Source: Candidatus Margulisiibacteriota bacterium (GTDB lineage: Bacteria; Margulisbacteria; WOR-1; O2-12-FULL-45-9). Taken from it: 16,558 nucleotides of DNA. Below the pieces are notes generated by a model. It ran no database searches, was not told where the DNA came from, and saw nothing but the letters and a program-made list of their open reading frames with translations. The position numbers were made by a program, and so were the translations under genes. Below are positions 1 to 16,558 of the stretch, piece after piece. The stretch lies in assembly GCA_043816785.1 (NCBI GenBank), contig JBDRHP010000076.1:1-16558 (forward strand), read 5' to 3'. Position 1 is the first letter of the stretch. The number at the start of each line of letters is the position of its first letter.

Positions 1-190
1 GCTCTACCAGCAAAAGAAAAAACGGCCTCAGAATATTATGATTTATAAAAAATTGAGACCCAGAACAAGGTCGATTTCGGTTACATATTGTTTGACCCAA
101 CCGCAGGCCGTTGGGTTACCTACTTAAATGACTTGACACACCCGGTTTACCCCGGCTTCCAGGGCGGGAATAGGCGGCAGTTGGCGAGCC
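1..190 (+). other. Unresolved segment, possibly the 3' end or relic of an upstream CDS
   Basis: Frame 2 is open from the window edge to TAA 125-127. Frame 1 reads ALPAKEKTASEYYDL*KIETQNKVDFGYILFDPTAGRWVTYLND with one stop at 46-48. No family recognised. Confidence 0.2.
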
Positions 191-193
191 TGC

Positions 194-221
194 CTGCCCT
201 GCCTGCCGGCAGGCAGGGCAG
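194..221. repeat. Perfect 28-bp GC-rich palindrome (REP-like element), copy 1
   Basis: CTGCCCTGCCTGCC|GGCAGGCAGGGCAG is self-complementary. The core CCTGCCTGCCGGCAGGCAGG lies at 198-217, preceded by an extra half copy GCCTGCCTGCC at 188-198. Confidence 0.9.
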
Positions 222-261
222 CGCAATTTTTCTGTTACACAACAAGTGCTGGATAATGTTG

Positions 262-288
262 TATAATAGGCCCAACGAACAAAGGAGG
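262..288 (+). promoter_or_regulatory. Candidate -10 box and strong Shine-Dalgarno for the gene at 295
   Basis: TATAAT at 262-267 with no good -35 at 17 bp. AAGGAGG at 282-288 lies 6 nt before ATG 295. Confidence 0.5.
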
Positions 289-294
289 CACATC

Positions 295-1002
295 ATGAAC
301 CTTTTTCTATTTTTCTTTACAATTGTAGTTTCATTTTTAGCAGTGAGGATTGGGGCCGCGGCCTTTGAATTGACCGGCATGGAAAGGGACCAGTCTCGTT
401 TCCAGTCGCTGTCCTGTTTTTCCGGCACGGGTTTTACGACCTCAGAAGCAGAATTAATCACCAGCCACCCGCAGCGCAGAAAGATTGCCGGCTACCTGAT
501 GATCCTGGGCAACGCCGGCTTGGTCACATTGATCGCAACCTTTGCCAACACAATGAGGCCAGTAGATATAATTGATCAGTTTAAATTTTTTGCCATCCCG
601 CTTCCTATCCCTGCCCACCTCTCCCCTTACATAAATTTGCTGGTCATCGTAGTTGGGATTTTTGCGCTGGTCAAACTCTTTACCCGTTCACACATCATTG
701 ACCGCTTCACCGCGAGGGCAAAAGAGAAAATGATCGAAAAGAAGATCGTCAAGGAAGAAAAAGTTACAGAATTACTGTTTACCCACGAAGGCTACGGCGT
801 TTCCCAATTCGACGTCCATCCGGACAGCCCGCTGGCAGATAAGAGCCTTAAAGAACTAAAGCTTAAAGAATCAGAGGTCCAGGTGTTGCTGATCGAGCGG
901 CCCGAAGGACCGGTGGTCACCCCAAAAGGAGATGCCAAGCTTAAGTCAGGTGACACCCTGATTTGTTTTGGCAAATTGGAGAAGATAAGGCAATTAGCCT
1001 AG
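295..1002 (+). CDS. Membrane protein with a pore-loop-like segment and C-terminal TrkA-C (RCK_C) domain, 235 aa
   Basis: Start moved from 88 to ATG 295 because of the AAGGAGG SD. Family motif LTGMERDQSRFQSLSCFSGTGFTTSEAELITSHPQRRKIAGYLMILGNAG. RCK_C motif DSPLADKSLKEL...VLLIER...PKGDAKLKSGDTLICFG. Confidence 0.85.
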   Translation: MNLFLFFFTIVVSFLAVRIGAAAFELTGMERDQSRFQSLSCFSGTGFTTSEAELITSHPQRRKIAGYLMILGNAGLVTLIATFANTMRPVDIIDQFKFFAIPLPIPAHLSPYINLLVIVVGIFALVKLFTRSHIIDRFTARAKEKMIEKKIVKEEKVTELLFTHEGYGVSQFDVHPDSPLADKSLKELKLKESEVQVLLIERPEGPVVTPKGDAKLKSGDTLICFGKLEKIRQLA

Positions 1003-2063
1003 AACCACTTTTTCTTGCGAAAGTAGTAGACCATCACCAAGCCGATCACAGCCATTACACCTAAAACAGCAAAATATGCCCAGTGCCATTCTAACTCCGG
1101 CATATACTTAAAATTCATGCCGTAAATGCCCGCAACAAAGGTCAAGGGTATAAAAATCGTGGCAATGACGGTCAAGACCTTCATCACTTCGTTCATGCGG
1201 TTGCTGACGCTGGAAAGATAAATGTCTAAAAGACCGGAAACCATTTCCCGGTAGGATTCAATGGATTCAGCCACCCTGATAGTATGGTCATAAACATCCC
1301 TCAAATAAACCGCCGTTGATCCCTGGATAAGCGATGATTCATTTCGCTGCAATCCGCACAGCACTTCGCGCAGGGGCCAGATCGATTTTCTCAGAAAGAC
1401 CATGTCGCTCTTGAGCTGATGAATAAGCTGTAAAGTCTTTGGCTTGGGGTCAACAGCGACTTTTTGCTCAACAACCTCGATCCTTTCCCCGGTCTTTTCC
1501 AGGATGGCAAAATAACCGTCAACAATGGCGTCAAGCAAAGCGTAAGCCAGGTAATCCGCGCCAAATTGCCTGATCCGGCCCTTGGCAGTGCGGAGACGTT
1601 CCCGGATCGGTTCAAAAACATCCCCCGCCCTTTCCTGGAAGGAGATCACCAGATCCTTTCCCAGTACAAGACTGACCTGCTCAGACATGATCAGGTCGGC
1701 TTGATTATTGAGGTAAATCATCTTGAGGACAATATAGAGATAATCCCCGTAGTCTTCCATTTTGGGACGCTGCTCGGTATTAACAATATCCTCTAAAACC
1801 AGAGGATGCAGACCAAATTGTTTGCCCAGTTTTTCAATAACCTCGGTTTGATGGATCCCATCTACGTTTATCCAGCTAATATGGCCGTTATCCTTGTAAG
1901 GAAAACATTCCTCAATATTTTTGACCTCTTTTTCCTCAAAATTATTCTGACCATAAGCGATCACCGTGATCCTGGTCTTATCAGTTTTCTTTTCTCCCAC
2001 ATGAACAAGTGTCCCCGGGGGAAGACCCTTAGCTTTGGAATTTTTCTTTAAGGATCGTATCAC
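999..2063 (-). CDS. corA: Magnesium/cobalt transporter CorA
   Basis: N-terminal GLPPGTLVHVG, WINVDG, LHPLVLEDI, QRPK, and signature MNEVMKVLT...AGIYGMNFKYMPEL followed by a final TM helix. GTG start overlaps the upstream stop (GTGA). Confidence 0.97.
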   Translation of the reverse strand: MIRSLKKNSKAKGLPPGTLVHVGEKKTDKTRITVIAYGQNNFEEKEVKNIEECFPYKDNGHISWINVDGIHQTEVIEKLGKQFGLHPLVLEDIVNTEQRPKMEDYGDYLYIVLKMIYLNNQADLIMSEQVSLVLGKDLVISFQERAGDVFEPIRERLRTAKGRIRQFGADYLAYALLDAIVDGYFAILEKTGERIEVVEQKVAVDPKPKTLQLIHQLKSDMVFLRKSIWPLREVLCGLQRNESSLIQGSTAVYLRDVYDHTIRVAESIESYREMVSGLLDIYLSSVSNRMNEVMKVLTVIATIFIPLTFVAGIYGMNFKYMPELEWHWAYFAVLGVMAVIGLVMVYYFRKKKWF

Positions 2064-2776
2064 GGATGATCACCGTCTCTGGCTTCTGCCACAAAAATGA
2101 GCGCCAGCCTGACCTTTTCGTCCTGGTCCTTGAGCGGAGCCATTTTTAAACAGACCCTTTTTCTGGCGTTGCGGATCGGCAGCTGCAGATCAACCGTACA
2201 GGTATCAATGACCTTGCCGTTCTCAACCAGGTCCTTGAACAAAGGCAAAAATTCCTTGTTGTTCTCCTGCTTTTCAATTGATTCAAAAGTCATTTTTTCC
2301 TGCTCAATGCCAAATAGTTTCTGGACCGCGGTATTCAGCAACAGGACCTGGCGATCAGCATCGACCAGGATAATACCCCGCTCCACATTGGCGGAGATCA
2401 GTTCAACCAGGCGATGGTATAAACCTATCTTCCCCACCCGCAGCTTGTCATAGATATTGAGCTGGCTGACCATTTTGTTGATCAATATCCCCAGGCCGGT
2501 CACTTCATCCCCCAGCCACCTCGCTTCGCTAACCCCGGTATCGTAATCGCCGGCAAGGATGCGCCGGATAAGATTAACCAGCTGCCTCTTGAACATACCC
2601 AGTCTCAAGGTAAGAAAGACCCAGGTGGCCAGACCGACAACAAAAAGGAAAGCAAAGAAAAGGTCCGCCAGAGGCGTGAGTCCGGCCTGGCGTATGAACA
2701 GGAAATAACCCATCGCATAAGTCAGCAGCAGTAGCAGCCAGAGCATTTTGATAATGTTTCTTTTAAATAAACTCAT
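2060..2776 (-). CDS. Membrane-anchored HAMP + PAS domain protein with no output domain
   Basis: Two N-terminal TM helices. HAMP-like RRILAGDYD...DEVTGLGILINKMVSQL. PAS-like ISANVERGIILVDADRQVLLLNTAVQKLFG...MAPLKDQDEKVRLALIFV. No HisKA/HATPase or GGDEF motif. Four-nt overlaps with both neighbours. Confidence 0.8.
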   Translation of the reverse strand: MSLFKRNIIKMLWLLLLLTYAMGYFLFIRQAGLTPLADLFFAFLFVVGLATWVFLTLRLGMFKRQLVNLIRRILAGDYDTGVSEARWLGDEVTGLGILINKMVSQLNIYDKLRVGKIGLYHRLVELISANVERGIILVDADRQVLLLNTAVQKLFGIEQEKMTFESIEKQENNKEFLPLFKDLVENGKVIDTCTVDLQLPIRNARKRVCLKMAPLKDQDEKVRLALIFVAEARDGDHP

Positions 2777-3459
2777 TGTTTTGAGAATTTCTGCAGGTCT
2801 TCGTCCTTGCCCACGATCAGCAGGACATCATCTTCTTCCAGCGGGATATCAGAAGAAGGGACATCTTCAAGATATTCTTCAAAAGTCCGCTCACCGGTAG
2901 CTGTGATCTGCGGTTTTTTCTTCTTGATCGCGACAATGTTGACCTTGTGCTTCTTTCTGGGATGGATCTCCTCAATGCTCTTGCCAATGAACTGCCTGGG
3001 CACTTTTAGCTCCATAAAGCTGTGGCCGGGCATCAGCGAGATGAACTTGGAAATGTTGGGGGCGATCAGGCAGTTGGCCGTGATCCTGCCCATTTCCTCT
3101 TCCAGATTTATGATGTTGTCCACCTCTAAGGTCTTGATGATCTCCTGCTGCAGCGGGCTGATCGCCCGGGCCCAGATCTTTTTCACGCCAATCTTCTTGA
3201 GCAGGATGGTGGTCAAAAGATTGGCTTCAACATCTTCGCCTATGCAGACGACCGCAACATCAACATTATGCACGCCAATGGCCTTGAGCGCTTTTTCATC
3301 AGTTGTATCAGCAGCCACCGCAGTAGTAACGCATTCCTTGATCAACTCAATGCGTTCTTTTTTTTCATCAATGGCAATCACCTGAGCACCACGATCCGTT
3401 AATTCCTTGGCTACAGTAAAACCAAAATTTCCTAAACCGATCACCGCGATCTGTCTCAT
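2773..3459 (-). CDS. ktrA: Ktr/Trk potassium uptake regulatory subunit (RCK_N + RCK_C)
   Basis: IAVIGLGNFG Rossmann motif, VAVVCIG, KKIWARA, and RCK_C FIGKSI...VNIVAIK...EDDVLLIVG. GGGAGGG SD upstream. Confidence 0.93.
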   Translation of the reverse strand: MRQIAVIGLGNFGFTVAKELTDRGAQVIAIDEKKERIELIKECVTTAVAADTTDEKALKAIGVHNVDVAVVCIGEDVEANLLTTILLKKIGVKKIWARAISPLQQEIIKTLEVDNIINLEEEMGRITANCLIAPNISKFISLMPGHSFMELKVPRQFIGKSIEEIHPRKKHKVNIVAIKKKKPQITATGERTFEEYLEDVPSSDIPLEEDDVLLIVGKDEDLQKFSKQ

Positions 3460-3476
3460 AATAATCCCTCCCTAAA

Positions 3477-5183
3477 CTATCCAATCATCACATGTTCTTC
3501 AGCGTAAACCACTTTGGCCGGCTTGCGTTTTCTGGCAAAAGCATAACCAATGGTCAAGGGCCCCAGCCTGCCAATGAACATCAGCAATGTTACCACAAGC
3601 TTGCCGGCCTTTGAAAGTGTCGGCGTCAGGCCGGTGGAAAGACCAACGGTGCCAAAGGCGCTGACCGTTTCAAACAGAACATCACGCATGGGTTTTTGCT
3701 CAATATACAGCAGCAGCATGGCAAACCCCACCACCAGCAGGATGGAAACAACAAACAGGATAATCACTTTCTGCACGACCTCATTAGGTACACTTCTTTT
3801 AAAGACCCGAACGTTCTCCTCCTGCCGCAGGGCGCTGGCCAGTGTGGACCAGAGCACCGCCACGGTTGTTGTTTTAACGCCGCCGCCCGTTGATCCAGGA
3901 GAGGCGCCAATAAACATAAAGACAATCATCATGAACAATGTGGCCGAAGAAAGTTTGGCTATATCAAACGTATTAAAGCCGGCAGTGCGGGTCGTGATCG
4001 ACTGGAACAAAGAAATAAGCAGCTGGTTGTCATAACGCAGGCCAGCGAATCCCCGGCTCTTTTCAAAAGCAAAGATCAAAAGCGTGCCGATCACGATCAG
4101 GAGCAGGGAAACTCGTAAGACCAGTTTTGTCTGAATACGCAGCTTCATCCTGCGGTCCTTGGTTCGAGAAAAGAAATTTCGCAAATTATGGTAAAAATCG
4201 CGTATGACTAAAAAGCCCAAGCCGCCCATAACGACCAGGAACATGATGACCAGGTTAGTGCTCATGTCATTGTTGAATTGGATCAGGCTGTCGCTGAAAG
4301 TCGAGAATCCAGCATTGCAAAAAGCTGAGATCGAGTGAAAGAACGCGTGGTAGAGCGAAACAAAAATATTGCCGAACCTCTTTCCCCAAAGAAGGAACAA
4401 GATCAGGGCGCCCGCCAGTTCAAGGATCAGCGTCATCTTCAAAATGAACAGGACCAGGTTCTTGACATTACTCATCAGGTCCTGATCGAGCACCTCGCGC
4501 ATTTCCAGACTTTCCTTTGGGCCAAAGCTGCGCTTCATCAGCAGGGCCAGTGAAACGGAAAAGGTCATGATCCCCAGGCCGCCTAATTGGACCAGGGCCA
4601 GGATGACCATCTGGCCAAATGGGCTGAAATAAGTTGCCGTATCCTGGACAATTAAGCCGGTTACACAAACAGCTGAAGTCGAAGTAAACAAGGCATCTAT
4701 AAAAGTAGCCTCACTGCCAGTCGCTGTGGCCGCCGGCAACGCCAGCAAAATTGTCCCGACCGCAATGGCAAAAGAAAAGCTGATGAGCATCAGCTGGGCC
4801 GGACGGAAACTCAGCATAGCAATTAATTTGGTTGCCCGCTTTGTTCTTGAAATCAGCATAAAGATCAAAATCGTCTGCCAGAGAATGATGTAAAAAGGCA
4901 GGTTCTCGATAAAAGGAATAAACCTGAGCAGCGGGATAAAAACAATCAGGTCAAGCCAGTTTTTGGCAAGATATACCCTTTTATTTTTACTGGCAAAATA
5001 TTTAATCGCCACATCAAACATAAAAATAAGCAGTATCCCCAGGTTAATCCAGCGAATAATGTGTGAATATGCTTTTAGAAAACCTGTGTTTTGAAAAAAC
5101 AGCAGCAAAAAAGCAAACAAGGCCACCAAGCCGATAAAATAATCTAATTTACTAGGTTTGCCTGATTTTTCTAACAATTCCAT
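3477..5183 (-). CDS. ktrB: Ktr/TrkH-family potassium uptake membrane subunit with an ~120-aa N-terminal membrane extension
   Basis: Four pore loops TSAVCVTGL, SAFCNAGFS, TTRTAGFNT and SAFGTVGLS. Also MFIGASPGSTGGGVKTTT, LMFIGRLGPLT and the KtrB-type C-terminus EHVMIG. Confidence 0.95.
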   Translation of the reverse strand: MELLEKSGKPSKLDYFIGLVALFAFLLLFFQNTGFLKAYSHIIRWINLGILLIFMFDVAIKYFASKNKRVYLAKNWLDLIVFIPLLRFIPFIENLPFYIILWQTILIFMLISRTKRATKLIAMLSFRPAQLMLISFSFAIAVGTILLALPAATATGSEATFIDALFTSTSAVCVTGLIVQDTATYFSPFGQMVILALVQLGGLGIMTFSVSLALLMKRSFGPKESLEMREVLDQDLMSNVKNLVLFILKMTLILELAGALILFLLWGKRFGNIFVSLYHAFFHSISAFCNAGFSTFSDSLIQFNNDMSTNLVIMFLVVMGGLGFLVIRDFYHNLRNFFSRTKDRRMKLRIQTKLVLRVSLLLIVIGTLLIFAFEKSRGFAGLRYDNQLLISLFQSITTRTAGFNTFDIAKLSSATLFMMIVFMFIGASPGSTGGGVKTTTVAVLWSTLASALRQEENVRVFKRSVPNEVVQKVIILFVVSILLVVGFAMLLLYIEQKPMRDVLFETVSAFGTVGLSTGLTPTLSKAGKLVVTLLMFIGRLGPLTIGYAFARKRKPAKVVYAEEHVMIG

Positions 5184-5236
5184 TTTATAAATCCTCGAGT
5201 ACGAAACTCTTTGATACCGGTAATTTTAGAACAAAA

Positions 5237-5983
5237 TCATTCCCTATGCCAGATGATTCTGGTGCCGATAACGTGGGCATTCTCCCAGTTATCCGCAAGG
5301 AACTGAGTACGCTCTGTTTCGTAAGTATAATAAAGGTCAAGGCTCAAGCCGTTAAGCGGCCGGACAAAGCCGATCGTCGCCCAGTTACGAAAAACCTCGC
5401 CGTATTTCAAACTGTGGAAGAGATCGTCTGAAACATATACCGAGCCCAAGCCATACTTCCAGGCAACTGTGGGCCTGATCCGATAGACCACATGTGTATT
5501 TTCCGGCTTTTCCAGATCAATGTTCCAGAGCTCAAAATCGTTGCTCATGATAATCTCCAGCACGCGAAGCGCCCCCTGCTTGACCCGACCGATAACGCTG
5601 GTATCCTCAGTCTCATTTGCTGTTCGCCCTATCTTGGACAGACCAGGGGAAAAAATAAAAATAATCTTAGGATCAAAATGGAATTCAAAGCGGTTCTCCG
5701 GCTGCCAGCTGCCATTTGTTCTTTGATTGACAAAGCGGTAGTAAAGCCCCAAGTCCATCCAGGAAAATGGATGAAAGAGAAAACCAGTGCGCCAGTGGTA
5801 ATAGTAAAAGCGGCTCAGGCTCTCATCAAACCTGAATTCCGGTGTCAAGGAATAATCCGAGCCCCAGATTGCCTTTTGCTGGTAAGAAAAGGCGCTGAAA
5901 TATTTCAGGTCTTCGGCTAAGAGTGAGCCAGAACAAAAGAACAGGAAAATCAATAGCAGAATCGCTTTTTTGACCATTTTCAT
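5237..5983 (-). CDS. DUF2490-like predicted outer-membrane beta-barrel protein
   Basis: Signal peptide MKMVKKAILLLIFLFFCSGSLLA, aromatic alternating beta strands, EFRFD, W..ENR and HVIG motifs. The start may be ATG 5983 or 5977; the extension to 6130 overlaps the GH65 gene and is rejected. Confidence 0.7.
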   Translation of the reverse strand: MKMVKKAILLLIFLFFCSGSLLAEDLKYFSAFSYQQKAIWGSDYSLTPEFRFDESLSRFYYYHWRTGFLFHPFSWMDLGLYYRFVNQRTNGSWQPENRFEFHFDPKIIFIFSPGLSKIGRTANETEDTSVIGRVKQGALRVLEIIMSNDFELWNIDLEKPENTHVVYRIRPTVAWKYGLGSVYVSDDLFHSLKYGEVFRNWATIGFVRPLNGLSLDLYYTYETERTQFLADNWENAHVIGTRIIWHRE

Positions 5984-5987
5984 TGTC

Positions 5988-5996
5988 ATTATAGCA
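5988..5996 (-). promoter_or_regulatory. Extended -10 promoter (TGcTATAAT), probably giving a leaderless or very short-leader mRNA
   Basis: The minus strand reads TTTTTATGGTGCTATAATGACAATGAAAATGG, with no SD before the ATGs. Confidence 0.6.
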
Positions 5997-6035
5997 CCAT
6001 AAAAAGCTGGTGGGGAGGGCCTGGTAGATGAAAAA

Positions 6036-8360
6036 TTAAAACTTTTTCTGCAAGGCGACCTTGGCGGAGCGTTTGTGCTGCAATTTAACAGTCTTGCCCT
6101 GCACATTGACCTGAACAGACTTGCCATCAAGCAGCCAAAAAGTGATCGTTTTATGGTTGACGGATACTTTGATCAAACGGCCCTGCCAGTAAGTGGTAAA
6201 GCCAAGATTTTGCCATTTTTTTGGCAGCCATGGATCAAAACACAAATCCCCACGCCTGATCCGCATGCCGGCAAAACCGTGGATCGCCGTCATCCAGGCG
6301 CCGCCGGTCGCTGCTCCGTGGATACCGTCAGACGCATTCTTGTTTAGATCATATAGGTCTAGGTAGGACGTCTTGATAAAATAGGCATAGGCCCGGCGGT
6401 GGTCGCCCACATCCAACCCCGTGATAGCATGGATACAGGGAGACAGCGATGATTTATGCATGGTCCTGGCTTCGTAATAATTATAGTTCTTTTGCTTGAG
6501 TTGCAAGCCAAAACGATCTGGAAAAAGATACAACAACAAGACCACGTCGGCCTGTTTGAGCAATTGTGTTTGGTCCAGAGTTGAATCATCAACACCCTTG
6601 GGAAACAACGGCATGCCGCCACTGTCCAAATGCCTGATAACATGATCATCCAGCGTCAAATAGCCTTCGAACTGTTCGATCAACTCGGTTTTCTGGTCAT
6701 AAGGAAAGTAAATGGTCTTGGAGACCTTGCGCATCTTATCAATTTCATCAACCTTGAGCTTGATCTTGGCGCTCAGATCCTTCAAAACCTGGGGTGCCTC
6801 CTCACGCATCTGGTTGTAAACAGTAACCGCATATTCCAGGTGCCACATAACCAAGTAATTGGTAAAAGCGTTGTTATCCACATGCTCGTGGAACTCGTCC
6901 GGGCCAATGACCTTGCGGATCTCATTCCGGTCTCGCCTGGACTCGACCCGTGACAGCCAAAAGCGGGCCGTTTGCAGGATTATCTCAGCCCCATATTTGT
7001 AGAGAAAATCGAGGTCGCCCGTTGCCCGTAAGTACTTATAAATTCCGTAAACCACATCGGAAACAATGTGATGCTCTTCATCACCGGTAAAGATCTTGAC
7101 TGAGGATCCGTCCGACCGTAAACCAAAGTCCGGCGTTGTCTCTTGGCCGGTATCGGCGCTTTCCCAGGCGTATTTTGCACCCTGGTAACCCAGTTTGGCC
7201 GCGTTGGCCAGGGCGCCGTCCAGGGTGTAATAGCGATACATCAGCAGGTTACGCGCTTCCTCAGGGAAATTAAAAATGTAGAAAGGCAGCATAAAGATCT
7301 CGGTGTCCCAGAAAACATGGCCTTTATAACCCTCACCGGTCAAGAACTTGGCCGCGATGCTGACCGTGGGATCATGATGCGGCTTGACCGCCAGCAGATG
7401 ATAAATGTTAAAACGAATGCCTTTTTGGGCCTTGCGGTCGCCCTTGATCTGGATATCGGCTCGCTGCCACAACGCTTCACGCGCCGCAAGATGTTTCCTG
7501 AGATGGAAATCAATGCCTTCATACATCATATCCCGCAGCAGGTCTGTGGCAGCTGATTCCAGCTGACGCTCATAGCCTTCGCGGCTGGTAAAGATCGAGA
7601 CCCATTTGGCAAAATCGCAGGTTTTACCGCGCTTGGCCTCAAAGGTCATTTCCTGGGCAAATTTCTCGCCATACATCCGGTTAACCTTGATGATCGGTAT
7701 GCCCTGGCCAAGATAGACCGTGTCTGCCGCCATGGCGATCCGGGTCTTGTTGTCGCGGGTTTCCATTTCCAGATAGATCCGGTCCTCGTCACGTTTCATG
7801 GCCACCACATTCAGGTGCTTGATCCGTTCTTCCGGGAAATAGCCCTGGTTGGTCACGTCACCGTTCAAGCCGCTAATAACCTTGATCTGGCCGAAAAAGT
7901 TCTCCGGCTTGATCGAAACACACATCAGCGCGCCCCGGACCTGATGGGCAAAGACCAAACGTTTGGTCTCGATCTTAAGTATCCTGCCCTTAGGGCACTT
8001 TAAACGGCTGACCCGGTGAAGAATGCCTTTGCGCATATCCAGCGATCTGCGGTGGCTGAGCACAGTGCAGCTGTCAACTGAAAATTTCTGGCCATCACAC
8101 CAGACGGAGAAATCATTCCAGACCGGAGCCTTGACGATCTGGCGGATATAGCTTTCTGACTTGTCAAAGACGCCGGCAATATACATGCCGCGGTAACTGC
8201 CATGAGGGTTCTCTTCCAGGGCGCCGCGCATGCCTAAATAGCCATTGCCGAGCACGAACAGGCTTTCGTATTTAGCCTGCTGCTGAAGATGGAATTTTTT
8301 TTCCTCGATCAGCCAGTCATCCTGGCTCAGCTCAAAATATTTTGAGATCCTAGCGGTCAA
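6036..8360 (-). CDS. Glycoside hydrolase family 65 phosphorylase (kojibiose/trehalose/glucosylglycerol phosphorylase-like)
   Basis: ESLFVLGNGYLGMRG, LTGEGYKGHVFWDTE, catalytic-acid loop IGPDEFHEHVDNNAFTN, LKQADV and HKSSLS. TTG start overlaps the pgmB stop. Confidence 0.95.
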   Translation of the reverse strand: MTARISKYFELSQDDWLIEEKKFHLQQQAKYESLFVLGNGYLGMRGALEENPHGSYRGMYIAGVFDKSESYIRQIVKAPVWNDFSVWCDGQKFSVDSCTVLSHRRSLDMRKGILHRVSRLKCPKGRILKIETKRLVFAHQVRGALMCVSIKPENFFGQIKVISGLNGDVTNQGYFPEERIKHLNVVAMKRDEDRIYLEMETRDNKTRIAMAADTVYLGQGIPIIKVNRMYGEKFAQEMTFEAKRGKTCDFAKWVSIFTSREGYERQLESAATDLLRDMMYEGIDFHLRKHLAAREALWQRADIQIKGDRKAQKGIRFNIYHLLAVKPHHDPTVSIAAKFLTGEGYKGHVFWDTEIFMLPFYIFNFPEEARNLLMYRYYTLDGALANAAKLGYQGAKYAWESADTGQETTPDFGLRSDGSSVKIFTGDEEHHIVSDVVYGIYKYLRATGDLDFLYKYGAEIILQTARFWLSRVESRRDRNEIRKVIGPDEFHEHVDNNAFTNYLVMWHLEYAVTVYNQMREEAPQVLKDLSAKIKLKVDEIDKMRKVSKTIYFPYDQKTELIEQFEGYLTLDDHVIRHLDSGGMPLFPKGVDDSTLDQTQLLKQADVVLLLYLFPDRFGLQLKQKNYNYYEARTMHKSSLSPCIHAITGLDVGDHRRAYAYFIKTSYLDLYDLNKNASDGIHGAATGGAWMTAIHGFAGMRIRRGDLCFDPWLPKKWQNLGFTTYWQGRLIKVSVNHKTITFWLLDGKSVQVNVQGKTVKLQHKRSAKVALQKKF

Positions 8361-9000
8361 GGTTAAGTATCTCCTCCAGGGCGACCTCGCTCAGGTCGTT
8401 GACGATCCGGTTTGCACGGCTCAAAGCTTCAGCATTGTTATGCCGGTTGATGCCGATGCAATAAAAACCGCCGTTAGCTGCCGCGTCTACGCCGGATTTG
8501 GCATCTTCAAAAACCACTGATTCTTTAGGGTCAGCGCCCAAGCGGGCTGCCGCAGTCAAAAATATTTCCGGGTCAGGCTTGCCTTTTTCAAAATCAGCCC
8601 CAGAAACATTAACATCAAACATATCATATAATTTGATCTTTTTCAAAATTCGCACCGCGTTCTTGCTGGAGGAAGCCGCGGCTAGTTTGAGGCCATGGTT
8701 TTTCAGCTGCTGGATAATCTTGACCGAACTCTCAAAGATTTCGATCGTTTCGCTGTCCAATAACTTCTGGTAATAACCTTGTTTGATCTCCCCTGCCTTT
8801 TTTATTTCCTCTGGAGACAATTCAGTCAGGATCGCTGCCGCGCCCTCAAGCCGGGGCCGGCCGTCAACTTTGCCCAGGTAATCCGCCATAGTAAAATCAT
8901 GACCATACTGATTGAACATCTTTTGCCAGGCATTGAAGTGCAGCGGCACCGTGTTAACAATGACGCCGTCGAGGTCAAAAATAGCCGCTTTGATCGCCAC
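8350..9000 (-). CDS. pgmB: Beta-phosphoglucomutase (HAD family)
   Basis: IFDLDGVIVNT...HFNAW, ASSSKNA, GKPDPEIFL and VFEDAKSGV motifs. Adjacent to a GH65 gene, whose product is beta-glucose-1-phosphate. Confidence 0.9.
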   Translation of the reverse strand: MAIKAAIFDLDGVIVNTVPLHFNAWQKMFNQYGHDFTMADYLGKVDGRPRLEGAAAILTELSPEEIKKAGEIKQGYYQKLLDSETIEIFESSVKIIQQLKNHGLKLAAASSSKNAVRILKKIKLYDMFDVNVSGADFEKGKPDPEIFLTAAARLGADPKESVVFEDAKSGVDAAANGGFYCIGINRHNNAEALSRANRIVNDLSEVALEEILNLDR

Positions 9001-10248
9001 CTAAACCGCCATCTCCTCTTGAGCAATAACGAATTTACGTCTTGGCTGGAATTTTTTCTTGCGTGTCTTGGAATAATCCTTGATCGCTTGTTCAAACACT
9101 TTGTAGATATTTTCCGCGTAGATCCTCTTGGTATACATATGCATGATCTGTTCGCGGCCGGTCTTGCCCAGCTTGGCGCTCAGCTTGTCAGATGACAAAA
9201 GTTTAATGATCTTTTCGGCCAGAGCCTCATGATTTCCCTTAGGTATAACATAACCGTTAATGTCGTTCTGGATGATCTCCGGCATGCCGCCCGAATCGGT
9301 CACAATAATGGGCTTAGCCGCAGCCATAGATTCCAACATGGTTAAGCCAAAAGGTTCTTCTGCGGACGAGGGATAGACCACCACGTCAGCCAGACGATAC
9401 AACTCCGGCATTTCCTTTTCCAGGGAGAACGTGTTGATATAAACGCTGTCCTGCAAGCCAAGATGTTTGATCAAGGTCGCAAAAAAAGCAATATCCTTGT
9501 TCTGCGTCAAGCCCCAGTCAATGATATTGCCGCTGCCGGACATGAGAAGCGCTGCGTCAGGTATTTTGTTCTTGACGATCCGAAATGCCTCGATGGTAAT
9601 GTCACAACCTTTGGAAATGCCCAGACGGGCAGGATGAAACACGACTTTTTTCATCTTTTTTAAAGGCGGGTGGTCTTTAAAGATAAAGGGCTTGCTTGTG
9701 CCCGGAGTGAATTTACGCTCATCAATACCATGGTGGACAACATCAACCTTCTCTTCAGGCACTCCGACTGCCACTAATTCACGTTTAATGTAATGGCTGA
9801 TGGCAATGATCCGGTCCCAGGCAACTTTGCAGGTCAAGTCGAGGTACAACTTATCTTTCCAAGCATTGTGCGCGGTTAGGACCAGGGGAACCTTGTGCTG
9901 CAAGGCCCAGTGCTCCACCACCCTGGTATGGTAGCGGCTAAAGTAATGCATATTATGGCAATGGATAACATCAGGCTTGGTCTTGTTAAGGTACCCGAGC
10001 GTTACATCCCAAACGTTATCGTCGACTTCCTGGAAATTGCTTTTGAACAGCCAGTTAAGGTCATAATACTGGTTGCGCGTGATCCCGACCCCTTTGAAAT
10101 CGTAATGTTCAGGATAACCTTCAGCTGATCCGGTCAGCAGAGAAACCTTGTGGCCCATCTTTACCAGTTCCGGCATCAAGGAAACCAGGTGGGTCTCAAC
10201 TCCGCCAATGATCGGCGGAAAACCCCAGTGCAACATAGCAATTTTCAT
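9001..10248 (-). CDS. GT4 family (GT-B fold, retaining) glycosyltransferase
   Basis: N-terminal PPIIGGVETH, PDVIHCHN, PARLGISKG, and EX7E motif EEPFGLTMLESMA...GGMPEII. GAGGTG SD. The stop directly abuts the pgmB GTG. Confidence 0.92.
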   Translation of the reverse strand: MKIAMLHWGFPPIIGGVETHLVSLMPELVKMGHKVSLLTGSAEGYPEHYDFKGVGITRNQYYDLNWLFKSNFQEVDDNVWDVTLGYLNKTKPDVIHCHNMHYFSRYHTRVVEHWALQHKVPLVLTAHNAWKDKLYLDLTCKVAWDRIIAISHYIKRELVAVGVPEEKVDVVHHGIDERKFTPGTSKPFIFKDHPPLKKMKKVVFHPARLGISKGCDITIEAFRIVKNKIPDAALLMSGSGNIIDWGLTQNKDIAFFATLIKHLGLQDSVYINTFSLEKEMPELYRLADVVVYPSSAEEPFGLTMLESMAAAKPIIVTDSGGMPEIIQNDINGYVIPKGNHEALAEKIIKLLSSDKLSAKLGKTGREQIMHMYTKRIYAENIYKVFEQAIKDYSKTRKKKFQPRRKFVIAQEEMAV

Positions 10249-10283
10249 ATTATCAAACTCACCTCACGGGGAAGAATAATAAA

Positions 10284-10312
10284 ATTATGCTTTAAAACGG
10301 AAAAAAAGTCAA
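10284..10312 (-). promoter_or_regulatory. Sigma70-type promoter for the GT4-pgmB-GH65 operon
   Basis: TTGACT (10312-10307), 17-nt spacer, CATAAT (10289-10284). Confidence 0.7.
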
Positions 10313-10320
10313 GGTTACTA

Positions 10321-10329
10321 ATTGTAGCA
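10321..10329 (-). promoter_or_regulatory. Second, extended -10 promoter candidate upstream of GT4
   Basis: TGcTACAAT in the context TTTTTTGTTGGTGCTACAAT, nearly identical to the element before the DUF2490-like gene. Confidence 0.45.
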
Positions 10330-10350
10330 CCAACAAAAAATAGCAGAGAC

Positions 10351-10938
10351 TCAGATTATTTTGAAGAAAGCCTGGATGCCAACGCGGATAAAACGCACCG
10401 CAATAGCGGCAATCAGGATGGCGGCAATCTTGGTCACGATCAAGGAGCCGTTCCTGCCAATGACTTTGAAGACTATCTCGGCAAAGTGGAAAACCAGCCA
10501 GATCAGGGTAAAACAGATCAAGACACCGAGCACGACCGCGGGCAGCTGATAAAGCTTGGTCATGACCAGCACAGTGGTAATGGCGCCTGGGCCAACCAAC
10601 AGCGGGCTGCCCAGGGGCACGACCCCAATATCCTCACGGTGCTCGGCCGCCACCTTGCCTCGCATCAGCACTTCAATGGAAATGATCAGGAGCAGCACGC
10701 CGCCGGCAACGCGCAGATCATCAAGCGTCAGGTCAAAGAGGTCAAGGACAAGGCTGCCGGCAAAAACAAAGAAGGCCATCATGATGAGGCCGGTAAGAAT
10801 AGCGGTCAGGGTAATCCTGCGGCGCTCCGGAGGAGGCACGCCTTCGGTCAAAGCAATATAGAACGGCAGGTTGCCGAACGAATCGGTTATGATAAACAAG
10901 GCGGTCGCTACTTTTATAACTTGTATCCAGAATGCCAT
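10351..10938 (-). CDS. MarC family integral membrane protein
   Basis: LFIITDSFGNLPFY, LRVAGGVLL, VVPLGSPLLVGPGAIT and GRNGSLIVTKI motifs. Start placed at ATG 10938, 1 nt after the YibE/F stop. Confidence 0.9.
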   Translation of the reverse strand: MAFWIQVIKVATALFIITDSFGNLPFYIALTEGVPPPERRRITLTAILTGLIMMAFFVFAGSLVLDLFDLTLDDLRVAGGVLLLIISIEVLMRGKVAAEHREDIGVVPLGSPLLVGPGAITTVLVMTKLYQLPAVVLGVLICFTLIWLVFHFAEIVFKVIGRNGSLIVTKIAAILIAAIAVRFIRVGIQAFFKII

Positions 10939-10939
10939 A

Positions 10940-12148
10940 TTAGCAGGAGAAATTATCATCTTTTGCCCGTCCTTTGTCAAGCAGCCAATCAGATGAAGGT
11001 ATAATTGTTTTTATCTTAGGCCTTGAATACAAAAAGGCAGAGATCAAAGCCGTGATCGGAATGCAAAGCACCAAGCCAATGCTTCCAGCCAATGCCCTCA
11101 CCGCTTCCACCGCGATCATCTCCATATTTAAGATCTTGGAAAAAGACATATTATTGGCAATCAAGAGCAACAGGAGAGGCAAAGTTGATCCTGTGTAAGC
11201 TAAGATCAAGGTATTAGACATGGTTCCCATAACATCCCTTCCGACATTCATGCCCGCGTTAAATAAGTTTTGAAGATTGGCTTCAGGATGAACCTTGCGC
11301 ACTTCATCTATGGATGAAGCTATCGACATGCCAACATCCATGATCGCCCCCAAAGCCCCGATCAAAATACTGCCAAAAAGCAGTCCCTGGTAATTTATCT
11401 TCAGGTCCATGGAGTAAAGTAATATCCTCGACTCCTCCGAGCTCATGCCAGTGAGGTGGATCATGTTGCCGACCACAAACGCCAAAATGCCGGCGATCGC
11501 CACACCCAAAAGAGTTCCAATGGCCGCGGCCACGCTCTTGATGCTTTTACCCCCAACAATTCGAAAAACGATCAAAGAAACTGCCCCGGCAATCAGGACC
11601 GATACCAGCAAGGGATTAAAGCCCCAAAGTGTAAGCGGAAACAAGATGAAAAATATCAAACATATAGTGATGACCAAACTGACCAGCGCTTTAACCCCTT
11701 TCATGCCTCCGATAATTACCAAAAGCAGAGCGAAAAAAAAGGCAAGCCAGTAAATGGGCGTGTCACGGACATAATCCGCGACATTGAAGAGCGGACTGCC
11801 ATCCGGGCTTTCAGCTGGAGGGGGATTTTCATCCACAAAAAGGATAACCCTGTTTCCGGGTTTAAGGATCATCTCCCCTCCCATCATGCCGGAAGCTATA
11901 TGATCAACAGTAACAACTTTTCCCTTAAATTTCCCGGATAGGATCTTTAAAGTGACCTGTTGAGAGATTTCTTTGATTGGAGAATCCTTGTGACCGCCAA
12001 GATCGTAGGTCTCGACTTCGAAAACCTCGGCCTTGGCATATTGCGCTTTGGGAAGATGCTCAAGTTCCCCCTCAGATGCCTCACCCCAATTCGGCAAGAA
12101 GATGATCAGGGCAAATAAGCTCAGTAATAAATAAAATCTAAATCTCAT
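10940..12148 (-). CDS. YibE/F family membrane protein
   Basis: D.VR before the TM block, GGMKGVKALVSL, IGALGAIMDVGMSIAS, GMNVGRDVMGTMSNTLILAYTG, GSIGLVLCIPITA. Confidence 0.92.
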   Translation of the reverse strand: MRFRFYLLLSLFALIIFLPNWGEASEGELEHLPKAQYAKAEVFEVETYDLGGHKDSPIKEISQQVTLKILSGKFKGKVVTVDHIASGMMGGEMILKPGNRVILFVDENPPPAESPDGSPLFNVADYVRDTPIYWLAFFFALLLVIIGGMKGVKALVSLVITICLIFFILFPLTLWGFNPLLVSVLIAGAVSLIVFRIVGGKSIKSVAAAIGTLLGVAIAGILAFVVGNMIHLTGMSSEESRILLYSMDLKINYQGLLFGSILIGALGAIMDVGMSIASSIDEVRKVHPEANLQNLFNAGMNVGRDVMGTMSNTLILAYTGSTLPLLLLLIANNMSFSKILNMEMIAVEAVRALAGSIGLVLCIPITALISAFLYSRPKIKTIIPSSDWLLDKGRAKDDNFSC

Positions 12149-12869
12149 CGGTACCTATAATGCTACCCACTCCAATTTTAATAAAGTCATTTTGGAACTC
12201 TTTTTGAAAAATAGAAATAGCCTTTTCCCCGGTACAATGGCAGGGAGCGATCCTCTTGACGCCCAATTCCTTCAGCTCATTAATTATTCTTCTAACTTGC
12301 TCAGCACGCAAAGTCTTAAGATGAAAACCGCCAATCACGAAGTAAATATCCTTTTTTAGTTTCTTCTTTGAATGACGTACTATGTCCACTATGCCTGGGT
12401 GCGAACAGCCGGTTACAATTATCAAGCCTTTGGGAGTGTCAATTATCAAAGATTGTTCTTTTATTGTTTTTCCCATCTCTCCCGTAGTATATATACCCGG
12501 AATAATTTTCTGAAACTTAATAATCTCAACAAGTTTCGCGCCGGATGCTTTAGCTCTCTTCTTCAAACGCTCTGAAAAGGACTTTAAAAAATAGACTTTC
12601 TGACTTGGCTGCCTGCCTGCCGGCAAGGCAGGTAAAACTGCTGAAACTCCATCAACATGGTCCCAATGCTTGTGAGATATGACCACAAACTCAATACATT
12701 TTGGGTCCGATCCCATCTTTTTCATGTTGGCAGAAAGAACCTCAGCGTTTCCCCCTGCATCAAAAAGGATATTTCTTCCTTTGTATTTCACAAGCGCTGA
12801 GAATCCCCAGGCTGCTTTTATGTTTTTGCTGACCGAAACATTATCATAATAAATTTTTATCACAGGCAT
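12138..12869 (-). CDS. MBL-fold metallo-hydrolase (COG1237-like)
   Basis: YYDN, WGFSAL, ILFDAG, SHKHWDHVDG (HxHxDH), GCSHPG, GGFHL and PCHCTG. Start placed at ATG 12869. Confidence 0.92.
   Translation of the reverse strand: MPVIKIYYDNVSVSKNIKAAWGFSALVKYKGRNILFDAGGNAEVLSANMKKMGSDPKCIEFVVISHKHWDHVDGVSAVLPALPAGRQPSQKVYFLKSFSERLKKRAKASGAKLVEIIKFQKIIPGIYTTGEMGKTIKEQSLIIDTPKGLIIVTGCSHPGIVDIVRHSKKKLKKDIYFVIGGFHLKTLRAEQVRRIINELKELGVKRIAPCHCTGEKAISIFQKEFQNDFIKIGVGSIIGTDEI
12612..12632. repeat. REP-like palindrome copy 2, in frame inside the MBL gene
   Basis: CCTGCCTGCCGGCAAGGCAGG (21 nt) is the copy-1 core plus one A. It encodes PALPAGR on the minus strand. Confidence 0.85.
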
Positions 12870-12919
12870 ATTTAATTCGCTTCTCCAAACAAAATTCAGT
12901 GATTCCTTATTTGCCATCC

Positions 12920-13284
12920 TTAATGACAGCTATGTTCTCGGCAGGCTTTGTCAATGGAAAGCTCACTAAGCTTTCCATCCTGGAATTCTTCAAGCATATC
13001 GGCAACCGTGCCAGCATCGGACCTATAGACTTTGATGCCAGCCTCGCCCAATTTACTTATCGCGCGCAATCCCATCCCCCGACAGATCACTATATAAAAT
13101 GGTTTGAATTTAATACTGTCAAGGGATTACAAGCACCATGGATATGCCCTTGATTAGAATTAGAAATATTCTCAACAGCTTTAGTATTAGTATCGTAGAT
13201 CAAGAAGAACGGCGCGCCGCCGAAATGATCATAAATCTTTGACCTTAGCCATTCATTGTTTTCAACAGGTATACATATCCTCAT
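12920..13284 (-). pseudogene. NifB/NifX (dinitrogenase FeMo-cofactor domain) family protein with a single-base frameshift
   Basis: The 5' half MRICIP...HFGGAPFF...HIHGACNP stops at TAG 13092-13090. The shifted frame continues IVICRGMGLRAISKLGEAGIKVYR...ACREHSCH to TAA at 12922-12920. The span is 365 nt (3n-1). Confidence 0.88.
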
Positions 13285-13770
13285 TTAGAGCCCCCTTCTG
13301 CATCTTCCCTGGCCTTTACCCCCGCCCCAGCCTCGACCACGAGGCCCTCTTGCCAAACCCCTGTCCTGCGGCGCGCGGTGGAGGTTTTTACTTTTACATT
13401 TCGGACAGGCATCTGGCCGGCCTGTGCCGTGAGGCAATGACCATTCATGCTTGCAGTCATAGCAAACAAATTGTCTTTCAACCATTTTCACCTCACCCCC
13501 TTCTATCTTTATTGCTTTTGAGTTAATGATCGCGTCCGCGATCTTTTTATGCGCGGAATCAATGATGTTACCGAAGGTCTGGCGAGAGACGTTCATCTTT
13601 TTGGCGGCACCCTCCTGGTACATGCCTTCCAGGTCAGCCAGCCGTATGGCCTCGAACTCGTCCAGCTGGAGAATCACTTCCTCGAGCTCGTTCAATGGAA
13701 TCCCTCTCGGCTTAAAATAATCTCTCCCCGGCCTGCGGCTCACTCTTCTGCGTCTAAAAGGTCTTGGCAT
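13285..13770 (-). CDS. DUF134 family predicted DNA-binding protein with C-terminal Zn-ribbon and Gly/Arg tail
   Basis: MPRP..RR, YFKPRGIP, LDEFEAIRLADLEGMYQEGAAKKMNVSRQTF (HTH), AHKKIADA..IEGG, then CYDC...CPKC. Confidence 0.92.
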   Translation of the reverse strand: MPRPFRRRRVSRRPGRDYFKPRGIPLNELEEVILQLDEFEAIRLADLEGMYQEGAAKKMNVSRQTFGNIIDSAHKKIADAIINSKAIKIEGGEVKMVERQFVCYDCKHEWSLPHGTGRPDACPKCKSKNLHRAPQDRGLARGPRGRGWGGGKGQGRCRRGL

Positions 13771-13780
13771 ATCTTTTTCC

Positions 13781-13804
13781 TATTATTGGCATATGCCAAT
13801 AATA
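13781..13804. promoter_or_regulatory. Perfect 24-bp palindrome, candidate operator
   Basis: TATTATTGGCAT|ATGCCAATAATA lies 10 nt upstream of the DUF134 ATG and overlaps the -10 box. Confidence 0.8.
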
Positions 13805-13827
13805 ATTCATCCATCGAGATTTGTCAA
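13799..13827 (-). promoter_or_regulatory. Sigma70-type promoter of the DUF134 operon
   Basis: TTGACA (13827-13822), 17-nt spacer, TATTAT (13804-13799). Confidence 0.8.
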
Positions 13828-13859
13828 GCCTTTGTGATAAAATACAGATAAGGGCAACG

Positions 13860-14258
13860 ATGTTTAAAGCCAGAATGTATAATAAAAAAGCTGCCTCAAA
13901 GAAAAGCAAGCCAGAAGAAATCCTGAAGGTCCTTAACCAAAAGCCTGGACAAAAAATCGCGGACATCGGCTCTGGCGGGGGTTACTTCACGCTTAGGTTC
14001 GCTGAAGCCATAGGCGATCAAGGCAAGGTCTGCGCCATCGACACCAAAGAAAAATACCGGAAAAAATTCAAAGCCAACGGCAGATTAGCTGTTATTGAAT
14101 ACAAATCCGGCGGCAATATCTTTAATTTTAAACGCTTCTTCGGGCATAATGTGCCAAAAGAAAAGATCATTACTGAATTAGGGCAGGCTGGTTATCAAAA
14201 GATTGAAGAATATGGTTTTTTGCCGGAACAATCCTTCTGCCTCTTTTCTCCTGCTTAA
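13860..14258 (+). pseudogene. Class I SAM-dependent methyltransferase, apparently with an in-frame internal deletion
   Basis: Motif I KIADIGSGGGYF and GKVCAID are present, then the sequence jumps almost directly to FKANGRLAVIEY. The motif II and post-II region appears to be missing. Only about 132 aa. Confidence 0.65.
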
Positions 14259-14264
14259 CCGTAC

Positions 14265-14639
14265 TCAGTGCAATTCAATAAATCTCTTTATTTTTTTTAA
14301 TGTCTGGCGGCTGATCACATGCTCAATCCTGCAGGCATCTTTTTCTGCGATCCCACTTTCAATTTTTAAAATGCCATGCAAAAATTTATATAAAACCTGA
14401 TGGCGCCCCATAACTTTTTGGGCAATGCCTTTTCCTTTCTGAGTTAATGTAACAGAGTTGTAACGGTCATAATTAACCAAACTAGATCTTTTTAGTTTCC
14501 TTAAAGCCTCAGTAACACTGGGCATTTTTATGCTTATTGTTTTGGCGATATCTTTCACATGCGCATGACCATGTTCCCTCTGCAGAACAAAAACAGTCTC
14601 TAAGTAGTTTTCCATATTTGCCGTTAGTTTCTTTTTCAT
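14265..14639 (-). CDS. DtxR/MntR family metal-dependent transcriptional regulator (short form, no FeoA/SH3 domain)
   Basis: MENYLETV, HTH VKDIAKTISIKMPSVTEALRKL, LTQKG...RH and DACRIEHVIS. Start placed at ATG 14639. Confidence 0.92.
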   Translation of the reverse strand: MKKKLTANMENYLETVFVLQREHGHAHVKDIAKTISIKMPSVTEALRKLKRSSLVNYDRYNSVTLTQKGKGIAQKVMGRHQVLYKFLHGILKIESGIAEKDACRIEHVISRQTLKKIKRFIELH

Positions 14640-14646
14640 ATTCAAA

Positions 14647-16380
14647 TCAAAGTATGAAGTTGAGCAATGTCCCAACAAAAATAGCGGTAAAGACCATAAT
14701 AACCGCAGCTTTCAGCATATCCTTCCAGCCCAGCTCTTTAAGTAAAACCGCGAAAGTAGCAATACAAGGGAAAAACATGGCCAAAACCACACAAGCAACA
14801 ATAAGCTGGTTAAAGGACATCTTAAGCGGCACTAACATTCCAACAGCGACATCTGTCCTTAAAAATCCGATCACGATCGCGGTAACCGCCTCTTTGGGCA
14901 ATCCCAATAATCCTGTTACTACCGGCGCCGCCAAATTAGCAATAAAATTAAAAATCCCCAAAATATACAGGATATTTACAATAAACACGCCCAATATAAC
15001 TATCGGCAATGCTTCACGCAAAAACCCCTTAACCCGCCACCAAAGTTTTATGATCAAGATCCTCAGAGGCGGAAATCGGTAAGGTGGGATTTCCAGCAGC
15101 AATTCAGGGCTGAAGCCAGGCAGGGATCGGTTTAGAACAAAACCCAGGATCAGCCAGGATAAAAATAAAGTTCCATATACTATAGCTACTGGTCCGCCGC
15201 CATAATCCCCTAATACTCCGATGATCATGGCCTGAAGGGCCGCGCAAGGAACACCGATAGAGATCAAGGTTGAAGCAATAAACCTTTCCCTTTTACTCTC
15301 CAGAATACGTGTGGCTAAAATCCCCGGAACGTTGCAGCCAAAGGCCAATAAAGTAGGCACAATGGCAAACCCGTGAAGGCCAATACGGTGCAAAAGATTA
15401 TCCATAAGCACCGCTAACCTGGGTAAATAACCAGAATCCTCAAGTATTCCCAAAACAAAATAGAAAGACAATACATAAGGGAGAACAGCCGCGATAGGCA
15501 CATATAGTCCTGTAGTTAAAACCCCAAATGACTGCATATAATCTATGCTTCCCCCGATCAACTTTCCCACCAAAACATCGTGCCAAAAACCCGAAGATCC
15601 CAAAAGAACACTCAATTTCATGATTAAAGGAGTATAAAAATTATTAAATAACGGCTCAAAAACATAGCCGATCAATCCTTCACCAATAAAACGGATAACC
15701 TTGAAGGATAGATAGGCGATCAGGATCGCGATCGGCAATCCGGTTATATGATGAATAGTTAAATCCTGCAGCCTTTCCCAAATAGTATGATGGCGATGTT
15801 CTATCCGCTGGACCTCTTTAACAACTTTACCAATATCCTCCCATCGCTCTTCCAAAGTATGCTTACGGACTGCTGGAGTGCGTGCCTTATAAATTTCCGC
15901 GATCAGCCTGGCAAAACCTTGACCAGTCACCGCTACTGTGGGAAAGACCGGAACTCCCAACCATTTTGATAATTTTTCTATATTTATATGAATTCCCTTA
16001 TGCTTGGTATCATCCCACATGTTTAGGGCAACAATAACCGGAATGTCCTGTTCCATAAGCTCCAGCGTAAGGTAGAGATTCCTTTCGAGGTTAGTAGCAT
16101 CTATTACATTAATAATAACGTCCCCTTCGTTTACCGCTTTTTTAGCCGCCTCTTTGAGCATTTCACAGGCAATTTCTTCAGCCTTACAAGTAGGTTCTAA
16201 TGTATAAGTGCCAGGCACATCGATAACTTCGCATTTCTCTTCCCCAACCAGCATATGCCCTTTGGTAAACTCGACCGTAGTTCCAGGATAATTTGAAGTG
16301 ATCACATGCACCCCGGTCAACCTTGAAAAGAAGGCGCTTTTGCCAACATTCGGATTTCCCATTAACAGGATTTTTCTCAT
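14647..16380 (-). CDS. feoB: Ferrous iron transporter B (short 577-aa form)
   Basis: G1 GNPNVGKS, NYPGTTVE, G3 DVPG, G4 NMWD, LEDSGYLPR, FGCNVP gate, LEIPPYR and PCIAT. Confidence 0.96.
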   Translation of the reverse strand: MRKILLMGNPNVGKSAFFSRLTGVHVITSNYPGTTVEFTKGHMLVGEEKCEVIDVPGTYTLEPTCKAEEIACEMLKEAAKKAVNEGDVIINVIDATNLERNLYLTLELMEQDIPVIVALNMWDDTKHKGIHINIEKLSKWLGVPVFPTVAVTGQGFARLIAEIYKARTPAVRKHTLEERWEDIGKVVKEVQRIEHRHHTIWERLQDLTIHHITGLPIAILIAYLSFKVIRFIGEGLIGYVFEPLFNNFYTPLIMKLSVLLGSSGFWHDVLVGKLIGGSIDYMQSFGVLTTGLYVPIAAVLPYVLSFYFVLGILEDSGYLPRLAVLMDNLLHRIGLHGFAIVPTLLAFGCNVPGILATRILESKRERFIASTLISIGVPCAALQAMIIGVLGDYGGGPVAIVYGTLFLSWLILGFVLNRSLPGFSPELLLEIPPYRFPPLRILIIKLWWRVKGFLREALPIVILGVFIVNILYILGIFNFIANLAAPVVTGLLGLPKEAVTAIVIGFLRTDVAVGMLVPLKMSFNQLIVACVVLAMFFPCIATFAVLLKELGWKDMLKAAVIMVFTAIFVGTLLNFIL

Positions 16381-16558
16381 TTCTCAACCTCTATCATGAC
16401 CTTAGATGCCATGCCATACCCGATACCAATCTGGGTCCCTGCCGCCTGAACCGTTATCGGCCCCCACAATAAGCCCCGGCTTTTTTTGGTGATCTTCTTG
16501 CCAATCCTTATGCCAATAGCTTCCAAGCGGCGAAATACACCCCTGCCACCCAGGATAT
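16377..16558 (-). CDS. feoA: FeoA family protein, 5' end outside the window
   Basis: Not in the ORF track. Manual translation gives ILGGRGVFRRLEAIGIRIGKKITKKSRGLLWGPITVQAAGTQIGIGYGMASKVMIEVEK*. ATGA overlap with the feoB start. Confidence 0.92.
   Translation of the reverse strand, partial: ILGGRGVFRRLEAIGIRIGKKITKKSRGLLWGPITVQAAGTQIGIGYGMASKVMIEVEK

Follow-up and report, generated by a model that had tools for sequence, protein, structure and literature searches.

Locus and gene content

Here we describe a potassium transport locus in a 16,558-nucleotide stretch of DNA from a Candidatus Margulisiibacteriota bacterium, the whole of which is referred to below as the window. Among bacterial K+ channels KtrAB is the textbook case with two subunits, regulated by cytoplasmic ligands. 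At this locus the two channel genes are followed by a gene for a sensor-like membrane protein, here called X, and the features are:

3477-5183, minus strand: ktrB, predicted K+ channel subunit of the TrkH family, 568 aa (PF02386, E 1.5e-70)
4812-5183, minus strand: N-terminal four-helix voltage-sensor-like (S1-S4) domain of KtrB, approximately residues 1-124
2773-3459, minus strand: ktrA of the X-linked type, 228 aa (TrkA_N and TrkA_C)
2060-2776, minus strand: X, kinase-less sensor-like membrane protein, 238 aa (PF00989 match)
999-2063, minus strand: corA, Mg2+/Co2+ transporter, 354 aa (TIGR00383, above cut-off), a local neighbour

The gene order ktrB-ktrA-X-corA, already given in a preliminary description of this DNA, agrees with both the ORF coordinates and the family matches on the minus strand. 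The two overlaps that had been read there as translational coupling on either side of X are present, the plus strand reading TCAT at 2773-2776 (an ATGA overlap of ktrA and X) and TCAC at 2060-2063 (a GTGA overlap of X and corA), but they lend coupling little weight: of 859 same-strand ORF pairs that lie close together in this genome, 174 allow a four-base overlap, which is thus ordinary. The window holds no response regulator, as had been noted: a scan of 15 ORFs of the window gave no match to a receiver or kinase family. An Rfam scan of the window and a plasmid search gave no match, promoter and terminator counts in the window were at the level of shuffled sequence, and no diadenylate cyclase was found in the window's own genome, which is 86.75% complete.

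KtrB has four M1-P-M2 repeats with one filter glycine each (176, 292, 402 and 514), and the gating arginine is present as residue 539; we assume for these pore-loop glycines and this arginine the roles by which they are named. Excerpts of PMC6888753 and PMC12059179 give these roles in part. The match to B. subtilis KtrB (E 4e-86) begins only at residue 114-116, and the voltage-sensor-like domain that precedes it, absent from the preliminary description, occurs in 43 of 50 cases with X and in 1 of 49 without. Pfam Ion_trans matches 20 of the 29 aligned members of this N-terminal domain, and its profile matches NaChBac (E 1.3e-5) and a NaChBac chimera (1.1e-6), then Kv and KvAP. With these voltage sensors it shares S1-S4 homology and the S2 F..D and S3 WxD countercharge motifs, Phe54 and Asp57 of S2 being kept. 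In contrast to them, its S4 is largely without charge and lacks arginines at every third position (R113 alone is invariant, position 102 is arginine in 15 of 29, and positions 104, 107 and 110 are hydrophobic), and it is fused to a Trk/Ktr-type pore. A single-sequence fold of KtrB reached a pLDDT of 46.7 and was left unused.

Protein X and the sensor kinases

The earlier view of X as the input half of a kinase that ends cleanly after its PAS domain is borne out by the domain scan, in which PF00989 matches residues 129-228 (E 4.9e-6) and the protein stops ten residues further on. Its parts, in residues of X, are:

about 8-28 and 35-57: two transmembrane helices, joined by a very short loop
58-106: HAMP-like unit
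up to 130: signalling-helix-like coiled coil
129-231: PAS domain, with no output domain after it

In the structure model (pLDDT 93.9), whose best fold match is a WalK model (E 1.1e-8), the HAMP-like region forms a helix-linker-helix; its D90-E91/N100 motif is conserved, and it matches the corresponding part of NblS, PnpS and WalK. Pfam HAMP has no match in X itself and matches 5 of 95 family members, and PF00989 matches 36 of the 95; conserved motif, model and profile homology together support the prediction of a divergent HAMP after the second transmembrane helix. The near-invariant residues (R58, F62, D90, E91, L106, Y109, D110, L112, N148, N173 and P214) are all cytoplasmic, so that conservation centres on the cytoplasmic stalk, while the transmembrane helices are poorly conserved. 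There is no extracytoplasmic sensor domain, and no cofactor motif is recognisable among the conserved PAS residues.

The family comprises 104 clusters at E<=1e-10 (phmmer), and its members keep an intact reading frame and their length down to 12-20% identity. X is not a local truncation of a longer kinase, a possibility that the preliminary description had raised: the best 115 phmmer matches are all 343 aa or shorter, and the first full kinase appears at rank 116 with 50 bits. Neither HisKA nor HATPase_c matched any of the 95 family members, and a search restricted to longer proteins, itself weak evidence, returned only three weak kinase matches. Sensor-HAMP-PAS proteins of 430-480 aa that have no kinase part also occur (P0130 and P0149). 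At the loci compared, no gene for a response regulator or kinase is conserved next to X. The TM-HAMP-helix-PAS part is nevertheless homologous to that of HAMP-PAS kinases (WalK, PhoR/PnpS, NblS and a Desulfobacterota class found at K+ loci; hhalign 97-99%), from which X differs in lacking the HisKA/HATPase output, the extracytoplasmic domain and the D-[IVLM]-[TS] link after the PAS domain, which is present in 59 of 63 kinases and in 2 of 71 X proteins.

In trees, two X subfamilies, core and divergent, branch separately from all kinases. The profile score between them is 74, and against kinases they reach 123 and 83, respectively: the core profile scores 123 bits against the PhoR-type and 110 against the K+-locus class, the divergent profile 83 against the K+-locus class and 66 against the PhoR-type, where the PhoR-type labels and some of the K+-class labels were assigned by eye. 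A possible single origin of both subfamilies was not rejected by the tree test (p-AU 0.58, with 19 of 59 rows left out). Among 24 kinase loci fetched, 10 belong to the best-scoring full kinases of Desulfobacterota-type genomes, and 9 of these sit in K+ transport loci, two in the order ktrB-ktrA-kinase. Scores and gene order suggest that X may descend from the K+-locus kinase class, a descent that the trees do not resolve. An APC permease near the Desulfobacterota kinases was considered as KimA and dropped, having no PDB match.

Linkage to ktrA and the X-linked KtrA subtype

X lies directly behind ktrA in 90 of the 92 distinct X genes that have upstream DNA; one of the other two has a gene in between and one has no ktrA. 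This arrangement spans at least nine phylum-level lineages, occurs in many uncultured lineages, and is near-perfect in both directions, for within the phylum of the window X stands next to 32 of the 33 best KtrAs (the remaining one is at a contig edge) and next to 0 of 17 informative canonical KtrAs. In four genomes (G315, G281, G448 and G434) the ktrA-X pair has unrelated genes upstream and no ktrB, with TrkH-family genes on other contigs, which makes KtrA the likely partner of X. A kinase-less family with two-way ktr linkage fits the earlier proposal of a third KtrAB subunit, with the refinement that among the ktr genes it is ktrA to which X is tied.

Of 31 supported splits in the KtrA tree, 25 recur in the X tree and one conflicts; linked genes of any kind should show such congruence. 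A covariation analysis of KtrA with X (MI-APC, 71 pairs, Neff 46) gave a top z of 6.8 against 5.9-6.3 in 10 shuffles, with subfamily marker columns dominating and the within-protein control recovering few credible contacts at this Neff. An orphan relative of X in genome G031 (locus L065) has 180 aa, one transmembrane helix and no neighbouring ktrA; its genome, 91% complete in about 400 contigs, yielded no X-type KtrA.

Lengthwise, the KtrB core and KtrA align with KtrAB of B. subtilis and V. alginolyticus, and the filter glycines, the nucleotide motif and the E125 equivalent are kept; the window's system adds the third conserved membrane gene and the four-helix domain before KtrB. The KtrAs differ as well, the window's protein having Arg98, Gln104 and Leu119 in place of Lys, His and Pro. 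The signature R98, Q104 and non-P119, counted on the same sequences from which it was derived, is found in 85 of 88 KtrAs with X next to them and in 0 of 90 without, and could mark descent only. The PE-motif proline P119 occurs in 0 of 88 X-linked KtrAs and R11, the R16 equivalent, in 6 of 88; their loss marks a subtype and is no bar to KtrAB membership. X-linked KtrA is a single-RCK protein with a GxGxxG nucleotide motif, and its cation-site Glu120 (the E125 equivalent) is kept in 84 of 88, so that it may gate normally without X. Two further features of this KtrA were set aside. A 13-residue insertion in RCK_C of the window's protein was considered as an X-specific docking site when it was found in 71 of 71 X-linked against 0 of 20 other KtrAs of a first set, and was rejected when three more phyla showed it in 25 of 90 X-less KtrAs. 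Loss of R16 was rejected as an indication that ATP activation is lost, since 46 of 90 X-less KtrAs also lack this residue and its loss is tolerated in B. subtilis KtrA (PMC6957272).

Possible roles of X

From its gene association, X is probably an accessory third subunit dedicated to this KtrAB type, which would bind to the KtrA ring and influence gating directly. It would be a dimer, as is general for HAMP and PAS kinases, and its HAMP-helix-PAS stalk would contact the ring and bias the switch between open and closed states. KtrA rather than KtrB would be the partner, since the stalk is conserved and the transmembrane helices are not, and X may act at the nucleotide hinge, since the KtrA signature sits at the equivalents of B. 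subtilis K103, H109 and P124. Because X has no outside sensor domain, we guess that the short helical hairpin senses some property of the membrane, be it stretch, thickness or potential; the charge-poor N-terminal domain of KtrB might share in this. The fuller picture, in which a sensor-kinase input module was freed from its kinase and wired to the KtrA octamer, its TM-HAMP-PAS relaying a membrane signal together with the KtrB domain, is one that we put forward tentatively, giving it somewhat less than an even chance. X would then be the first HAMP protein with an RCK-gated channel as its in-trans output, its kinase ancestors possibly still residing in K+ transport operons.

Additional gene products that a channel needs or is linked to are likewise indicated, in partial sources, for Synechocystis KtrABE and for E. 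coli Trk with SapD (TrkE). KtrE is a glycosyltransferase-like protein and no HAMP-PAS membrane sensor, whereas X has no glycosyltransferase-like Pfam match. SapD, tied to Trk in excerpts of PMC9898762, is an ABC protein, in contrast to the HAMP-PAS-type X, which has no such Pfam match. PhoU on PhoR sets a precedent, a partner linked to a transporter docking there on the PAS domain of a kinase (excerpts of PMC13577022 and PMC4423584): in PhoR-PhoU-PstSCAB the PAS domain below the membrane makes this contact, as is proposed for X. The output of PhoR, however, is transcription through its kinase, whereas X, which has none that is catalytic, would have the contact as its output. In the literature outside subscription journals and supplements we found no description of X. 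If true, a widespread three-gene KtrAB that includes a membrane sensor and a voltage-sensor-like domain would offer membrane signals a way to gate an RCK ring independently of transcription, and a channel with X as its subunit would give HAMP domains an output of a new type. The system is directly testable, with three short genes, solved canonical structures and a complementation assay in E. coli TK2420 (PMC6957272).

The same linkage to ktrA would be expected of a structural or assembly subunit that relays no signal. Such a subunit would anchor the KtrA ring at the membrane or assist assembly of the ring and the enlarged KtrB, its sensor domains serving only as a scaffold. The missing outside domain, the poorly conserved transmembrane helices and the lack of a recognisable PAS cofactor motif fit such a role, but the HAMP D-E/N and YDxLR helix motifs are kept across about 100 clusters, beyond what a spacer needs, and canonical KtrAB assembles from two subunits according to excerpts of PMC11078986 and PMC12059179; we regard this explanation as unlikely. 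More improbable still is a signal in reverse, with X reading the state of KtrA and pairing as co-sensor or decoy with a histidine kinase encoded elsewhere. The kinases at K+ transport loci speak for it, and transporter-coupled kinases are known (PhoR-PhoU-Pst and BceS-BceAB, in partial sources). Against it, the window's genome, at its 86.75% completeness, has no HAMP-PAS kinase similar to X (best other match 13-16 bits), no kinase or regulator gene is conserved beside X, and the post-PAS link has been lost.

Very improbable, it seems, is an X that is left over from an old kinase, or is an unrelated sensor, and is merely co-transcribed with ktrBA, making no direct contact with the channel. The orphan in G031 and the subfamilies' lower score with each other than with kinases would suit it, but the frame, length and position of X are maintained at great divergence, and X moves with ktrA when ktrB is elsewhere. 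Least credible of all is the earlier suggestion that X couples K+ and Mg2+ uptake through CorA. Mg2+ is required for KtrA activation in excerpts of PMC6957272, and corA comes after X in the window as well as in a genome of the same family (G114) and in one Endomicrobiales record; yet these are the only 3 among 87 X loci with at least 400 downstream bases, and the loci of the nearest orthologues (G130 and G107) have no corA after X. The corA gene is a local neighbour, outside the conserved cassette.

The ktrB-ktrA-X cassette and its surroundings

Four genes lie on the minus strand exactly where the preliminary description had placed them, with ATGA and GTGA overlaps on either side of the gene for a 238-aa protein, here called X, whose neighbours were assigned by family scans of the window to KtrB, KtrA and CorA.

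999-2063 (-), corA
2060-2776 (-), X, two transmembrane helices, a HAMP-like unit and a PAS domain
2773-3459 (-), ktrA
3477-5183 (-), ktrB
295-1002 (+), convergent gene, its product a small membrane protein containing a TrkA_C domain and a stretch resembling a pore loop
5237-5983 (-), gene for a DUF2490 protein, immediately 5′ of ktrB
6036-10248 (-), 5′ of ktrB, genes for a GT4 glycosyltransferase, a HAD phosphatase/mutase and a GH65 phosphorylase
14265-16380 (-), feoB, then a gene for a DtxR-type repressor

The overlaps had been read as signs of translational coupling and carry little weight as such, since 174 of the 859 closely spaced same-strand ORF pairs of this bacterium's own genome could also overlap by 4 bases. 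Both channel genes belong to the Ktr family, and named close homologues come from Margulisbacteria/Saganbacteria. We regard ktrB-ktrA-X as a real and conserved three-gene form of KtrAB that has apparently not been described before; in the parts of the open literature that were searched, neither X nor the KtrB fusion reported below is described. KtrE is reportedly an extra component of a Ktr system, and both it and SapD are, going by the accessible text, proteins different from X. SapD is the additional component of the Trk system of E. coli (PMC9898762).

As for the flanking genes, no DUF2490 gene was seen at that position in the closest orthologue loci, and in G114, a same-family genome with an X locus, the GT4/HAD/GH65 trio reads directly into ktrB; the trio could be a compatible-solute pathway in a shared osmotic-stress operon. 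Relatives of the convergent membrane protein scoring above 100 bits occur at 9 of 99 X loci, several immediately 3′ of X, and it may represent another K+ channel with a loose link to the cassette.

X as a kinase-less HAMP-PAS protein

X resembles the input half of a histidine kinase in its architecture but is not itself one. The family scan found a single PAS domain (residues 129-228) and weak similarity to NblS, PnpS and WalK across their HAMP-PAS region. A structure model built from 95 sequences (pLDDT 93.9) has helices at 8-28 and 35-74, a linker, a helix at 91-130 and a PAS fold, and the structure it matches best is a WalK model. Truncation of a longer kinase had been named as a way in which the original reading could fail; instead, the close homologues proved to be kinase-less. 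In a search of 1.84 billion representatives (104 clusters at E ≤ 1e-10, 150 matches listed), none of the best 115 listed matches exceeds 343 aa, most being 220-260 aa and aligned end to end, and the first full kinase is number 116 in the list, scoring 50 bits where the best X reaches 260. The 343-aa relative is X with a C-terminal tail that has no Pfam match, and none of the 95 aligned members matches a kinase family. A linking D-[IVLM]-[TS] motif between PAS and the following helix is found in 59 of 63 kinases versus 2 of 71 X proteins, a loss that fits a long existence of the X PAS as a terminal domain. Conservation is concentrated in the cytoplasmic stalk and PAS. The Atlas lists three unnamed clusters of 63-111 members, most commonly from Cloacimonadota, Margulisbacteria and Kiritimatiellota.

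Linkage of X to one KtrA subtype

At the level of sequence and gene order, the data show X to be a dedicated partner of one KtrA subtype. Among 146 genomes of the same phylum, 33 KtrAs score at least 158 bits and the remainder at most 118; X is the next gene behind 32 of the 33, the last lying at a contig edge, and behind none of the 17 lower-scoring controls (19 in all) that have downstream DNA. Three other phyla yielded X in 14 of their 81 best ktrA loci, two of the 14 being weak. Across 178 distinct KtrAs with 700 bases downstream, the combination R98, Q104 and non-P119 occurs in 85 of the 88 that have X and in none of the other 90, the signature having been derived from the same data. By alignment, these positions correspond to K103, H109 and P124 of B. 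subtilis KtrA. According to the accessible parts of two papers, K103 contacts ADP (PMC12059179), and the PE motif is conserved, its E125 essential and R16 dispensable (PMC6957272); the glutamate of this motif is kept in 84 of 88 X-type KtrAs. In four genomes of the Omnitrophota phylum unrelated genes lie 5′ of ktrA-X and TrkH-family genes are on other contigs, and in a fifth one gene separates ktrB from ktrA-X. The KtrA and X trees are largely congruent. An RCK_C insertion of KtrA was considered as an X-specific feature and rejected as such, since 25 of 90 KtrAs lacking X have it too; at two loci (L314, L315) a canonical-type ktrA with this insertion, accompanied by neither ktrB nor X, precedes an aroB-like gene (labelled by eye).

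In the opposite direction, a degenerate sequence pattern built on the conserved helix, which favours the core subfamily, retrieved 48 genome and 69 metagenome loci, of which 32 and 31 encode X; the other genome loci are 14 kinases and 2 chance matches. By record title, the pattern loci come from Omnitrophota, Kiritimatiellia, Krumholzibacteriota, Fibrobacteraceae, Nitrospiraceae, Endomicrobiales, Planctomycetota, Hydrogenedentota and a Woesearchaeota archaeon, and further classes of the window's own phylum have a divergent subfamily (12-20% identity). Of 98 distinct X ORFs scored, near relatives among them being non-independent, 92 come with 150 or more bases of upstream DNA, and ktrA lies within 120 bases in 90 of these, which bears out the conserved linkage to ktr genes that the preliminary description had set as a test; one of the others has an intervening gene and one has no ktrA. 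A shortened one-helix relative at L065:3512-4054, in the 91% complete genome G031, lacks a neighbouring ktrA, and a search of that genome found no KtrA of the X type. The Woesearchaeota record (L101, CP070803.1) carries the entire cassette, its X nested among bacterial sequences in the X tree, for which transfer and a binning error are candidate explanations. P0092, a 172-aa protein on one short contig, fuses a KtrB piece to the X PAS region and is likely an assembly artefact or a deletion.

KtrB has about 125 additional N-terminal residues, absent from the preliminary description. This domain is recognised by Pfam Ion_trans in 20 of the 29 members aligned; used as a profile, it finds NaChBac (E 1.3e-5) as well as Kv/KvAP sensors; the acidic residues of S2 and S3 are kept, and S4 is mostly uncharged with a single invariant arginine. 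Among loci with a whole ktrB adjoining ktrA (four contig-end loci excluded), the domain is present in 43 and absent in 7 with X (one of the 7 has a long N-terminus), versus present in 1, weakly, and absent in 48 without X; a second split case was also seen. These counts show the cassette with the fusion to be common without being universal.

Possible role and origin of X

No kinase similar to X was found in its own genome (86.75% complete) and X has no catalytic output, so that protein contact is, we infer, its only plausible output. Because the cytoplasmic stalk and PAS are conserved and X stays with ktrA when ktrB is elsewhere, we take the KtrA ring as its probable docking site. On this sequence-based reading, which we consider somewhat better than even, X would dock on the ring and bias its nucleotide switch; the input might, as a guess, be a membrane property sensed by the short transmembrane hairpin. 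The nearest working analogy would be the contact of PhoU with the PAS domain of PhoR, as the accessible text describes it (PMC13577022, PMC4423584). Two observations count against this docking reading: the RCK_C insertion is not X-specific, and no ktrA accompanies the shortened X of G031, a genome 91% complete. Covariation between KtrA and X, across 71 pairs (Neff 46), was driven mainly by columns that mark subfamilies. A purely structural role for X is unlikely, though it is the foremost of the alternatives; that X passes a signal from Ktr to a kinase encoded elsewhere is improbable, and mere co-transcription more so. The tie to CorA suggested earlier we consider the most far-fetched, as corA is present at only 3 of 87 informative X loci.

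Some observations are suggestive of descent from a kinase class of K+ loci. In Desulfobacterota-type genomes, the full kinases with the highest scores against the X profile are HAMP-PAS proteins of 610-630 aa; among 24 kinase loci, 9 of the 10 in this class have ktr, trk, kdp or kup genes as neighbours, the order being ktrB-ktrA-kinase at two loci, and the remaining 14 are mostly PhoR-like by neighbourhood. Neither profile-profile scores nor trees support a grouping of X with the K+-locus or the PhoR-like kinases, and they neither show nor reject a single origin of both X subfamilies.

One class of HAMP-PAS kinases recurs beside kdp, kup, ktr and trk in Desulfobacterota-type genomes (loci L340, L341, L343, L334 and L336), and the class is a candidate K+-responsive two-component system. 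Seven further loci (L070, L075, L081, L084, L087, L088, L109) pair a 4HB_MCP-HAMP kinase sharing the X helix motif with a sigma-54 regulator, often near ktrAB or an APC permease of about 596 aa, which has no PDB match. Three kinase-less proteins (P0130, P0149, P0113; 432 and 482 aa) combine a large outside domain with HAMP-PAS and the X helix motif; they form a separate branch in the tree, and one cluster member is named Acidobacteria.
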